Shown: positions 1 to 64,000 of the stretch, piece by piece | How positions within the stretch are numbered: position 1 is the stretch's first letter | How the letters are laid out: each line of letters opens with the position of its first letter | The notes under the pieces: model-generated | Told to the model about the DNA's origin: nothing | The model's database searches: none | The model's input: the letters and a program-made list of their open reading frames with translations, nothing else | Assembly: GCA_963422635.1 (NCBI GenBank) | Contig: OY730415.1 | Coordinates: forward strand, 433,231-497,230 | Reading direction: 5' to 3' | DNA: 64,000 nucleotides | Source of the DNA: Dehalococcoidia bacterium | Lineage (GTDB): Bacteria; Chloroflexota; Dehalococcoidia; Lucifugimonadales; UBA3495 | Program-made: the position numbers and the translations under genes

Positions 1-231
1 AATGCCTTTCGGTGGCCTGGTCGGTAACGGCGGCATCCCCCGGTCGGTAAAAGGCCTTCGCCAACCAAGGCGTAATTTCGCGCCAGCGCCAGCTTCAGTT
101 TACGATATTCTGACAGTAACAGCGTCCTGCCTTGCCCAGGGATTGCTCTGGCCGGTTGCCGCTAGTTGCATACGGTTTTCCTGGAACGGGGGCTGGGCAC
201 GGAGGGGGCCGATGTATCTCAGGAGAGAGCT

Positions 232-522
232 ATGGTACATATAGTGGATCTTAACAACGCCGGCAAGGCGCTGTGCGGCAAAGGGCTATGGAGGGTAACC
301 CCTGCCCCGTTAAATGCGGAGGCGAATTGCTTTGAATGCCTGCAGGCCGGGCCCTCCGTGGGATTGGCGGCCTGGTTGCGCGAACAGGAGCTCGTGGCGG
401 ATGCGCCCGCTTCGACTCAGACCGGCCGGGGAGTAGAATGGTTGCTGGTATTTATTTTCACCATGGCCGGCTCCGCGCTCATCTCCGTGGCAGTGGCTAT
501 AGCGCTGGAAACCTTCTTCTAA
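232..522 (+). CDS. hypothetical small protein with C-terminal transmembrane helix
   Basis: ATG at 232 follows AGGAGAG. Same frame as track ORF 166..522. Cys pairs (CGK...CFEC) are followed by the hydrophobic tail WLLVFIFTMAGSALISVAVAIAL. No family recognised. Confidence 0.35.
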   Translation: MVHIVDLNNAGKALCGKGLWRVTPAPLNAEANCFECLQAGPSVGLAAWLREQELVADAPASTQTGRGVEWLLVFIFTMAGSALISVAVAIALETFF

Positions 523-792
523 GTTAGCGTCGGTTTTGAGCTGAACTGTATATTGGGTAGGCTGGTCGTTATGTTGAGGACGATGATTCGATGGGCGACC
601 ACCTTGATGACAAGACAGCGGAAGTTTTGCGGGAAGAGCCGGTCGTTTAGTCCCATCGGGGCAAACCCCAACTTGGTCGCGAAAACCCAGTCCGTCCTGC
701 GCCGGCGACTATGCCTTCCGTTGACAATAGCCGCCGCAAAAGCCGACAATTCCTTATAATGTGAACCGTCCGGCTTACGGAGGCAAATCGCC

Positions 793-1719
793 GTGCAAGC
801 GCCGGTGAAAAATCCATACCGCAAGGGGCCGCCGGATGCAGTCGGGTTGGCCGCAGCTCAGGCCGCCCAGGACGCAGCCCGCCCGGCGGTGGTAGTCTTG
901 TTCGGTTCCCGAGCTCGGGGCGACTGGCGGAAAGATTCGGACATCGACCTGCTGGTAATTACCGAGACGGAGGATACCAGAACCGCCCAGGGCGCCGCCT
1001 ATCGGGGCGTCCAAGCCTGGGAGAAGCGGCGCCGCTCCGGCCTCCAAGTCGATATCATACCCATGACTCGCCTGCAGTTTGAACGCTGCCGCCGGGCCAA
1101 ACAGCATATCGCCGGCCAAGCCGACACTTACGGGGTGGTTATGAGCGGGGAGGAACTGGAATACCGCAGCAGGTACGAGGACGGGTATCCCGACCACTGG
1201 CCGGCAACCATTAACCGCATTGAGAATGCTGAAATCTGGCTCCGCAACTACAACGAGATGGTTGATGCCAGCCACTGGGATCAAGCCATTATGGGAATGG
1301 CCGCCCAGCAAGCCGTGGAAAATGCCTTGAAAGGCGTCTTGTCCTGTCTCAATGTGGCAACGGGTTACACCCACAACCTTCTAGACACCTGGAAAGAGTT
1401 GCAGAGCTTGGCCCAATTCCGGCAATCAGCGCCGGAGGAACTGCTGATTGCCGGACAGTCCCTGTTTGAATACTTGAAATATCCGGACCCGCAGCGGCCA
1501 GGAGAATCCTTGGACTGGCTCACCGAATACGCGGCCCATTACCGCTACTTCCGGGCTTCCTACGCTATGTCCCAAACCGGTCGGCTGGAGTTGCAAAGCC
1601 TGGTCAATTCCTTGGTGGAATCGCTGGTGTCGCACATCTACCGACTTAGCGGCGCTACTCCCCAAGATGTTTACCCAGACGGGCTGCGCCCCTGGGAACG
1701 CCGCCAGCCGGAAACGTAA
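793..1719 (+). CDS. fused minimal nucleotidyltransferase (MNT) and HEPN domain protein
   Basis: GTG start 9 nt after GGAGG. N-terminal MNT signature VVLFGSRARGDWRKDSDIDLLVITE. C-terminal HEPN-like helix pair AVENALKGVLSCLNVATGYTHNLLDTWKEL. Confidence 0.7.
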   Translation: MQAPVKNPYRKGPPDAVGLAAAQAAQDAARPAVVVLFGSRARGDWRKDSDIDLLVITETEDTRTAQGAAYRGVQAWEKRRRSGLQVDIIPMTRLQFERCRRAKQHIAGQADTYGVVMSGEELEYRSRYEDGYPDHWPATINRIENAEIWLRNYNEMVDASHWDQAIMGMAAQQAVENALKGVLSCLNVATGYTHNLLDTWKELQSLAQFRQSAPEELLIAGQSLFEYLKYPDPQRPGESLDWLTEYAAHYRYFRASYAMSQTGRLELQSLVNSLVESLVSHIYRLSGATPQDVYPDGLRPWERRQPET

Positions 1720-1768
1720 ACCCTCGACGCTGTAACCGGCGCTGTAACGGAAAGGAGAACCCAACATT

Positions 1769-3124
1769 ATGCCCAGACTGCCGCTGGAAGGCATTCGTAT
1801 TCTGGACTCGACCTACGTTTTTGCCTTGCCCTACGCCGGCGGCCACCTGGCCGACCTGGGGGCCGAGGTCATCAAGATTGAGGGGCCGGGCCGGCCGGAT
1901 GTAACCCGCACCGGCGGCTATGCCGGTTCCTTCCCAGAAAATGAGGCCGGCGAGGACTGGTGGAACCGGCCCTCTACCTACAACTTGCTGAACCGAGGCA
2001 AACGCTCCTTGGTCCTAGATATGGCCGACGAGCGGGGGCGCAACCTGTTCCGGCAGCTAGTGGCGGTCAGCGATGTGGTGATGGAAAACTTTACGCCCCG
2101 GGTTATGCGCCGCTGGAACCTGGACTATCCTAACCTGCGGAAAATCAAGCCGGACGTCATCCTGGTGTCCAATACCGGCTACGGACATGGCGACGGCCCC
2201 TATTCGGGTTATCCGGCGCAGGCCACCACCCAGGAAGGGACGCACGGCCATTGCTGGGTTACTGGCTACCCGGACGGCGAGCCGGCCAAGGCCGGGGCCT
2301 CCTTTGTGGACTTTCTCTCCACTTGGAGCGCAATTTTTGCGCTGGGCGCGGCCCTGCGCTACCGTAGCCGCACCGGGAAGGGGCAGTGGATTGACCTTGC
2401 GATGTACCAAGCTGGGGTGATGTTCCTATCGGAGTATGTGCTGGACGCCATCGCCAACGGACGCGAGGGGGGGCGTAGCGGCAACCGGCACCCCCACCGC
2501 GCCCCCCAGGGCTGCTACCCGGCTCAGGGCAAAGACCAGTGGATAACCCTGTCGGTAGGCAGCGATGAGGAATGGCAGGCTCTGTGCGGCCTGCTGAAGC
2601 GGGAGGACCTGGCCGCCGCCCCGCGCTTTGCCGACCTGCTGGGCCGGCAGCGCAATCACGACGAAATTGACGAAATAATCCGAGACTGGGCGGCGCGACA
2701 GGACAAGTACGACTTGATGCACCAGCTTCAGGGCGTTGGCATCCCGTCCGGGCCGGTGCTTACCGGACGGGACATCCACTTTGACCCCCACTACCAGAGC
2801 CGGGGTTTTCTGGAACGGGTGGACTTTCCCCCAGAGCGGGGAGTGGGAACCCGCCCGCTAATGGGGCGTCCCTACCAGTTTTCCAACACTCCCTTGTCCA
2901 TCCGGGGGCCGGGGCCAACCTTCGGCCAGGACAACGAGGCGCTACTGCGAGACTTGCTAGGGCTGGACGCCGCCACCTACCAGGAGCTGGCGCAGGATAC
3001 GATAATCGCCGACACGCCGACCAGCGGCGAGGCCTCGCCACAAACTGAACCGGCCCGGGCGGTGGAAATGGGCCTCTTGGCCGCCTACGACCCGTACTAC
3101 CGGGAGCGGCTGGGACTGCTCTAG
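1769..3124 (+). CDS. CoA transferase, family III (CaiB/BaiF type)
   Basis: N-terminus LEGIRILDSTYVFALPYAGGHLADLGAEVIKIEGPGRPDVTR is the typical family III signature. Good SD (AAAGGAGAA). 451 aa. Confidence 0.85.
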   Translation: MPRLPLEGIRILDSTYVFALPYAGGHLADLGAEVIKIEGPGRPDVTRTGGYAGSFPENEAGEDWWNRPSTYNLLNRGKRSLVLDMADERGRNLFRQLVAVSDVVMENFTPRVMRRWNLDYPNLRKIKPDVILVSNTGYGHGDGPYSGYPAQATTQEGTHGHCWVTGYPDGEPAKAGASFVDFLSTWSAIFALGAALRYRSRTGKGQWIDLAMYQAGVMFLSEYVLDAIANGREGGRSGNRHPHRAPQGCYPAQGKDQWITLSVGSDEEWQALCGLLKREDLAAAPRFADLLGRQRNHDEIDEIIRDWAARQDKYDLMHQLQGVGIPSGPVLTGRDIHFDPHYQSRGFLERVDFPPERGVGTRPLMGRPYQFSNTPLSIRGPGPTFGQDNEALLRDLLGLDAATYQELAQDTIIADTPTSGEASPQTEPARAVEMGLLAAYDPYYRERLGLL

Positions 3125-3564
3125 GGTTGGCGCTTTTTTCGCTTCGGGCTTGTCGAAGTGCCGCGTTTAACCTGGGCTGGGCTGAGGGCATTGCTATTCA
3201 CCAGGGTAGGCCAATCTAAGGGGGCGAAGGGCTGATTCGGGCGGGCAGCCCGCCGGGCAGCCGCGGCGCTGCGGCGAGGGAATCCCGGGGCGGCCCCAGG
3301 GAGCCTATCCCGACAATGCGCCCCCTTGGTGAATGGCGTAGAGGCTACGGCCACCCGAGAGCCAGCCGCATACGCTCCGAGGGAGCGGGACCTGCCAGGA
3401 GTGGCGACGTCCGCTGCGGGCGCAAAACCCCGGAACGGCGGCAAACGCCGCTGGCAAACCTTCACCGGCTTCCAGCCGATCCATACCCCGGATATAACCA
3501 GCTTCCAGAGAATCGAAAGACCCGGCTTTTCCGCCGGGGTAGAGCTATCGAAAGGGCCGGGGTA

Positions 3565-3573
3565 TGTTATAAT
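3565..3573 (+). promoter_or_regulatory. candidate extended -10 promoter element (TGtTATAAT) for the SDR gene
   Basis: TGTTATAAT lies about 68 nt upstream of the ATG at 3641, at the end of a ~515-nt non-coding stretch. No convincing -35 box. Confidence 0.3.
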
Positions 3574-3640
3574 TGGCGGCCAGCGTTATGTTAGCCCGGC
3601 CTTTCTGGAGGGTCCGGAGCGGAAAGAGGGGGAAACTGGT

Positions 3641-4432
3641 ATGGACTTGGAGCTTAAGGATAAGGTAGCTATCATCGGCGGGGCCAGCAAGGGTTTGGGG
3701 CGGGCCTGCGCCGATGTGCTGGCGGAAGAGGGCGCCAAACTCGCTATTTGCAGCCGCACGGCTGCCGACCTGGAGCAGGCGGCGGCGGAGATTCGCGATG
3801 CGACCGGGGCCGAAGCGCTGGCCTTGCCCGCCGACCTGGAAGACTATGACAGCATCAAAAAGCTGGTGGAAGCCACGGTCAGCCACTACGGGCAACTGGA
3901 TATTATGGTGAACAACTCTGGCGGGCCGCCGCTGGCTCGTTCCGAAACGGCTACCGAGGAGCAGTGGGAAACGGCGGTGCAGCGGTCGCTATTCTTTTTT
4001 GCGCGGATGTCCCGGGAGGCCATCCCGCATCTGAAGGCGCAGGGCGGCGGCCGTATCGTCAACATCCTAGCCAGCACCGTTTACCAACCCATCCCCAACC
4101 TGGCCCTTTCCGGCGCTACCCGGCTGGGCGCGGTGGCCTATATGAAAAGCCTGGCCGACGAGGTAGGACGGGACGGCATCTTGATTAACAACGTCTGCCC
4201 CGGCTCCATCCTCAGCGAGCGGATGCTCTCCAACGTTACCTCCCGCGCCCAAGAATTGGGCATATCGGTGGAGGAGGGCTTGGCCGAGCGAGCCAAGGAG
4301 ACTGCCGTAGGACGCATCGGCGAACCCAAGGAGCTGGCTTACCTGGTGGCATTTTTGGCTTCGGGCAAGTCCAGCTATATCACCGGCACGACTATTTTGG
4401 TGGACGGCGGATTAGTGCGCTCGGTCATTTAG
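3641..4432 (+). CDS. short-chain dehydrogenase/reductase (SDR)
   Basis: The internal ATG at 3641 after GGAAAGAGGGGGA gives MDLELKDKVAIIGGASKGLGRA (TGxxxGxG-type Rossmann motif) and NNSGG. The upstream part of track ORF 3326.. is not protein-like. Confidence 0.85.
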   Translation: MDLELKDKVAIIGGASKGLGRACADVLAEEGAKLAICSRTAADLEQAAAEIRDATGAEALALPADLEDYDSIKKLVEATVSHYGQLDIMVNNSGGPPLARSETATEEQWETAVQRSLFFFARMSREAIPHLKAQGGGRIVNILASTVYQPIPNLALSGATRLGAVAYMKSLADEVGRDGILINNVCPGSILSERMLSNVTSRAQELGISVEEGLAERAKETAVGRIGEPKELAYLVAFLASGKSSYITGTTILVDGGLVRSVI

Positions 4433-4433
4433 G

Positions 4434-4459
4434 GCTGAACCCGGCCGGTCGGGTTCAGC
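4434..4459 (+). terminator. GC-rich hairpin just after the SDR stop (terminator-like, no U tract)
   Basis: GCTGAACCCG / CGGGTTCAGC form a perfect 10-bp stem with a 6-nt loop, starting 2 nt after the stop at 4432. Confidence 0.35.
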
Positions 4460-4485
4460 TCGGCGGCAGGGCCGGAATGTAGGGT

Positions 4486-4833
4486 ATGAGAGCAAACTTC
4501 ACACCTCCTGAAGAACCAGCGGACGCTGCGGGGTATAACCGGCGGGGCAATCAATACAGCCGGAACGGAGCTTATGAGCAGGCTATTGCCGACTATACGC
4601 AAGCTCTGGAGTTGGACGCTGCGCTGGCTGAAGCGTGGTTTAACCGGGGGGTGTCGTTCTATGAGCTGGGACAATACGAGGATTCCATCGCCGACCTGAC
4701 CCGGGCCATCGAGCTAGACCCAGAGGAGGATAACTACTATGGCCGCCGCTCGTTGGCCTACCTATTCAGCGACCAACCGGAGCAGGCCCAAGCCGACCAA
4801 GACAAATGCGACGAGTTAAGGAACCGGGGGTAG
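4486..4833 (+). CDS. tetratricopeptide repeat (TPR) protein
   Basis: Repeated TPR consensus: AYEQAIADYTQALELDAALAEAWFNRGVSFYELGQYEDSIADLTRAIELDP. Confidence 0.75.
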   Translation: MRANFTPPEEPADAAGYNRRGNQYSRNGAYEQAIADYTQALELDAALAEAWFNRGVSFYELGQYEDSIADLTRAIELDPEEDNYYGRRSLAYLFSDQPEQAQADQDKCDELRNRG

Positions 4834-4968
4834 CGGGCGCTCTATCCGCCCCTGAAAACCTGAAACATCTGTCGCATCACATCAGAAAGCCGACGTCCTT
4901 CCGACATCCGCCACCCACCGGAATCTACCTCAGCCCCTGCCTACCTCCGCTCCGACCTGGTTCCTGGT

Positions 4969-5352
4969 TCAGCTACTAGCGGCAGTTTCGGCGTCCCGGA
5001 TATAGTCTGCCGTAGCGCAAATTTGCCCTTGCGCCAAGTCCTCCGGTTCGCAGTCGCCTTCGTAGAAGCAGTTGCCGTGCAGCGCTCCCATACGGTCGAA
5101 GTAGCGCTGGCGTAGCGACTCCAGCGCGGCGCTTTCCCGGCTCAAAGCCCGAATGCCCCGCGAGGTTTGGCTGGTGTATTCGGGTATTTCCCCGGTGCGG
5201 GCCAGCAGCAGGGAGTCGGTAGCCCTTTTGGTGGCGCCCCACGCCTTTTCGGCGGCGTTGCGGATTTTCCCCAGCTCCAACATTTCCAGGGCGTCGGCGT
5301 AAAGCTGGTAGGAGTCGGCAAAAATGTCGGCGGGCAGCGCAGTAATCAGCAT
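4969..5352 (-). CDS. PaREP1-like (HEPN-superfamily type) small protein, paralog 1
   Basis: 127 aa. Core KIRNAAEKAWGATKRATDSLLLARTGE and LHGNCFYEG. Clear paralog of 13353..13736 (same length, about 80% nt identity in the core by eye). Family name is from memory. Confidence 0.6.
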   Translation of the reverse strand: MLITALPADIFADSYQLYADALEMLELGKIRNAAEKAWGATKRATDSLLLARTGEIPEYTSQTSRGIRALSRESAALESLRQRYFDRMGALHGNCFYEGDCEPEDLAQGQICATADYIRDAETAASS

Positions 5353-5557
5353 CGGTTAATCACCCCTAGCCTTGTGTATCGGGAGGGAGTAGCCCCTGCA
5401 TGGCTGGTCAAGCGGTTTTGATAATCATCAACTTTACCGTACCGGTGGGCGCTCATAATGTCAACGCCAAGCATCGGTTGATCACTTTCGGCCAGCGCCG
5501 GAGGGGAATACGGCCCGGTTACCCAGTCGGTGGCGCGGGCGGTTCGCTAGGGATGTC

Positions 5558-6241
5558 TTAATGGGCATGCATATCGGGGGCGGGCCAGATAATTCGGGGA
5601 GTTTTGCCGGCCTTTCTCCGCTCCACCCGAATGGTTACCTCTGCGATGTTGGCAACCTGTCCTTCAACAGTCAGTTCAACGACTTCTCTTTGGTGACCAT
5701 CACCGTAGCAATCCTGGATTCGGTGGAATGTATTATTGCCCCGCATAGCAGGATGTTGCCCCCCAGCATAACCTGAATTGATGTGTGAAACGGTGATTCG
5801 TTCCAAGTTACGTTCTACTAGCCTGCGGGTATCCAGTATCAGCACATCGTGCTCTAATCCCAGGTACGGTAGTGCATTCAGAATGCTATTAAGCCTTTCT
5901 TCGTTCACCCAGAAGAAGCACCTGCGGTTCAGGGTTTCATACCAATCTTGAGGTGTCAGGCCATCTAACAAGAAAGGTTCCAGCATTGGGGGGGCAATAG
6001 TACGATGGTGGTTTCGTAAGACAGCCCTTTCGTGAACAGGATGCTCAATAGGAACACTTTCCGGGCGATGTTCGCACAATAAATTGTTTCGTTCTTCCCC
6101 TTCAACCCCGTACAGGTCAAGAAGCGCAACAGTACTCAGTAGCCCATGCCTTTTAATACTGTCCCAACTGCCTGCTTCGGCCATGTGGTATAGCTGGGGA
6201 TGTTTTTCGATAAATCGCTCTATCATTATGAATCTTTTCAA
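5558..6241 (-). CDS. DUF7002-like protein with a DarT/Tpt1-like (ADP-ribosyltransferase-fold-like) N-terminal motif
   Basis: HPQLYHMAEAGSWDSIKRHGLLS resembles the DarT/KptA-type first motif (YH.T...SI...GLLS). Later motifs are VSHINSGYAG and REVVELTVEG. The gene is markedly lower in GC than its flanks. Confidence 0.5.
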   Translation of the reverse strand: MKRFIMIERFIEKHPQLYHMAEAGSWDSIKRHGLLSTVALLDLYGVEGEERNNLLCEHRPESVPIEHPVHERAVLRNHHRTIAPPMLEPFLLDGLTPQDWYETLNRRCFFWVNEERLNSILNALPYLGLEHDVLILDTRRLVERNLERITVSHINSGYAGGQHPAMRGNNTFHRIQDCYGDGHQREVVELTVEGQVANIAEVTIRVERRKAGKTPRIIWPAPDMHAH

Positions 6242-6279
6242 CCTCTACTGGCAAAAATGTAACCGGGAGTATCCGGGGT

Positions 6280-6705
6280 TTATTGGGGTGCTGGCCGGAA
6301 GTAAGGCACGGTTACCCGGTCGGTGGCCCTTACAAAGGTTACTTCCACCGGCATTCCGATATACACCTCGCGGGGGTTGCATTCGACGATGTTGGTGAAC
6401 ATCTTTACCCCCTCCTCCAGCTCCACCAAGGCCAGCGCATAAGGCACGTCCTGGTCGAAGCCCGGCGTCCGGTTCTGGTAGGTTACGGTATAAGTCCACA
6501 CCGCTCCTCTGCCGCTGGCCTGAACCCACTTGACGCTTTCGGACCAGCAGTTGGCGCAGATGCCCCGGGGATAGAACTGATACTCCTGGCACCGGTCGCA
6601 CTTCTGAATTAGCAACTGTCCCCGGCGGCAGGACTCCCAGTAGGGCTGGGTTTCGCCGACGATGGTGGGCAGCGGCTTGTTCCATTCCGTCTGTGGTTGC
6701 GTCAT
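6280..6705 (-). CDS. Zn-ribbon/OB-fold protein (DUF35 family), thiolase partner
   Basis: CDRCQEYQFYPRGICANCWS zinc ribbon followed by an OB-fold region. Lies 3 nt downstream of the thiolase-like gene, the classic pair arrangement. Confidence 0.85.
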   Translation of the reverse strand: MTQPQTEWNKPLPTIVGETQPYWESCRRGQLLIQKCDRCQEYQFYPRGICANCWSESVKWVQASGRGAVWTYTVTYQNRTPGFDQDVPYALALVELEEGVKMFTNIVECNPREVYIGMPVEVTFVRATDRVTVPYFRPAPQ

Positions 6706-6708
6706 AGC

Positions 6709-7902
6709 CTAATCCCTCCCCAAAATGGCGGTGCCGCCGCTGTGCCGGGCGCCCAGGGAGCCGCCGGTGCCGTGACAGAGGGCGATTTGGCAGTCCGGCG
6801 CTTGGCGCGGCGTTCCCGCAAACTGATGGCGCAGTTGACGGGTGGCTTCCAGCAGCAGGAAGATACCTCGCATCCCCGGGTGGTTGGAGGACAGGCCGCC
6901 GCCGTCGGTGTTGATGGGCAGCTTGTCGGGCAGTTCGGAGTCCACCCGGAGCCGCCCGCCGGAAACGAAAGCGCCGCCTTCTCCCTTTTCGCAAAAGCCC
7001 AAATCTTCCAGGGTTTCCACCACGGTGATGGTGAAGGAGTCGTAAATCATCGCCATGTCGATGTCCTGGTGGGTAACGCCGGCCATGGCAAAGGCCGGTT
7101 CGTGACTCTGCTTGGCGGCGATATACATCAAGTCCCGCTGGCCGGCGCCTTGGTGGGCAATGGCCTCGCCGACGCCCAGCACCCAGACCGGCGTATGGCG
7201 GCAGTTGCGGGCAACTGCCGGAGAAGCTACCACTACGGCGCCGCCGCCGTCGGTGATGACGCAGCAGTCGGGCAGGTGAAGCGGTGAGGAAATTACTCGG
7301 GAGTTAACCACGTCGTCCACCGTTATCGGGTCGCGGAAAAGGGCTTCCGGGTTCATCGTGGCGTGATAGCGCACCGCCACCGCCACCTCGGCCAACTGCT
7401 CTGAGGTGGTGCCGTAAAGGTGCATGTGCCGCTGGGCAATCATAGCGTAGAGCCCCACAGTAGTCAGGCCGTACAATTCCTCAAAGCTGTCCGGCGACGG
7501 GTCCAAGCGGGGGTGACCATAGCGGCCTACCCCGCCGGTGCCTACGGAGACGCCGCCGGAGCGAGCCAGGCTACTATAGGTGATGACGGCGCAATTAATG
7601 CGCCCGGCGGCGATAGCCGTCAGGGCATGGGAGAGGTGAAACTCGAAGGAGCCGCCGCCTACCGTGGTGTTGTCCACGTATTTGGGATACATATTCAGGT
7701 AGTCGGCCAAGTTCATCCCGCTGTTGCGGATGCTGCTGGAGGCGGTGAAGAGGCCGTCCACGTCCTGCTTGGACAGGCCGGCGTCGGCCAGGGCCTTGAT
7801 GACGCTCTCCCCCTGGATTTGCAGTTCGCTTTTGTCGGGGGCGTAGCGAGTAACGTGCTCGTGGATACCCACTATCGCCGCGCCGCGCTTCAGGTTGACC
7901 AT
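6709..7902 (-). CDS. thiolase-like protein (SCP-x / DUF35-associated acetyl-CoA acetyltransferase family)
   Basis: Start moved to ATG 7902 (MVNLKRGAAIVGIHEH) behind GGAGG. Thiolase-type C-terminal motifs CHGTGGSLG and NTDGGGLS. Confidence 0.85.
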   Translation of the reverse strand: MVNLKRGAAIVGIHEHVTRYAPDKSELQIQGESVIKALADAGLSKQDVDGLFTASSSIRNSGMNLADYLNMYPKYVDNTTVGGGSFEFHLSHALTAIAAGRINCAVITYSSLARSGGVSVGTGGVGRYGHPRLDPSPDSFEELYGLTTVGLYAMIAQRHMHLYGTTSEQLAEVAVAVRYHATMNPEALFRDPITVDDVVNSRVISSPLHLPDCCVITDGGGAVVVASPAVARNCRHTPVWVLGVGEAIAHQGAGQRDLMYIAAKQSHEPAFAMAGVTHQDIDMAMIYDSFTITVVETLEDLGFCEKGEGGAFVSGGRLRVDSELPDKLPINTDGGGLSSNHPGMRGIFLLLEATRQLRHQFAGTPRQAPDCQIALCHGTGGSLGARHSGGTAILGRD

Positions 7903-8236
7903 AAGCTGGAAACCTCCCCAAAGGAGATTAGGAGAATAAGGCAATTATGCCATAGATGGGAGGAAAGGTGGTAACGGCGGATTCCGGGTCTCCAGTCGAA
8001 GTTAATGTAGCCGTCCACCCCGGCATCGGCGCCTTTCTTCTTGTCTTGGGCCGGGCGTCCACCAAGCCCAAAGGCGCCGCTCGAACTGATAGCGTCCGGC
8101 GCGTTCGCTCTTTAACGCTAAAGCTTGGGCGCTTTCCACGTCCCGGGGAATGCCGATTACGCAGATGACGGTGGGGGCGCCGGGGAACGGAGTAGTAAAC
8201 TCTACTATACGTTACGTTACGCTGTCCAGGCATTAC

Positions 8237-9130
8237 CTACAGTTGAAAAGCACCTTGGCCCAACAACTCCGCTGCCATACCGTCCAACAGGGATTCGATG
8301 ACCGGCATCTGTTCCTGGTGGCCGAGGTTCAGGTGCAGGGGGGTTAGGGAGATGCGGTTGTTCTTGACGGCCCACATATCGGTGCCTTCGCCATTGTCGG
8401 CCATTACCGGACGGTTGCGGGCAATCCAGTAGCGCTTCTGGGGTCCAACGCCCTCTGCTCGCACCGATTCGCCGTAGGAACGGCCGCCAGGCCGGGTAAC
8501 TTGCAGGCCGCTAATCTGCGCCAAAGCCAGGCTAGGGACGTTGATGTTAAGCAAAAAGGGCTGACGGCTTTCGGCGTTGCGGCTGCTTTCCTGCCGGGCC
8601 AGCCGTTGGCTGATAAGCCGGAGCAGGGCAGCGGCGCCGTCGAACCGAGGGTTTTGCACTGAGCCGACGGATATGGCGATGGTAGGGTAACCCCGCATAT
8701 AGCCCTGCCAAGCGGCGCCCACGGTGCCGGACACCAGCATATCCCAGCCGAGGTTGGAGCCCGAGTTGATGCCGGATACAACCAAATCGACCGGGCCGAC
8801 CAGTTTTTCCAGCGCCAGAATGCAACTGTCGCCCGGCGTGCCTTCTACGGAAAAGGCGGAAACAGGATGGTGGGTTTCGACGCCATTCGGCACATCCGCA
8901 GCGGTGGCTTCCTCATTGGCGGCGGCGCTCAATCGACCGGCGGCAGAGATTTCTACGGCCTGAACCTTTACCGGGGCGTGCAGGGTGAGGGATGCGCCGA
9001 CGCCACTCTGCTCCCGGTCGGGGGCTACCACAAACAGCTCGCCCACCTGGGCCAGGGCTTGGGCCGCCGCCCAGAGGCCCGGGGCGTGGATTCCGTCATC
9101 GTTGGTCAATAAGGTTTTCAGGGCGATCAT
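8237..9130 (-). CDS. surE: 5'/3'-nucleotidase SurE
   Basis: N-terminal LLTNDDGIHAPGL signature, GTPGDS and SGINSGSN motifs. About 297 aa, with an internal insertion relative to typical SurE. Confidence 0.85.
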   Translation of the reverse strand: MIALKTLLTNDDGIHAPGLWAAAQALAQVGELFVVAPDREQSGVGASLTLHAPVKVQAVEISAAGRLSAAANEEATAADVPNGVETHHPVSAFSVEGTPGDSCILALEKLVGPVDLVVSGINSGSNLGWDMLVSGTVGAAWQGYMRGYPTIAISVGSVQNPRFDGAAALLRLISQRLARQESSRNAESRQPFLLNINVPSLALAQISGLQVTRPGGRSYGESVRAEGVGPQKRYWIARNRPVMADNGEGTDMWAVKNNRISLTPLHLNLGHQEQMPVIESLLDGMAAELLGQGAFQL

Positions 9131-9234
9131 CCTTCTGCGGGATTCCGGTTTGATTGGACAACGGGACGGGTTTCAAGTCCGTCCCGTTGTTGGGTTGCTT
9201 CGGGAATAGCGGTCAAGCCGGGCTGTCGCCGCCG

Positions 9235-10221
9235 CTAGTGGTGGGCCAAGCCGATGGCGTGGAAGAGGGCGTGCTTGACCTCCACCGGGGCTACGGCGCG
9301 GCGGTATTCTGCCGAGGCGAAAACGTCGCCGATGATGTCGTTGCCCAAGTCGTCGGCCAGATGACTTACGGCGGCGGCGATGTTGTCAGCGGTCAATTCC
9401 TGCCCGGTCAGGGCAGATTCTACGGCCCGGGCCCGCAAGGGAGTCGGCACCAGTCCGCCTACTGCGATCCGGGCGGAGGCGCACCGGCTGTTTTCCACGT
9501 TGACGATTACCGCCCCGCCGACCACCGGGTAAAAGGAGGCGGGGTGGGACATCTTGGCGTACTCGCCCACCTCGCCGTGAATGGCGGCCAGACCATTATC
9601 GTGGTCGTGGCCATGGCCGTGGTCGGGTCCGACATTATGTTCATGCCCGTGGTCGTGGTCCGTTTCATGGCGATGAACGGAAAGGGTCGGGGCAGTTATA
9701 GCGGTGATTATTTCACTTTCCGCCAGGGCGGTGGTAAAAGGCGCCAAGAAGAAATCGCCCACCGCGATGGTGCGAGAGCCGGTTGGCCCTTGTATCTCGA
9801 TGCTGGCGTCCAGGGCGGTCAAGACGGTTCCCCAATCCGAGGCCGGGTCAGCGTGGGCGAGGTTGCCGCCGATAGTTCCCCGGTTGCGCACCTGCGGGTC
9901 GCCGATGCCGCCGGCTACCTCGGCCAACAAGGGGTTAGCGTGGCGGACATCGTGGGATGCGGCGATCTCCCCGTGGGTGGTCAAAGCTCCGATACGGATG
10001 GTGTCGCCGTTGACGCTGCTGCCCTTCAGGTCGGCGATGCCGCCGATGTCGATGAGAGTGGCGGGTCGGGCCAAGCGCAGGCGCATCAAGGGAATCAGGC
10101 TGTGGCCCCCGGCCAGCAGCCGGGCCTCGGCCACTGAGTCGTTCCCGGAATGGGAACCAAGCAATTCAATAGCCTCGGCCACCGAGCCGGCCTGGTGATA
10201 GTCAAACTCGGGCGTGTACAT
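9235..10221 (-). CDS. molybdenum hydroxylase FAD-binding medium subunit (CoxM/CutM type)
   Basis: LLAGGHSLIPLMRLRLARP and GTIGGNLAHADP motifs. Last gene of the S-L-M operon. Carries a His/Asp-rich insertion. Confidence 0.85.
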   Translation of the reverse strand: MYTPEFDYHQAGSVAEAIELLGSHSGNDSVAEARLLAGGHSLIPLMRLRLARPATLIDIGGIADLKGSSVNGDTIRIGALTTHGEIAASHDVRHANPLLAEVAGGIGDPQVRNRGTIGGNLAHADPASDWGTVLTALDASIEIQGPTGSRTIAVGDFFLAPFTTALAESEIITAITAPTLSVHRHETDHDHGHEHNVGPDHGHGHDHDNGLAAIHGEVGEYAKMSHPASFYPVVGGAVIVNVENSRCASARIAVGGLVPTPLRARAVESALTGQELTADNIAAAVSHLADDLGNDIIGDVFASAEYRRAVAPVEVKHALFHAIGLAHH

Positions 10222-10233
10222 AGCTGCTCCTCC

Positions 10234-12579
10234 CTAGCCTTGCTCGTGAATGGCGCGCCAGACCCGCTCCGGGGTCAGAGGCATTTCCAGTTTGGTTACG
10301 CCGAGAGGACGCAGGGCGTCGATAACGGCGTTGTAGATGGTAACGGTGGAGGCGATGGTTCCCGTTTCCCCGATGCCCTTGACGCCCAACGGGTTGTGCG
10401 GCGAAGGGGTTTCGGTAGACAGGGTTTCGATGTCGGGAACTAAGTGGGCGCGGGGCAGAGCGTAGTCCAGCAGCGTGCCGGTGAGCAGCTGGCCGCCGTC
10501 ATCATAGACTGCCCCTTCCCAGAGGGCCTGGCCGGCGCCTTGCACCACGCCGCCGTGAACCTGGCCTTCCACAATCATCGGGTTAATCTGGGGGCCGCAG
10601 TCGTCCACCGCCACGTAGCGTTCCAGGACGATGTGGCCGTTGTCCGGGTCAACGCTGACCACGGCCACGTGGGAGCCGAAGGGGTAGGAAAAGTTGGGCG
10701 GGTCATAGAAGGCGGTAGCCTCCAGTCCCGGCTCCATACCGGCCGGCATATCCCAGGCGACGTTAGCCATCAAGGCGATGTCCTGGATAGTCTTGCTCCG
10801 GTCAGGGGCGCCTCTTACAAAGAAGTTGCCGTCCTCGTACTCAATATCAGCCTCGGCGGCCTCCAGCAGGTGAGCGGCGAGGGTTACGGCCTTGTCCTTG
10901 ATTTTGCGGGCGCTGAGGGCCACCGCGCCGCCGCCGACCACGGTGGTGCGGCTGCCATAAGTTCCCCAGCCCATAGGCGTGTTGTCAGTGTCGCCGTGAA
11001 TCAGCTCCACGTCATCCACCGGCACCCCCAGTTCGCTGGCGACAATCTGAGCGAAGGTAGTTTCCTCGCCCTGGCCGTGGGGGGAGGTGCCGACATAGAC
11101 ATTGACCTTGCCGGTGGCGTAGAAGCGCACGGTAGCGCTCTCCCAGAGACCGCCGCCAAAGCCTACGGCGCCGGCCACCTGGGAGGGGCCAAGGCCGCAG
11201 ATTTCCGAGTAGCAGCTGACGCCAATGCCGGTATAGTGGCCGTGTTCTCGTTGATGTTCCTGCTCGTGACGCAGGTGGGAATAGTTGACGTGTTCCAGGG
11301 CGACGTCCAGAGCCCGCTGGTAGTCGCCGCTGTCGTAGGTCAAACCGATGGCGACATCGTAGCCATCGTCAAACTTGGGAATCAAGTTCAGGCGGCGCAC
11401 CTCCACCGGGTCCAAGTTTAACTCGGCGGCCAGCAAGTCCACCAACCGCTCCAGCAGAAAAGTGGCTTCGGGCCGTCCGGCGCCCCGGTAGGCTTCCACC
11501 GGGGTAGTGTTGGTGAAGCAGCCGTAGATGTCGGCCTTGATATGGGGGATGTCGTAGGGGCCGGAATACATCAGGCCGTGCAGGATGGTAGGTATGCCGG
11601 GGGCGGCGGTGGACAGGTAGGCGCCCATTCCGGCGTAAACTACGCTGCGGACGCCGGTTATCTTGCCGTCCCTAGTGGCGGCCATCTCCACATATTCCAC
11701 GTGATCGCGGCCGTGGGTGGTCGCCACGAAGTTTTCGGAGCGAGTTTCGGTCCATTTCACCGGTCGGCCCAACCGCATAGCGCAGAAGGCGGCAATCATC
11801 TCCCAGGGATAGACGGCAATTTTGCTGCCGAAGCCGCCGCCGACTTCCGGGGCGATGACCCGTATTTTGTGTTCCGGGATTCCGGTTACCAGACAGGTAA
11901 CGAACCGGGCGATGTGGGGGTTCTGGGAGGTGTTCCAGATAGTCAGTTCGCCCATAGAGGGCAGGTAGCTGGCGATGGCTGAGCGGGGTTCCATAGCGTT
12001 GGGAATGAGCTTTTGCTGGATGATAGTATCCTTGACCACCACCTCGGCTTGGTCAAAGGCGGTGTCGGTGTCGCCGCCAGCGGCAACCCAGTGAAAAGCC
12101 TGGTTGCCGGGGGCGTCCTCGTGCAATTGGGGAGCTCCGTCCTGCAAGGCGGCCTCCGGGTTAACCACCACCGGCAGCGGTTCATAGTCCACGCTGATAA
12201 GCTCCAGGGCGTCCTCAGCCTGATAGCGGTTTTCGGCTACTACTACGGCCACCGCGTCACCCACGTAGCGCACCACGTCCTTAGCGATAGCAGGATAGGC
12301 TACCGCCTTAACATCCGAGTCGGGGATAACCCAGGCGCAAGGAATGGGGTTAAGGACGCCTTCGGTGTCGGCGCCGGTATAGACGGCCACCACCCCGGGA
12401 GATTGGACGGCGGCGGCAGTGTCGATGCTGCGGATGCGGGCATGGGCGTGGGGACTACGTAGAATGGCGACGTGGGCCAATCCGGTCAGCTTGATGTCGT
12501 CGGTATACGATGCTTGGCCGGTAATTAGCCGGGGGTCTTCCCGGCGGCGGATGCCGGAACCGAACAGTCGGGTAGTCAT
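10234..12579 (-). CDS. molybdopterin-binding large subunit, aerobic CODH/xanthine dehydrogenase family (form II type)
   Basis: 781 aa. The active-site loop VEAYRGAGRPEA matches AYRGAGR (form II) rather than the AYxCSFR loop of form I CoxL. Confidence 0.9.
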   Translation of the reverse strand: MTTRLFGSGIRRREDPRLITGQASYTDDIKLTGLAHVAILRSPHAHARIRSIDTAAAVQSPGVVAVYTGADTEGVLNPIPCAWVIPDSDVKAVAYPAIAKDVVRYVGDAVAVVVAENRYQAEDALELISVDYEPLPVVVNPEAALQDGAPQLHEDAPGNQAFHWVAAGGDTDTAFDQAEVVVKDTIIQQKLIPNAMEPRSAIASYLPSMGELTIWNTSQNPHIARFVTCLVTGIPEHKIRVIAPEVGGGFGSKIAVYPWEMIAAFCAMRLGRPVKWTETRSENFVATTHGRDHVEYVEMAATRDGKITGVRSVVYAGMGAYLSTAAPGIPTILHGLMYSGPYDIPHIKADIYGCFTNTTPVEAYRGAGRPEATFLLERLVDLLAAELNLDPVEVRRLNLIPKFDDGYDVAIGLTYDSGDYQRALDVALEHVNYSHLRHEQEHQREHGHYTGIGVSCYSEICGLGPSQVAGAVGFGGGLWESATVRFYATGKVNVYVGTSPHGQGEETTFAQIVASELGVPVDDVELIHGDTDNTPMGWGTYGSRTTVVGGGAVALSARKIKDKAVTLAAHLLEAAEADIEYEDGNFFVRGAPDRSKTIQDIALMANVAWDMPAGMEPGLEATAFYDPPNFSYPFGSHVAVVSVDPDNGHIVLERYVAVDDCGPQINPMIVEGQVHGGVVQGAGQALWEGAVYDDGGQLLTGTLLDYALPRAHLVPDIETLSTETPSPHNPLGVKGIGETGTIASTVTIYNAVIDALRPLGVTKLEMPLTPERVWRAIHEQG

Positions 12580-12583
12580 AATG

Positions 12584-13135
12584 TTAACCTCCCCTGGCTT
12601 CCGTCGTTGTCGTTGTTGGTGTCGTTGATGTTGACGCTGCGATCGCTTCGGCGGCGGCCAGCGTTGCTTTGACGATGTTCTGATAGCCGGTGCAGCGGCA
12701 GATATTCCCCTCCAGGCCGGCCCTCACTTCGGCGGCGCTGGGACGGGGGTTGCGCTGCAACAGTTCGGTAACCGTCATAATCATCCCGGCGGTGCAGTAG
12801 CCGCACTGGAGGCCGTGGTTATTCCAGAAGGCTTCCTGTACCGGGTGTAGGTTACCATCCGGGGCCAGTCCTTCGATGGTAGTGATTTCCGCTTCGTTGG
12901 CCTGGACGGCGAAACAGGTGCAGGACTTGACCGTGGCGCCATTCAGCCGGACGACGCAGGCGCCGCATTGGCTGGTATCGCAGCCTATCTTGGTTCCGGT
13001 CAGGTTCAGCTCCTCCCGCAGATAGTGCACCAGCAGGGTGCGGGGTTCAACTTCGGATTCGCAGACTTTGCCATTGACCGTTACTCTTATCGGAACCTTC
13101 ACTTCACGCCTCCCGTCGGTGATTATTGGTTGCAT
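12584..13135 (-). CDS. [2Fe-2S] small subunit (CoxS type)
   Basis: Start moved to M30 of the track ORF (MQPIITDG...). Cys clusters [21 protein letters not shown] and CRCTGY. Thr-rich C-terminal tail. Confidence 0.85.
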
Positions 13136-13352
13136 CCCCCTGGGGACCGAACCGCCCGGCAACAAAGCAAGGGAGAACCAGATTATGCCGGGCAGTATAT
13201 ACGGGGGTATGGGGGTAGTCAACGGATGGGTTGGAATGGCTTCCGTCCTCCGGCCTGCGTCGGAGGACGGTTGAGGCGTCTAATTTTAATAACGGTGGAA
13301 AGAGACGGAAGCGTGGTAAAATAGCCGCAACCAACCGACCCAGCGAGGCGCT

Positions 13353-13736
13353 ATGCTGGAAACCGACCGGGTAAGCGCCGTCTTTGCCGACGCCCGATTT
13401 CTCTATGACGATGCGCTGGAAATGCTGGCGCAGGACAAAATCCGCAATGCGGCGGAAAAGGCCTGGGGCGCCACCAAGCGGGCCACCGACGCCCTGATAC
13501 TAGCCCGCACCGGGGAGTTGCCAGCAACCACCGCCATTACTTCCCGAGAACTGCTCCGGTTGGCTAACCAATGGGACAACGGCGACTCTATGGTAGGTCG
13601 CTATTACACTCGTATCGGCCACCTGCACGGCTCCTGTTTCTACAACGGGATGTGCGAACCGCTCGACGAAACAGAACGTCGCATCCGGGAAACCCTGGAC
13701 TACATCCAAGACGCCGAGGAACTGGCCGGGGAGTAA
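13353..13736 (+). CDS. PaREP1-like (HEPN-superfamily type) small protein, paralog 2
   Basis: 127 aa. KIRNAAEKAWGATKRATDALILARTGE and LHGSCFYNG. Its stop lies 6 nt before the methyltransferase ATG at 13743. Confidence 0.6.
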   Translation: MLETDRVSAVFADARFLYDDALEMLAQDKIRNAAEKAWGATKRATDALILARTGELPATTAITSRELLRLANQWDNGDSMVGRYYTRIGHLHGSCFYNGMCEPLDETERRIRETLDYIQDAEELAGE

Positions 13737-13742
13737 GCCTCT

Positions 13743-15408
13743 ATGCCTAACACTCTCTACTACGGCGACAACTTGCAAGTCCTCCGGGAGTATGTCCCCG
13801 AAGAATCGGTGGACCTGGTTTACCTGGACCCGCCTTTTAACTCCAACGCCTCCTAACAACGTCCTGTTCCGGGAAAAGAGCGGCGAGGACTCGCCGGCCC
13901 AGATAAAAGCCTTCACCGACACCTGGGAATGGACGCTGGAAACGGAGCGCGCCTTTGAGCAGGACATCATCCTGCACCCGGGGACGCCGGCGGCGGTGAA
14001 GGAGATGATTGCCGCCTTCCGCCAGTTTATTGGCCGAAACGCAATGCTGGCCTATCTGGTAATGATGACGCCCCGCTTGGTGGAACTGCGCCGCATCCTC
14101 AAACCCACCGGCAGCCTCTACCTGCACTGCGACCCCACCGCCAGCCATTACCTCAAAATCCTGCTGGATGCAGTGTTCGGGGCAAGGAACTTTCGGAATG
14201 AGATTGTGTGGCGGCGTTATTCGTCTCACGGGAATGTTTCACGCAATTTGGGAAGGGTTCACGACGTTATATTTAGATACTCGAAGACAAAAAAATTTGT
14301 GTGGAATCAACTATTTCGACCTTTACGTGAAGAATATGTGGAAAAGTTCTTTCACAAGGTAGAACCTGAGACAGGCAGGCGTTATCAATCTCAAAATGTG
14401 CTTAATCCGAACGCTGACCGTCCTAATTTGACCTATGACTGGAACGGCTATACGAGAGTATGGAAGTGGTCAAGGGAAAGAATGCAACAACTTCACGCTG
14501 AAGGGAGGCTCGAGTATTCCCGAACGGGCTATCCAAGGCTGAAACAATACTTGGACGAATCTTTGGGCGAGCGTCTTCAAGACATTTGGGATGATCTAGC
14601 TCCAGTAGGGCAATCAGGAGAAGAAGTTAGCCTCGGCTATGATACCCAAAAACCCATGTCCTTGTTGGAGCGCATTATTCGGACATCCTCCAACGAAGGC
14701 GACGTGGTTTTAGACCCCTTCTGCGGCTGCGGGACGGCGGTAGCGGCGGCGCAGAAGCTGAACCGCCAGTGGCTGGGCATCGACATCACCCACTTGGCGG
14801 TGGCCCTGATGAAAAGCCGGCTCAAGACCGCCTTTGACCTGGAGCCGGGCCGGGACTATGCGGTGGTGGGCGAACCCCGGGACGCCGGCAGCGCCCGCGC
14901 CTTATGGGAGCAAGACCCCTACCAGTTCCAGTTTTGGGCGGTGTCCTTGCTGGAAGCCCAACCCTACGCAGCAAGAGTGGCGGAGCAGAAACGGGGCGCC
15001 GACCAGGGCATAGACGGGATAATCTACTTTGTGGACGGCCTCCGCCGGGAGCCGCAGAAGGTGGTAGTTCAGGTCAAGGGCGGGCGGGTATCCTCGCCCC
15101 AAATCCGCGACCTGAAGGGGGTGGTGGAACGGGAAAAGGCGGCGTTAGGGTTGTTCATCTCCTTGGAGGAACCGACGCGGGATATGCGGAAGGAGGAAGC
15201 CGGCGGCGGCTTTTACCGCTCCGACCTGTGGCAGCGGGATTTCCCGAAAATCCAGCTCCGCACCATCGACGAGCTGCTGGCCGGCCACAGCTTTGACCTG
15301 CCGCCGCGCCAACTGATGTACCAACCGGCGGAACGGGTGCGCTCCCCCGAAGGGGAACAGGGAGAGTTGGGGGTTGCGGACTTCGGTCTGCGCCGGCATG
15401 AAGGTTAA
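13743..15408 (+). pseudogene. beta-class N6/N4 DNA methyltransferase fused to a C-terminal Mrr-like PD-(D/E)xK nuclease domain, frameshifted after codon 37
   Basis: Frame 0 reads MPNTLYYGDNLQVLREYVPEESVDLVYLDPPFNSNAS then TAA at 13854. Frame +1 continues NNVLFREKSGEDSPAQIKAFTDTWEW ... YDTQKPMSLLERII ... DPFCGCGT ... GADQGIDGI...VVVQVKGG. Confidence 0.8.
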
Positions 15409-15659
15409 GGGCCAGCGGGAAGGCTAGGGGCCGGTATGCTCTCCCAATTATCCCAGTTACTACTACCGCAGAAAGCGTCCTTTCCCGAAATAGGGCCGTC
15501 AAACCTTTTCCCCTTCACCCCGTCCCTCCCCGCAACTTCTGCAGCGCTGGTATAGCCGCGATTTTCCCTTCTTCCAAGTCTGCCCAGCAGATGCCGGCGG
15601 GGTGGAGCGAGCCTTCGGCGTAGCGGATGACCTCATCCGGGGTTACGGCCTAGTCCAGG

Positions 15660-15743
15660 GGGACATCGTGGCTGGCGCGGGGAGTGCATAGTAATAATCG
15701 GAATACCCCGATTGTAAAACGGGACATCGTGGCTGGCGCGGGG
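15660..15743. repeat. repeat-insert-repeat unit A: 23-nt perfect direct repeat flanking a 38-nt AT-rich insert (period 61)
   Basis: GGGACATCGTGGCTGGCGCGGGG occurs at 15660-15682 and 15721-15743. The insert is AGTGCATAGTAATAATCGGAATACCCCGATTGTAAAAC (contains TAG TAA TAA and a small AATCGG/CCGATT hairpin). Confidence 0.9.
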
Positions 15744-16043
15744 CAGCGCCAGCAGCGGGGAACGGTGGTTAACGCCGGCGTGGCGGCGTTAACTATTCCG
15801 GCGGCGGCCAGCCCCTGCTCCAGGTCAGCATAACCGCCCCCTTGCCAATGCGGATGCCCTGCCAGTTGACCGCAACCGAGCCGGAGATTACCAAGGCCAC
15901 CGGTCGCATCTCCGCCACGTAAACCGACCGCCCGTAACGGAAGGCGCCGCCGGTGGTTGACGCTTGGGCCGGGGCGCAGCGCATAACCGACGGTCCAGCT
16001 CCACGAAGCGCTGCCCCTGCCGTAGCCGGGGAACGGCCACGAG

Positions 16044-16134
16044 GGCCAACGCCGGTGGCGCAGGGGACGCTGGAATCCCCGCCCGGTTGGTTCTCTACAG
16101 TCAGGCCAACGCCCGGTGGCGCCGGGGACGCTGG
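16044..16134. repeat. repeat-insert-repeat unit B: 30/31-nt direct repeat flanking a 30-nt insert (period 60)
   Basis: GGCCAACGCCGGTGGCGCAGGGGACGCTGG (16044-16073) versus GGCCAACGCCCGGTGGCGCCGGGGACGCTGG (16104-16134). One indel and one substitution between copies. Confidence 0.85.
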
Positions 16135-16350
16135 GCCTTGTCCGGGTTGCTTTGACTACTCGGGACGGCTGCCAGACTTCCAGGGCAAAACCCGTTGAGC
16201 GGCATTCTCAGCCCCATAAAAATCGGGGATTTTATCGTGGACGTTTTTGGCGAGCGCCACCCGGACTGTTCCAAGGCCGGCCACACCGCTTCTCTAATCG
16301 CAAATTTGTCCCGCAATCGCACCTCTGCTTTAGCCGGGAGTTTTCGTCCG

Positions 16351-17634
16351 CTACACCGACCGCGCATAGTCGGCGAAACTGCTGACCTGAGGTTGACCCG
16401 CCAGGTCAATCAGAGTGTGCCGGCTTTCCATCGGTTTACCGTCCAGCCGGTCTTTCAGCCAGTCGGCGGTCAGCGTAGCCGGGTTAGGCCCCAAGTCGGC
16501 GGAGGAGGAACCACCCAGGCCGTGGTCGGCTCCCTCATACAACACCAACTGCTTGGGCGCTTGGAGCGTGTCTAACAACTGATAGGTGAATTCGATGGGA
16601 CTGAGGTGGTCGTCCTCGCCGGCCAGCGCCAGATAAGGACAGGTTATCTTTTCGCCCACCCCTTCCAGGGTCATAGTTTCGGCGAAACGGTCGAACTCGT
16701 CCTCATCCTCGTAGCCGGACATATACATAAAGCGCAGCTTGAAGGTGGGCGAGGCCGCGTTAAAGATGGTGTTCATTCCCGGTTCGTGGCAGACCGCTTG
16801 CACCGCGCAGCCCTTAATCCGGTGGTCAATAGCGGCCACTTGAGTCCCCCAGAAGGAACCCATACTGTTGCCCCGAATAGCGATGCGCTCCGGGTCCAGC
16901 TCCGGCTGCGCCCGCATCCAGTCCAATACGGCCCGGCCGGCGTCCATCCAGTTGGTGGCCGTCACGTGGATGCCTCGGGTCAGGGCCTCCTTCTGGCCGG
17001 GGCCGTCAATAGCCAGCACGGCGATGCCCCGCTCCAGCAAGCGGTCGCCGTAGAGGGCCACGCCGGTTTCCTTGAAGCTATCCATGCCGGGGATGCTCAT
17101 CACACAGGGCAGTGGCCCCCGATTCCCGTCGGCGGAGGAGGCGCTAAAGGGGATGTTAGGCAGGTGCAGCCAGGCGGGGATGGCGCTATTCTGAAAGGGT
17201 ATATCGACCCGGCGGATTTCGTGGTTGGCGTATTGGACGTACTTGGTGTAGCACGCTACTTTCTTTTCGCCCAGCCGGTCATTTTCCGGGGTGTGGGCGA
17301 AAATGGGCCACTGGGCGCTGCCATATAGCAGGGCAGCGATGAAGTAGCTTTCCCCGGCGGCCACCGTATGCCCCTCCTCCTCATGAAGGCGGGCCTTGGC
17401 TTCCCGGCGGACGGCAGCGCGGCGGAACTCCCGGCTAGCGTCGTTGAAGCGTTTGGTGCGGGCGCGCACTCCGTTAAAGTCCGGCGCCGCTTCCGGGCCG
17501 CAAGGGCCCAGGGTATAACCGATCCGCCGCTGGTCCCACTCAATCCCCACGGTCTGAACCACCACGTCCAGCAACCAGCGCTGCTCCTGCCAGCGTTTCA
17601 TCCGTCGTTCTACTGCTGATTCCATTGCAGGCAT
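16351..17634 (-). CDS. alpha/beta hydrolase (DUF1100/FrsA-like, dihydropseudooxynicotine-hydrolase-like)
   Basis: 427 aa. Nucleophile elbow GNSMGSFWG. Late acid/His region GEDDHL and ADHG. Confidence 0.8.
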   Translation of the reverse strand: MPAMESAVERRMKRWQEQRWLLDVVVQTVGIEWDQRRIGYTLGPCGPEAAPDFNGVRARTKRFNDASREFRRAAVRREAKARLHEEEGHTVAAGESYFIAALLYGSAQWPIFAHTPENDRLGEKKVACYTKYVQYANHEIRRVDIPFQNSAIPAWLHLPNIPFSASSADGNRGPLPCVMSIPGMDSFKETGVALYGDRLLERGIAVLAIDGPGQKEALTRGIHVTATNWMDAGRAVLDWMRAQPELDPERIAIRGNSMGSFWGTQVAAIDHRIKGCAVQAVCHEPGMNTIFNAASPTFKLRFMYMSGYEDEDEFDRFAETMTLEGVGEKITCPYLALAGEDDHLSPIEFTYQLLDTLQAPKQLVLYEGADHGLGGSSSADLGPNPATLTADWLKDRLDGKPMESRHTLIDLAGQPQVSSFADYARSV

Positions 17635-17702
17635 AATACACTTCCTTACCCTTGATATCGTCGGCGATAATTATAGCCAATGTAGTCAACCGAGAGCGAA
17701 TA

Positions 17703-18013
17703 CTACATGGCGGCGGTCGGGGAGAATTGGCGAAGCGCAGGGGGGAAGGTAAAGCGGGATGCAGTCCCGTCCAGAGCGTCCAGCCGTTGCCCAACGACTT
17801 CAAAGCTCTTGTTCGTCGCCTCTACGAACTGCGCAAATTTATGGGGCAACTCCAGCAGTTTCCGGGGCAACAGCCGGGCGCCGGGCATTCGGCGCACTAG
17901 TACAGGTGCAGCTAGTCAAGCGGCGGCAGCAGCCGGGCGCGCAGGGCATTCGGCCACTCGGGGATTTCGGCCAGAATTCGAATTAAATCTTCGATAACGC
18001 TGATAGTCATCAT
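17703..18013 (-). pseudogene. small hypothetical ORF (84 codons if repaired) split by repeat-insert-repeat unit C
   Basis: MMTISVIEDLIRILAEIPEWPNALRARLLPPLD* (18013-17912), then track ORF 17703..17897 in another frame. Deleting 17871-17929 (59 nt) fuses them into one open frame. Confidence 0.35.
17871..17958. repeat. repeat-insert-repeat unit C: imperfect direct repeat of about 28 nt flanking an insert of about 32 nt (period 59)
   Basis: CAGCCGGGCGCCGGGCATTCGGCGCACT (17871..) versus CAGCCGGGCGCGCAGGGCATTCGGCCACT (17930..). The insert TAGTACAGGTGCAGCTAGTCAAGCGGCGGCAG carries stop codons. Confidence 0.8.
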
Positions 18014-18352
18014 TGGTCAACCACGGTACCCGGATCAGTTGGCTTTAGTCGGTAAATGCCAAGTTATCCACTTCCGAACTAAATCCCGGCAATGCTATCC
18101 TTTGAGGGGTTAACCATCTCCCTGAATTCTCGTAATAACGTGGCAAACCCTCAGCTTTCCGGCGCGGTTAGTTTTAGGTGGACAATACTTAGGGACTTGC
18201 TAGATTTTACCCGCCTAGAGATAATTGCGCTTTTGTTTCCCGGAGCTGGACCGGTTCCAGCGTCGATGACCGTTCCATTGCCCATTGACGGAACAGCCGG
18301 CGTTTTTTAGAATCCACCCTAACCGCTAACGTCGATTGGGAATAAGGTCATA

Positions 18353-19111
18353 ATGATGGTTATGCCAGCGCATTTGACGCCGCAAAAGGCGACTGAGCCG
18401 AACTATTTGCCCGAAAACGCTATTTACTGCGGTGATGCCTGCGAGCTACTGCAACGCGGGCATCCGGCTTCGGTGGCGCTGAGTTTCTGGTCGCCGCCCT
18501 ACTGCGTTGGCAAAACTTACGAGAAAGAGCTTACCTTTCCAAGTTGGCAAGGTTTGTTGAAAGAAGTAATCGCCTTGCATTACGAAATTATAAAACCCGG
18601 CGGCTTTCTGGCAATTAACATAGCGGATATTCTGTCTTTTTCCGACCCGGATACGCCCAGGGTTCAAGCCGATAATGTGGGGACAAAGAAGGTTAAGATA
18701 ACCGGAGAAGAGGCGCTGGCCGCTCAGAGAGCATACCCCGGCTATACCAGGTATCAACTGGCCGACCTTCTGGGTTGCAGCGAACAAACGGTTGACCGGA
18801 GATTGAATAACAACAAGGTCCGAGAAGGAAACGATTTTCTCACCACCATATTCGTAAAGTATAACTACCGGAGTGGAGCGGATAGAAACGACTTGATAGG
18901 CATTAGTATTATTTGCCTCCCCAACGGTATGCTTCAGGAAAGGTATAATCCTGACCAGGATGATTCTTTCTGGCGTGCCGGCAGAAACGCTCCGTCTCTC
19001 GGCGAGGTGTTTCGAGTAAGAATCGGCCTCCCGTCCCTGAAACGCAGGGCCAACTGGCGAGCGCAGCAGATACAGCTTGTCCCCGATTTAGCGCATCGTT
19101 GGGATGATTAG
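18353..19111 (+). pseudogene. truncated N4/N6 DNA methyltransferase (SPPY motif IV, internal HTH-like segment, no AdoMet motif I)
   Basis: VALSFWSPPYCVGKTYE, IIKPGGFLAINIAD and an HTH-like YTRYQLADLLGCSEQTVDRRLNN. The last ~90 codons are not MTase-like, and no FxGxG/DPFxGSGTT is found in any frame. Low GC. Confidence 0.5.
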
Positions 19112-19122
19112 AGCGACGCATT

Positions 19123-19791
19123 ATGTCTTTTGCCGACAATATTGAGCGGGAAGCTCAGCCGATACGCCAGGCTATCCTGGCCCACCCCTTTGTTGCCGGC
19201 GTGGGCGCTGGTACGCTGGAGGTGGCCCGGTTCAAGCATTATGTCTTGCAGGACTATGCTTACCTGGTTGACTACAGCCGGGTATTGGCTTTGGCCGCAG
19301 CGCGCGCTCCCGACCTGGAAACTATGTCCTGGTTCGCTCGGCTGCTGGATGAAACTCTGAATGTGGAAATGGACCTGCACCGCAGCTATTGCGCCGAGTT
19401 CGGAATCTCTCCGGAAGAGCTGGAGGGCGCCGTGGCCGCGCCGACTACCGTCGCCTACGCCGGCTACCTGCTCCGGGTGGCGCACCAAGGCAGCTTTGCC
19501 GAGTTGGTAGCCTCGCTGCTACCTTGCCAGTGGGGTTACTGGGAAATCGGCGACCATCTGGCCCGGCAAGGCGAGCCGGCGGGCGCGCCTCTCTATTGCC
19601 AGTGGATTCGGATGTACGCCGACCCTGAGTTCGCCGAGTTGGCCGACGCCCTCCGCAACCGGGCCAACCGATTGGGCGACCGGGCTGGGCCGGATGAGTT
19701 GGCCGCAATGGGCCAGGCCTATCTGACCAGTCTCCGCTTTGAATATCTTTTCTGGGACATGGCCTACAACCTGGAAAGGTGGCCGGTTTAG
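19123..19791 (+). CDS. tenA: TenA/thiaminase II family protein
   Basis: ILAHPFVAGVGAGTLEVARFKHYVLQDYAYLVDYSRVLALAAARA and C-terminal RFEYLFWDMAY are typical of TenA/PqqC-like proteins. Confidence 0.8.
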   Translation: MSFADNIEREAQPIRQAILAHPFVAGVGAGTLEVARFKHYVLQDYAYLVDYSRVLALAAARAPDLETMSWFARLLDETLNVEMDLHRSYCAEFGISPEELEGAVAAPTTVAYAGYLLRVAHQGSFAELVASLLPCQWGYWEIGDHLARQGEPAGAPLYCQWIRMYADPEFAELADALRNRANRLGDRAGPDELAAMGQAYLTSLRFEYLFWDMAYNLERWPV

Positions 19792-19980
19792 GGACCGTTC
19801 CTTCACCATGAACCACTCCATACATGACATGATCGGGAACATCGCAGGCTCTCTTCTCAATCCCAGCCCGCGACCGAACCGCTCCATACATGATCTGGAA
19901 CATCCCTCCGAGAATGAAAGGGCTTGCGAGTAAGACGCCCTCAACTTGTGATTTCCTGCTTCAACTAATATACTGGGCCT

Positions 19981-20667
19981 ATGGAAATGCCCCGCCAAAT
20001 ACCTCGAGACGACTTGACCGAACTGCCCCTGTTTCCGCTGAACTTGGTGCTGTTCCCCGGCATGCGACTGCCGTTGCATATCTTTGAGGAACGCTATAAG
20101 GCGATGATTGGCGACTGCATTGACCGGGAGGCGCCCTTTGGTGTGGCGCTGATTAAGGAAGGCCCGGAGGTGGGCGGCCCGGCGGAACCCTTTCGGGTAG
20201 GCACCACCGCCCGCATTACCCAAGCGCAGCGGCTGGAAGAGGGGCGATTGAACCTGCTAGCCCAAGGCGAGCGGCGGTTTGAGCTGGTGGAGATTATCCA
20301 GCAGACGCCCCACTTGGTCGGGCTAGTCAGTTTCAGGCGCGAAGAGGTTGGCGAGGTTGCGCCGACAGCGCTGGCTGAAGTCGGCGAGGAGTACGGCATC
20401 TTCCTGCGCCACCTCGCCACGCTGGCCGGAAGCTGGAATGCGCCGGCGCCGGCGGCGCCGGAAGACCCCTTGACCCTCTCTTTTGAGGCGGTTTCAACCC
20501 TAACCAGCAGTATTGAACTGCCCCAGAGTATGCGCCAGAATTTGCTGGAAATCGAGACCGCCGGGGAACGGCTGGAAAAGTTGCTGCCTTTGCTGAAACG
20601 CAGTAACGAGCTTATCCGGGAACAGGTGGAAAAGAACAACCCCTATCGCGGCCCCCGCCTTAACTGA
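19981..20667 (+). CDS. LON peptidase substrate-binding (Lon N-terminal) domain protein
   Basis: LPLFPLNLVLFPGMRLPLHIFEERYKAMI is the canonical LonN start. 228 aa, with no ATPase or protease domains. Confidence 0.8.
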   Translation: MEMPRQIPRDDLTELPLFPLNLVLFPGMRLPLHIFEERYKAMIGDCIDREAPFGVALIKEGPEVGGPAEPFRVGTTARITQAQRLEEGRLNLLAQGERRFELVEIIQQTPHLVGLVSFRREEVGEVAPTALAEVGEEYGIFLRHLATLAGSWNAPAPAAPEDPLTLSFEAVSTLTSSIELPQSMRQNLLEIETAGERLEKLLPLLKRSNELIREQVEKNNPYRGPRLN

Positions 20668-20728
20668 AGCAAACCCGGTTACGAAGGAATGACCGGTTAG
20701 ATATTAAGCGAACTGCGAGCGCTGCTAG

Positions 20729-21448
20729 TTAAGAAGGAGAGCCGGTGGAAGCTAGAAACAGACGACCCGGCGGAATCTCCACGATGCAGTCAACGTATAC
20801 GCCGGGGACGTGAATCTGGTCCGGGTCCAGTTCCCCGGCGGCTAATACCCGGTTTTCCACTTCCACCAAGGTTGTCGCCGCCGCCATTGCCATGATGGGA
20901 TTGAAGTTGCGCTGGGCCAGTCGAAACCGAAGGTTGCCCCGGGTGTCGGCCTGCCAAGCACGGATGAAGGCGTAGTCGGCGGGCAAGGGAAACTCCAGCA
21001 GGTAAGTGCGCCCGTTAATCTCCCGGCTTTCCTTGCCGGCGGCGATTTCGGCGCCGACGCCGGTGGGAGTATAGAAACCGCCGATACCGGCCGCGGCGGA
21101 GCGGATACGTTCAGCCAGAGTGCCTTGAGGTACCAACTCCCCGTCAATCTCACCAGCATTATACCTTCGCACAAAGGGAGTAACCCGGGAGGGATGAGTT
21201 GGGGCAGTGATAGAGCAGATCATTTTCTGCATGCGCCCGGCCTCGATTAACGTCCCCACGTCAACACGGCCATCGGTTCCGCCGGGTTCGTTGGAAATAC
21301 CAATAAGGTTTTTCGCGCCTTGCCGGTACAAGGCGGCGATGAGGTTTTGAGGCGCGCCGATGCCGCCAAAATCGGCAAACATTATCGAAGCCCCGTCGGG
21401 GATGTCGGCCACTGCCGCATCAAAAGTGGGGTGGATTTTGTTCTTCAT
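20729..21448 (-). CDS. scoA: 3-oxoacid CoA-transferase subunit A (ScoA/AtoD type)
   Basis: GGIGAPQNLIAAL, ELVPQGTLAERIRSAAAGIGGFYTPTGVG and RNFNPIMAMAA align with ScoA throughout. Confidence 0.85.
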   Translation of the reverse strand: MKNKIHPTFDAAVADIPDGASIMFADFGGIGAPQNLIAALYRQGAKNLIGISNEPGGTDGRVDVGTLIEAGRMQKMICSITAPTHPSRVTPFVRRYNAGEIDGELVPQGTLAERIRSAAAGIGGFYTPTGVGAEIAAGKESREINGRTYLLEFPLPADYAFIRAWQADTRGNLRFRLAQRNFNPIMAMAAATTLVEVENRVLAAGELDPDQIHVPGVYVDCIVEIPPGRLFLASTGSPS

Positions 21449-21753
21449 TCCCGGCGCTTACCCTCCATCGGCTCGATTATCGCATTCCAAAGCAGGGCCA
21501 AACCGCCGACCGCCAGCAGCGGCGCGGTAAATACAGCTGACGCCCAAGCAACCTGGACCGTCCCCTCGAAGATAACCGCCAAGATGGTGGCGACGACCCC
21601 AACCCTTTCCTTTATCGGCTCCGGCCAGCGCCAGAACCGGAGGGTATCCGGCACCCGGGGCCGCCAGGCAACTTGCAGCCCACAGTAGGAGCAATTTTCA
21701 GCGGTGGGTCGGTTGGCCGTTCCGCAGCGATGGCAAATAAACTCGCGTCGCAT
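21445..21753 (-). CDS. zinc-ribbon membrane protein, hypothetical
   Basis: CHRCGTANRPTAENCSYCG ribbon plus two hydrophobic segments. 4-nt overlap with the scoA start. Confidence 0.5.
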   Translation of the reverse strand: MRREFICHRCGTANRPTAENCSYCGLQVAWRPRVPDTLRFWRWPEPIKERVGVVATILAVIFEGTVQVAWASAVFTAPLLAVGGLALLWNAIIEPMEGKRRE

Positions 21754-22052
21754 AGCGCTGCTCTGCCCAGAAGATTTACCCTTACTTCCTACCGAGGTTC
21801 TCCTTTGCTTCCGTCCCTTCCGGCAGGTCTAGGCTACCATAGCGGCGAAGGGTTGGCTACTTGCCTTAACGCCAGCGCCCCTTCTTGCAGGACGGTTTGA
21901 AGTCCGTCCTTGCTCGTTTCCGTCAGGCGCGGTTTCGGGCGGCAACCGTTTGCCGGATAATTTCGGGGGAGGGAGGATAGACCCGCTCGCCCCGAACGAA
22001 TTGCGGCAAGCCGATGTTGAAAGTTGCCGCGCCTCCCTAGCGCCGACATCGG

Positions 22053-22913
22053 CTAAAACACCGCATTCCCCGGCGCATTTACCTGAATGCTGTAGAGGCC
22101 GGCGCGGGCAGTTACGTAGATTGTTTGGTAATCGGAGCCGCCGAAGCACAAGTTGGCCGGCAGTTGGGGAAACTCTATCGTGCCAAGATGTTCGCCGGCC
22201 GGGGTAATTACCCACAACCCGCCAGGGCCGGTGATATACAAGTTCCCGTCCCGGTCCACCTTCATACCGTCCGGGCCGCCGCGCTCCGCTACGTCCATAT
22301 CCACCAGGACGGACGGCTGACCCACGCTCAAATCGGAGTTTACCGGAAAGGCCAGCACGTGGCGGTTGCGAGAGTCATCCACGTATAGGATGGACTCATC
22401 CAGGGCAAAGGCCAACCCGTTGGGGCGGTTCATGTCCCGGTTCAGCAGGGTGATTGAGCCGTCCGGGTCCAACCGGTACACGCCGTTAAAGCCCTGCTCC
22501 CCCGGTTCCGGGTCAATGCCGTAAGGTGGGTCGGTGAAGAAAATAGAGCCGCCGGAGTGAACTACCAGGTCGTTAGGGCTGTTCAGCCGTTTGCCGTCGT
22601 AATGGCCGACCAGCGATACCATTTCCATTCCCCGATCCATACGGGGGGCCATACGGGACACCCGCCGGCCGCCGTGCTCGCAAGCCAGCAGCCGCGCCTG
22701 CCGGTCAAAGGTCAACCCGTTGGAGTTACCGCTGGGTGATAGAAACGGTTCCGGGCCGCCACCGGGCGTGTAGCGGTAAATAGTATTCGCCGGTATATCG
22801 CTGAACAGCAGGTAGCCGTCGGGATGCCATACCGGGCCTTCGGTAAACTCGAAACCTTCGGCCACTGACGCCGGTTCCTGTTCCGGGACCAAGTCGCGTA
22901 AGGAGCTTGCCAT
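22053..22913 (-). CDS. SMP-30/gluconolactonase/LRE family protein
   Basis: Start moved to ATG 22913 behind GGAGGT. EGPVWHPDGYLLFSDIPANTIYRY, NGLAF and PDGMKVD propeller motifs. Confidence 0.85.
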   Translation of the reverse strand: MASSLRDLVPEQEPASVAEGFEFTEGPVWHPDGYLLFSDIPANTIYRYTPGGGPEPFLSPSGNSNGLTFDRQARLLACEHGGRRVSRMAPRMDRGMEMVSLVGHYDGKRLNSPNDLVVHSGGSIFFTDPPYGIDPEPGEQGFNGVYRLDPDGSITLLNRDMNRPNGLAFALDESILYVDDSRNRHVLAFPVNSDLSVGQPSVLVDMDVAERGGPDGMKVDRDGNLYITGPGGLWVITPAGEHLGTIEFPQLPANLCFGGSDYQTIYVTARAGLYSIQVNAPGNAVF

Positions 22914-23038
22914 GTTGCTTACCTCCATATTCATATTACCAACATTCCCAGCGCATAGTAGTTGGTGCATTCCCCATCCCTTGCCGCTCTCCGCCAAGGA
23001 GCGGAGGCCAAGTCAGGGAACGGCGGCGGTAACGGCGC

Positions 23039-24415
23039 TTATCCCCCGACGATCGCCCGCAGCGCCTCCAGAACTTTTACAGTTGCTTCCGTATCCCTTT
23101 CGCAGTAGGACTGCAGGTCTCGCCGAATTTGCGCCTTTTCCCCGGCCGGCGTGTCGTCGGAAATCATTCGGATGTAGGCGATTGAAGCAAGGATGCCTTC
23201 CTGTATTTCCAAGTCAGCGTAGCCCCAGTCGGGGGCCAGAACTGGCAGCACGGATTTCAGGGAGTTGTTGGGAAGCGCAGGATGCTTGTAATTCTTGCGG
23301 ATTATGGGCAATAGGTCAAACAGCCGCTCGCGCAAAGCCAGCAAAGGGTTTTCGTACTGCGGGAAGGCTTGGGCCAGTTCCTGCAGCATACGGCTTTCGT
23401 AGGAGGAATACACTACAATCGAACCTTGGGGCGGAACGGCAGCGAGCAGGCTGGTAATAAGACGCTCCCTGGGGTCGGCGGCATCATCATTGAGAAACTC
23501 CCGGTGGCTTAGCCGGCGGTCGGCGTCCTGTATATGGAGCGACCATTGGAAGGGGATAGTTTGATAAGGTCTGGCGCCGACATAAACCGGCAGGGCGGGC
23601 ATAATAGTTTCAAAGTCCAGAAAACTTACCGGATAGCTCATCCCTCCTAGAATGGACGCCAGGTTCGGGCCTATGGAGGCTTGCTCTGCGCCTGCGGCGG
23701 GGGCTTCCGGTTCTTTCTGATGGCAGTACCCATAGAAAGGACACCGGTACGGTTTGCTGCAATGGGGGCCGGTCGCGATGTCCGGCGCTGTAGCCAACTT
23801 CAGCGCCTCCCCCATCCGGGCCAAGTCGCCGGGAAGATTATCTGCGGCAAATTGAATGGCTTCGGCGGTAACATCCGCCAGGCAAAACAGTTGCTCCAAA
23901 TCGTATTCCCCGCCCGGGTACACATATTGATTGTTAAGGTGCATCAGGTACGCTCGCTTAACGGAAAGTCCCGCTCCTTGCAGGGCGTACAGCTGAATTG
24001 CCACCTCGGGAATATGGGCATCTCTAACGCCGGTAGAGGACTTGACCTCCACCAAGTCAAAGCCGTCGCCGCCCGTTGGCCGGAGAATATCGGCCTTTAT
24101 CCGGATACCCTCAAAATTAAAGGCAGCTTCATACAAAGGGAGAACCGGGTTGGCGGCCAGCCTCGACTCGGTTGTCGCGACTGCCCGGTCGTGTCGAAGG
24201 TAGGTCTCTTCGATTAGCTGGCCGCCGGCGAAGCGTTTTCGGGCCAGTTTGCCGACTTTGTTGCCGGTGTCGAAGCGGTACTGCTGACTCTCGGTTGCCG
24301 GGTCGGCCAGGTCCTGGCGGTAGCTTTCCAGATAAAGCCGTTTCAGGCATTGCAGTCCGGCAACGAACCTGGATTTGGATAGATGGGTATAACTCGGGGA
24401 AGTCATTGGCGTCAA
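23039..24415 (-). CDS. DUF2779-type protein: RecB/Cas4-like PD-(D/E)xK nuclease N-domain plus DEDD-like exonuclease C-domain
   Basis: FDLVEVKSS (D..EVK), Cys cluster CSKPYRCPFYGYC, then VSFLDFETIMPALP and FQWSLH (RNase H-like exonuclease start). Confidence 0.65.
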   Translation of the reverse strand: MTPMTSPSYTHLSKSRFVAGLQCLKRLYLESYRQDLADPATESQQYRFDTGNKVGKLARKRFAGGQLIEETYLRHDRAVATTESRLAANPVLPLYEAAFNFEGIRIKADILRPTGGDGFDLVEVKSSTGVRDAHIPEVAIQLYALQGAGLSVKRAYLMHLNNQYVYPGGEYDLEQLFCLADVTAEAIQFAADNLPGDLARMGEALKLATAPDIATGPHCSKPYRCPFYGYCHQKEPEAPAAGAEQASIGPNLASILGGMSYPVSFLDFETIMPALPVYVGARPYQTIPFQWSLHIQDADRRLSHREFLNDDAADPRERLITSLLAAVPPQGSIVVYSSYESRMLQELAQAFPQYENPLLALRERLFDLLPIIRKNYKHPALPNNSLKSVLPVLAPDWGYADLEIQEGILASIAYIRMISDDTPAGEKAQIRRDLQSYCERDTEATVKVLEALRAIVGG

Positions 24416-24581
24416 CTCCTGATTGTTATCCTTTATACACTATATAGCTCGTCCCCAGGAAAAAATGTAAAGCAGTTTTTGTCAGTTCGACCCTTGCCGT
24501 ACTTGCGTCGGTTTATATATCGATGTATATAATTGATACATAACTTCCACAAACCAGCGGGAAAGAGATGATAGAGGTGAT

Positions 24582-24874
24582 ATGGTTACGGAGCTGCCTC
24601 CGATACGCTGGGCATAGCAGAAGCGTTCCACGTCAATTTTTACGAGAACCAACGGCGCGAGGAGGCTATCCGCCAAGCCATCGACACTATAGAACAATTC
24701 GTGGCCGATTTGGATGAGATACGCCCCACCCCACCGCAACCTTTTACGGTTCGACCAATTCTGACCAAGACCGTTTGCAAGGTCTTTTGGGAAGGAGGGC
24801 CGCCATCGGCGACCATTCCGAAACCGGGTTCGCTCAAACCCGGCCGCCGCCGCCGGTTAGTGAAAATAGGGTAA
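24582..24874 (+). pseudogene. small hypothetical ORF with a start-proximal frame break
   Basis: SD-like AGAGGTGA plus ATG 24582 gives MVTELPPIRWA*. A protein-like frame (GIAEAFHVNFYENQRREEAIRQAIDTIEQFVADLDEI...) continues in another frame to TAA 24872-24874 with no start codon of its own. Confidence 0.25.
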
Positions 24875-24972
24875 CCGCCGCCGGGCTTCTCGAAGAACGG
24901 GTTTCCGAAAGCGGCCCCCGAAATCCGCTATTCTGATATAAGGGCCAACGATTCGATAAGGAGGATAACCAG

Positions 24973-26334
24973 ATGGGCGCAACCGAAAGCATCGCCAAAT
25001 GGATAGTTAATACCAGCTATGAGGACATTCCGCCAGATGCCATACGGGTAGCTAACGAGTCCTGCTTCGACTTGCTGGGCGTAATCCTGGCCGGGTCAGC
25101 TCAACCGGTGGGGGAGATTATCCAGCAGTTCGTGGACGACAGCGGCGGCTCCAACCAAGCTACGGTGCTGGCTACGGGCTTGCGGACTTCCCTAGCCAAT
25201 GCGGCCTTGGCCAACGGAACGATGGGCCATGCCTTGGATTACGACGACTTCGGCGGCTTCGGCCATCCGACAGTAGCTATTTTCCCGGCCCTGCTGGCCC
25301 TGGGCGAGAACCTGGGTTCCACCGGACGAGACCTGCTCGAAGCCTATGTTATCGGCTGCGAACTGGGTATGGCGCTACAGCACACCACTAAATATAACCA
25401 GATGGCCAAGGGATTCCACGCCACCGCGGTGATTGGCCGGTTGGCCTGCGCCGCAGCCTGTTGTAAGCTGCTTAACTTGGACCAACAGCAGACCATAACC
25501 GCGCTGGGCATCGCCGGCTCGATGGCCGGCGGCCTGATTCACAACTTCGGCACGATGACCAAGCCGTTGCACGCCGGGCTGGTCTGCCGGGACGGAGTAA
25601 CCGCCGCCCAACTGGCCCAGCGGGGGTTGACCTCGGGACAACAGGTGCTGGAGCATCCTCTGGGCTACACCGCTACCGTTCTGGGCGAGGGTATCTACGA
25701 CCTGAACGAGATGGCGGAAAATATGGGCAAGCCGTTCCGAATCCAGGACGCGCTGATGATAAAGAAGTATCCCTGCTGCGGCGGTAACCACGCTATGCTG
25801 GACAGCCTGTTCAGCCTGATGCGAGAACACAACTTCACCTATGACGACGTGGTGGAGGCCGAGGTTGACCAGTCTTTCCTGTCCATAGTCATGCTGTACG
25901 AAGAGCCGGATGATGAGTTGAAGGGCAAGTTCAGCGCCAAGTACAACGTGGCGGCAGCCCTGATTGACGGCGAGATTGGCATCGACACTTTCCGCCAAGA
26001 CAAGATTGACGACCCGGACATTCAGGAGGCCATGGGCAAAGTTCGCAATCGGGTTATGGCTAAATCCGAAGAGGGCCTCACCGACCATAGCCCGGGTTTG
26101 CCGGTGCGCATTAAGCTGAAGGATGGCCGGGTCATCGAGCATCGAACCGCCCGGAACGACATCCTGGGCGCGCAGGGCAACCCCTGGGGATTTGAGAATA
26201 TCAAGAACAAGTTCCAGGTGAATGCCCGTCTGGTTTTGCCCGACGACCAAGTGGACGGCGCCATCGGCGCTTGGACCGACCTTACCCAAGTGGCCGACTT
26301 GGCCGAAACCATCCAACGAACCCTGGTTCGGTAA
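24973..26334 (+). CDS. MmgE/PrpD family protein (2-methylcitrate dehydratase-like)
   Basis: AKWIVNTSYEDIPPDAIRVANESCFDLLGVILAGS and HALDYDD motifs. 453 aa. Confidence 0.85.
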   Translation: MGATESIAKWIVNTSYEDIPPDAIRVANESCFDLLGVILAGSAQPVGEIIQQFVDDSGGSNQATVLATGLRTSLANAALANGTMGHALDYDDFGGFGHPTVAIFPALLALGENLGSTGRDLLEAYVIGCELGMALQHTTKYNQMAKGFHATAVIGRLACAAACCKLLNLDQQQTITALGIAGSMAGGLIHNFGTMTKPLHAGLVCRDGVTAAQLAQRGLTSGQQVLEHPLGYTATVLGEGIYDLNEMAENMGKPFRIQDALMIKKYPCCGGNHAMLDSLFSLMREHNFTYDDVVEAEVDQSFLSIVMLYEEPDDELKGKFSAKYNVAAALIDGEIGIDTFRQDKIDDPDIQEAMGKVRNRVMAKSEEGLTDHSPGLPVRIKLKDGRVIEHRTARNDILGAQGNPWGFENIKNKFQVNARLVLPDDQVDGAIGAWTDLTQVADLAETIQRTLVR

Positions 26335-26503
26335 TCAACAACGACCAGCAACCAACCAACAACCCGATGTCGGCCTTGGCCCAGGCCGGCATCGCCTCAA
26401 GTCCGCAGCCGGCATCGAGACTTCGGGTTATTCGGAGCAAGGTTCCAGTTCCCATCGGTAATAAATCCGCCTCGCTTTAATTGTCTGAGCCGGACGGTTT
26501 GGC

Positions 26504-26932
26504 CTACGGCTCTATCCTGATTGAATCGCCTACCTTGATGGGGCCGCCGCTAATTACCATGGCGAGAATTCCCCGGCGATGATTCAGTTCTTTGCGCAGA
26601 CCCATGCGGATGGCGTCCATCTTGCCGCAGGGTTCGCACTCGCCGACAATCTCCATCGTAACGTCGCTGCCGATGAAGAACACCTGGCCAGGCTGGGCTT
26701 GGGACAAGTCCAGGCCGGAAGTTGTAATGTTCTCCTTAATCTGACCCGGCGACAGTTCAAAGACATCCAGAGTTTCCTTGTCCATCACCAGCACCTGTCG
26801 GGCATTGTTGACCAAGCAACTACGGTCGCCCTCCAAGCCGCGGGCCGAGATGGCGGTAGCCTCCGACACCGGGTCCGAGGGCGTACCCTTCACCCGGGCC
26901 AAGTGCAAATTCAATATAGTTCCTTCCTGCAT
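26504..26932 (-). CDS. MOSC domain protein
   Basis: ARGLEGDRS, GENITTSGLDL and VGECEPCGKMD are MOSC beta-barrel motifs. 142 aa. Confidence 0.8.
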   Translation of the reverse strand: MQEGTILNLHLARVKGTPSDPVSEATAISARGLEGDRSCLVNNARQVLVMDKETLDVFELSPGQIKENITTSGLDLSQAQPGQVFFIGSDVTMEIVGECEPCGKMDAIRMGLRKELNHRRGILAMVISGGPIKVGDSIRIEP

Positions 26933-27056
26933 CGGTCTCCCTCCCGTATCATCCCGGGCGCCGGCTACGACGGCGCCCGGTCGGTGTAATCAGTGGTCGA
27001 GAGGATTATAAAGTCCGACCGTCTAAATTGCCAATTACAGTTATTGTGATAAAGTT

Positions 27057-27096
27057 AAAGAGCCTTGGCCGAAGCCGGCTTCGGCCAAGGCTCTTT
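27057..27096. repeat. 40-nt perfect palindrome in the divergent MOSC / crotonase intergenic region
   Basis: AAAGAGCCTTGGCCGAAGCC|GGCTTCGGCCAAGGCTCTTT. Its end lies 55 nt upstream of the ATG at 27151. Confidence 0.9.
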
Positions 27097-27150
27097 AGGC
27101 CGGGAAGAGGGGGGTAGAGTAGGCGGAGACCGGGGTATCAGGGAGCGAAA

Positions 27151-28011
27151 ATGTCCAGCGATTACATCAAGACCGAAATCAGGGACGGCGTATTGGCTAT
27201 CACCATGCACGACCCGGCAACCCGAAACGCCATCAACCCGGATATGGCACGGGAGATGTTTGAGGCTTTGGAGCGGTTCGAGGATGACCCGGAGCAGCGC
27301 GCGCTGCTGCTGACCGGAACCGAACCATCTTTCTGTTCCGGCGCCAACGTGCAGGGCTTTAGCCGCAGTATTCAGGAGCGGGAACGGCGGGAGGAAGAGG
27401 GAGAGAGCGAAGCGACCTTCCACCGGCCCTGGGGCGGTATGGAGGCTCGATATGCTCGGCAGTTTGACCCGGAGTCCTCTCGCGCGCCGGAAATGGCGCT
27501 GCGAATTCAGGAATTGCAGAAGCCGACCATCGCCGCGGTTAACGGCCACGCCATCGGCGCCGGCATGGGGCTGGCCTTGGCCTGCGACATTCGCATCGCA
27601 GCCCAAAAGGCGCAGTTTTCCGAGGCTTTCGTCCTGATGGGGCTGATTCCTGCCGTCGGCAGTTGCTGGAACCTGCCCCGGCTCATCGGCCTAAGCAATA
27701 CCTTGCTGCTGCAATACTCCGGCGACCGGGTGGACGGTCAAGAGGCTTTAAGGATGGGACTGGTCAGTAAGGTGACGCCTGATGACCATCTGATGGAGGC
27801 GGCCTGGGAGCTGGCTACCCGATTGGCCCAGGGCGCTACCCGGTCGCAGTCGCTGACTAAATACCTGGTGCGCCAAAGCTTGGATCAAAGCTTCCGGGAG
27901 CATCTGGAGTTGGCCCATGTGGCCCAGGATCAGGCTCGTCGCACCGAAGACCACCGAGAGGCAGTGCAAGCCTTTCTGGAAAAGCGGACGCCGAAGTTTA
28001 AGGGACGGTAG
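27151..28011 (+). CDS. enoyl-CoA hydratase/isomerase (crotonase) family protein
   Basis: FCSGANV, KPTIAAVNGHAIGAGMGLALACDIRIA and a C-terminal EGVQAFLEKR-type tail (REAVQAFLEKRTPKF). Has an acidic insertion after the first oxyanion motif. Confidence 0.85.
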   Translation: MSSDYIKTEIRDGVLAITMHDPATRNAINPDMAREMFEALERFEDDPEQRALLLTGTEPSFCSGANVQGFSRSIQERERREEEGESEATFHRPWGGMEARYARQFDPESSRAPEMALRIQELQKPTIAAVNGHAIGAGMGLALACDIRIAAQKAQFSEAFVLMGLIPAVGSCWNLPRLIGLSNTLLLQYSGDRVDGQEALRMGLVSKVTPDDHLMEAAWELATRLAQGATRSQSLTKYLVRQSLDQSFREHLELAHVAQDQARRTEDHREAVQAFLEKRTPKFKGR

Positions 28012-28083
28012 AAGCCGGCGCCGGCAGGGAAGCCAAATATAGGCTACTCATCGTTTAGGCCTAATAGAGGCCCCCCAAGCTTC

Positions 28084-28136
28084 GTTCCCTTGGGGGTAAT
28101 CCTTAGGAACGCCCGCTAGATTACCCCCAAGGGAAC
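28084..28136. terminator. 18-bp perfect-stem hairpin between convergent genes (candidate bidirectional terminator or structured RNA)
   Basis: GTTCCCTTGGGGGTAATC (28084-28101) pairs with GATTACCCCCAAGGGAAC (28119-28136) around a 17-nt loop. No U tract on either strand. Confidence 0.45.
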
Positions 28137-28279
28137 AACACCCCAGACAACCCATTGACTTTTGGCAACGGCGTCCCGGCGACAGATATAGCGGAACACG
28201 ATGGCTGCGTTTTATTTTCGATGTTTGTCTGGGGTGCGCCGGGTATTGTACTAACCGTCCGCTCCGGGCTTGTTCGCCG

Positions 28280-29290
28280 CTACCGAAGCTCGGTGCCGTC
28301 CCGGCGCAGCAAGTAGCCTTCGCTGATGGACTTGGCTATTTTCCGCGTTCCCGTCAGGCTGCTGATGGCCTCAGGTACGGCCCGGATGACAACGCCCTCC
28401 CGGAGGTGGTCGGCGCCGGGCAAAGTAGTCTGGCCCTCGGTGAGGGCGAGGACGGTCTCCCTGGAGTACGGGCCCTCGTACAGCGCCGGAACCAGGCTCC
28501 AACCCAAGGACCTGATGTACTCGTAGGTCTGATACTCCCCCTCTATGGCGATGTCGAAGACCCGGAACTCTTGGGTGTTTAGGCCGTATTTCAGGTCTTG
28601 GATCCCGGCGCCGTAGATTTCGCCCAGGACATGAAAGTCGGCGCCGCCCAGTCCCTCCTCCATCCGTTGCAGGATTGCTCGGTTAAGTTCCCACTGCCGG
28701 ACGTAGAGGTTGTTCCGATTGGCCTCGTTTCGTTTAAGGGCCAGTCCCTGTTCCGACATTCCCAAGCTGCTGACCAGCGGTTCGCCGCCGACTCGGGCCA
28801 GGCAGCACCAAGTCCCATGAATTTTCTCAGTGATGATAACGGTCTCGCCTTCGCGGAACATTTCGGGGTACTTCTTGATGTTTTCTACGGGAAATTTGAG
28901 GGTTTGTCCGCTTCGCGATTCCACCTGTCCCTGCATGTCCGCCGGAATGGGCGGCTCCCATTTGGTGATGCCCAGCTCTTCCCCTACGTCCACTCCTGGC
29001 AGTCGGCCAGGCATCGGATAAACCAAGCCCTGGGACAGGACGCCCCGGAGCCTTATTGCCTTGACGCGGTTACCCTCCGGGCCGGCGAGCTTCCCTTCCA
29101 GTCCCAGCTCGGCTATGAGGTTATCCGGGACCACGGACGCCTCTGGGATGTAGGCGCAGACGTCTCCATCCCGGAACTGGCCCTTGAGGACTATGCTGCG
29201 GTAGTCGCCGATACGGGCCAACTCCAGCCGGTCCGCGCCGGGGTGCTCTTCGATAGTGATGGAATAGGTCTTGACTTCGAATTCCGCCAT
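28280..29290 (-). CDS. ATP-dependent RNA ligase, Rnl5/DraRnl-like, with an N-terminal tRNA-binding-type OB domain
   Basis: Start moved to ATG 29290 (MAEFEVKTYSI...) behind GAGAGGAA. N-domain EEHPGADRLELARIGDYRSIV...IRLRGVLSQGL. Ligase motif I TEKIHGTW. Confidence 0.65.
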   Translation of the reverse strand: MAEFEVKTYSITIEEHPGADRLELARIGDYRSIVLKGQFRDGDVCAYIPEASVVPDNLIAELGLEGKLAGPEGNRVKAIRLRGVLSQGLVYPMPGRLPGVDVGEELGITKWEPPIPADMQGQVESRSGQTLKFPVENIKKYPEMFREGETVIITEKIHGTWCCLARVGGEPLVSSLGMSEQGLALKRNEANRNNLYVRQWELNRAILQRMEEGLGGADFHVLGEIYGAGIQDLKYGLNTQEFRVFDIAIEGEYQTYEYIRSLGWSLVPALYEGPYSRETVLALTEGQTTLPGADHLREGVVIRAVPEAISSLTGTRKIAKSISEGYLLRRDGTELR

Positions 29291-29593
29291 TACTGTTCCT
29301 CTCTTGCCCCTCTTCTGGTTAGAGTTCTCCGGGGCATACGCCGATTTTTCCTTCCCTGACGGAAAGGAGGGGGCCGATCGAAGCCGGCGCCGCCGTCGGT
29401 TCCATCCAGCGCGCTTGGGCCTATCGGTGGGTTTAAACCGGTTCAGACCCGGGTCTGAACCGGGAGTTGCAGCATCTGTTGGGATTACCAACCGGTCGAG
29501 CTTAGCTGAAAACGGAAGAGTTCGACCAGCTCACCACGAACGGGATTGGGCCGAGGCGAATTGACGAGAGGTAGGGTAACGGCCGGCGTCCCC

Positions 29594-30769
29594 CTACCCT
29601 TCGTCCGGTTCCCAGCCCCAGGGACGCGGCCCCCAGCCGGCCTCATAGACCTGACCCGCCTTGACCGTCAGCGCCGGCGTTATTGCCTTTTCCGTCTTGC
29701 GGGCGCCGCCTACCACGTCATAGACCACCCAATTCCCCTCCTTGATTTCCAGCACCGACACATCGGCTTGGTGGCCGGGGGTCAGTGCGCCTATGCGGGT
29801 TTCCTGACCCAGCGCCCTGGCCGGATTGAGGGTACACATCTCCACCACTTGCTCCAGGGTGAACCCCAGCGCCAGGAAACGGGTCATCATCTCGGTCATA
29901 CTGTGCACCGTCAGTTGGCGGCCGGGCAGAGTCAAATCCGTGCTGATGCAGTGCGGCAGCAAACCTTGGTCCAGTACCCGCTGCCCCACGTCAAAGCTGA
30001 AGTTCATCCGACCGTGGGCCGTATCCAGCCAAACGCCCCGCTCCTGCGCCTCTTTAGCTTCGGGGACTAGCTTGCCCTCAGCGTCAATCACGCCGCCAGG
30101 GTTGGCGGTGAACAGATGGGTAACGATGTCGCCTTCTTCCAAGATGGGAAGAAGTTGATGGATGACGCCGGGGTCGTAGCGCTTCTCCGTGTCGCCAATA
30201 TGCACCATCAGCTTGACTCCGGCCTCTTTGGCGGCGCGTTTTGCCATTCGCGGCATCTCCATGCCCATAATTTCCAGAGCCGGGGAAACCATGCGGGCCT
30301 TGATGCCAAAAATCGTGTCCCGGTTTTGCTCAACCACCTGAATTGTCTTGTCCAGATCAATGCTGGCGGGACTGAAAATATCCGGGGTGGTGGCAAGACC
30401 GGTGCGGCAGATGTGTAAAAAGGGTATGATTTCGGTAGCGTTGTTGGGAATGATGTGCCGGGGAAAGCCGCCGTAAGTGTCGCAGCCAGAGCTACCGGCG
30501 TCCACCATCGTAGTAACGCCGGCGCGTACGCCGCCAATGTCGGCCACCACCCCGTTGCCGTTGACCCCGTCGTAGATATGAGTATGCAGGTCAATCAGCC
30601 CGGGGGTAACCAGTTTGCCCCGAACCTCCAGAACCCAGTTTGCCTCTGCCGCCGGGATGTCCGGGGCGACGCGGGCGATCTTGCCATCCTCCACTGCCAC
30701 ATCGTTGACCTCGTTGATTCCCTGGGCCGGGTCGATGACCGTACCGCCCTTGACTAGCAGGTCATACAT
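29594..30769 (-). CDS. amidohydrolase/deacetylase family metallohydrolase
   Basis: MYDLLVKGGTVIDPAQGINEVNDVAVEDGKIARV and GLIDLHTHIY (HxH metal site). The start at M5 of the track ORF is preferred. Confidence 0.8.
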   Translation of the reverse strand: MYDLLVKGGTVIDPAQGINEVNDVAVEDGKIARVAPDIPAAEANWVLEVRGKLVTPGLIDLHTHIYDGVNGNGVVADIGGVRAGVTTMVDAGSSGCDTYGGFPRHIIPNNATEIIPFLHICRTGLATTPDIFSPASIDLDKTIQVVEQNRDTIFGIKARMVSPALEIMGMEMPRMAKRAAKEAGVKLMVHIGDTEKRYDPGVIHQLLPILEEGDIVTHLFTANPGGVIDAEGKLVPEAKEAQERGVWLDTAHGRMNFSFDVGQRVLDQGLLPHCISTDLTLPGRQLTVHSMTEMMTRFLALGFTLEQVVEMCTLNPARALGQETRIGALTPGHQADVSVLEIKEGNWVVYDVVGGARKTEKAITPALTVKAGQVYEAGWGPRPWGWEPDEG

Positions 30770-30856
30770 TATGCACCTCAAGAATAAAACTGACCCAAAG
30801 ACGCGAAGCCGCAGCGGTTTTCACGGATATTAGCCGCTTCTCTGCGGACAAAAGCC

Positions 30857-31828
30857 TTAGCTGTGCCCGTTGAACAGTTCCCCGACCGACTGGCCCCGAT
30901 GAATGCGGCGGATGGCCTCGCCCAACAGGGGAGCGATGGACAACACCTTCAGCTTGTTCCGGTTCTCTCCCCTAATCAGTGGCAAAGTATCAGTTACCAC
31001 CACTTCCTTAAAGTCGCTGTCGGCAATGATATCGTAAGCTCGGCGGGCAAAAACCGGGTGCGTAGCGCAACAATAAACCCGGGTTACTCCGGATTCCAGC
31101 AGGGCATTGCCGGCGTTAACCGTGGTGCCGCCGGTGAGAATTTCATCGTCGAAGGTCAAAGCTACCTTACCTTTAACATCGCCGATGACGTTGAGAATTT
31201 CCGTATGGTCGGCGTTGTCCAGCCGGCGCTTTTCAATAATCGCCAGCGGAACGTCCAGATACTCGGCCACGTCCCGGGCCCGCTTGCTGATGCCGATGTC
31301 CACCGCCACCACCACCAGGTCGTCAATCTCCTTGGCCTTAAAATAGTCGGCCATCAGGGTCATGGCGGTAAGCTCATCCACCGGGATGTTAAAGAAGCCC
31401 TGGATTTGGCCGGCGTGGAGGTCAACGGTCAACAGACGGTCGGCGCCGGCGGTGGTCAACAGGTCGGCCACCAGACGGGCGGTAATCGGCACCCGAGGCT
31501 GGTCTTTCTTGTCGGTACGGCCATAGCCATAGTAGGGAATTACCGCCGTTATCCGCCCCGCCGACGCTCGTTTGCAGGCGTCAATCATAATGAGCAATTC
31601 CATCAGGTTGTCATTCACCGGAGCTCCGGTGGGCTGAATAATAAAAACGTCCCGTTGGCGGACATTCTCCAGAATACGAACGAAGCTGTTGTCGTTGGCG
31701 AACTTAAAAACCTCGGCCAGGCCGACGGGCAGATTCAGATAATCGCATACCGACCGGGCCAAAGCGGGGTGGGAGTTCCCGCTGAAGATCCGCAAGTCGT
31801 CAATTACCGGCCCTTTATTTAACGTCAT
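30857..31828 (-). CDS. prs: ribose-phosphate pyrophosphokinase
   Basis: LRIFSGNSHPALA, YYGYGRTDKK, DLHAGQIQGFF and the PRPP loop VALTFDDEILTGGT. Confidence 0.9.
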   Translation of the reverse strand: MTLNKGPVIDDLRIFSGNSHPALARSVCDYLNLPVGLAEVFKFANDNSFVRILENVRQRDVFIIQPTGAPVNDNLMELLIMIDACKRASAGRITAVIPYYGYGRTDKKDQPRVPITARLVADLLTTAGADRLLTVDLHAGQIQGFFNIPVDELTAMTLMADYFKAKEIDDLVVVAVDIGISKRARDVAEYLDVPLAIIEKRRLDNADHTEILNVIGDVKGKVALTFDDEILTGGTTVNAGNALLESGVTRVYCCATHPVFARRAYDIIADSDFKEVVVTDTLPLIRGENRNKLKVLSIAPLLGEAIRRIHRGQSVGELFNGHS

Positions 31829-32281
31829 GCAATCGGCTGCCCGGAAACTAGCGGCGAACTAGTGGCGGCAGCCCTACCCCCTTCCTCGATTAAGCCTGAC
31901 CCGGCCAGCGCCGGGGAATTGCCGGGAAATTATAGCACAGGGAAATGGACGCAAAACAGAAAAAACGTTCCGGCAACGCCCGGTTTCTCCGAAAGCGGCC
32001 TCGGCTCGCCACCATCCCGGCCCCCACGCAATCCCAACCCGACCTATCGTTCCGGCCAGCGCCGGAAAGTCTTTCGAGAAACTTCCGCTAAAATGAACGC
32101 TGCCTCCCCTCCTCCGGGAACCTTACCAAATAACGCGCCTAGCCAAAACCGTCCGATTTAAGGTATTATAGAAGCGAACAGTTCGCTATTCCGACCCAAA
32201 CCCAAATACCCGCCCCACCGTCATCCCATCCCGCGCCGGAATCCAGTAACCTCACCACCATTACCGGAGGCCGTCCCGCCA

Positions 32282-33463
32282 ATGTTCAGCTACATCGACC
32301 ACTTGGAATGTACCCAGTGCGGCAAAACTTTTCCCCAAAACCAAGTCAACAAAGTCAGCGATTGTTGCGGCAAGGCGCTTTTTGCCCGCTATGACCTGCC
32401 CCGCCTGCGCCGGGAGGGAAACCGGGAGGCGTATGCCGGCCGGGAACCGAATATGTGGCGATTCGCCGAGTTGATGCCGGTAACCGACCCGTCGCAGGTG
32501 GTTACCCTGGGCGAGGGCGGAACCCCGTTGCTGGCAGCTTCTAACCTGCAAAAAAGGCTGGGATTGAAAAGCCTGTTCATCAAGGAAGAGGGCTTGAATC
32601 CCACTGGAACCTTCAAGGCTAGGGGCATTTCCGCCGCCGTTTCCAAGGCCGCCGAGTTGGGCATAACCGGGTTTACTATGCCCTCGGCCGGCAATGCCGC
32701 CGGCGCCGCCGCCGCCTATTGCGCCCGCGCCGCCCGCCCGGTCAAGGTCTTTATGCCCCAAGACGCTCCGACAGCTAACAAGAAGGAATCGATAATGGCA
32801 GGGGCGGAGCTCAACCTGGTGGAGGGCCTGATTAGCGACGCGGGACGCCTGGCGGTGGCAGTGGCCGAGGAACAGAACCTCTTTGACCTTTCCACCCTGA
32901 AGGAGCCGTACCGGGCCGAGGGCAAGAAGACGATGGGCTTGGAGATTGCTATGCAGTTGGGCTGGAAAATGCCGGACGCCATTATTTACCCCACCGGCGG
33001 CGGCACCGGCATCATCGGGATGTATAAGGGCTTTCAGGAGTTGCTGGAACTGGGCTGGATTGAGGGTAAGCTACCCAAATTCATTGCGGTGCAGCCCACC
33101 GGCTGCCAGCCAATAGTAAAAGCCTTTAACGAGGGAGTCGCCACCGCCGAACCTTGGGCCAACGCCCAGACCATCGCCGACGGCTTGCGGGTGCCCGGCC
33201 CCTTTGCCGATTACCTGATTCTTCAGGCTATAAGGGAGACCGGCGGGACGGCCCTGGCTATTGAAGACCAGGATATGGTAGCGGCGATGTACGAAATCGC
33301 CACTGCAGAAGGCATCATCGCCTGCCCGGAGGGAGCGGCGACCCTGGTCGGCTTGAAGCGGTTGGTGCAGCAGGGCTTCTTGGGCGCCGACGAAACTATC
33401 GTGCTACTTAACACCGGCTCCGGCTACAAGTACCTGGACTTAATCCGGGACAGCAACGGGTAA
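32282..33463 (+). CDS. thrC: threonine synthase
   Basis: N-terminal zinc-ribbon-like CTQCGK...CCG, PLP lysine motif NPTGTFKARG, and GNAAGAAAAY. Confidence 0.9.
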   Translation: MFSYIDHLECTQCGKTFPQNQVNKVSDCCGKALFARYDLPRLRREGNREAYAGREPNMWRFAELMPVTDPSQVVTLGEGGTPLLAASNLQKRLGLKSLFIKEEGLNPTGTFKARGISAAVSKAAELGITGFTMPSAGNAAGAAAAYCARAARPVKVFMPQDAPTANKKESIMAGAELNLVEGLISDAGRLAVAVAEEQNLFDLSTLKEPYRAEGKKTMGLEIAMQLGWKMPDAIIYPTGGGTGIIGMYKGFQELLELGWIEGKLPKFIAVQPTGCQPIVKAFNEGVATAEPWANAQTIADGLRVPGPFADYLILQAIRETGGTALAIEDQDMVAAMYEIATAEGIIACPEGAATLVGLKRLVQQGFLGADETIVLLNTGSGYKYLDLIRDSNG

Positions 33464-33551
33464 GGTAGGGCGCCCTCACCCTGGCCCTCTCCCGAAAGAG
33501 AAGAGGACAACGCCAAAAAGGGCCGAAACGGAGTTTAACCGGAGGAAGGTT

Positions 33552-34451
33552 GTGAAAGTTATTCTCTGCTCTCCCCGGGGCTTTTGCGCCGGAGTAGTCC
33601 GGGCGATTCAGGTAGTGGAGCAATGCCTGGAGCGGTTCGGGCCGCCCATCTATGTCAAACATCAGATTGTCCATAACCCCTACGTGGTCGAGGGACTGGA
33701 ACGCAAGGGGGCCATCACCGTGGCGGCAGTGGCGGAAATTCCGCCGGGATCGCGGGTGGTATTCTCGGCCCACGGCTCTCCCCCGGAGGATTTTGAGCAA
33801 GCTCGAGAGCGCGACCTTCAGGTTATCGACGCCGTTTGTCCCCTGGTAACCCGGGTGCACAACGAGGCTGTCAAGTATCATCGGGAGGGCCGCAAGGTAA
33901 TCCTGGTGGGGCATGCCGGGCATCAGGAAGTTAAAGGAACTATGGGCCAGGCCCCGATGCTTCTGGTGGATGAGAGCTCGGATAACCAGACGCCGGAATG
34001 GGATCCGGATACGCCGGTGGCGGTGCTGACTCAAACCACCCTATCCGTCGGCGATACCGCCGCGGCTATCGACCGCATCAAGCGGCGTTTTCCCCAAGCC
34101 CAGGTGCGTAACGACATCTGTTACGCCACCACCAATCGCCAGGCGGCGGTTAGCCAGATGGCCTCCCTGGTGGACTTGGCGCTGGTAATCGGCGCTCAAA
34201 ACAGCTCAAACTGCAACCGACTTCTGGAGCTTGCCAAGTCCTTGGGGACGCCGGCCTACTTGATTAACGGCCCAGAGGAAATCTCCCCGGACTGGCTGGA
34301 CGGCAAGGAAACCGTAGGTATCGCCTCCGGCGCCTCCACGCCGGAAGCGCTCGTGGATGCAGTCATTACGGCGTTGAACCCGGACCAGGTAACCTTGCTG
34401 GAAGGGGTGGAGGAAAACATCACCTTTACTATGCCCCGGGAACTGCAATAA
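33552..34451 (+). CDS. ispH: 4-hydroxy-3-methylbut-2-enyl diphosphate reductase
   Basis: GTG start after GGAGGAAGG. PRGFCAGVVRAI, AVCPLVTRVH and ICYATTNRQ carry the three cluster cysteines. Confidence 0.9.
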   Translation: MKVILCSPRGFCAGVVRAIQVVEQCLERFGPPIYVKHQIVHNPYVVEGLERKGAITVAAVAEIPPGSRVVFSAHGSPPEDFEQARERDLQVIDAVCPLVTRVHNEAVKYHREGRKVILVGHAGHQEVKGTMGQAPMLLVDESSDNQTPEWDPDTPVAVLTQTTLSVGDTAAAIDRIKRRFPQAQVRNDICYATTNRQAAVSQMASLVDLALVIGAQNSSNCNRLLELAKSLGTPAYLINGPEEISPDWLDGKETVGIASGASTPEALVDAVITALNPDQVTLLEGVEENITFTMPRELQ

Positions 34452-34641
34452 CCCGGCTCGAGCCAGCCGCTCCAGCTTCCGGCTCAACCCGGAATACCGG
34501 TTGCGGGCCCTCTGAAAACCCCGACGCCACTGCCCGGATTCGTCGTTGTAGGCGGTAGAACTCCGGCAAAGCCCCAGACGGCTGGCAGGCCCCCCTCGGA
34601 GGTTGACGGAAGGCGCCAATACTTACGGAGGTCAACGCAAT

Positions 34642-35130
34642 ATGCCGCCACCGGAACGATACAATACCGGGTATAACCTGGGGGTTGGCGGCGCCGTGGT
34701 GTGGGAAGGAAAGTTGCTGCTGGTCCGGCGCGCTTCTCGTCGCGGCCGCGGCAACTGGCAAATTCCGGGCGGCTTTGTAGAGCCGGCGGAGACTATTGAA
34801 GAGGCTGTGGTGCGCGAGGTGGCCGAGGAGACCGGCGTGGTGACCCAGGTGGAGGGCGTACTGAGCATCCGCAACCGCTATGACCCGGATAACGGGAACA
34901 GCATCTACGTGGTACTGTTGCTGCAACCGCTGCGGGGCGAGCCAACTCCCGACGACCGGGAGGTTGACCGGGCCGGCTACTTTTCGCTGGAGGAAATTGA
35001 TGCGCTGGAGCAGACGTCGGCAATCAACCGGGAAGTGGCCCGCCGCGCCCTCTCCCCGGAGCGTCGTATCCTCTCCCCCCAAGAACTGACCCAACCCACC
35101 GGGGTAACCTACACTCTGTTTCTGGGATAG
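34642..35130 (+). CDS. NUDIX hydrolase
   Basis: Nudix box GGFVEPAETIEEAVVREVAEETGV. ATG 34642 is preferred over the TTG at 34603. Confidence 0.8.
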   Translation: MPPPERYNTGYNLGVGGAVVWEGKLLLVRRASRRGRGNWQIPGGFVEPAETIEEAVVREVAEETGVVTQVEGVLSIRNRYDPDNGNSIYVVLLLQPLRGEPTPDDREVDRAGYFSLEEIDALEQTSAINREVARRALSPERRILSPQELTQPTGVTYTLFLG

Positions 35131-35341
35131 CGGGCCGACCAGCCTGATTCAGCGTTCAGCCTAGTAACATAGCATCGTGCGACCGCTCTCTCTCGGCGAG
35201 CCGCACCCCTTTCCTTCCTATGGTGAGCGCCAAGGTAGGCTTGCGCCATCGATTCCAACTACTTGCCCGCTTTGTATTTGGGGAAACCGGGAACGCCGGC
35301 TGACGGAAAATGAATCAAAGCAACCAGCTTCCGCCTCTCAT

Positions 35342-35713
35342 TCAGCGCAACTCCCCTATCCGCAATGAGGACGCCTGCCCAACAAGCCACTGCGCCGCCA
35401 CCCGCCGGTGGCAAGGGAGGCCTGCGCGCTCAAAGCAGAGCAGGGTAACATCGCCCCAGCGAGGTAGTTCCCCTAACCAATCCCCAAAACTGCCGTCCTC
35501 GTTTAGCTTATCCGCCAAGCCCTCCCGGTAGGCTTGAGCGAGAGCGTCAAAATCCAGCTCACCCTGCCGATAGGCCCGCAGCAGTTCCCGGGGCGGGTAC
35601 AAAAAGGGCAAGGACTCCCACTGCGCTTTGCGGCCCCGCGGGTGAGCGCGGGACACCCGGCAGGCCCGGCCTACCCAGTCTTCCGGGGCGTAAAAACTGG
35701 CGGTATATAACAT
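35342..35713 (-). CDS. DUF488 family protein
   Basis: The size and the pattern LLRAYRQGELDFDALAQAYREGL...VTLLCFERAGLPCHRRVAAQWL are typical of DUF488. Confidence 0.65.
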   Translation of the reverse strand: MLYTASFYAPEDWVGRACRVSRAHPRGRKAQWESLPFLYPPRELLRAYRQGELDFDALAQAYREGLADKLNEDGSFGDWLGELPRWGDVTLLCFERAGLPCHRRVAAQWLVGQASSLRIGELR

Positions 35714-35719
35714 TGGCGC

Positions 35720-36784
35720 TTAATTCCTCTCTCTGCTGCCGGCGTCCTCGCGCACCGACAACGCTGCCGTCAAACCGCGCCGCTGCCGGACTATCCACCC
35801 GGCCAGGAACAGAATTGCTCCCGTCGCAACGACACTCAGGTAGCTGATCGAGCGATCCACCAGCACCAAGGCCAGAATGGTCGGGGCAGTCAGTACGGAA
35901 AGCTGCTTGAGCAACCCGGCTACGCCCGCCTCCACCGCGCCCAACCCCCCAGGCGTTGGCGTCAGGGTCAACAACGAGTTAGCCAAGGTTATAAATACAA
36001 TCAAGGCCAGGCTCAGGTCAACTCCCAAGGCTTGGGAGACCAGGTAGAGCCGGGCAACCTCGGCTAGCCAGGCCAGCAACCCCCACAGGCTGGCCCATGG
36101 CGCTTGCCGGAGACTGCCTACGGCTCCCTCTCGGAACTGTCGGTATCGCTCCGCCAACCAACGAGGCAGCCATCTCGTCCGGGCGGCGACAATAACCAGC
36201 AATATCCCGCCCAGCAAACCCAGCAGCGCCCCGGCCGTTCCCGCCACCATCCAGACGGCCCCGGCGCCGCTTCCCGCCCGGAAAAGCAGGAAAGGCAGGG
36301 ACAGCGCCAGCAGCAGCAGGATTGTGGCCGCGTCCAACAGCCGTTCCGACAGCGCCGTACCGACCGTGTGGGGAAAGGACGCGCTCTTCTCTTCATGGTA
36401 AAGATAGGCCCGGTAGGCATCGCCCAAGCGGAACCAGGACACCGAGTTGGCGAACCAACCCAACAGTATGAGCCGGCTGCAATAGAGGAGGCTCGGCCCG
36501 GCTTTATCCTTGGCCGGGACGTTACGGAGCAGCAATCGCCAACGCGCTCCCCGAAATATGAAGGAGGTGTAGTGAACGGCCACCGCCAAGCTCAAATACA
36601 GCGGGTTAGCCGACCTTACCTGCTGCCAAGTAGCGCTAAAGTCAACGTCAAAGCGGGTTGCCAGAAAGACCAGGAAAGCTGCGGCCAGGGCTAAGGCCAA
36701 TAGGGTAGGCAACGAAAAGACCCGGCGGACAATGGATGCCGGACCCGTCTGCGCCTGGTCATATCGCCCTTGGCGGTAACGCAA
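35720..36784 (-). CDS. flippase-like / lysylphosphatidylglycerol-synthase TM-region family (UPF0104) membrane protein
   Basis: 354 aa with about 8 predicted hydrophobic helices. Typical LTPTPGGLGAVEAG motif. Confidence 0.7.
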   Translation of the reverse strand: MRYRQGRYDQAQTGPASIVRRVFSLPTLLALALAAAFLVFLATRFDVDFSATWQQVRSANPLYLSLAVAVHYTSFIFRGARWRLLLRNVPAKDKAGPSLLYCSRLILLGWFANSVSWFRLGDAYRAYLYHEEKSASFPHTVGTALSERLLDAATILLLLALSLPFLLFRAGSGAGAVWMVAGTAGALLGLLGGILLVIVAARTRWLPRWLAERYRQFREGAVGSLRQAPWASLWGLLAWLAEVARLYLVSQALGVDLSLALIVFITLANSLLTLTPTPGGLGAVEAGVAGLLKQLSVLTAPTILALVLVDRSISYLSVVATGAILFLAGWIVRQRRGLTAALSVREDAGSRERN

Positions 36785-36840
36785 TCGAAAAGTTAACTCC
36801 TTAAGATAATACGGGACAGCGCGTTGGGACAGCTCTTTCG

Positions 36841-37809
36841 CTACCTTATCTTCCCGTCCCGACTGGAAAAGCTGTTCAGGAAATGGTCGAAGGCATCCCG
36901 ATACCGCTCAATGGAACTTTCACAGGCTGACCATTTCACCTCCAGGATGTAATGGTTGGTTACCGAAGCCAACCTGGCCCGTTCTTCATCACACCACCTC
37001 GTCGATTCCACTCGGTAATGGTGCAGATACTGCCACCTGCGAAGCTCGCCGTGTTTGGTCACATAATCGGAGGAAATGACCTCATCTCCCCCTTCCCGCT
37101 TGGCAACCTCCTCAGCAGTTACCGAATGCCTCCAGAAGCAAATGGCGTGTCGGTTCACCTCGCCCCAAAAGCGCCAGTTGAAGGAAACTCTGGCCTTTCG
37201 GTCCAGGCTCTGAAAAGCAAAGTTGCCCTCGGCTTGGCGGCACTTGACTTTACCCTCGCCATCTAAAGTAAACGGCGAGGCATAAGGCTCATCTCCTACC
37301 CAACCAACCGGGATATCCACCTTGAAATCGTGCCCATCCACTTCATAGGTTTCCCATATCACCTCAACCGGAGCCGGCGTAGAGGTAGGCTCCAGCGTAG
37401 CTGTCGGCCTGGGCGTAGGCGTGAGCGTAGGCCTTGGGGTAGGAGTAGGGGTAGCCGTTGGCGGCGGTGTCGGAGTCGGTGTCGGTTCCGGCGTTGGCGT
37501 TGGCGTAGGGGTAGCCGTTGGCGGCGGCGGCGGTGTCGGTTCCGGCGTTGGCGTTGGCGTAGGGGTAGCCGTTGGCGGCGGCGGCGGTGTCGGTTCCGGC
37601 GTTGGCGTTGGCGTTGGGGTAGCCGGCGGCGGTGTCGGTGTCGGTTCCGGCGTTGGCGCTGGGGTAGCCGTCGGCGCGGCGTCCAGGAGCTGATTCACTT
37701 GAACCGTTACCGTAGCCGGAATGTCCGGCGTGGCGGTGGGCGGCGGCGGGGTGGCGCAAGCAACCAGAACAACCAACGACAATGACAGCAATAGCAAGAA
37801 CGTTTTCAT
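36841..37809 (-). CDS. lipoprotein with a Pro/Thr-rich tandem-repeat linker and a C-terminal globular domain of unknown family
   Basis: Signal peptide plus lipobox MKTFLLLLSLSLVVLVAC. About 120 aa of PTPTPEPTPPPPPTAT repeats. C-terminal ~170 aa unassigned. Confidence 0.7.
   Translation of the reverse strand: MKTFLLLLSLSLVVLVACATPPPPTATPDIPATVTVQVNQLLDAAPTATPAPTPEPTPTPPPATPTPTPTPEPTPPPPPTATPTPTPTPEPTPPPPPTATPTPTPTPEPTPTPTPPPTATPTPTPRPTLTPTPRPTATLEPTSTPAPVEVIWETYEVDGHDFKVDIPVGWVGDEPYASPFTLDGEGKVKCRQAEGNFAFQSLDRKARVSFNWRFWGEVNRHAICFWRHSVTAEEVAKREGGDEVISSDYVTKHGELRRWQYLHHYRVESTRWCDEERARLASVTNHYILEVKWSACESSIERYRDAFDHFLNSFSSRDGKIR
37421..37693. repeat. 54-bp tandem repeat (about 5 units, two identical) encoding the Pro/Thr linker
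   Basis: The unit GGCGTTGGCGTTGGCGTAGGGGTAGCCGTTGGCGGCGGCGGCGGTGTCGGTTCC is repeated back to back from about 37497. Flanking units are diverged. Confidence 0.85.
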
Positions 37810-38184
37810 ATATAAACCCTCCAGGTCTGTAATTAAGGAACAAATCAGCCCAGCTCGTCAGAGAGCCAGGTAGAAATTGCCCCAAGCTAGGCCAAACCGG
37901 ATTAGCGCTTGGGACAGGGGCTAATCGGTAGAAAGTTCGGAGCTTATTCCAGTAACGGAGCGGAGACGGTCAGGAGCGCGACCGGCGGCCCGGCCCCGGT
38001 AAGATCAATGCCCAGTAAGATCAATGAATGAAGCCGGGGAAAGGAAGGCTGTAGCGACGGCAGCTGGGGCAAAACTGCCGCTGGCAAAAATCCCCGAAGC
38101 AAGTCGTTGCAAATGCCCCAGCCAAGCAGACAAAGTTGCCAGCGGCGCGGAGAGAGCCCGTTGGGCCGTGAGGCCGATCAATTG

Positions 38185-38433
38185 TCAGCCCACGCCATAG
38201 CCGGCCACTGCGATAAAGAAAGCAGTCAACCAAAGCTGAATGAACAGCGTTGCCCAGTCGGCGACGATGCGAGAAAGAAGGTCGCTGCCTACGGCCAGAA
38301 CGTACCCGCCACTCAGGGAGAATAGTCCCATAAGCAACAGCAGAAAGACCGCCGGTATGCCGGTGGGCAGAGCGACGCTCGCCAAAGCCCACACCCGAAA
38401 GATCTGGTTGGGCAGTTTACCTTGCTCTTGCAT
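38185..38433 (-). CDS. small hypothetical membrane protein
   Basis: 82 aa with three hydrophobic segments. No family recognised. Coding status uncertain. Confidence 0.3.
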   Translation of the reverse strand: MQEQGKLPNQIFRVWALASVALPTGIPAVFLLLLMGLFSLSGGYVLAVGSDLLSRIVADWATLFIQLWLTAFFIAVAGYGVG

Positions 38434-38549
38434 CAGTATTATACCATTTCTCCAAGCCGGAGATCAACCAACTTGCCCCGCCGCAACAGTTGGTATAGTA
38501 TGGAATCCGGTCTTCCGGCCCTGGAACGGGTGAAATTGGGAGACGGGAA

Positions 38550-39047
38550 TTGATTGCTATGGCCCAAAGCATTAGTTTAAGCGTCAACGGCGTCAACCAC
38601 GAGCGGGAAGCCCCAGCCCGACGGCTACTGATTGACTTCCTGCGCTACGACCTGGGGCTGACCGGCGCCAAGGAAGGTTGCAGCGTAGGCGTCTGCGGCG
38701 CCTGCACCGTCTTGGTGGACGGCGAAATGACCGCTTCCTGCATCACCCTGGCCGCGGCGGTGGCCGGCTCGGAAATCACCACCATTGAGGGGTTGGCCCA
38801 GGATGGGCGGCTGCATCCGGTGCAGCAAGCCTTTATAGACTATGGCGGCTTCCAGTGCGGCATCTGCACCCCCGGCCAGGTAATGGCGGCCAAGGCCCTG
38901 TTAGATGTTAACCCCAAGCCCACTGAGGCGGAAATACGGGACTGGATGATGGGCAACCTGTGCCGCTGTACCGGTTACTACAAAATCCTGGAATCGGTGG
39001 TGCGAGCTATTGGCTCCGACACCGCCCCGGAGCCGACAAGCCAATGA
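38550..39047 (+). CDS. [2Fe-2S] small subunit of a molybdenum hydroxylase (CoxS type), second set
   Basis: CSVGVCGACTVLVDG, CGICTPGQVM and CRCTGYYKI. TTG 38550 or ATG 38559 start. Confidence 0.85.
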   Translation: MIAMAQSISLSVNGVNHEREAPARRLLIDFLRYDLGLTGAKEGCSVGVCGACTVLVDGEMTASCITLAAAVAGSEITTIEGLAQDGRLHPVQQAFIDYGGFQCGICTPGQVMAAKALLDVNPKPTEAEIRDWMMGNLCRCTGYYKILESVVRAIGSDTAPEPTSQ

Positions 39048-39922
39048 ACGACTTTCAATTTCACCTGCCCGCCACGCTGGAAGAAGCCTTTGCCCTGCTG
39101 GATTCCTACGGGGATAACGCCCGGTTGCTCTCCGGCGGCACCGCCCTGGTGTTGCAGCTGAAACAACGCTTCGCCCAGCCCGACCACGTCATCGGCCTGC
39201 GGCGCATTCCCGGCCTGGGCGACATTGCGACAGCCGGCGACGGCAGCCTCCGAATTGGCGCCCTCTGTTCCCAGCGCCTGGTGGAAACCAGTCCCCTAAT
39301 TGCCGACCGGCTGCCCCTGATAGCCCAGGCTTATCACTGCGTCGCCACGCCGCGCATCCGCAGTATGGCTACCGTCGGCGGCGGCTTGGCTCACGGCGAC
39401 CCCAACCAGGACCCGCCGCCGGCCCTCATCGCCCTGGGCGCCTCGGTAACCCTGGCCTCGGCCCACGGCGGAGAACGAGTCCTGCCGGTAGCGGAGTTGT
39501 TTCTCGACTATTTTGACACTGATGTGCGGGCCGGCGAAATCATCACCGGGCTGGCAATACCCCGGATGCCAGCGGGGGCCGGCGCCGCCTACCTCAAATT
39601 TTTGCCCCGCACTGCCGACGATTACGCCACCGTGTCGGTAGCCGCGGTGATTACCCCCGACGCCAACGGCCTTTGCCAGGAGGCGCGGATTGTCTTGGGT
39701 TCGGTCGGCCTTACCCCCATCCGGGCCGCCGCCGCCGAGGACGCCCTGCGGGGCCAGCATCTGACCGAAGACAACCTTCGGGCGGCCGCGGCCACCGTGC
39801 CAGCGGCGGTTGACCCGTTGGACGACCACCGAGGTTCGGCGGATTATAAACGCCGAATGGCCGAGGTGTTTACCCGCCGCGCTATCAAACAAGCGGTAGA
39901 ACAATCGGGCGCTATTCTATAG
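39044..39922 (+). CDS. FAD-binding medium subunit (CoxM type), second set
   Basis: ATG 39044 overlaps the coxS stop (ATGA). LLSGGTALVLQLKQR and ATVGGGLAHGDP. Confidence 0.85.
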   Translation: MNDFQFHLPATLEEAFALLDSYGDNARLLSGGTALVLQLKQRFAQPDHVIGLRRIPGLGDIATAGDGSLRIGALCSQRLVETSPLIADRLPLIAQAYHCVATPRIRSMATVGGGLAHGDPNQDPPPALIALGASVTLASAHGGERVLPVAELFLDYFDTDVRAGEIITGLAIPRMPAGAGAAYLKFLPRTADDYATVSVAAVITPDANGLCQEARIVLGSVGLTPIRAAAAEDALRGQHLTEDNLRAAAATVPAAVDPLDDHRGSADYKRRMAEVFTRRAIKQAVEQSGAIL

Positions 39923-39943
39923 CCGTAGCTTGGGAGTGAGTCA

Positions 39944-40402
39944 GTGAAGCTGGAGAATCGTTGCCTGGCGCCGGCTGACCGGGATACCGTCTGGACCTTG
40001 TTGCTGGACTTGCCGCGAGTCGCCCCCTGCATCCCCGGTTTGGTCGGTCTGACGGAAGACGGGACAGGAGGCTACGTTGGCGCCATGCAAGCCCAAGCCG
40101 GGCCAATGCGGGTGAACCTGTCGGGAAGTGTCCGAATAGTTGCGCAGGACTCCCAAAAAGGCGAGGCGCAACTGCTATTGGAGGCCTCCGACCGGCGCAT
40201 CGGCGGTTCGGTACGCACCAATATGACCCTCCGGTTGACGCCAACGGCTGACGGTCAAACCGAACTGCTAATAGCGACCGACACTAGCTTCATGGGAAAT
40301 CTGGGCGCCCTGGGCCAGCCAATAATCCGCCGCAAAGCCGCCGCCGCCATTGCAGAGTTCGCCAAAAACCTGGCCGAGTTGGTGGAAGGTAATGGGGGAT
40401 GA
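39944..40402 (+). CDS. coxG: CoxG-like SRPBCC family protein
   Basis: GTG start. APADRDTVWTLLLDLPRVAPCIPG and a C-terminal IAEFAKNLAE tail are typical of CO dehydrogenase subunit G family proteins. Confidence 0.75.
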   Translation: MKLENRCLAPADRDTVWTLLLDLPRVAPCIPGLVGLTEDGTGGYVGAMQAQAGPMRVNLSGSVRIVAQDSQKGEAQLLLEASDRRIGGSVRTNMTLRLTPTADGQTELLIATDTSFMGNLGALGQPIIRRKAAAAIAEFAKNLAELVEGNGG

Positions 40403-40406
40403 GCCC

Positions 40407-41549
40407 ATGGCTCCGCTGAACAAGATAGAATCCGTCAAAATTCGGGGGTTCCGGTCGCTCGCTGACGTTGAGCTTACAGCTATGCCCAACGCGGCAGCGC
40501 TGATCGGCCCCAACGGGTCTGGCAAGTCCAACTTTATTCGTTTCTTCGAAATGCTGAGTTGGATGCTCGTATCACGGCAATTGGGCGAATTCATCAACCG
40601 ACAAGGTGGCGCCGACGACCAGCTGTTTGGAGGCAACTCGTGTACGCCCAGGCTGACCGGCGAAATAACCATGCGCACCCGTAGGGGCCGGAATGACTAC
40701 CGGTTTGCTTTATCTTACGCAAATCCCGACCGTTTTTTGTTCACTCAAGAGGAGTTGCATTTTAGCAGAGATTACCACGATTTGGCAAGCGAAGCTAGTT
40801 GGCAAACCCTCGGCAGTGGGCATTTGGAAGCAAAAATTGTCGAAGCCGCGCAGACTCCGAATCACCCGGGAATCAACCAAACAACTGCCCGGGTAATCGT
40901 AAATCTGCTTCGCAATTGTGCCGTCTATCAATTCCATGACACTTCATATAGCTCAAACTTCAAGAGCAAGTGGGATGCTTGGGAAAACAACCAACTACGC
41001 AGTCATGGCGGTAATCTGGCAGCTGTGTTATATCGCTTGGAGCAACAAGACTTAAGGCGGTATGAATTAATCTGTAAGCAAATCGGTCGGGTTCTACCGG
41101 GGTTTGACCGCTTTGCAATTGAGATGGATTATGACAAAGTGATGCTGCGGTGGAAGGCCAAGTGGTCCGACAAAACCATTGGCGCACACCTTACTTCGGA
41201 CGGGTCGCTTCGCTTTTTCGCCCTAGCCACTCTCCTCAATCTACCTGCCGAAATGCTTCCCGATGTCATCCTTCTGGACGAACCGGAACTGGGCCTGCAC
41301 CCGGCGGCCATCGCCTTGATTGGCGGCATGATTAAGTCTCTCTCCGTGGAGAGGCAGGTTATCGTGGCAACCCAGTCCCCGCTGCTGGTGGATGCCTTTG
41401 ACCTGGACCAGATTTTCGTGATGGACTTGAAGGACGGGCGGACTATTGTCAGCCCGGCGAAGGAAAAGGAACAGGAACTCAAACACTGGCTGAAGGATTA
41501 TTCTACGGGCGATTTATGGCAAACGAACATTTTGGGAGGGAGGCCTTGA
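40407..41549 (+). CDS. ABC-type (AAA_21/AAA_23-like) ATPase, predicted defence-module ATPase
   Basis: IRGFRSLADVEL...LIGPNGSGKSNF (Walker A), ILLDEPELGLHP (Walker B) and VATQSPLL. ATG lies 4 nt after the coxG stop. GC is lower than the flanks. Confidence 0.8.
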   Translation: MAPLNKIESVKIRGFRSLADVELTAMPNAAALIGPNGSGKSNFIRFFEMLSWMLVSRQLGEFINRQGGADDQLFGGNSCTPRLTGEITMRTRRGRNDYRFALSYANPDRFLFTQEELHFSRDYHDLASEASWQTLGSGHLEAKIVEAAQTPNHPGINQTTARVIVNLLRNCAVYQFHDTSYSSNFKSKWDAWENNQLRSHGGNLAAVLYRLEQQDLRRYELICKQIGRVLPGFDRFAIEMDYDKVMLRWKAKWSDKTIGAHLTSDGSLRFFALATLLNLPAEMLPDVILLDEPELGLHPAAIALIGGMIKSLSVERQVIVATQSPLLVDAFDLDQIFVMDLKDGRTIVSPAKEKEQELKHWLKDYSTGDLWQTNILGGRP

Positions 41550-42154
41550 TTCGTCTGTCCATCGTTGTGGAAGGGGAAACGGAGGAGGCATTCGTTAAAG
41601 AAGCGCTTGCCGAACATCTGCGGTCAAGGGGAATGGAGCCGCAACCCAACTTGCTCGGGGGCAACGTTACGGTAGAGCGTTTGGCCTCGAGGATGGCTCT
41701 GCTTTTCTGGAGTTCTGACCGAGTAACTTCCCTGGTTGATTTTTACGGGTTTCGCGACAAAGGAAGCGACACTGTGGTTGCCTTGGAGGGGCGAATCAAC
41801 CAGGCTGCTATAGCGAAGGTAAACCGCTCAATGGACGAACCGAGGGTAATTCCTTACGTCCAGAAGTATGAGTTTGAGGCTTTGTTGTTCACAGACGTAA
41901 AAGCTTTCGGGAATGCAATCGGAGTGTCAGAACAAAGTATCGTACAACTTGCTGAGATTCGTTCGCAATTTCAGACACCCGAAGACATCAACGACAACCC
42001 CGCTACTGTGCCAAGCAAGCGTATAGCACAGCTAATACCCAGGTACAGTAAAGTGGTTGCCGGACCTTTAGTCGCCCTGGAAACGGGGTTGGCCGCCATT
42101 CGCGCCCAATGCCCCCGATTCAACCAGTGGATAACGCAACTGGAGAATATCTGA
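41546..42154 (+). CDS. DUF4276 family protein (Toprim-like partner of the ATPase)
   Basis: LIRLSIVVEGETEEAFVKEAL is the characteristic DUF4276 start. TTG 41546 behind GGAGGGAGG overlaps the ATPase TGA (41547-41549). Alternative ATG at 41516. Confidence 0.7.
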   Translation: MIRLSIVVEGETEEAFVKEALAEHLRSRGMEPQPNLLGGNVTVERLASRMALLFWSSDRVTSLVDFYGFRDKGSDTVVALEGRINQAAIAKVNRSMDEPRVIPYVQKYEFEALLFTDVKAFGNAIGVSEQSIVQLAEIRSQFQTPEDINDNPATVPSKRIAQLIPRYSKVVAGPLVALETGLAAIRAQCPRFNQWITQLENI

Positions 42155-42224
42155 GCAATCCACCGGCGCCGACATAACCGAAGCTGAAAGGCGCGGCGGC
42201 CCTTGATTCTAGTCATGACAGCGT

Positions 42225-42259
42225 TAAGACACCTGATAGTTATCCTATCAGGTGTCTTA
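42225..42259. terminator. 15-bp perfect hairpin between convergent DUF4276 and capA genes
   Basis: TAAGACACCTGATAG - TTATC - CTATCAGGTGTCTTA. Confidence 0.55.
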
Positions 42260-42278
42260 CGCTCACTATCTCCTCCCC

Positions 42279-43640
42279 CTAAATTCGTATCACCCCCACC
42301 ATGCCCCCGCTCTCCTCCTCAATGACAATCTCCGTGCCGAAGGGACGGGAGACCTGTTGCAGCCAGGTCAGGGTTTGGCGGGCTAACGGCTCCTCGGCCA
42401 GCACCGGGCGGCCCCGTTGGGGGATGGGACGGCCAAAGCCCAGGTCGATGGGGTGAAGGATAACCTCTTTCAGATCGCCGCCGGCGTAGTTACACACCGC
42501 TACGACGCTTTGCCAGAACACCGGGTCGGCGGCAAAGGCGCGGGTTCCTCCGCCGGAACGAGTGTCCAGATAGTCGCCGGGGGTATGGTCAAAGTTCAGG
42601 TTGAACCGGCGGTAAGCCTCATGGGGCAACCACAGGACGCTCTCGTTCTGGAAGATGAAGTTTCCCAGGCTGTAGAAAATGGGGCGGTTCCGGTAAATCT
42701 CGATGCCGCGCAAGAAGTGGGGGCCGTGCCCCACAAAGGCGGCGCAGCCCTGGTCAATACTCCAGCGGGCAAAGTCCACCAGAAAGTCCGGCGGCGACAG
42801 GCGCGAGTGGCCGTGAAAATCGCCTTCCGGCCCGCTTTCATGGCAATGGACGCCATAGACCAGCCAGTCGGCCTGCTTCTGCGCTCCCCGAATCCAGTTG
42901 CCGATGCCGGCCTGGTCTTCCCGATTCAGGGCGGTGCGGACGGCAAACTCCTCGTCCAGAATGAACTTGTTCTCCAAGAACTCGATCTCGCTGTCGTAGT
43001 CCGGCGTATCCTCATCGCCGCGGAAGCCGAATTGGCGGTGGAAGGCGTGTTCCTCCTCATAGCCCAACTCCAGGTTAGCCTTGCGAAGAGCGTCAAAAAC
43101 GTCCTGCTGCACGTGGTGGGTCCGGTTATGACGCAGGGCATTAACCCCGGGGCGGCCCGCAAAGTCGGGCCGGCCGGCGCCGGCTCGGGACTGCTCGCTG
43201 AAGGTACTGGTAGCGCCCAGCACCGCCACCCGCCCCCGGGCCGAGTCCACGTAGGCCGGCGAGCGGGCCTCATCCAGGTTGCGCCCCCCGCCGGCACAGG
43301 CCAAGTCAAGCTGCCGGCAGTGTTCCAGGGTGGTCAGAAAGCCACCCTCGGAAAAGTCAAAGGAGTGGTTGTTGGCAGTAGTTACGGCGTCAATGCCCAT
43401 CCACTTAAGCTCGTCCAAGTTGCGCGGGTCGGAACGAGTGTAGGTGGCGCTGCTCCACTGCCAACTGCTTTCATAGTCGTGAAACAACATCTCCAGATTA
43501 ACCAGGGAAACATCGGCGCTGCGCAACACCTCCACCAAACGGAGAAAGCGCTCCTCCTGAAAAGCCTGCATCCGCCGGGTAATCATCGCATCGCCACCCA
43601 GAGCAATGGAAATATCCCGCCGCTCGGCATCATAAATCAT
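42279..43640 (-). CDS. CapA family (poly-gamma-glutamate/metallophosphoesterase-like) protein
   Basis: IALGGDAMITRR, VTTANNHSFDF and GHGPHFLRGIE motifs. 453 aa. Confidence 0.8.
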   Translation of the reverse strand: MIYDAERRDISIALGGDAMITRRMQAFQEERFLRLVEVLRSADVSLVNLEMLFHDYESSWQWSSATYTRSDPRNLDELKWMGIDAVTTANNHSFDFSEGGFLTTLEHCRQLDLACAGGGRNLDEARSPAYVDSARGRVAVLGATSTFSEQSRAGAGRPDFAGRPGVNALRHNRTHHVQQDVFDALRKANLELGYEEEHAFHRQFGFRGDEDTPDYDSEIEFLENKFILDEEFAVRTALNREDQAGIGNWIRGAQKQADWLVYGVHCHESGPEGDFHGHSRLSPPDFLVDFARWSIDQGCAAFVGHGPHFLRGIEIYRNRPIFYSLGNFIFQNESVLWLPHEAYRRFNLNFDHTPGDYLDTRSGGGTRAFAADPVFWQSVVAVCNYAGGDLKEVILHPIDLGFGRPIPQRGRPVLAEEPLARQTLTWLQQVSRPFGTEIVIEEESGGMVGVIRI

Positions 43641-44236
43641 AACTGCCTCCTTGCAATAAGATACAATGCTATCTTCGGAACTAGAACCGGAACCAGGATG
43701 AAATAGTTGAGTTGAAATGGTACGACCATTCTATCAGAATTGGCCGAGAGCGGGGATGACCGGCTTCAAAATGCTGTCGCTTGTCAGCCGAAGCGGGGGC
43801 GTGCATGCTAAAATACGCTCAGTGGCCGCGTCAAAACATGCGGCGGGGAAAAGATTTCCTAATCAGGAACGCGCTTTATTACAAGACAAGAACGGCGACC
43901 CCATTAACAAACTAAAGCTGGATTTGGATAACGGCATCGGCGCCGTCCTGCTCAGCACGGCCAAGGTAGGCAACATAATCATTTACTACATCATTTACTA
44001 CGAAGACATTTCATCCTCGAAGCCGGCCTGGCAATATCCTTAAACGTTTGCCTTTCCCGCTTTTACATTGTTTAATTGTTCCAGCATATAACCGTTTTGG
44101 GCCGTAGAGGCTACCCCTAGCGGAGTTTAAGCAACCGCATGTTTTTGTCGGCAATCCGCGGTCGGGGCAAGGTGAAACGCAACGCCCGATAATACAGAAC
44201 TCAACATTAAAAGCGCGGGAGGTCAGCCGGTCTTAA

Positions 44237-45052
44237 ATGCCAAATATCCTTGACGAAATCGTTGCCGCCAAGCGCGTGGAACTGACGCAACAACAGCAAG
44301 CCACCTCTTTGGCCGATTTGAAAGAGCAAATCACCACCCAGCCGGCTCCATTGAGCTTGGCCGCTGCTCTGCGGGGACGGCCAGTACGGTTAATCGCCGA
44401 GGTCAAGAAAGCCTCCCCATCCCGGGGGCTGCTCTGCCCCGACTTTGACCCGGTGCGGCTGGCCCGAACCTACATCGACAACGGGGCCGCCGCCATATCC
44501 GTCCTGACCGACCCCCGCTTTCAGGGAGAACCGGGGCACCTATCTCGCATCAAGGCCGCCGGGGTATCCGGCTCGGCTCCGGCGCTGCGCAAGGACTTTA
44601 TTTTTGACCCCTACCAGGTCTACGAGGCCCGGGCCATGGGCGCCGACGCCTTCTTGCTGATTGTCGCCATCCTTGCCCCGACTCAACTAGCGGAACTGTT
44701 GTCCCTGGGCCGGGAGCTAGGGATGGACTCCTTGGTAGAAATTCACGACAAGCCGGACTTGCAAACCGCCCTGGCAGCCGGCGCCCAGATAATCGGCATT
44801 AACAACCGGGATTTGCGAACCTTCCATACCGACTTGGCCGTAACCGAGGGTTTGGCTCCCCAGATCCCCGGGGACAAGGTCATCGTCAGCGAGAGCGGCA
44901 TTCACACGCGGGAACATCTGCATCGGCTGAGCCAACTGAGTCCAGCAGGAGTGAACGCCGTTCTGGTAGGCGAGGCCCTAGTAACCGCTCCGGATACGGC
45001 GGCCAAGGTGCGGGAGCTTACCGCTTCTACGCCGGCTCTGACCAGGCCATGA
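44237..45052 (+). CDS. trpC: indole-3-glycerol phosphate synthase
   Basis: ILDEIVAAKRVEL, IAEVKKASPS, AISVLTD and IGINNRDLRTF. Confidence 0.9.
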   Translation: MPNILDEIVAAKRVELTQQQQATSLADLKEQITTQPAPLSLAAALRGRPVRLIAEVKKASPSRGLLCPDFDPVRLARTYIDNGAAAISVLTDPRFQGEPGHLSRIKAAGVSGSAPALRKDFIFDPYQVYEARAMGADAFLLIVAILAPTQLAELLSLGRELGMDSLVEIHDKPDLQTALAAGAQIIGINNRDLRTFHTDLAVTEGLAPQIPGDKVIVSESGIHTREHLHRLSQLSPAGVNAVLVGEALVTAPDTAAKVRELTASTPALTRP

Positions 45053-45717
45053 TTAGAGTAAAAATTTGCGGGATACAACGACCGGAAGAGGCCCTGGTTG
45101 CCGCCGAAGCCGGCGCCGACTTTATCGGGCTGGTCTTTGTTCCCCAGCGGCGGCGCAGGCTGAAGGTGTCGGCAGCGGCGGCCATTATCGCCGACCTGCG
45201 GGCCGCCGCCCTTCCCGGACCCACGACAGTCGGGCTGTTCGCCGACCAACCCCTGGATGAGGTGAACCGAGTGATCCAAGTCTGCCGGCTGGATGCAGCG
45301 CAGCTTTGCGGCCAGGAGTCGCCGGAGTATTGCCGGCAGGTGCAAGCCGGAGTAATCAAGGTATTGCACGTGTCTGGCTCGGATGCCGGGCCGGTAACCG
45401 AGGGCAAAGTGGATGACTGCCTAGAATCCCGTTTGCTCTCCTACCATGACGCCGGCTGCCTGACTACTCTGGACCGGCTGGTCGAGGGTCTGCAAGGGGG
45501 CACCGGAGAGAGCTTTGACTGGGACATCGCCGCCCAAATGTCCCGCAAAGGATACGAGTTTTTCCTGGCCGGCGGCCTGACCCCGGACAACGTAGCCTCA
45601 GCCACGGCCCAAGTGCGTCCTTGGGGCGTGGACGTATCCAGTGGCGTCGAAACCGGCGGGCGGAAAGACCCGCGGAAAATACGGGAGTTCCTGGCGAACG
45701 CGCGGGGCGCCGGATAG
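45049..45717 (+). CDS. trpF: phosphoribosylanthranilate isomerase
   Basis: MIRVKICGIQRPEEALVAAEAGADFIGLVF and WGVDVSSGVE. ATGA overlap with trpC. Confidence 0.9.
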   Translation: MIRVKICGIQRPEEALVAAEAGADFIGLVFVPQRRRRLKVSAAAAIIADLRAAALPGPTTVGLFADQPLDEVNRVIQVCRLDAAQLCGQESPEYCRQVQAGVIKVLHVSGSDAGPVTEGKVDDCLESRLLSYHDAGCLTTLDRLVEGLQGGTGESFDWDIAAQMSRKGYEFFLAGGLTPDNVASATAQVRPWGVDVSSGVETGGRKDPRKIREFLANARGAG

Positions 45718-45866
45718 CATTTCCGCCCGAAGCCGGATCCCCGCCAAATCCAAGCCCCCAACATGGATCTACCCGATGATTTGCTTATGCGAAAGAATCC
45801 GGCAAAGAAGCTGCAAAATCCGGTGCATCCGGTTAACCCACGTAAGTTAAATGAGGTAATTACACA

Positions 45867-47081
<1,215 letters not shown>

Positions 47082-47204
47082 GGTCCGGTCAAAAACCGCC
47101 GGCCCCTGGCAACGCCAGCCTATGCTATAATGCCCGTCAACACCGCAAACCCTGGCGGTAGTCCGCAGCGCCGGTTCCGCCAGCTTGCCAAGAGGAGATG
47201 GAAG

Positions 47205-48002
47205 ATGGAACTGGGTTTTACCGATAAAGTAGCCATTATTACCGGCGGCAGCGAGGGCATCGGCAAGGCCGCCGCCCAGCGGATGGCCGCAGAGGGCGCC
47301 CGGGTAGTCATCGTAGCCCGCCGCCAGGAGGCGCTGGAGCAGGCGGCCCAGGACATCCGCGCCGCCACCGAAGGATCGGTATTGCCGGTAGCCGCCGACG
47401 TATCTCACCCCGACACCGCCGATCAAGTGGTACAGGCTGCTCTGGAAAACTTTGGTCGGGTGGACATTCTAGTCAACAACGCCGGCGTGTCGATGGCTAA
47501 ACCCTTTGAGGAGGTCAGCGACGCCGATTGGGAGTATGACTTTGACCTGAAGGTTTGGGGGGCGATCCGCCTCATCCGCCGAGCCATACCAGAAATGCGC
47601 CAAGCGGGCGGCGGGCGTATCATCAACGTTACCAACCTCGGCGGCCGCACCCCCGGCCCGTCATCAATGCCCACTTCCATCTCCCGGGCCACCGGCATCG
47701 CCCTGACCAAGGGCCTCTCCAAAGACTTGGCGGCAGATAACATCCTGGTCAACACCGTCTGCATCGGCATCGTCAAAAGCGCGCAGCACACCCGCCGCTA
47801 CGACCGGCTGAAGGAGTCGAACCCCGGTCTAACTCTGGACGAGTTCTACGCTCAAACGGCTCAGGCCCGGGGCGTTCCTCTAGGGCGCATCGCCGAAACG
47901 GAAGAGGCCGGCGACGTAATCGCCTTCCTGGCCTCGGAACGGGCCAGCTACCTGACCGGCATCGCCGTCAACATCGACGGAGGAACCTCGGCGGTGGTGT
48001 AG
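47205..48002 (+). CDS. short-chain dehydrogenase/reductase (SDR)
   Basis: ATG 47205 after AGGAG. KVAIITGGSEGIGKAAA and NNAGV. Confidence 0.85.
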   Translation: MELGFTDKVAIITGGSEGIGKAAAQRMAAEGARVVIVARRQEALEQAAQDIRAATEGSVLPVAADVSHPDTADQVVQAALENFGRVDILVNNAGVSMAKPFEEVSDADWEYDFDLKVWGAIRLIRRAIPEMRQAGGGRIINVTNLGGRTPGPSSMPTSISRATGIALTKGLSKDLAADNILVNTVCIGIVKSAQHTRRYDRLKESNPGLTLDEFYAQTAQARGVPLGRIAETEEAGDVIAFLASERASYLTGIAVNIDGGTSAVV

Positions 48003-48022
48003 GGAATCTTATCTGGGCCTAT

Positions 48023-49060
48023 TTATGGCGAGCTTACTTGCAAGAATTCGTAATCCTCATTTGTAAAAAGGCTGGCAGGGATTTCCGCCAGCCTTTTCCT
48101 AGTTGCCGCTATTGCTGCCTCCGACTGGTCGATGCCGATCCAAGAGCGATTCATATCTTGCGCAGCCAACAGCGTTGTGCCGGAACCGCAAAAGCAGTCC
48201 AGCGCCAAATCCCCGGCATTGGAAGAAGTTTCAACAATGAATTTCAGCAAGTTCAGGCTTTTCTGCGTGGGATAGACGGGGTAGGGAGGATCCTTGAACT
48301 CCCAAATATCTTGCATCCGCTTGGTCGTCCTTTCATCGGCAAATATCTTTTTGCGGGGGACGCCGTTAGCCGAGCACTCAATCAACCCTTGCCGCTCCAA
48401 ATCCTCCAAGACTTCCGGCTCACTGCGCCAATGACGGCCCCGGGGCGGCAACATTCCCCGCCAAGGCTTGCCGGTGTTGCCTTTGACCGTTTCGCCAGGG
48501 GCGTGCAAAGGCACGGTAGTGTAGCGACGGCCGGCCGAGTCAGTTTTATGGAATAGCCGCTTCTGGTCCGCTGCGGAAACCGGAACCTGCGGGTCGTTCC
48601 AGATAAAATTGTTCGACTTGGAGTAAAAAAGTATCAGGTCTTTGATATTCCCATAGCCCTTGCGGGAGAAGTTCTTGGGATTGCACTTGATACGGGTGAT
48701 GTCGTTCCGAAAGTTCTGCTGACCGAAAACCTCATCCAGCAGAACTTTCACGTAATGACCGATTTTATAGTCGATGTGCAGGTAGATGGAACCATGGTCG
48801 GCCAGCAACTCCCTAAGCAGAACCAGTCGCTCTCGCAGAAAGTCCAGAAAAGCATCGCCCACCAGCTTGTCGCTGTAGGCCAGAGCATCGCCGTTGCTGC
48901 TACTGACCGTTCCAGTTCGCTCCACGCCCACGCGAAACTCGCCGTTGGTGGCGAAGGGCGGGTCAATGTAAATCAAGTCCACCCGGCCCCGGTACTCATC
49001 CAACAGGGAGCGGAGAACCGGGAGATTGTCGCCCAAAATCAGCTTGTTCATTGAAGTCAT
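48023..49060 (-). CDS. beta-class N6-adenine-type DNA methyltransferase (DPPF), R-M system 1
   Basis: DLIYIDPPFATN (motif IV), NFRNDI, YPTQKSLNLLKFIV and LDCFCGSGTT (motif I). ATGA overlap with the upstream gene. Low GC. Confidence 0.85.
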   Translation of the reverse strand: MTSMNKLILGDNLPVLRSLLDEYRGRVDLIYIDPPFATNGEFRVGVERTGTVSSSNGDALAYSDKLVGDAFLDFLRERLVLLRELLADHGSIYLHIDYKIGHYVKVLLDEVFGQQNFRNDITRIKCNPKNFSRKGYGNIKDLILFYSKSNNFIWNDPQVPVSAADQKRLFHKTDSAGRRYTTVPLHAPGETVKGNTGKPWRGMLPPRGRHWRSEPEVLEDLERQGLIECSANGVPRKKIFADERTTKRMQDIWEFKDPPYPVYPTQKSLNLLKFIVETSSNAGDLALDCFCGSGTTLLAAQDMNRSWIGIDQSEAAIAATRKRLAEIPASLFTNEDYEFLQVSSP

Positions 49061-49941
49061 AGTTGATATAAAAACTCCCGGAGGACCAAGCTGCTCATAA
49101 TGTTCTTGTCCTGCAAGTCAGTGGTTATTGCTGTGTGCATTCTGCCTTTGCTCTTGATATACAATACGCCGTCGAGGATAGCTACCGGAGTCGCTTTAAG
49201 TCCGCTCAATTGTAGTGGCGCTACGCCGTCATTGAACTGGGCATTTTGATGACCGCCAAAGTCAGTGAGGAACTTAGTTTCTCCGATGACGTATTTGCCG
49301 TTGAAACGAGCTATCAGGTCAAGGCCCTTATTCAGGCTATAATTGAGACGTTTTTCAGCATACTCTTTCATCTCGGCGTCGCCGGCATCCAGAACGGCAT
49401 TCTCGTTGGTTTGAATAAACTTGTCCAGCTTGACCGGTTTCACCCCCAAGGCTTTGCGGTTGAGCCACCGGCGAAAGAGAGGGCCAATTTGACGATTTGT
49501 CTCCTTCGGCTCGGAGGAGAGCGCGTAGATTTTATCCAGGCCCATCTCGTAGAGGCGTCCGCAAAGGCGAGCTACGGTGGCCGGGTTGCGCTCAATAGCT
49601 CCGGCATCCCTTCTCAAATACGCCACGTAGGAATCTTTTATCGGGAAAAACTCAAGTTTTAGCAAGCTCTTGATTCCAATGTTATCCTTATCGTCAAAAG
49701 CCTGCTCAACCCTTTTCCAGGTTTCGGCGTTTATATCCCGGATGTCTTCGGGGATAGTAGGATACACCCGGAAAAGATTATCCAAGTAGTTACGCTGGTT
49801 GGCGTATTCTATGCTTAACTCAAGCCAACGGTTCAAAACCTTCCGCCTCCCGGTGAAATATAACCAACCATCGGCATAAACCGCAAGGCGATACTGGCCT
49901 GGAAATTGCAGACTGGTTTTGCATTTCCCCCCGATTATCAT
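49057..49941 (-). CDS. putative type II restriction endonuclease, R-M system 1
   Basis: Translationally coupled upstream of the MTase. Candidate PD-(D/E)xK core GLDLIARFNGKYVIGETKF. Low GC. Specificity family not recognised. Confidence 0.55.
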   Translation of the reverse strand: MIIGGKCKTSLQFPGQYRLAVYADGWLYFTGRRKVLNRWLELSIEYANQRNYLDNLFRVYPTIPEDIRDINAETWKRVEQAFDDKDNIGIKSLLKLEFFPIKDSYVAYLRRDAGAIERNPATVARLCGRLYEMGLDKIYALSSEPKETNRQIGPLFRRWLNRKALGVKPVKLDKFIQTNENAVLDAGDAEMKEYAEKRLNYSLNKGLDLIARFNGKYVIGETKFLTDFGGHQNAQFNDGVAPLQLSGLKATPVAILDGVLYIKSKGRMHTAITTDLQDKNIMSSLVLREFLYQL

Positions 49942-49995
49942 TAAAATTAGCTTCCAACCTCACCCTACTATCACCCTATCCGCAGGAGTTCCAGT

Positions 49996-51210
49996 TTGAC
50001 TGCTGACCCTACTTATCTCGACGAGTTCAACCCTCCGCAGCGCATTCTTCTCGGCCCAGGCCCTAGCTCGGTTAACCCCCGGGTGCTTCAGGCCATGACT
50101 CTGCCCATCCTGGGCCACTTGGACCCCCGGTTTTTCCGGGTGATGGACGACGTTTGCGAGATGCTGAGGCTAGTTTACCGCACCGAAAACCCGATGACCG
50201 TCCCTCTATCCTCCACCGGCACCGGGGCTATGGAGGCGGCCTGCGCCAACATCCTGGAGCCGGGCGACCGGATAATCGTCTGCCGCAACGGCTTTTTTGG
50301 CGACCGCTTGGCCGACATCGCCGCGCGCTGCGGCGCCGAAACCTTCGTTCTTGACTTTGCCTGGGGCGCCCCGGTGGACCTTCAGGTTTTGGCCGATGCT
50401 CTGGAACAGCGTAGCCCGGTCAAGGCCGTAGGCTTAGTTCACGCCGAAACTTCCACCGGCGTGTTGACCCCGCTGCCCGAAATCGTGAACCTGGCCCATC
50501 GCCATAACGCCTTGGTAATCGTGGATGCGGTTACTTCCCTGGGCGGCCACGAGCTGCGAATGGATGAGTGGGACCTGGATGTGTGCTATAGCGGCACGCA
50601 AAAATGCTTGGGCGCGCCGCCGGGGTTGGCGCCCATCAGCTTCGGCCCCCGGGCGAGGCAAGTAATCGGTAACCGGGCCAGCCAAGTGCAAAGTTTCTAC
50701 TTCAACCTGAAAGACCTGGAGAGCTACTGGAACCAGACCCGCGCCTATCACCACACCACGCCCATATCAATGACCTACGCCCTGCGAGAGGCGTTGCGGA
50801 TGCTGCTGGAAGAGGGTATAGAAAATCGTATCCGCCGCCATGCTCGGGTAGCGGCGGCGCTGCGGGCTGGCCTGACGGCCATGGGCCTCGGCCTGATGGC
50901 AGCGACCGGCTATCGCCTGAACCCCTTGACCACGGCCCTGATTCCCGAGGGCATTGAGGACGCGACGGTGCGGCAGCGACTGCTGGCGGACTACAACATC
51001 GAGATTGGCGGCGGCCTGGGCCAGGTTCGGGGCAAGGCTTGGCGGATTGGGCTGATGGGCGAGTCGGCCAAAGAAACCAACGTCTTCGCCCTGCTGTCGG
51101 CCCTGGAGCAAATCCTGCCCGACCTGGGCTACGAGGTAGCCGCTGGCGCCAGCCTCTCCGCCGCCCAAAGAGCGTTGCTCGACTATGACGACGGCGGGGC
51201 CCTGCCATAA
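49996..51210 (+). CDS. class V aminotransferase, alanine-glyoxylate/serine-pyruvate type
   Basis: LLGPGPSSVNPRVLQAM and the PLP lysine context YSGTQKCLG. 404 aa. Confidence 0.85.
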   Translation: MTADPTYLDEFNPPQRILLGPGPSSVNPRVLQAMTLPILGHLDPRFFRVMDDVCEMLRLVYRTENPMTVPLSSTGTGAMEAACANILEPGDRIIVCRNGFFGDRLADIAARCGAETFVLDFAWGAPVDLQVLADALEQRSPVKAVGLVHAETSTGVLTPLPEIVNLAHRHNALVIVDAVTSLGGHELRMDEWDLDVCYSGTQKCLGAPPGLAPISFGPRARQVIGNRASQVQSFYFNLKDLESYWNQTRAYHHTTPISMTYALREALRMLLEEGIENRIRRHARVAAALRAGLTAMGLGLMAATGYRLNPLTTALIPEGIEDATVRQRLLADYNIEIGGGLGQVRGKAWRIGLMGESAKETNVFALLSALEQILPDLGYEVAAGASLSAAQRALLDYDDGGALP

Positions 51211-51255
51211 ACTATAGTACATGGGGCCCCTATATTTCTTGGATGAGGTTTAGAA

Positions 51256-51570
51256 ATGGTTACAGCGGAAAGCAGCGATAAGCCAATGAAGGATTTCATG
51301 TCCAAGTTTATGTGGAAGAACCGGGACGTATCGGAGGAGTCATTGGCGCAAAGTGAGCGAATTTTCCAACAGACCTGCGCTCAATTAGTGGACTCGCTGG
51401 GGGAAAGACCCTTTCATATCCGCTCCGGCTTGAACGCGGCGGTATCTGATTCGGTGATGGTAGCTTTCTCGCAAAATCTTGACCAAGTTCCAGCTGATAT
51501 TAAGAGCCGATACAAACAACTTCTGGATGACGAAGGATTCCAAAACAGCATCAGCAAGAGGACAACATAG
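51256..51570 (+). CDS. hypothetical; possibly an orphan C-terminal fragment of a DUF262/GmrSD-type protein
   Basis: RPFHIRSGLNAAVSDSVMVAF recalls the C-terminal region of DUF262 proteins (from memory). A protein-like continuation runs in another frame to 51688. Low GC. Confidence 0.3.
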   Translation: MVTAESSDKPMKDFMSKFMWKNRDVSEESLAQSERIFQQTCAQLVDSLGERPFHIRSGLNAAVSDSVMVAFSQNLDQVPADIKSRYKQLLDDEGFQNSISKRTT

Positions 51571-51690
51571 GGCCGGGCCGAGCGTTACATTTACAGAAAT
51601 CAAGAGTTTCTACGAGGAAGGCCGCATCATCCTGGATTTCTTTCGGGAAACTCTGCTATCTATTGATGATAAACGTCTGCCCGACTAACC

Positions 51691-53133
51691 TTACCCCTCC
51701 GCCCGATACGCCTCATCCAGCAAGTCCACCACGTGGGCCACTTTTAGGCTACTGGCGGCGGGGCCGCCGCGCCCCGCCAGCCCCTGCTCCAGTTGCAGCA
51801 TACAGCCCGGATTGGCGGTTACTACCTGGTCGGCTCCAACGTTGTTAACGTTATCCAGCTTGGCCGCCAGTATCTTGCCGGACAATTCCGGCTGCGTCAT
51901 TGCGTAGTAGCCCGCCCCGCCACAGCACATTGTTGAGTTTTCCATCTCCACCAGTTCCAGGCCGGGGATGGACTGCAGCAGGGCGCGGGGCTGGCGGGTA
52001 ATGCGCTGGGCGTGGGCCAAGTGGCACGGGTCCTGATACGTTACCCGACGTTGCACCACGCCCCGGGGCGGTTCTAAAGGCAAGTCGGCCAGAAACTCGG
52101 TGATATCGGCCGTCAACTCGCCAAACCGCCGGGCCGGTTCCGCATATTCAGGATCATGTTTCAGCAACTCCCCATACTCCTTCATATTGGAACCGCAGCC
52201 GGCCGAGGCGGTCAATATCCGAAACCCGGGCCTTCCCGCTCCGACGGCCAAGAAAATATCGATGTTGCGGCGAGCCAACCGGCGGGCCGTCTCCAGGTCG
52301 CCGGCGTGCAGGTTCAAGGCGCCGCAGCAGACCTGACCGGGAGGAACCGCCACATTGCAACCGTTCCGAGTCAACACCCGCACCGCCGCCCGCATAGTTT
52401 CCCCCTGCATCAAGGGCATCACACAGCCGGATAGCAGCCCAACGGTAAGAGCGGGTTCGGAAGAGCCTGGTTCATCATTTTGCCGGGACATCAGACCGTA
52501 TGAGGCCGCATAAACCTGCCGGCGGGGACCAAAGAAAGGGCCTTTTAGTTCCGGCAGCTGCGCTTCCAGTCCAGCCAGGGCTGCGGGCAGCAGCTTGAGG
52601 CGGCCGGCCACTCTTACCAGTTTACGAAGTCCGCAGCATTGGTATAACCGCAGCATCCGGGCGCCGAAACGCAGCCGCCGGGGGTGGGGCAAGGCGGCCC
52701 GCAGAAACAGCCGGTCAATGCGCTTCAGGCTGCTTCCTTGCTTATCTTGGGCCAGCGCCTGGGCGCGGGAATATTCCATTATCCGCCCGTAGGGTACACC
52801 GGAGGGGCAGACCGCCTCGCAGGCCCGACACTGGAGGCACATTTCCCAATGAGATACTATGCGACTGCTGATGCCCACCCGCCCCTCGTGGACGGCTTTC
52901 ATCAGGGCGATGCGGCCCCGGGGCGATTCGGTTTCTACCCGCAGGGTCGAGTAGGTGGGGCAAGAACTGAGGCACAGGCCGCAGTGGACGCAACGGTACA
53001 GGTCGGCCTCGGATGGCGCGTCCACGCCGCGAAAGCCCGGCTCCCGGTTCAGCCGCTCCGCCAACTCGTCCGGCGACGAATCAAAAGGGTTGCGGCCCGG
53101 CCCGACCGAGACAGAAGTTTCAGCGTCGGCCAT
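51691..53133 (-). CDS. glcF: glycolate oxidase iron-sulfur subunit
   Basis: CVHCGLCLSSCPTY and CLQCRACEAVCPSGV ferredoxin motifs, plus two CCG-type domains. Confidence 0.85.
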   Translation of the reverse strand: MADAETSVSVGPGRNPFDSSPDELAERLNREPGFRGVDAPSEADLYRCVHCGLCLSSCPTYSTLRVETESPRGRIALMKAVHEGRVGISSRIVSHWEMCLQCRACEAVCPSGVPYGRIMEYSRAQALAQDKQGSSLKRIDRLFLRAALPHPRRLRFGARMLRLYQCCGLRKLVRVAGRLKLLPAALAGLEAQLPELKGPFFGPRRQVYAASYGLMSRQNDEPGSSEPALTVGLLSGCVMPLMQGETMRAAVRVLTRNGCNVAVPPGQVCCGALNLHAGDLETARRLARRNIDIFLAVGAGRPGFRILTASAGCGSNMKEYGELLKHDPEYAEPARRFGELTADITEFLADLPLEPPRGVVQRRVTYQDPCHLAHAQRITRQPRALLQSIPGLELVEMENSTMCCGGAGYYAMTQPELSGKILAAKLDNVNNVGADQVVTANPGCMLQLEQGLAGRGGPAASSLKVAHVVDLLDEAYRAEG

Positions 53134-53143
53134 ACATACTCCC

Positions 53144-54574
53144 CTACAACTTCCCCATGAAGCGGCCCGGGTTCAGCGTGCCGGCCGGGTCAAAGTTTTG
53201 CTTGATGCGGCGCATAATCTCTAACTCATACTCCGACTCCGTTGCCGGGCTGCCCCAAACGTCAATCTGGGCCTTTACCGCCGGCGGGCACTGTTCCACC
53301 ACCACCGTACCGCCCCAAGACCGGGCCGCTTCCCGCAGCCGTTCTATTTCGGCCAGGATGCCAGATGTGGCGGCGGCCGGTTCCTGTCCAACGTTAACAG
53401 CGGCCGGGTTTTCTTTTTCCGGCCAGCGGAACAACTGAACCACACCAAACCCCGGGTCAGCGACTAAGCCCAAGTTACCCTCCGACCCATCCCCAAAACC
53501 GGCGGTTCGCTCCTGCCGCATTACCTCTAAAAAAGCGGCCATCTTGCCTACCGCCGTGGGAGGCAGATGCACTTTCAACCCCAAGGTAGGGAGGGTATCG
53601 GCGCCCCAGCCCAGATCAGTAAGCCGACGGAGCAGTGCGGGGGTCGCCGCCGGGGCCTCATCCATCGAGTCGAATACCTCAACCCCGATGGCGCCAGCTT
53701 GCCGTAGCCGCCGGGTTGATTCCTCTAAGCGGCGCCCCACGGCGCGGGGGCGTCCGGCAAAGAAAGCGAGAACCCAAGCCCCGGCCATCCGGGATAGTTC
53801 GGCTTCGTTGGCTATCAAGTTCAGCCGCCGAGCCACCGAGCCATTGACCACATGCAGTCCTTGGGGAGCGTACACCTCGGATACTAGAGAGCGTCCGGCT
53901 TCGATACCGGCCGGCACCGAAGAGAAGGGAGCTACCAACGCGGCCCAATGCTCCGGGAGCGGAGCCAGCTTGAAAGTTGCCTCCACAATGACGCCCAGAG
54001 TTCCCAGAGAGCCGGTATATAGCTTGTTCAGGTCATAGCCGGTAACGTTCTTTACCACCTTGCCTCCGGCTTTAGTTTCCACCCCGTCGGCGCTGACCAC
54101 GCTAATACCGATCAGCCAGTCCCGCGGCAACCCATAAGAATAGCGCAGCGGCCCGCTGGCATTGGCGGCCAGAATACCCCCCAAGGTGGCTTGGTCGGCC
54201 AAGGGCGCTTCCAAGGGCAAAAATTTGCCGCCCCGGGCCAATTCCCCTTGCAGCCTTTGCAGCGTAACCCCGGCTTCCCCGGTGGCCGTCAAGTCGGCGG
54301 GCTGATAGTCCAGCACCCGATTATACCGACTCAAGTCCATGACCACATCCACCCGCGCCGGCCGGTTGCCCAAGCTGGTCAGAACGCCGCCGCCCCGGGG
54401 CAGTACGGAGACTTGCCGCGCGGCGGCCCACCGTAACAGTTGAGCGATGCTTTGTCGGTCGGCAGGCCGAACCGCAGCTTGGGGAACAACCCCATCAACG
54501 GAGTATCCTTCCGGCGGCAGAACGACCTCCGCCCCCAGCAAGTCGGCCAGTTGTTGAGCCAAGGAGGTAGGCAA
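53144..54574 (-). CDS. glcE: glycolate oxidase FAD-binding subunit
   Basis: FAD-binding PCMH-type region VSVLPRGGG...GGILAANASGP. Start uncertain: TTG 54574 after GGGAGA was chosen. The upstream part of the track ORF is not GlcE-like. Confidence 0.75.
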   Translation of the reverse strand: MPTSLAQQLADLLGAEVVLPPEGYSVDGVVPQAAVRPADRQSIAQLLRWAAARQVSVLPRGGGVLTSLGNRPARVDVVMDLSRYNRVLDYQPADLTATGEAGVTLQRLQGELARGGKFLPLEAPLADQATLGGILAANASGPLRYSYGLPRDWLIGISVVSADGVETKAGGKVVKNVTGYDLNKLYTGSLGTLGVIVEATFKLAPLPEHWAALVAPFSSVPAGIEAGRSLVSEVYAPQGLHVVNGSVARRLNLIANEAELSRMAGAWVLAFFAGRPRAVGRRLEESTRRLRQAGAIGVEVFDSMDEAPAATPALLRRLTDLGWGADTLPTLGLKVHLPPTAVGKMAAFLEVMRQERTAGFGDGSEGNLGLVADPGFGVVQLFRWPEKENPAAVNVGQEPAAATSGILAEIERLREAARSWGGTVVVEQCPPAVKAQIDVWGSPATESEYELEIMRRIKQNFDPAGTLNPGRFMGKL

Positions 54575-54593
54575 CAGGTTATCTCCCGGACGG

Positions 54594-54979
54594 CTAGACT
54601 TCGGAAGCGCGCCGGACAAGGGACTCGCGCCAACCCTCGAGCACCCCCCCAATACGAGCCATCTGCTTGTCAATGCCGTGCATATGCCATTCCACCGCCC
54701 GGATACGATTGTCTTGGGAGTCCAGCCGCTTCTCAACCCGGCCCATCCGATCAACCAAGCGCATTTCCCGGGCGTCTATCCGCTTCTTATTCAGGCTCTT
54801 CCGCTGGCCTTTATACACTGCCCCAACCGCTTTGCCGGGGCGTCCGTGCGCTCCTTACTGCGGGCATCCACGCGTTCCTCGAAGCGCGTTATCTGGTTGT
54901 TCAACAAAGTGAACCCAACCAACGCTACTGCGACTATACTGACGCCCCCTCTGAATAATGGCGTAACTTCCGGACTCAT
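54594..54979 (-). pseudogene. small membrane-anchored coiled-coil ORF between glcD and glcE, split over two frames
   Basis: N-part MSPEVTPLFRGGVSIVAVALVGFTLLNNQITRFEERVDARSKE (54979..). C-part KRIDAREMRLVDRMGRVEKRLDSQDNRIRAVEWHMHGIDKQM (..54594) is in another frame, and the two overlap at 54791-54818. Confidence 0.3.
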
Positions 54980-55046
54980 AACCTTCTTTGCCTTAATTCA
55001 CCCATGCCGGTATATGATACTCCCTATTTGCCCGGTTGTATGCCCC

Positions 55047-56486
55047 CTAAATATACATCTCCGGGTCGGCCTGCCGGGGCGTGGTCTGAGGAACCGGCTG
55101 ATAGTCGGCGCCGTCGGGGAAGATTTTGCCCGGGTTCAGTCGGTTAGCCGGAGCAAAGGCGTCTCGTACCAACCGCATAGCCGCCAGATCCTCATCGGTG
55201 AAGACCAAAGGCATAAACTGCTTCTTTTCCAGGCCGATACCGTGCTCGCCGCTCAGAGCGCCGCCTACCGCCACGCAGTATTCCATCAGCTCCGATGCTC
55301 CGGCCATCGCCTTTTCCACCACTCCCGGCTCCCGTCCATCGAAGAGCATACACGGGTGCAGGTTGCCGTCGCCGGCGTGGAAAACGTTGGCGATGGTGAT
55401 GCCATATTTTTCGCTAACCTCGGAGACCTTGCGCAGCACCTGGGTCAAACGAGTGCGGGGCACCACTCCGTCCACCAGGTAATAGTTGGGCGCAATGGCG
55501 CCAAAGGCGCCGAAAGCCGTTTTCCGGCCCAGCCACAGCCGTTCCCGCTCAGCATCCTCCTCCGCTACCCGCACCTCGCCGGCCCCGGTTTCCCACAAGG
55601 CCGACTCCACCTCCCGACTCACCTCGTCCACCTCTTCCTTCAGCCCTTCCAGTTCGATGAGCAGCACCGCTCCGGCGTCCTCCGGGTAGCCGGCATCGGT
55701 TACTTGCTGCACGGCGCGGATGCTCAGGGCGTCAATCATTTCCAGCGCCGCCGGGACAATACCGTGGCCGATGACCGCCGACACGGCGCTGCAGGCCGAT
55801 TCTATGTCGGGGAAAATCCCCAAGAAGGTTTTGACCGCTTCCGGCAGGGGGAGTAACCGCACCGTGATTTTGGTAGCGACGCCGAAGGTCCCTTCGGAGC
55901 CGACGAACACGCCCCGCAGGTCATAGCCAGGAACCTCCCGGGCCAAGCCGCCCAAGTTGACTATAGCGCCATCCTCCAGCGCCACCTCCAGCGCCAAAAC
56001 ATGGTTGGTGGTGGCGCCATAGGCCAGACAGTGAGGGCCGCCGGCGTTCTCGGCGATGTTGCCGCCCAGACTGCACGCCTTCTGACTGGACGGGTCAGGG
56101 GCGTAGCGCATACCGAACTTGCGGACGTGATTATCCAGGTCCAGGTTAATCACCCCCGGCTCAATGGTGGCGGTGCGATTCTCCACATCTACGTCCAGGA
56201 TGCGATTCATCCGGGTAAAGGCGATTTGGATGCCTCCCGGCGGGGCCAGGGCGCCCCCGCTCAGACCAGTGCCAGCGCCGCGCCCCACCACCGGCACGCC
56301 CTCCGCATAGGCCAGGGCCAGCGTCCGGCTTACCTCCTGGGCCGAGGCGGGCAATACCACCGCCCGGGGCATCGAGCGGTCAACGGAGCCGTCATACTCA
56401 TAAACCAGCAAGTCTTCCGGGTGAGATATGACGCAATCCGCCCCCACAATGGCTTGGAGCCGTTCAATAAACTCTTTCTGTTGCAC
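55047..56486 (-). CDS. glcD: glycolate oxidase subunit GlcD (FAD-linked oxidase)
   Basis: VVLPASAQEVSRTLALAYAEGVPVVGRGAGTGLSGGA and C-terminal GEHGIGLEK. Confidence 0.9.
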   Translation of the reverse strand: MQQKEFIERLQAIVGADCVISHPEDLLVYEYDGSVDRSMPRAVVLPASAQEVSRTLALAYAEGVPVVGRGAGTGLSGGALAPPGGIQIAFTRMNRILDVDVENRTATIEPGVINLDLDNHVRKFGMRYAPDPSSQKACSLGGNIAENAGGPHCLAYGATTNHVLALEVALEDGAIVNLGGLAREVPGYDLRGVFVGSEGTFGVATKITVRLLPLPEAVKTFLGIFPDIESACSAVSAVIGHGIVPAALEMIDALSIRAVQQVTDAGYPEDAGAVLLIELEGLKEEVDEVSREVESALWETGAGEVRVAEEDAERERLWLGRKTAFGAFGAIAPNYYLVDGVVPRTRLTQVLRKVSEVSEKYGITIANVFHAGDGNLHPCMLFDGREPGVVEKAMAGASELMEYCVAVGGALSGEHGIGLEKKQFMPLVFTDEDLAAMRLVRDAFAPANRLNPGKIFPDGADYQPVPQTTPRQADPEMYI

Positions 56487-56811
56487 GTTGGGCCTCTATG
56501 TCGATTGGTATCAAGAGTAGGGGGTAAACCAACTCTCATCCCGTTAGCTGTCAATGCGGATGATAGAGTAAACCAGCCCCGGTAGCAAGGATGCAGTTGA
56601 GCGCTGCTTAATCGGGTTAATACTACAAACTACAAGAAGCGAGAATTACAGTGGCCGCTGCAACTAACCGGTAATGATCGAAGCCAATGCCCGCAACACA
56701 GGAATGAGCGGCGGCAAGCCTTATCCCTCCGCTTGGCCCACGCTTGTTGTTGCATCAAGCGAACCCAGCAGGGGCCGACTGCCGGCATAGTCGCCCGGCT
56801 CTCCGGATACG

Positions 56812-57087
56812 TTACTGAACCGCGTCGAGGTTCGTAAAGATGCTCCTCGACCAAATTTCGCCCAAGCCGGGGGTGTACTGGCCGGTGCGAATACTGACGA
56901 TGTCGTAGTCCGGGAGCGGAATGGTCGTCCTACAACTCCCGTCAATGCGCTCGGCCCTGCCGTACTCGCCAAAGACAAAACCATAGTTGTCGAAACCGTA
57001 CTGTCGGCGACCGCTGGGCAGGTCTTTCGCATCGGCCGGGACGATGTGCAGAAAGAACTTCTCCGCGGTGTCGGCCGGGGCGCATAT
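56812..57087 (-). pseudogene. hypothetical ORF whose SD+ATG is 1 nt out of frame with the protein-like reading frame
   Basis: AAGGAGAT-ATG at 57085 opens an Arg-rich nonsense frame. The adjacent frame reads APADTAEKFFLHIVPADAKDLPSGRRQYGFDNYGFVFGEYGRAERIDGS... to TAA at 56812. Confidence 0.3.
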
Positions 57088-57104
57088 CTCCTTGAAGTAA
57101 TTAG

Positions 57105-58109
57105 CTAGTTCTCATTGAGAGAGACGTCAAAGACGGAGCCGGTGGCCGGCTCATCCAGCGAGCTGGATGTGATATGTTGGTACGCTTCTGGAATGACGTC
57201 AGCGTTGGCGTTGAATTTGAAGTAGCTAGAAGACGCCAACCCGATGCTGCTCCCAATTATCAAAGAGCATAACGTCAGCAAGACCGGAAACCCTCCCGTT
57301 CTTAGTTTCAGGGCGCTAAATGGCGCGACTATCCGGAGCCGCGCCGGTTCTTGCGCCAGTAATAATTCCCCCGCATAGAAAAGGCATACGACGCCCAGCA
57401 AATACTCGCGCACTTCGTAAACACTATTACCATAGTCGGTATTAGGACCGTTAACATACGCGAGAACCAGAACGAGGGCTATAGCTGAAGCGATGGCCAA
57501 GCCCAATTTGGCCTGCTGGGAAACCAGCGCATAGATGAACAAAAACAGAAGCAGGAATTGTTCGTTATAAAAATAGAGCCACCGGATGTCATTCAGGTTC
57601 CCTTCTCGCTGGGATAGCATCAATATAAAGCCCAGCATCAGCAGGATTGACGGCAACGGAATCCCGAAGAGGCGGTCTTTCCGGCATAAAAAAGCTGCTC
57701 CGGTTACCGTACATAGCAGCGGCGCCCCATAACTGTAGATGTTCCCAAATGTTCTCGTGCTGATATTGTGAACATTCAATTCGTCCTGGGAGTTCAGGCC
57801 AACCAGAAAGTCGGGCGTCGCCAGGCCGAATATGCGCTGCCCCCAACTGATTTCTTAGCCGGCGACGAACACCAGCGCAATACCGCCCAGAACATAAATC
57901 CAGCGCCGGGGAAAATTGCGCTCCGCCAGCGCCGTGATCCATAGCAGAATGCCCGCCAGTAGAAACCAGACCACGGTAAGGTTCTCTACCCAGTTGTCTT
58001 CCTGGGTCAGTGTAGTGTAGAGCGCTGGGGCGGTAACGGCGAGATAGGCAAAGAAGAATACGTTAAGGGACAGAAGGAAGTAGCTGAGGACGCCAACTTC
58101 ACTTTCCAA
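57105..58109 (-). pseudogene. polytopic membrane protein gene interrupted by one in-frame TAA
   Basis: Track ORFs 57855..58109 and 57105..57779 are in the same frame. Read-through gives ...LVFVAG*EISWGQRIFGLATPDFLVGLNSQDELNVHNIS.... About 43-45% GC. Confidence 0.5.
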
Positions 58110-58121
58110 CCCTTTTTTTGC

Positions 58122-58138
58122 GGGGGGGGGGGGGGGGG
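58122..58138. repeat. homopolymer G17 (C17 on the gene strand) preceded by T7
   Basis: TTTTTTTGC followed by G x17 at 58113-58138, 13-29 nt upstream of the TTG start (58109) of the membrane gene. Confidence 0.95.
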
Positions 58139-58238
58139 TAGTTCATATTGAGGATGGCCGTTGCTTATATTTAGCTATGGCGCCTTCCGGACAGCTCAAC
58201 TTGGCCTTCAACACGAAGGTTCTTGCCTTTGTATAGCT

Positions 58239-58314
58239 TGGTGGAGCTGGGGGGACTCGAACCCCCTACCTCTTCAATGCCATTGAAGCGCTCTCCCAGC
58301 TGAGCTACAGCCCC
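58239..58314 (-). tRNA. tRNA-Ala (anticodon GGC), CCA encoded
   Basis: GGGGCTGTAGCTCAGCTGGGAGAGCGCTTCAATGGCATTGAAGAGGTAGGGGGTTCGAGTCCCCCCAGCTCCACCA folds as a cloverleaf. Anticodon loop AT-GGC-AT, and the G3:U70 alanine identity pair is present. Confidence 0.9.
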
Positions 58315-58495
58315 ACAAAAAACGGCGGCGCCCAAAGACGCCCATAGAGTATAGCAAAACCCGACAGCGGTTGCAACCGAATTTGGCGCCAAACGGCCCG
58401 TCAATCACCCGCGTAGCTATATCCGGCGCCCCCAGCATAACTACGACCCCGGTAGCATCAACTTCTGCGGCGCCGCTACTTGAAAAATACCGCCT

Positions 58496-59815
58496 TCACT
58501 CCATCGCCGCATCTCCGGCGCCGGCGGGCATTTCTATATCTCGCACCTCTCGCCGCAACCCCACTGCCAAAGTGAGCAAAGCCATCAAGGCGCCGGAACC
58601 GACAAAAACCCCCTCCAAGCTCAATCTAAGCAAAGCTCCAGCGACCACATGGGAAATCGGCCCCAAACCAATGGAGGCTACCATCAACAAGCTCATCACT
58701 CGTCCCATCATCCGTTGCGGCGTACGCCATTGCAGCCAAGTAGTAAACATCGTGTCGGTGTAACCGCCGGCCACGCCAATAATCAAGGACAAGACGGCCC
58801 CGAAGCCCACTGAGGTCAGAAAGCCGAAGGGCATTATCAAAATACCCGTTAGAGTGAAGAGGGCGATTAAAATCAGCCCGAAGCCTCGCCGGGGCGCCGC
58901 CAGGGTCCCGGCCAGCAACGAACCTAGCAGCATACCTCCGGAATGAACACCGTATATAACGCCCACGGCCAGCGCTCCTTCCGCCAGCTTGGTGTTGGCC
59001 AAAACGGGGATCCCAACAATTACTACCCCTTCCACCAGCAGCTCTATACCCGCTATCAGCAAGAAAAGAGTAAACATTGCCGTATCGGCCCGGACAAATC
59101 TAATACCCTGAACAATAGAGCGCAAGATGCCGGCATCCTGAAACGACGTCTCCTCCGTCCCTTTCCCCGATTCATCAAGCCGCACCCAAGCCAGCAATAC
59201 TGCGGAAAACAGGAAAGCGCAGCTAACGGCGGCGAAGGCCAGTCCGACACCGGTAAGGCTGCCGCCGACCATCGCCGAGCCGCCGCTGTCGCTGAAGAAG
59301 GCGATCAACCCACCCGCCAAAGCCGGGCCAACGAAACCGCTCAGCTCCATTGTGGTATGAATCACGGCATTAGCCTGACGCAACCTTGCAGCCGGTACAA
59401 TACGAGGCAGCATCGCTCCCTGAGACGGAAAGTAAAAGGCGTCGGCAATTCCCTTGAGCAAGGCAAAGGGATAGACCAGCCACAATTGGACCTGACCGGT
59501 CAGAATCAGCGCAGCCAGAGCGGCGCTCAATAACAAACGCGCCCCGTTGCTGCCCAGCATAATCATTCGGGGCGAAAACCGGTCAACCAGCGACCCGCCC
59601 AACAGCATAAAAAATACCGTGGGACTGGCGCTGACCGCGATGACCGTCCCAGCCGCCAAGGGATCCCCGGTAAGCAACAGCGCCAACCAGGGAAAAGCAA
59701 TCAAGTCGAATTGGTCGCCTACCGACGACAGCCCGCCGGCGCCCCAGAACCGCCGAAAGTTGGGGGTATGAAAGAGTTCCAGAAAAATGTTTTCGCGGCG
59801 CGCTGCCGGTTTCAT
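58496..59815 (-). CDS. MFS transporter
   Basis: 439 aa with about 12 hydrophobic helices. The GGSLVDRFSPR loop is typical of the MFS motif A region. Confidence 0.85.
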   Translation of the reverse strand: MKPAARRENIFLELFHTPNFRRFWGAGGLSSVGDQFDLIAFPWLALLLTGDPLAAGTVIAVSASPTVFFMLLGGSLVDRFSPRMIMLGSNGARLLLSAALAALILTGQVQLWLVYPFALLKGIADAFYFPSQGAMLPRIVPAARLRQANAVIHTTMELSGFVGPALAGGLIAFFSDSGGSAMVGGSLTGVGLAFAAVSCAFLFSAVLLAWVRLDESGKGTEETSFQDAGILRSIVQGIRFVRADTAMFTLFLLIAGIELLVEGVVIVGIPVLANTKLAEGALAVGVIYGVHSGGMLLGSLLAGTLAAPRRGFGLILIALFTLTGILIMPFGFLTSVGFGAVLSLIIGVAGGYTDTMFTTWLQWRTPQRMMGRVMSLLMVASIGLGPISHVVAGALLRLSLEGVFVGSGALMALLTLAVGLRREVRDIEMPAGAGDAAME

Positions 59816-59917
59816 ATCGCCAATTCACTAAATCGGGATGGCGCCTGAAGAGCGGCAAAAGCCCAGCGGTCGCTGCCGCCGGGCTTTTGGACCATTTTGC
59901 CCAAATCGAAAATACGG

Positions 59918-60835
59918 CTAACTCTGACGCACAAACTTCACTACCGTCCGGCCCTGGCTGCCCTCATAAGGTTCCACCACATACAAATCCTTGTGCGAGT
60001 CCACCCAGATACCGTGGCAGGAGCGGTGGGTCATTGAACCCCACTGGGTCAGCAGTTCTCCGTCCAGATTCAGGATACTCACCAAGCCCCCGTTGTGTTC
60101 CGCCACGTACACGATGTCCTCGTCGTCCACGTAGATTACCGCCGGGCCAATCAACTTGGTGGGAAAGTCGGTGATATGCTCGCCCTCCTGGTCAAACACC
60201 TGGATGCGGTCATTCTCCCGGTCAGCGATAAGCAGGCGAGCTTTGCGGTCAATCCAGGCGCCGTGAGGCAAGTTGAACTGGCCTGGAGCCGAGCCTGGGC
60301 CACCCCAGGACTTGATGAGCTGCCCGTCAGCGGTGAACTTGTGAACCCGGGCGTTGGCATAGCCGTCGGCAATAAATATCTCTCCAACGTCATTGACTGC
60401 AATTCCGGCGGGCAGATTAAAGGGTTCCGCGCCCCGCACCACATCGGGCCAGGCGTTGGAACTAAACACGCTGTTATCCACCCCGGTATCGGAGCGGTAA
60501 CCCTTGGCGCCAATGGTCATCAGCAGTTCCCCCTCGGGAGTAAACTTCATAATCTGGCCGTCGTTCCGCTCGACTAACCAGACATTATCTTCAGAATCAA
60601 TTATGATGGCATGGGGAAACAGAAACAGCCCAGCGCCCCAAGAGTTAAGATAATTGCCTTCCCGGTCGAAGATGACCACCGGATGGTCCGGGTCGCGGTT
60701 AAAGCAATAAACCCGATCTTGGGAATCACCGTAAACGGCGGCGGCCGGCATCGCCCAGCCTTCGGGCAGCTTGGCCCAATCAGTATTCATCTCGTAAGTA
60801 TATTGGCCGCTGCCGACAATAGCTTTAGTAGTCAA
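59918..60835 (-). CDS. NHL-repeat six-bladed beta-propeller protein
   Basis: Repeated blades of the type F..PHG..VD....VYV.D..N.RI..F (LFPHAIIIDSEDNVWLVERNDGQIMKF, FNLPHGAWIDRKARLLIADRENDRIQVF). Confidence 0.75.
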   Translation of the reverse strand: MTTKAIVGSGQYTYEMNTDWAKLPEGWAMPAAAVYGDSQDRVYCFNRDPDHPVVIFDREGNYLNSWGAGLFLFPHAIIIDSEDNVWLVERNDGQIMKFTPEGELLMTIGAKGYRSDTGVDNSVFSSNAWPDVVRGAEPFNLPAGIAVNDVGEIFIADGYANARVHKFTADGQLIKSWGGPGSAPGQFNLPHGAWIDRKARLLIADRENDRIQVFDQEGEHITDFPTKLIGPAVIYVDDEDIVYVAEHNGGLVSILNLDGELLTQWGSMTHRSCHGIWVDSHKDLYVVEPYEGSQGRTVVKFVRQS

Positions 60836-61092
60836 GGATGACCTCCTCTTGCATCAGATATGGATAACCCTATTTCGTCCCTGATTATGACGAGTATGCC
60901 CGGCAAGGTCAAATGTAAAGCGGAGGTGGCCGAGCAATCGCATCTAAATTAGGGCTACGCTTGGGAAGATGCTGACCGACAGGAACGCCAAAGATTAAGC
61001 CGCGATTGACCTACATCTGCCCCAAATTGACAGATTTGGAGTCGGTGGATAGGATAAGATAAACACCCAGGCCACAAAGTTAAGGAGGGCTT

Positions 61093-61893
61093 ATGTTTGT
61101 CCGCAGGGACTTGACCGACAGCGTGCCGACCCGGGAAGGCAACATGCACTACGTAAGACAAGGGGCCGGCTTTCCCCTGGTGATGCTGCACCCTCTAGGC
61201 GCCTCCGCCTGGGCTTGGCATACGGTAATCGACTCGCTGAGCCAGCATTATACCTGCTACGCCTTTGATATGCTCGGCCACGGCGCCTCGGATAAGCCAA
61301 CGCGCCACTTCAACATTCCCGACTACGCCCGCGCCCTGGACGACGCTTGCCAACTGCTCAACATCCACCGGGGCCATTACGTCGGCAACTCAGTAGGCGC
61401 CTGCCTAGCTACCGAAATGGCCGCCAGCTACCCGGAGCGGGTGGACAAGCTGGCCCTGGTAGGCTGCCCGCTATGGAACCCTTGGGGCGGCAACCAACGA
61501 GTTGCGGACGCCGCCGGCGATTATGATGAGCAAGGCTACCCCCAACCGCGCACCCTGGAGCAGCTGAAGGAACGCGCTACTTTCGCCAACCCGCAGCAGG
61601 AGTGGGTGGAAGCCACCAACCGGACCCGGGAACAGGCCGGCGAGTGGGTGCGCAACCTGCACCAATCCCTTTCCTACTACGACATCCTGTCCCGCCTGCC
61701 CCAAATTAAAGCGTCCTCCACCCTGGTAATGTACGGGGAAAAAGATATGTTGCGAGACGGAGAAGAACTGCTCCACAACAATATCGTCAACGCCAGCAAA
61801 ACCATCCTGCCCGGGCTCGGCCACATCCCGCAAATAGAAGACCCGGAAGCCTTCATCGGCGCCCTGCTATCCTTCCTTCAACCGCAGGATTAG
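61093..61893 (+). CDS. alpha/beta hydrolase
   Basis: PLVMLHPLGAS, nucleophile elbow GNSVGA, and C-terminal GHIPQIEDPEAF. Confidence 0.8.
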   Translation: MFVRRDLTDSVPTREGNMHYVRQGAGFPLVMLHPLGASAWAWHTVIDSLSQHYTCYAFDMLGHGASDKPTRHFNIPDYARALDDACQLLNIHRGHYVGNSVGACLATEMAASYPERVDKLALVGCPLWNPWGGNQRVADAAGDYDEQGYPQPRTLEQLKERATFANPQQEWVEATNRTREQAGEWVRNLHQSLSYYDILSRLPQIKASSTLVMYGEKDMLRDGEELLHNNIVNASKTILPGLGHIPQIEDPEAFIGALLSFLQPQD

Positions 61894-61923
61894 CCCGGCC
61901 GGCAATGGCGGAGCAAGGAGAAA

Positions 61924-62844
61924 TTGGACTTGGTTAAGGGACGCTATCCGCTGCGGTTGCTGGAAACCTTTCGCACCATCTTTTATACGCCCATCTATGT
62001 AACCCTCACCGGGGGTTACCTCGAGTCGGCGGGACTGGACGTGGACTTTGCCACCTGCCCCACCCGATTTCCCCACCCGCTCAGCGCCCTGAATCACGGA
62101 GCGGCAGACATTGTGCAAAGCGGCATTATGCGGTCAATCATCGCCGCCGATTGGGGCGCAGAAACGACGCCGCGCCACTTCGCCGAGATAAACAGCCGAG
62201 ACGGGTTCTTTGTGCTGGGCCAACCGCCGGCGGAGACGTTTCGCTGGAAAAATTTTGAGGACTCCCGCATCATCCCAGTAGGTTTCTCCCCGATGCCTTG
62301 GGCTTCTTTCCGGTTCGCCTTGCGCAACCACGGGGTTGCCCTCGATCGGCTTACCCTCCTGCCGGAATTGGGCCTGACCGAGGCCATAGACGCCTTTCGC
62401 AACGGCCAGGCCGACTTCATTCACTTGCCCCAGCCGGCAACGGAGCAACTGTTGGCCGAGGGAGCCAGCTATTTAGCCCTGGCCCTGGGGCCAGTAAACG
62501 GACATATCGCCTACAGTTCCTTCGCCGCCACCAACGCCTTTCTGCAATCCCATCCCGACTTGGCGCAGCGGTTCACGCAAGGCTACGCCAAAGCTTTGGA
62601 CTGGTTAGCCACCGCTCCGACCGATGAGATAAACCGGGCGGTGGCGCCCTTCTTCCCCAACAGCGACCCGGAGCTAATCACCCGCTCCCTAGCCCGCTAC
62701 CAAAGCCAGCGCACCTGGCCGACTACCCCCCGCCTGGGCCGCCCGCAATACGAAGGCTTGCAGAACATCCTGATGGACGCCGGGCTGGTTAAGGAACGGC
62801 AGGCGTATGAAAAAGTAGTAACCACCGAGTTTACGGCCGGGTAG
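61924..62844 (+). CDS. NMT1/THI5-like (NitT/TauT-type) substrate-binding-like protein
   Basis: FYTPIYVTLTGGYLESAGLDVDF and a periplasmic-binding-like fold pattern. No signal peptide seen. TTG start. Confidence 0.5.
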   Translation: MDLVKGRYPLRLLETFRTIFYTPIYVTLTGGYLESAGLDVDFATCPTRFPHPLSALNHGAADIVQSGIMRSIIAADWGAETTPRHFAEINSRDGFFVLGQPPAETFRWKNFEDSRIIPVGFSPMPWASFRFALRNHGVALDRLTLLPELGLTEAIDAFRNGQADFIHLPQPATEQLLAEGASYLALALGPVNGHIAYSSFAATNAFLQSHPDLAQRFTQGYAKALDWLATAPTDEINRAVAPFFPNSDPELITRSLARYQSQRTWPTTPRLGRPQYEGLQNILMDAGLVKERQAYEKVVTTEFTAG

Positions 62845-62855
62845 AGGAGTTAAAT

Positions 62856-63818
62856 CTACGGAGAAATGCTTGCTTCCGACAAACGCTGCAAGAATTTCTG
62901 GCCGATTTTTTCAGGGTCATCTTTCAAGTCTAGCGACTTAATCAGGTTCCCAATTTTCCCCGCCTCTACCATAGCGCTCATATAATGCCATTGCTTACTA
63001 ATCAAGGTTGCCAATAATTTCTGCAGTTCCTCAATATCATCTATTCGCAAAAACCCGCCCGTGCTTTTGGGATTACGTTTGCCTGGTGATTCCTTTGGTT
63101 CTACCACCAGCGGATTTGGAGTTAGTGAAATCCATTTCTGAATCAGACCGGAACTAACTGTCTTATCAATGTTGGCTCGATATCCGGTGGGCGGCGGCGT
63201 GTTTCCGATAACTATAAAGGGAACCTTTTCACTCCCTGTGTAACTTCGGGTTATCGTTGCTTTCCCTATAGCTTTTAATATGCTGTCCGTTCTTAATATG
63301 CTAGGCCGACCGAAATGTCTATCATAATCTGCGGTCGGTCTGGTCATATCTCTCTCATGCCAGTTCCATATAAAGGACATCTTGACCTCAAACAAGCACT
63401 TTATGATATTGGCAGACACCGGGCCATCCATATTTTGGGTCAAAATCGCCAAATCGGCTCCGCTGTTTCCTTTAAGGCCCAACTCAGGACAAATTACTCC
63501 CCGCTTGACGAACATTTTGGGGAACAATTGAGGGGGCAATTCTTTAATCGCAGAACTCAAAAGATTCAGTGCGAAATTTTCCGTCTTGTTAGCAACTACA
63601 GCATTACGACCGTTCATGGTAGTTACCACAAGGTTGCCGCCACACTTAGGACAGTCTCCGGATTTTCCTCTAAAAAACGCCTTCTCAGAAAACCCGCATT
63701 GCTTCTTACAGTAGATCGTTGCCAGCATGGAATCTTCGACCATCACCTGTTCAACTTCGGCGCTCCAAAGCGATTGCTTGCTAGGGCTGCCTAAAATGGC
63801 TGATGATTTATCGACCAT
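62856..63818 (-). CDS. putative restriction endonuclease with an N-terminal zinc ribbon, R-M system 2
   Basis: CKKQCG...CPKCGG ribbon. Candidate PD-(D/E)xK GADLAIL...FEVKMS. ATG 63818 overlaps the MTase stop (alternative ATG 63842). About 45% GC. Confidence 0.5.
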   Translation of the reverse strand: MVDKSSAILGSPSKQSLWSAEVEQVMVEDSMLATIYCKKQCGFSEKAFFRGKSGDCPKCGGNLVVTTMNGRNAVVANKTENFALNLLSSAIKELPPQLFPKMFVKRGVICPELGLKGNSGADLAILTQNMDGPVSANIIKCLFEVKMSFIWNWHERDMTRPTADYDRHFGRPSILRTDSILKAIGKATITRSYTGSEKVPFIVIGNTPPPTGYRANIDKTVSSGLIQKWISLTPNPLVVEPKESPGKRNPKSTGGFLRIDDIEELQKLLATLISKQWHYMSAMVEAGKIGNLIKSLDLKDDPEKIGQKFLQRLSEASISP

Positions 63819-64000
63819 AGACGCCACTGCGCCTTTCCGCAATCACCAGCCCATCCGACCCGGTGCGGATATATCGGAGCAGCGGCTTGGTCTCCGCCGC
63901 CAACCGACGTTGCGCCAAGGCCCGATACTCGGCGGATATCTCATAGCCCACAAACCGGCGGCCCGTTTTCAGTGCGGCCAAGGCGGTGGCGCCACTACCC
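63808..64000 (-). CDS. DNA methyltransferase, C-terminal end (partial, runs off the window), R-M system 2
   Basis: GSGATALAALKTGRRFVGYEISAEYRALAQRRL is the motif I region and tail of an N6/N4 MTase. Stop at 63808-63810. Confidence 0.7.
   Translation of the reverse strand, partial: GSGATALAALKTGRRFVGYEISAEYRALAQRRLAAETKPLLRYIRTGSDGLVIAERRSGVYGR

Follow-up and report, generated by a model that had tools for sequence, protein, structure and literature searches.

The DUF7002 locus

The window, i.e. the whole 64-kb stretch of DNA that was analysed, carries an open reading frame of 227 codons that starts with TTG and has an in-frame ATG at codon 6 (Table 1). Its protein matches the Pfam family DUF7002 (PF22531) with an E-value of 2.9e-56 and 190.6 bits against a cut-off of 27, and the match spans residues 15-202 and model positions 1-194 of 195, as expected of a full-length member. 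A match of this strength indicates that the ORF is a real gene and that the label DUF7002, given in the initial annotation, is correct. The public gene call at this locus, P0001, comprises 142 aa and is 100% identical to the ORF across 63% of its length; because it starts at Met86, it lacks motif I. Extending this call to 227 aa is a smaller gain in annotation; the family could be annotated as 'predicted DarT-like ADP-ribosyltransferase'. The three strings quoted earlier from the protein are all present, namely HPQLYHMAEAGSWDSIKRHGLLS (residues 14-36), SHINSGY (152-158) and EVVELTVEG (186-194), the first of them lying inward of the very start, where it had been placed.

The gene has a GC content of 0.487 and a GC3 of 0.478, against 0.58-0.63 and 0.67-0.79 in the neighbouring genes, and about 1% of the 684-nt windows in the 64 kb are equally GC-poor. 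The lower GC that had been noted for the gene is thus real (0.49, compared with ~0.62 in the flanks). The family is large, with about 2,200 clusters at 50% identity, and is also present in Nitrososphaerota and Bathyarchaeia MAGs. No DUF7002 homolog was found in the phage collection, none of the PADLOC v2 and NCBIfam curated models matched the 227-aa protein, and neither the single protein nor the family profile matched anything in searches of PDB sequences. Neither 'DUF7002' nor 'PF22531' appears by name in the literature searched.

The immediate neighbours of the gene are ChsH2 and PaREP1. As described in the initial annotation, PaREP1 is the next co-oriented gene, after a gap of 205 nt downstream; its suggested role as a conserved PaREP1/HEPN partner did not hold. 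The gene is missing at this site in the relatives L001-L007, and the other 83 loci of our survey have no relative of it near DUF7002, the one match among them (L058) being marginal and spurious; the partnership was therefore rejected. PaREP1 is multi-copy in the window; another copy, 56% identical, lies at 13353-13736.

Table 1. Coordinates of the features at the DUF7002 locus, in positions of the window.
Feature	Position	Strand	Evidence and remarks
PaREP1 gene (context)	4969..5352	-	Pfam E=1.7e-10; GC 0.617, native-like
Direct-repeat copy 2, decayed duplicate of the ChsH2 end	5497..5534	-	23 nt past the DUF7002 stop; one frame reads ATDWVTGPYSPPA
DUF7002 gene, 227 aa, solo member of a predicted DarT-like ART-fold family	5558..6241	-	ORF, Pfam, AlphaFold2, Foldseek
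E189, predicted catalytic Glu (motif III), beta strand	5675..5677	-	83/84 sequences, the other an alignment gap; strand 189-193
N155-S156-G157 loop	5771..5779	-	N155 and G157 invariant
Motif II, F109-F110-W111, beta strand	5909..5917	-	F109 and W111 in 84/84; model strand 107-111
Met86 codon, start of P0001	5984..5986	-	Pfam domain already begins at residue 15
R76-N77 (family motif R-D)	6011..6016	-	Asp at second position in 82/84; Asn in the window copy
R59, invariant Arg	6065..6067	-	84/84; opposite DarT R51 in hhalign
Motif I, residues 14-36 (HPQLYHMAEAGSWDSIKRHGLLS), beta-1 with H19, then helix	6134..6202	-	H19 in 83/84; model strand 16-22
Direct-repeat copy 1, inside the 3' end of the ChsH2/DUF35-like gene	6290..6327	-	Repeat search, D1, 30/38 identical; encodes ATDRVTVPYFRPA
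Thiolase (6709-7944) and ChsH2 OB/zinc-ribbon (6280-6705) genes (context)	6280..7944	-	Pfam; 38 nt upstream of DUF7002

Conserved residues

As read from the alignment of 84 homologs, the family signature is H19 / F109-F110-W111 / E189 plus the invariant Arg51, Arg59, Arg76 and Arg167. The window copy retains H19, R51, R59, R76, N105, F109, W111, N155, G157, R167 and E189, and the same residues are invariant in the solo and cassette forms described below. Motif I was aligned by hhalign to 'IYHITHIDNL..' of DarT, which contains H13, and to 'LFHGTAEKNF..' of Tpt1. The counterpart of R51 of DarT2 is R52 of DarT1, by which the beta-phosphate of NAD+ is bound, and the catalytic Glu of DarT is E160/E152 (PMC11543638). 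The F109-F110-W111 motif is the aromatic position equivalent to the Tyr of the H-Y-E transferases. The SHINSGY segment had been considered as the source of the triad tyrosine; however, Y158 occurs in only 6 of the 84 sequences and, because the conserved signature is H19 / F109-F110-W111 / E189, it is not that tyrosine. The EVVELTVEG segment, proposed as the source of the Glu, does contain the invariant E189. Read along the model, the predicted strands carry H19, FFW and E189 in the order expected of an ART.

Alone among the 84 sequences, the window copy has N77 in place of the otherwise invariant Asp and T81 in place of a conserved Pro; it also has an insertion of one residue. Since Asn replaces the Asp and Pro81 is missing, the window copy may be weakened or inactive.

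Predicted fold and published relatives

Two AlphaFold models were compared with the PDB by Foldseek, one of the window protein (AlphaFold2, pLDDT 93.9) and one of a P. aeruginosa homolog, P0424 (pLDDT 96.4). Nearly all top matches of the window model are ART folds: DarT1 (8baq) ranks first with E=1.4e-3 and prob 0.98, and the others include cholera toxin A1 (prob 0.99), pertussis toxin S1, TreX and Tpt1 (prob 0.93), with a few non-ART rows of prob 0.01 near the bottom. For the P0424 model, DarT1 is again first (E=2.3e-4, prob 1.00, TM 0.46/0.48), and three further DarT structures, Tpt1, MTX and pierisin come next. The best probabilities of the ART matches to both models are 0.98-1.00, with E-values of only 1e-3 to 2e-4 and TM-scores of 0.35-0.48. 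The structural comparison with DarT, Tpt1 and other ART folds that the initial annotation had proposed thus returned almost only ARTs, with DarT1 first and Tpt1 present.

Profile comparison points the same way for motif I. Against a profile of 32 DarT sequences, hhalign gave P=0.0031 and a probability of 10% over the motif I region, in 50 N-terminal columns only, and against Tpt1 the NAD-lobe motif alone was aligned (P=0.042); the DarT/Tpt1-like first motif noticed at the outset is borne out by these alignments. No significant alignment was obtained by hhalign with single DarT or Tpt1 sequences, and global or low-threshold alignment to the DarT profile gave nothing trustworthy past motif I. 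Because the alignment stops there, E189 is equated with E160 of DarT by position and fold only. The window protein has no match to the Pfam families DarT (PF14487) and PTS_2-RNA (PF01885); two of 67 family members match PF14487 below threshold, the best with E=0.062. Judging from the predicted models, the DUF7002 family is probably a branch of the ADP-ribosyltransferase (ART) fold that is DarT-like but divergent.

This prediction has a precedent. In a survey of Legionella ARTs (BMC Genomics 2025, PMC12522546), the Lmac_3114 family was predicted to be a DarT-like ART with the motifs Hxx, FFW and xxE; its nearest relatives were given as DarT and PTS_2-RNA, adenylosuccinate synthetase co-occurred with it at 60%, docking placed NAD+ in a non-standard pose, and a P. 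aeruginosa operon of this type was found to include NUDIX. The window protein fits all three motifs (Y-H19-M, F109-F110-W111 and V-V-E189). In addition, DUF7002 was found in the taxa named in that study and in a P. aeruginosa operon of kinase, kinase-AdSS and DUF7002 genes. DUF7002 is almost certainly the Lmac_3114 family, matched here by motifs, neighbours and taxa. Since the signature is that of the Lmac_3114 family, the ART-fold prediction for DUF7002 is not new, and the earlier statement that the family has no assigned function is only partly right: almost certainly the same family was predicted as an ART in 2025 (PMC12522546).

A conserved cassette in other genomes

The neighbourhoods of DUF7002 were surveyed in 84 homolog loci. 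In 48 of them, a gene of ~535 aa with a kinase and an AdSS-like domain lies directly before DUF7002 on the same strand; overlaps of stop and start occur, and one of the 48 pairs is an in-frame fusion. The profile of this partner matches adenylosuccinate synthetase (AdSS) 5k7x with E=3.5e-78, PurZ with 4e-52 and an AdkA-like kinase with 1.5e-10. Its AdSS-like domain retains the GTP and IMP motifs and has S for the catalytic Asp of GDEGKG. No PADLOC model matches the AdSS-like domain, and the literature searched holds nothing relevant on adenylosuccinate synthetase in anti-phage defence. Further upstream, a gene of ~460 aa with an M78 protease and a macrodomain is present in 38 of these 48 loci (38 of 44 evaluable), with an invariant HExxH. 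The profile of this gene matches IrrE (2.6e-11), CapP (3.8e-9), the macrodomains 2afc/2fg1/5e3b (~1e-48), TARG1 (1e-11) and DarG (4.5e-5); ADP-ribose-1''-phosphate phosphatase macrodomains are matched as well (6lfu, E=7.6e-8). A YfbR-like HD 5'-nucleotidase occurs as an alternative accessory gene, and in Myxococcota loci an XRE-type HTH encoded separately, an M78 protease, a protein of 396 aa and a HerA-like ATPase come before the kinase-AdSS/DUF7002 pair. The survey of homologs for conserved partners, as had been advised, therefore reveals a strong partner association, macrodomain included.

According to these data, the ancestral form was probably a tight cassette in the order of a fusion of an M78 (IrrE/CapP-type) protease and a macrodomain, then an adenylate-kinase-like/adenylosuccinate-synthetase/PurZ-like fusion, then DUF7002. 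The macrodomain would likely act as an eraser or antidote and the protease as a trigger or regulator.

In 36 of the 84 sampled loci DUF7002 is solo, and a rough neighbour-joining tree groups these copies into nested clades. The window copy is placed by its sequence in a derived solo clade, which appears to have lost both cassette partners. Neither tblastn nor profile HMMs run against the six-frame translation found a relative of the macrodomain partner or of the kinase/AdSS partner in the 64 kb. For partner-type relatives, the reported absence of an adjacent macrodomain thus extends to the whole window; among the ADP-ribose hydrolases, the search covered this one macrodomain type.

Probable insertion behind the thiolase-ChsH2 operon

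The thiolase and ChsH2 genes have the same order in the relatives L001-L007, and no terminator-like site was found in the gap between ChsH2 and DUF7002, which would probably be read through from this lipid-metabolism operon. A promoter-like site at 6254-6225 was rejected as a chance occurrence, given that two such sites were found with 1.4 expected and that transcription would start inside the ORF. No Rfam match was found in 4000-8000.

The repeat D1, whose copies lie on the two sides of the gene, is the best direct repeat in 4800-6800, and its score was reached by none of 100 shuffles. Copy 2 marks the far edge of a putatively inserted segment of ~790 nt. DUF7002 is missing behind ChsH2 in all 45 metagenomic relatives checked, of which 31 extend far enough downstream for a judgement, and in some of them only 28-29 nt follow ChsH2. 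Two related Dehalococcoidia carry an intact, divergent DUF7002 copy at the same site. The flanking proteins are 71-95% identical to those of syntenic relatives, whereas DUF7002 is only 51-57% identical.

The acquisition of the gene, at first suggested from its GC content, is thus supported by the flanking duplicated gene end and the empty sites in relatives as well as by the low GC. A recent acquisition unique to this genome was rejected, because the site is also occupied in two related species, though by copies that are only 51-57% identical. A functional link to the thiolase/ChsH2 operon was also rejected as unsupported, since 45 relatives have the operon without DUF7002; the adjacency of DUF7002 and ChsH2 is attributed to insertion into a variable gap. 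A low-GC segment of ~0.8 kb would have been inserted at the 3' end of ChsH2, in the variable gap between ChsH2 and the convergent TPR gene.

Possible function of the window copy

The best explanation, which we consider fairly probable, is that the gene encodes an intact, stand-alone DUF7002 protein, i.e. a DarT-like ART that has lost its partners and lies on a low-GC insertion of ~0.8 kb. We infer that the protein would bind NAD+ and cleave off nicotinamide with Glu189, and that the ADP-ribose would be passed, in a DarT-like manner, to a nucleic-acid base or a nucleotide rather than to protein. Self-harm might be avoided by weak expression (TTG start, AT-rich codons), by the unique D77N, or by a target that is normally absent from the cell.

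Several observations stand against this explanation. The Foldseek E-values reach only 1e-3 to 2e-4 and the TM-scores only 0.35-0.48, the sequence similarity to DarT ends after ~50 columns, the published docking pose of NAD+ is non-standard, and the window copy departs from the family at N77 and T81. The aromatic motif is FFW, not Tyr. A toxic DNA-modifying enzyme without a nearby antidote would not be expected to be carried stably, yet the solo state is found in 36 of the 84 loci. A simple DarTG-like model leaves the role of the kinase-AdSS partner unexplained, and this partner hints at a small nucleotide rather than DNA as the substrate.

It is conceivable, though rather unlikely, that DUF7002 is a small-molecule enzyme that ADP-ribosylates a free nucleotide or metabolite, or an NAD+ glycohydrolase. 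In the cassette, it and the kinase-AdSS-like enzyme would catalyse successive steps by which a modified purine nucleotide is made or destroyed, for instance as a signal, as a poison or by depletion of a pool; the solo forms would act on an endogenous metabolite and so be non-toxic. Such a role would agree with the tight coupling to a purine-nucleotide enzyme, seen in the stop/start overlap and the one in-frame fusion, with the GTP/IMP motifs kept by the AdSS-like domain next to its S for the catalytic Asp of GDEGKG, with alternative accessory genes that are nucleotide hydrolases (the YfbR-like HD 5'-nucleotidase; NUDIX, PMC12522546), and with the stable solos (36/84) that keep all invariant residues. 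However, the nearest structural relatives, DarT1/2, pierisin and MTX, modify DNA, and the macrodomain partner belongs to the ALC1/TARG1/DarG class, whose members take ADP-ribose off macromolecules. In addition, we know of no ART-fold enzyme that shares a pathway with an AdSS-like ligase, so that the proposed pathway has no precedent.

A Tpt1-like phosphotransferase seems improbable to us. Such an enzyme would carry out NAD+-dependent ADP-ribosylation of an RNA or nucleotide phosphate, removing or capping the phosphate, and would leave bases unmodified. Within the cassette, phosphorylation by the kinase would provide its substrate, and the ADP-ribose-phosphate by-product would be handled by the macrodomain, much as a macrodomain phosphatase acts downstream of Tpt1 in tRNA splicing. 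In favour of this reading, both Foldseek lists contain Tpt1 structures, with rmsd values (4.3-5.9 A) that are the lowest, motif I can be aligned to LFHGT, the NAD-lobe motif of Tpt1, four Arg residues are invariant, a nucleotide-kinase domain forms part of the partner, the matches of the macrodomain partner include ADP-ribose-1''-phosphate phosphatase macrodomains (6lfu, at the E-value given above), and PTS_2-RNA has been listed as a nearest relative (PMC12522546). On the other hand, DarT outscores Tpt1 in both Foldseek runs, the Pfam PTS_2-RNA model gives no match, and the N-terminal RNA-binding lobe with the Arg-His of the R-H-R-R tetrad is absent, since the protein opens with the NAD-lobe motif and has only 13 residues before it. 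The invariant Glu189 also argues against a Tpt1-like enzyme, as an invariant Glu is typical of the H-Y-E transferases and Tpt1 does not use one. The clade assignment has been argued in PMC12522546 too.

Finally, that the gene is a decaying remnant, a non-functional leftover of a cassette effector still open and idle in the cell, is very unlikely: the loss of both partners, the unique D77N and P81T at two near-invariant positions plus the insertion, a TTG start that lacks a convincing promoter or ribosome-binding spacing, an evolution much faster than that of the neighbours and a public annotation of a 142-aa fragment only might be taken for decay, but the 227-codon frame is intact, every other conserved residue that was checked is there, from H19 through E189, the model is very confident (pLDDT 93.9), an intact copy is also retained at this site by two other species, and many independent solo clades retain the catalytic set.

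If the window copy is an active DarT-like enzyme, how it is tolerated without an eraser becomes the question. The window can be regarded as a natural experiment, with an intact copy free of its usual partners, a visible insertion scar and a site that is empty in close relatives.

As for the cassette, we tentatively suggest that its three proteins might form an undescribed conflict system, anti-phage or addiction, that couples reversible ADP-ribosylation to purine-nucleotide chemistry, with the solo forms as captured effectors. This system would extend across at least eight bacterial phyla and Thaumarchaeota-type archaea. A nucleotide or base would be ADP-ribosylated and then modified by the AdSS-like ligase, or the two steps would occur in the reverse order; the solo effectors, at variable spots, would need no eraser, their substrate being foreign or conditional. 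The macrodomain, the IrrE/CapP-type protease and the PurA/PurZ-like ligase offer three testable handles on a possible new defence mechanism. Nucleic-acid ADP-ribosylation, as by DarT, CmdT and pierisin-like toxins, is a theme now emerging in work on bacterial immunity; DUF7002 would be a compact and widespread branch of the fold of these enzymes.

Comparison with known systems

The closest counterpart is the Lmac_3114 family, with which DUF7002 shares the three motifs, the DarT/PTS_2-RNA relatives and the AdSS neighbour (~60% there, 57% of the loci here). The published family was reported from bacteria only (PMC12522546), whereas DUF7002 extends here to Nitrososphaerota and Bathyarchaeia MAGs. 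The name DUF7002 is absent from that paper, as are the M78-protease/macrodomain partner, the HerA-linked variant, the in-frame fusion and the solo lineages (PMC12522546). The position of DUF7002 directly behind the kinase/AdSS-like gene in 48 of 84 loci, the M78/macrodomain linkage, the derived solo clade, the duplication of the ChsH2 end and the empty sites in relatives are what the present analysis adds to that work.

DarT (DUF4433, PF14487) is the best structural match of both DUF7002 models and has motif I in common with them; an Arg of DUF7002 is equivalent to DarT R51, and the invariant late-strand Glu resembles E160. However, DUF7002 has FFW in place of Tyr71 and an insert of ~30 residues that separates the Arg from motif II, the window protein lacks a Pfam DarT match, and the alignment ends after ~50 columns. 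Like DarTG, the family has a macrodomain of the TARG1/DarG class in the same operon, in 38 of the 84 loci. At these DUF7002 loci, the macrodomain forms one protein with an M78 protease and the kinase-AdSS gene lies in between, whereas DarG is adjacent in DarTG; the window has no relative of this macrodomain partner.

Tpt1/KptA (PF01885) shares with DUF7002 the ART-fold NAD lobe, where motif I resembles LYHGT, and is a recurrent low-rmsd Foldseek match. In contrast to Tpt1/KptA, DUF7002 has neither the Pfam match nor the N-terminal RNA-binding lobe and Arg-His pair, and it has an invariant Glu that Tpt1 does not use. The CapP/CapH and ImmA/IrrE protease switches are resembled by the IrrE/CapP-type HExxH domain of the upstream partner, and HerA-associated defence modules by the Myxococcota loci with their HerA-like ATPase, XRE-type HTH and M78 protease. 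The window has none of these protease or HerA elements and carries the DUF7002 gene in its solo form.

Gene structure and composition

The ORF of 227 codons that the initial annotation had reported was recovered with the same position and length, on the reverse strand, and the peptides quoted from it lie at residues 14-36, 152-158 and 186-194. The label DUF7002 is also right: the protein matches Pfam PF22531 over nearly the complete model (E=2.9e-56, 190.6 bits; cut-off 27), and the ORF is therefore a real gene. No model for the protein was found in the PADLOC and NCBIfam sets. The public protein for this gene, P0001, is N-terminally truncated to 142 aa, starting at Met86 (codon 5984-5986), so that motif I is missing along with three of the invariant arginines; homology favours the long form over this call.

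Features at the DUF7002 site (window coordinates)
Feature	Coordinates	Strand	Remarks
PaREP1 gene	4969-5352	-	Downstream of DUF7002 after 205 nt, same strand
Direct-repeat copy 2	5497-5534		Decayed duplicate of copy 1, ATDWVTGPYSPPA
DUF7002 gene	5558..6241	-	227 codons, TTG start; in-frame ATG is codon 6
ChsH2/DUF35-type zinc-ribbon + OB gene	6280-6705	-	Upstream, same strand; ends 38 nt before the DUF7002 TTG
Direct-repeat copy 1	6290-6327		Coding 3' end of ChsH2, ATDRVTVPYFRPA
Thiolase gene	6709-7944	-	Upstream, same strand as DUF7002

As had been noted, the gene is poor in GC (GC 0.487, GC3 0.478) relative to its flanking genes (GC 0.58-0.63, GC3 0.67-0.79), and only about 1% of equal-sized windows across the 64 kb are as GC-poor. 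The sequence around 43.7-44.2 kb is GC-poor as well, and so, markedly, is an ORF of 328 aa at 62856-63842 (-), which contains CxxC...CxxC and matches no Pfam family significantly. Elsewhere, a 308-aa fusion of an MNT-like nucleotidyltransferase with HEPN is encoded at 793-1719 (+), with weak matches to PADLOC PDC-S09 and MntA-like proteins, and a DUF4276 protein at 41516-42154 (+) (E=3e-44). Members of the DUF4276 family usually have an ATPase as partner, in candidate defence loci.

Predicted fold and conserved residues

We collected 101 DUF7002 homologs, all single-domain proteins of roughly 200-235 aa. Across a 67-sequence alignment, G33, L34, R59, L87, N155, G157, R167 and E189 are invariant, and H19, M20, A21, E22, W26, R51, R76, D77, N105, F109 and W111 nearly so. 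No PDB match was found for DUF7002 by sequence or profile. The window protein was modelled by AlphaFold2 with the homolog alignment as input (pLDDT 93.9, pTM 0.90), and a Foldseek search of the PDB with this model returned ADP-ribosyltransferase (ART) folds in almost all rows, including Escherichia coli DarT1 (8baq, E=1.4e-3, prob 0.98), cholera toxin A1 (prob 0.99), heat-labile enterotoxin, pertussis toxin S1, the Rhs toxin TreX and Tpt1/KptA (prob 0.93); the few non-ART proteins stand toward the end of the list at prob 0.01. In the viral library, the matches were phage proteins resembling Tpt1 and DarT. As a robustness check, the distant Pseudomonas aeruginosa homolog P0424 was modelled (pLDDT 96.4), and DarT1 was again the top match (E=2.3e-4, prob 1.00, TM 0.46/0.48), ahead of three further DarT structures and then cholera and pertussis toxins, Tpt1, MTX and pierisin. 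The two models thus agree with the DarT/Tpt1-like ART fold first proposed from the sequence. Since the TM-scores are modest, DUF7002 is a divergent branch of the ART fold, outside any solved family.

The likeness of the first motif to DarT and Tpt1 held. The window protein has no match to Pfam DarT or PTS_2-RNA, and 2 of 67 members have sub-threshold DarT matches. With hhalign, only the first ~50 columns aligned to a 32-sequence DarT profile (P=0.003, probability 10%), pairing H19 with DarT H13 and R59 with DarT R51, and a small Tpt1 profile aligned through motif I alone, to LFHGT (P=0.04). These sequence comparisons, too, fit a divergent branch. The NAD+ beta-phosphate is held in DarT1 by R52, whose counterpart in DarT2 is R51; the aromatic residue of the DarT2 H-Y-E triad is Y71, and the catalytic Glu is E160 in DarT2 and E152 in DarT1 (PMC11543638). 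Judged by their order and the predicted strands, the DUF7002 counterparts would be H19, R59, F109-F110-W111 and E189. Of the triad proposed earlier, the Glu of EVVELTVEG therefore holds, as the invariant E189, but the Tyr of SHINSGY does not: Y158 occurs in 6 of 84 sequences, beside the invariant N155 and G157.

Family distribution and conserved partners

At one genome per species, a relative was found in 277 species, and an exhaustive profile search gave 2,212 clusters at 50% identity. The best 80 loci come from Chloroflexota, Acidobacteriota, Actinomycetota, Verrucomicrobiota, Myxococcota, Alphaproteobacteria, Planctomycetota and Deinococcota, and from archaeal Nitrososphaerota/Bathyarchaeia MAGs. 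Every ORF within 6 kb of DUF7002 was clustered at 84 loci. In 47 of them, a same-strand gene of ~535 aa lies immediately 5' of DUF7002, its stop abutting or overlapping the DUF7002 start; in a 48th, from a Bryobacterales MAG (L051:8381-10654), the two form one in-frame ORF of 757 aa, which is a natural fusion or the outcome of stop-codon loss. This partner joins an adenylate-kinase-like P-loop domain to a short archaeal/PurZ-type adenylosuccinate synthetase (AdSS) domain with nucleotide-binding motifs kept (Pfam Adenylsucc_synt, about E=1e-56; profile matches 5k7x, 3.5e-78; PurZ 6fm1, 4e-52; AdkA-like 3lw7, 1.5e-10). Ahead of it, in 38 of the 44 kinase-AdSS loci with sufficient upstream sequence, is a ~460-aa gene encoding an IrrE/CapP-type M78 domain with invariant HExxH (IrrE, 2.6e-11; CapP, 3.8e-9) and a C-terminal ALC1/TARG1/DarG-class macrodomain (2afc, 2fg1 and 5e3b, about 1e-48; TARG1, 1e-11; DarG, 4.5e-5).

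This three-gene cassette is conserved in many bacterial phyla and Nitrososphaerota; a typical example is L016:6985-10660, and others include L012, L017, L018, L020, L023, L027, L028 and L085. It has no PADLOC model, and no publication on the macrodomain/protease partner came up in the literature search. In a Myxococcota variant (L036:3788-10663; also L039, L049), an XRE-type HTH gene, an M78 protease, a 396-aa protein without Pfam match and a 732-aa HerA-like ATPase precede the two-gene core of kinase-AdSS and DUF7002. At two alphaproteobacterial loci, in Labrys sp. (L093:9708-11748) and on an Agrobacterium rubi conjugative plasmid (L095:8738-10859), the core stands with a convergent YfbR-like HD 5'-nucleotidase and a 450-470-aa protein for which no Pfam match was found. 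Some cassettes adjoin integrase, HNH, transposase or PD-(D/E)XK genes, and 14 plasmids carry cassettes; none was found in phages.

The solo copy and its insertion

The family thus has a macrodomain partner, which is not adjacent to DUF7002 and is absent from the window; the initial annotation had correctly seen no macrodomain gene adjoining, and no relative of either cassette partner was detected in the whole 64 kb. The PaREP1/HEPN-like ORF is indeed a co-oriented neighbour, but it failed as a conserved partner: its GC is native, L001-L007 lack it at this site, and the other 83 DUF7002 loci have no PaREP1 nearby save for one marginal, spurious match (L058). PaREP1 is multi-copy in this genome and its relatives. 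A second copy, 56% identical to the first, lies in the region 13353-15408 (+), directly 5' of a 538-aa N6/N4 DNA methylase fused to an Mrr_cat/NA-iREase1 nuclease-like domain.

Several clades of solo DUF7002 genes branch from among the cassette-linked ones in a rough neighbour-joining tree, and the window gene clusters with two solo Dehalococcoidia genes, L011 and L007. L011/L001 and L007 have the window gene order (Fer2, Mo-hydroxylase, FAD subunit, SurE, thiolase, ChsH2, DUF7002), and DUF7002 is GC-poor in all three genomes; the flanking proteins are 71-95% identical to those of the window, whereas DUF7002 is only 51-57% identical. Between SurE and thiolase, where the window has nothing, L001:7369-8172 and L007:5412-6215 carry a TIR-domain gene of the CAP12/PCTIR type, next to a small gene that is DUF2283 or HicB-like.

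The direct repeat bracketing DUF7002 is the best in the region (30 of 38 positions identical; score reached by 0 of 100 shuffles). Among 45 metagenomic relatives with a ChsH2 60-82% identical, none has DUF7002 downstream, 31 of them being judgeable with at least 700 nt of downstream sequence. The repeat from the ChsH2 end and the DUF7002-free sites show that the gene is an insertion, so that acquisition, suspected earlier from low GC, is borne out. From ChsH2 to the convergent TPR gene is 28-29 nt in three relatives (L121, L122, L124), many others have an OmpR-type response regulator in this gap, and L118 has a 371-aa enzyme; the gap is therefore a variable spot. In the comparison of window 4834-6279 with L098-L141, the window's content is DUF7002 and PaREP1. 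DUF7002 in this gap is limited to a narrow clade, in which separate insertion events possibly occurred, because the three alleles are strongly divergent.

Putative function and relation to a predicted family

The protein is predicted to bind NAD+ and may transfer ADP-ribose via E189. With DarT as its closest relative and a nucleotide enzyme as its partner, it would more probably modify a nucleic-acid base or a nucleotide than a protein. In the cassette, removal of the modification would fall to the macrodomain, and the IrrE/CapP-like protease would serve as a switch. Rival readings are a Tpt1-like reaction directed at phosphate and a small-molecule or NADase role within a nucleotide pathway. 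For the window copy, a decaying remnant is a further alternative: it alone has N77 at an otherwise invariant Asp, T81 for Pro and a one-residue insertion. Against this reading, the invariant residues are common to solo and cassette proteins. The solo copy is of moderate interest, the three-gene cassette of higher.

The name DUF7002 was not found in the literature searched. An ART-like family, Lmac_3114, has been predicted with motifs Hxx, FFW and xxE, DarT and PTS_2-RNA as nearest relatives, DNA as predicted substrate and an atypical docked NAD+ pose; an AdSS domain lies near its genes in 60% of cases, and its P. aeruginosa operon has AAA domain, AdSS and NUDIX genes (PMC12522546). DUF7002 shares these motifs and is present in P. 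aeruginosa, P. syringae, Burkholderia and Ralstonia, and its P. aeruginosa operon comprises kinase, kinase-AdSS and DUF7002. We infer from motifs, taxa and operon, rather than from the Lmac_3114 sequence itself, that the two are one family. The window gene is a new member of this predicted family, with a putative activity.

Follow-up and report, generated by a model that had tools for sequence, protein, structure and literature searches.

Isolated repeat-insert-repeat units in a Dehalococcoidia genome as very probable scars of off-target spacer integration by its type I-E Cas1-Cas2

Three short structures, units A, B, and C, in a 64,000-nt window (the whole stretch of DNA analysed) of a Dehalococcoidia/SAR202-type MAG, which is a single closed 2.64-Mb contig, raise the question of what process placed an insert between two direct copies of a local sequence outside any CRISPR array. 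The first-pass annotation had described three repeat-insert-repeat structures here, and all of them are present in the sequence. They are not a canonical CRISPR array, as each consists of only two copies of a different local sequence, which is part of a gene in relatives, and the true array lies 0.9 Mb away. The features are as follows.

15520..16320, minus strand: decayed 5-formyltetrahydrofolate cyclo-ligase pseudogene that hosts units A and B, from alignment with five relatives
15660..15682, no strand assigned: unit A copy 1, 23-nt exact target duplicate, GGGACATCGTGGCTGGCGCGGGG
15683..15720, no strand assigned: unit A insert, 38 nt, made up of AGTGC (5 non-ancestral nt) and the 33-nt ATAGTAATAATCGGAATACCCCGATTGTAAAAC; 33% GC
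15721..15748, no strand assigned: unit A copy 2, ancestral 28-nt target GGGACATCGTGGCTGGCGCGGGGCAGCG, of which the first 23 nt are duplicated
16045..16071, plus strand: unit B copy 1, 27 nt, the 28-nt target less one C and with one substitution
16072..16104, plus strand: unit B spacer-like insert, 33 nt, GGAATCCCCGCCCGGTTGGTTCTCTACAGTCAG
16105..16132, plus strand: unit B copy 2, 28-nt target GCCAACGCCCGGTGGCGCCGGGGACGCT
17703..18012, minus strand: N-terminal gene remnant interrupted by unit C (224 aa in relative G002, no Pfam family)
17867..17892, plus strand: unit C copy 1, 26 nt, the 28-nt target less 2 nt and with one substitution, in the register of the target PWM
17893..17925, plus strand: unit C spacer-like insert, 33 nt, CGCACTAGTACAGGTGCAGCTAGTCAAGCGGCG
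17926..17953, plus strand: unit C copy 2, 28-nt target GCAGCAGCCGGGCGCGCAGGGCATTCGG

The two copies of unit A (15660-15682 and 15721-15743) were 23/23 identical at a spacing of 61 nt, giving 23 exact nt plus 38 nt and a total of 61, and AGG stands directly 5′ of copy 1, as at the leader end of the genome's array. AGG also directly precedes copy 1 of unit B, the register of which was set by the target PWM (10.3 bits), with consensus matches in copy 2 at G (position 0), CC (7-8), G (11), GG (19-20), and A (23). Units A and C scored only about 5 bits each, and their orientation is uncertain. The duplication length had earlier been regarded as variable; however, allowing for slightly decayed copies, units B and C re-register as 28+33 units, so that variable geometry no longer applies to them, while unit A stays atypical at 23+38. 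The target duplication of units B and C is thus of the array repeat length (28 nt) and their inserts are of the array spacer length (33 nt), unit A being the exception with an insert of 38 nt, or 5 + 33. Similarly, the lower GC content ascribed to the inserts was found for A (33%), but not for B and C, which by direct count have about 61% in the 33-nt register.

Orthologous loci were then compared with the unit-bearing sites. Units A and B were missing from five relatives, which carry a single target copy and no insert, the unit A site reading ...GGGGCAGCG... without interruption; likewise, unit C was missing from the G002 orthologue and two paralogues (single target copy, no insert). Clean empty sites were also found for the units u204110, u302307, and u1564069, and none of 22 further units sought in four congeners was present (0/22). 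By these alignments, units A, B, and C are insertions relative to an ancestral empty site; since the "repeat" of each unit is a local sequence that is single-copy in the relatives' orthologues, insertion with target duplication is indicated rather than an imported array. Excision of the 59 nt of unit C fused two tblastn segments lying in different frames into one frame covering residues 1-62 of the G002 orthologue, in agreement with the earlier claim that its removal restores an uninterrupted reading frame. For units A and B, excision regained colinearity with the orthologues, but several further frameshifts and a TAG still disrupt the gene. In detail, the lesions of the cyclo-ligase pseudogene besides the two units comprise several 1-nt deletions, short in-frame deletions, and the TAG, and tblastn still ran over three frames after excision, whereas the G004 orthologue is intact and matches Pfam PF01812.

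Neither cas genes nor an array are present in the window, as noted at first pass, but elsewhere the genome carries a complete type I-E operon together with an array of 196 repeats. The array has a 28-nt repeat (28 invariant positions) with a period of 61, and 192/195 of its spacers are 33 nt. The adjoining operon, cas3-cse1-cse2-cas7-cas5-cas6e-cas1-cas2, has all frames open, and 7/8 of its products gave Pfam matches, the ORF at the cse1 position giving none; the adaptation module is encoded, with Cas1 (PF01867) and a I-E Cas2 (PF09707). The array runs on the minus strand, its leader lying at the 1354220 end, as shown by the orientation of the cas operon and by the likeness to the E. coli repeat. 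The search for cas1 was made for one cas1 locus only, using this genome's Cas1 as the only query. A second small array, of 6 repeats with a different I-E-like repeat, lies at genome positions 318153-318485.

Further units of the same period were sought across the genome. Direct repeats with an exact match of 14 nt or more occurred 234 times at spacing 61 and 41 times at spacing 60, compared with 0-5 times at spacings 58, 59, 62, 64, and 65. A mismatch-tolerant scan outside the array recovered 53 loci at spacing 61 and 48 at spacing 60, and only 0-2 loci at other spacings that are not multiples of 3. Some matches at spacings 60 and 63 were genuine coding tandem repeats, e.g., window positions 37430-37667. 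In total, about 87 isolated two-copy units were found outside the array, with spacings of 59-62, mostly 60 or 61. Their geometry peaks at 28+33, with a duplication mode of 28 genome-wide, and the copies of units differ by point mutations. Period 60, i.e., a 27-nt duplication, was observed in one third of the ectopic units vs. 0/195 in the array, which means that the ruler loses precision on non-cognate sequence; this 27-nt duplication, and not selection, mainly accounts for the 60-nt class. In unit A and about 15 others, only 18-25 nt are duplicated, yet the unit still totals 60 or 61. These short-duplication units are outside the prediction of a simple integration model; the bases missing from the duplicate showed no consistent side bias, and the cause of the 23+38 split of unit A is a matter of inference. 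Three-repeat mini-arrays at genome positions 1054976, 2350222, and 2582555 represent re-use of ectopic sites.

To characterize the target sites, a PWM was built from the 44 clean ectopic targets only, which were oriented by EM started without reference to the repeat. The consensus obtained was agg|G.....CCC..G......GGG..A, and the real leader-repeat junction, caagg|GGTTCCCCCGCTCACGCGGGGATAGACC, scored 12.8 bits on this matrix, compared with -2.6 +/- 2.9 (maximum 5.2) in the EM control of 500 random-site sets. The same PWM gave a median of 5.1 bits on the independent solo units of G003 vs. 1.4 bits at random sites (p = 4e-6). At the level of sequence, the ectopic targets resemble the leader-repeat junction of the array together with its two stem motifs. 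No conserved motif, an IHF-like one included, was seen upstream of position -3 at the ectopic sites.

The origin of the inserts could be traced in part. Nine inserts matched other loci of the same chromosome, the matched stretch typically being exactly 33 nt; two of the nine came from the cas operon itself, and some source loci were hundreds of kb distant. One insert overlapped an array spacer by 22-23 nt. Self DNA accounted for 9/87 ectopic inserts (about 10%) but for only 1/195 array spacers (0.5%; Fisher p = 1.4e-4), in which selection would act against self-targeting. No PAM consensus was found flanking the self protospacers. When all 88 inserts were compared with 61 family genomes, only the self-derived ones recurred, in orthologous genes, and none matched cultured phages. 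Inserts A, B, and C had no second match anywhere in the genome or in sampled relatives; together with three other inserts, they gave 0 matches of exact 24-mers in IMG/VR and 0 in JGI metagenomes. Phage matches, which the first-pass annotation had proposed to look for, were absent for the three inserts, with no protospacer found in IMG/VR, JGI metagenomes, cultured phages, or relatives.

The occurrence of units was next related to Cas1 by counting spacing-61 solo units per 400-kb sample. G000 had 10 and 4 in two samples; among genomes with cas1, G003 had 19, G016 had 4, and G012 and G001 had 0, and the congeners G002 and G004, which lack cas1, also had 0. Among the sampled genomes, solo units were thus seen only in those encoding a related Cas1.

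The units were unevenly placed relative to genes. No coding flank was present for 60/87 units and only 2/87 were intragenic, both of them 60 nt and in frame, whereas 1660 unoccupied PWM-matching sites lacked a coding flank in 13.5% and were intragenic in 55% (p = 3e-32 and 2e-27, respectively). By a codon-usage classifier and inspection, most units lay between genes, a short way upstream of a start codon, or in dead DNA. From this depletion in coding DNA, purifying selection was inferred, although the depletion could partly stem from the integrase favouring certain DNA contexts. A count of "25 disrupted genes" and an apparent in-frame selection of the 60-nt class were rejected as artefacts of a coding test by longest stop-free frame, which over-called genes in DNA as rich in GC as this.

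Units A, B, and C are very probably ectopic spacer integrations by the genome's own type I-E Cas1-Cas2, as the first-pass annotation had suggested; that suggestion is now supported by the array geometry, the cas operon, the target motif, and the empty sites. The geometry, the target motif, the origin of some inserts, the empty sites, the association with cas1, and the depletion in coding DNA are observed, and the enzymology is inferred. In the normal reaction, Cas1-Cas2 would put a 33-bp prespacer where the leader meets the repeat, through two attacks staggered by 28 bp; gap repair would then duplicate the 28-bp repeat. At low frequency, chromosomal sites mimicking the minimal recognition features may be used instead, namely AGG|G where the upstream cut falls, a run of C at positions 6-8, and one of G at 18-20. 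These C- and G-runs match the two inverted-repeat "ruler anchors" of E. coli. The expected product would be an insertion of 61 bp (sometimes 60 bp), i.e., a target duplication of 28 bp (or 27 bp) around a 33-bp spacer. Selection would then purge insertions in functional genes, and the survivors would build up in intergenic DNA and pseudogenes and decay there, which would account for the few lost and substituted bases seen in the first copies of units B and C.

An assembly artefact, in which an assembler or polisher made structures of about 61 nt in a strain-variable region, e.g., through a k-mer near 61, is suggested by a period close to common k-mer sizes, and no read-level evidence speaks against it, nor is an independent assembly encoding the neighbouring genes on record. 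However, an artefact would not copy the 28+33 geometry of the genome's own array, favour targets like the leader-repeat junction, avoid coding DNA, or be limited to relatives encoding a related Cas1. Nor would it draw inserts from distant chromosomal loci as exact 33-nt copies, take up a fragment that overlaps an array spacer, or give copies that differ by point mutations, and the genome is a single closed contig. This explanation is considered extremely unlikely; its exclusion is strong but, without reads, only indirect.

Simple tandem duplications with a diverged middle, or slippage products unrelated to CRISPR, might in principle also leave direct repeats some 60 nt apart, and genuine coding tandem repeats do exist among the matches at spacings 60 and 63. 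That the inserts might be diverged copies of adjacent sequence had been named at first pass as a possible refutation, but it was not borne out: the inserts are unlike the flanking copies or anything nearby, and the orthologues carry one target copy and nothing insert-like. Moreover, spacings lie sharply at 60/61 rather than spread, and some inserts come from loci hundreds of kb off; such an origin is considered refuted. Relics of canonical mini-CRISPR arrays, or the work of another integrase (casposase-like or unknown) making 28-bp duplications around a cargo of about 33 bp, have in their favour the 6-repeat array with its different repeat and a cas1 search restricted to a single locus and query. 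Yet each "repeat" is local and present once in the relatives' orthologous genes, and the units agree with the resident I-E system in duplication length, insert length, and target motif; moreover, every insert sequence is different, which means that there is no mobile-element cargo. These origins are thus regarded as highly unlikely, and ectopic integration by the resident Cas1-Cas2 is retained.

The canonical type I-E acquisition uses two molecular rulers (Goren et al., 2016, PMC5039180), and the units share with it the 28-bp repeat duplication and the 33-bp spacer. The conserved ectopic positions correspond to its leader-proximal G, IR1 C-run, and IR2 G-run, and the ectopic G-run stops 8 nt short of the distal cut, in line with the IR2 anchor, but integration here is not at the leader-repeat junction. 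Ectopic acquisition inside arrays is known from the type II-A systems of Streptococcus thermophilus and S. mutans (PMC7999890, PMC5338259), in which the spacer likewise enters elsewhere than at the leader-proximal repeat; those events use genuine internal repeats, whereas here unrelated chromosomal targets are used and a new pseudo-repeat is made.

The closest likeness is to what Nivala, Shipman and Church (2018, Nat Microbiol 3:310) reported for the type I-E Cas1-Cas2 of E. coli, namely off-target integration, or the generation of "neo-CRISPR" units. As described in papers citing that work, the E. coli events have in common with the units a type I-E system, a spacer-sized insert, a repeat-length duplication, chromosomal sites outside the array, and targets partly like the leader-repeat junction; ectopic sites there can also gain spacers to form small arrays, as at the three 3-repeat loci here. 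In E. coli, nearby IHF-like sites are reported to favour ectopic events, in contrast to the lack of a conserved motif upstream of -3 here. The E. coli events came from cultures over-producing Cas1-Cas2, whereas the present case comprises about 87 fixed events in one wild uncultivated genome, more events in a congener, and signs of age and of purifying selection. For natural off-target integration, a paper citing Nivala et al. (2018) gives "circumstantial evidence" in two other species and calls a meaningful natural rate "unclear".

The units very probably show, in a wild organism, a side reaction for which E. coli in the laboratory has been the main source. We lean towards the view, with some reservation, that in this sponge-associated Dehalococcoidia (SAR202-type) lineage off-target integration acts as a sustained natural source of mutation and is more than a rare accident. 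Hundreds of integrations may have occurred, of which selection removed the genic ones and left about 87 scars, with a similar or higher density in the congener G003, and the process may seed new mini-CRISPR arrays. Since the scars are presumably not expressed, they may record capture by Cas1-Cas2 free of interference-driven selection. The about 87 scars, those in relatives, three nascent arrays, and a footprint of purifying selection form a natural data set, whose target logo yields the leader-repeat junction and the ruler anchors with no experiment needed. Such a set allows tests of what CRISPR adaptation costs in fitness, how new arrays originate, and which intrinsic self/non-self bias spacer capture has. 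Two-copy units are likely missed by tools that expect several repeats, and in annotation they can pass for assembly errors or frameshifted genes.

The genome carrying units A, B and C is closed (2,639,581 bp, 59% GC), and its main CRISPR array, at genome positions 1342301-1354220, comprises 196 repeats with 28 invariant positions and a period of 61, 192 of the 195 spacers being 33 nt long. Units A, B and C therefore share the period of the organism's own CRISPR unit. The first-pass annotation had left cas1 and cas2 to be sought outside the window, and both were located beside this array in a complete type I-E operon on the minus strand (cas3-cse1-cse2-cas7-cas5-cas6e-cas1-cas2), with all frames open and Pfam matches for every product except that of the ORF in the cse1 position. 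Given the operon's strand, the leader was placed at the 1354220 end of the array, where the repeat reads 5'-GGTTCCCCCGCTCACGCGGGGATAGACC-3' and the upstream sequence ends in ...ACGTCAAGG. All 196 repeats, the terminal one included, are nearly identical, and several spacers are duplicated, some in opposite orientation (e.g., 1345075 vs. 1345685). A self-targeting spacer near the old end (C1:1343977-1344009) perfectly matches chromosome positions 2048467-2048499, which are flanked by ...CCAGGG and GGATCC.... A second small array (C1:318153-318485) has six repeats of period 61 (GTATCCTCCGCGCACCGACCGGTGAACC, some diverged) that are I-E-like but different; two readings fit it, an old neo-CRISPR array and a canonical array in decay.

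Counting exact direct repeats (14 nt or longer) over the whole genome gave 234 runs with a spacing of 61 and 41 with a spacing of 60, vs. 0-5 runs at spacings 58, 59, 62, 64, and 65. The main array accounted for 194 of these runs, and 71 isolated two-copy units were found outside it from exact seeds. A mismatch-tolerant scan yielded about 87 such solo units, 51 at spacing 61, 29 at 60, 4 at 59, and 3 at 62, with 0-2 loci at each remaining spacing that is not a multiple of 3; further units of the same period, for which a search had been proposed, do exist. Their most frequent anatomy is a 28-nt duplication with a 33-nt insert, and three loci (genome 1054976, 2350222, and 2582555) contain a third repeat and a second spacer. 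For at least one 60-nt unit, the insert matches its source over 33 nt, indicating that the 60-nt class represents a 27-nt duplication, not a shorter spacer. The copies are identical in 43/87 units, while the others carry point changes, amounting to 4.8% of compared positions overall. Their density is raised between 0.3 and 1.5 Mb; the cumulative GC skew reaches its minimum at 541,609 and maximum at 2,079,813, and the genome measures 2.64 Mb vs. 3.3-4.1 Mb in four same-genus genomes. A fourth unit, degenerate in form, may lie at window 19810-19905, where about 36 nt are duplicated (GAACCACTCCATACATGA...GGAACATC) at spacing 66/61 around an unrelated middle of about 30 nt, but its geometry is non-canonical and the evidence weak. 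A coding-type tandem repeat at window 37430-37667 (54-nt period, GGCGTTGGCGTTGGCGTAGGGGTAGCC..., 4.4 copies) adds to the spacing-60 background and is unrelated to the CRISPR-like units.

The three structures were present at the positions claimed for them, with the register of B and C set by the genome-wide target consensus:

Unit A: copies at window 15660-15682 and 15721-15743, 23 nt each, identical, spacing 61
Unit B: copy 1 at 16045-16071, 27 nt; insert 16072-16104, 33 nt; copy 2 at 16105-16132, 28 nt
Unit C: copy 1 at 17867-17892, 26 nt; insert 17893-17925, 33 nt; copy 2 at 17926-17953, 28 nt

B and C had been described as about 30 + 30 and 28 + 32 nt with indels. The indels are real, copy 1 of B having lost one C of a C-run and copy 1 of C 2 nt, each with one substitution; the lengths, however, become a 28-nt target and a 33-nt insert, so that in this register both units are canonical. 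Unit A and about 15 others have short duplications (18-25 nt), while the total is still 60/61. Compared with relatives, copy 2 of unit A is the ancestral sequence, and copy 1 is followed by five foreign bases; speculatively, gap repair may have kept a 5' flap where the prespacer strand was longer.

To define target specificity, 44 clean targets were oriented by EM started without reference to the array repeat. The consensus, agg/G.....CCC..G......GGG..A (slash, upstream cut; position 0 follows it), holds information wholly within positions -3 to +23 and agrees with the real junction, caagg/GGTTCCCCCGCTCACGCGGGGATAGACC, at A -3, G -2, G -1, G 0, the C-run 6-8, the G-run 18-20, and A 23. Under the resulting position weight matrix (PWM) the real leader-repeat junction scored 12.8 bits, vs. 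-2.6 +/- 2.9 (maximum 5.2) for control PWMs from the same EM on 500 random-site sets. On independent solo units of the congener G003 the median was 5.1 vs. 1.4 bits at random sites of that genome (p = 4e-6). Unit B fitted strongly (10.3 bits; AGG/G, CC at 7-8, GG at 19-20, A at 23), and A and C weakly (about 5 bits). In E. coli, two inverted-repeat motifs anchor two molecular rulers (Goren et al., PMC5039180); the conserved C-run and G-run correspond to these motifs, and the G-run likewise stops 8 nt short of the distal cut.

Nine inserts have matches elsewhere on this chromosome (100% for four, one mismatch for five), typically over exactly 33 nt; two of these originate in the cas operon. Another insert and an array spacer have 22-23 nt of sequence in common and therefore come from the same source DNA. 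No PAM consensus was found at the self protospacers. The self-derived share is higher in ectopic units (9/87) than in the array (1/195; Fisher p = 1.4e-4), from which it is inferred that counter-selection against self-targeting spacers acts only where they are expressed. Window 33671-33704 (genome 466901-466934) is the protospacer, with one mismatch, of the 33/34-nt insert at genome 784143, and the window thus holds one donor and three acceptor sites. The first-pass annotation would have been refuted by inserts that were diverged copies of adjacent sequence, i.e., simple tandem duplications; this was not seen, as inserts A, B, and C showed no similarity to their flanks, elsewhere in the genome, or in sampled relatives, and no source was found in these or in family genomes, IMG/VR, JGI metagenomes, or cultured phages.

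Units A and B lie inside minus-strand remains of a 5-formyltetrahydrofolate cyclo-ligase gene, whose intact orthologue in the congener G004 matches PF01812. Both sites are uninterrupted in five relatives (four of the same genus), with a single target copy and no insert. Excision had been claimed to restore continuity at A and B; relatives do read through both sites, but the window's copy, even with both excised, remains split over three frames. It has also acquired a TAG, short deletions, and several 1-nt deletions, and these defects together identify it as a decayed pseudogene. Across window 15520-16320, comparison with the five relatives shows a TAT-to-TAG change and at least six small deletions, a pattern suggesting that dead genes in this lineage may undergo deletion-biased decay. 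Unit C splits what remains of the N-terminal part of a gene that encodes 224 aa in the congener G002, and its 59 nt are missing from that orthologue and two paralogues. Here the claimed restoration held, since without the 59 nt two tblastn segments fuse into one in-frame match (residues 1-62). When 22 other units were searched with flanks in four congeners, no match spanned a unit, and clean empty sites were recovered for the solo units u204110, u302307, and u1564069. These sequence comparisons show the polarity of the units to be insertion. Two ORFs that, from translations alone, look DNA-methyltransferase-like (window 13792-15408 and 18353-19111) flank the A-B-C region; the stretch has the appearance of a variable island for defence or restriction-modification, with dead genes in it.

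Array geometry, target motif, the origin of some inserts elsewhere in the genome, and empty sites all fit the proposed ectopic Cas1-Cas2 integration, and units A, B, and C very probably arose in this way, as judged without read-level evidence; no independent assembly covering the locus was found on record. The nearest precedent is the non-canonical integration of spacers by Cas1-Cas2 of the E. coli type I-E system, obtained with over-produced enzyme (Nivala, Shipman and Church, 2018). According to papers citing that work, evidence for natural occurrence has been circumstantial only. The present case shows every defining feature on which the analysis gave a clear outcome. In contrast to the over-producing E. 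coli, this set is natural and unusually large, an instance of an already known process.

G001, G003, G012, G016, and G018 carry a closely related Cas1 (80-83% identity), which the congeners G002 and G004 lack. Solo-unit load, which differs among lineages, was compared in 400-kb genome samples.

Spacing-61 units in 400-kb samples of genomes with or without related Cas1
This genome (two samples): Cas1 yes; 10 and 4
G003: yes; 19
G016: yes; 4
G012: yes; 0
G001: yes; 0
G002: no; 0
G004: no; 0

With zero units without Cas1 and 0-19 with it, the enzyme looks necessary but not sufficient for solo units.

Stop-free frames proved misleading as a coding test and were replaced by a codon-usage classifier applied to 150-nt flanks.

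Coding context of solo units, random positions, and 1660 unoccupied PWM sites (at least 9 bits)
No coding flank: 60/87 units; 17% random; 13.5% unoccupied
One coding flank: 25/87; 32%; 29%
Intragenic: 2/87; 48%; 55%

The excess without a coding flank (p = 3e-32) and the intragenic deficit (p = 2e-27) indicated that surviving units have passed a strong filter, for which purifying selection is the simplest explanation, and integration events probably far outnumbered the units that remain. Both intragenic units are 60 nt and in frame. The cluster of three units within 2.3 kb fits such filtering, because A, B, and C all lie in dead DNA.
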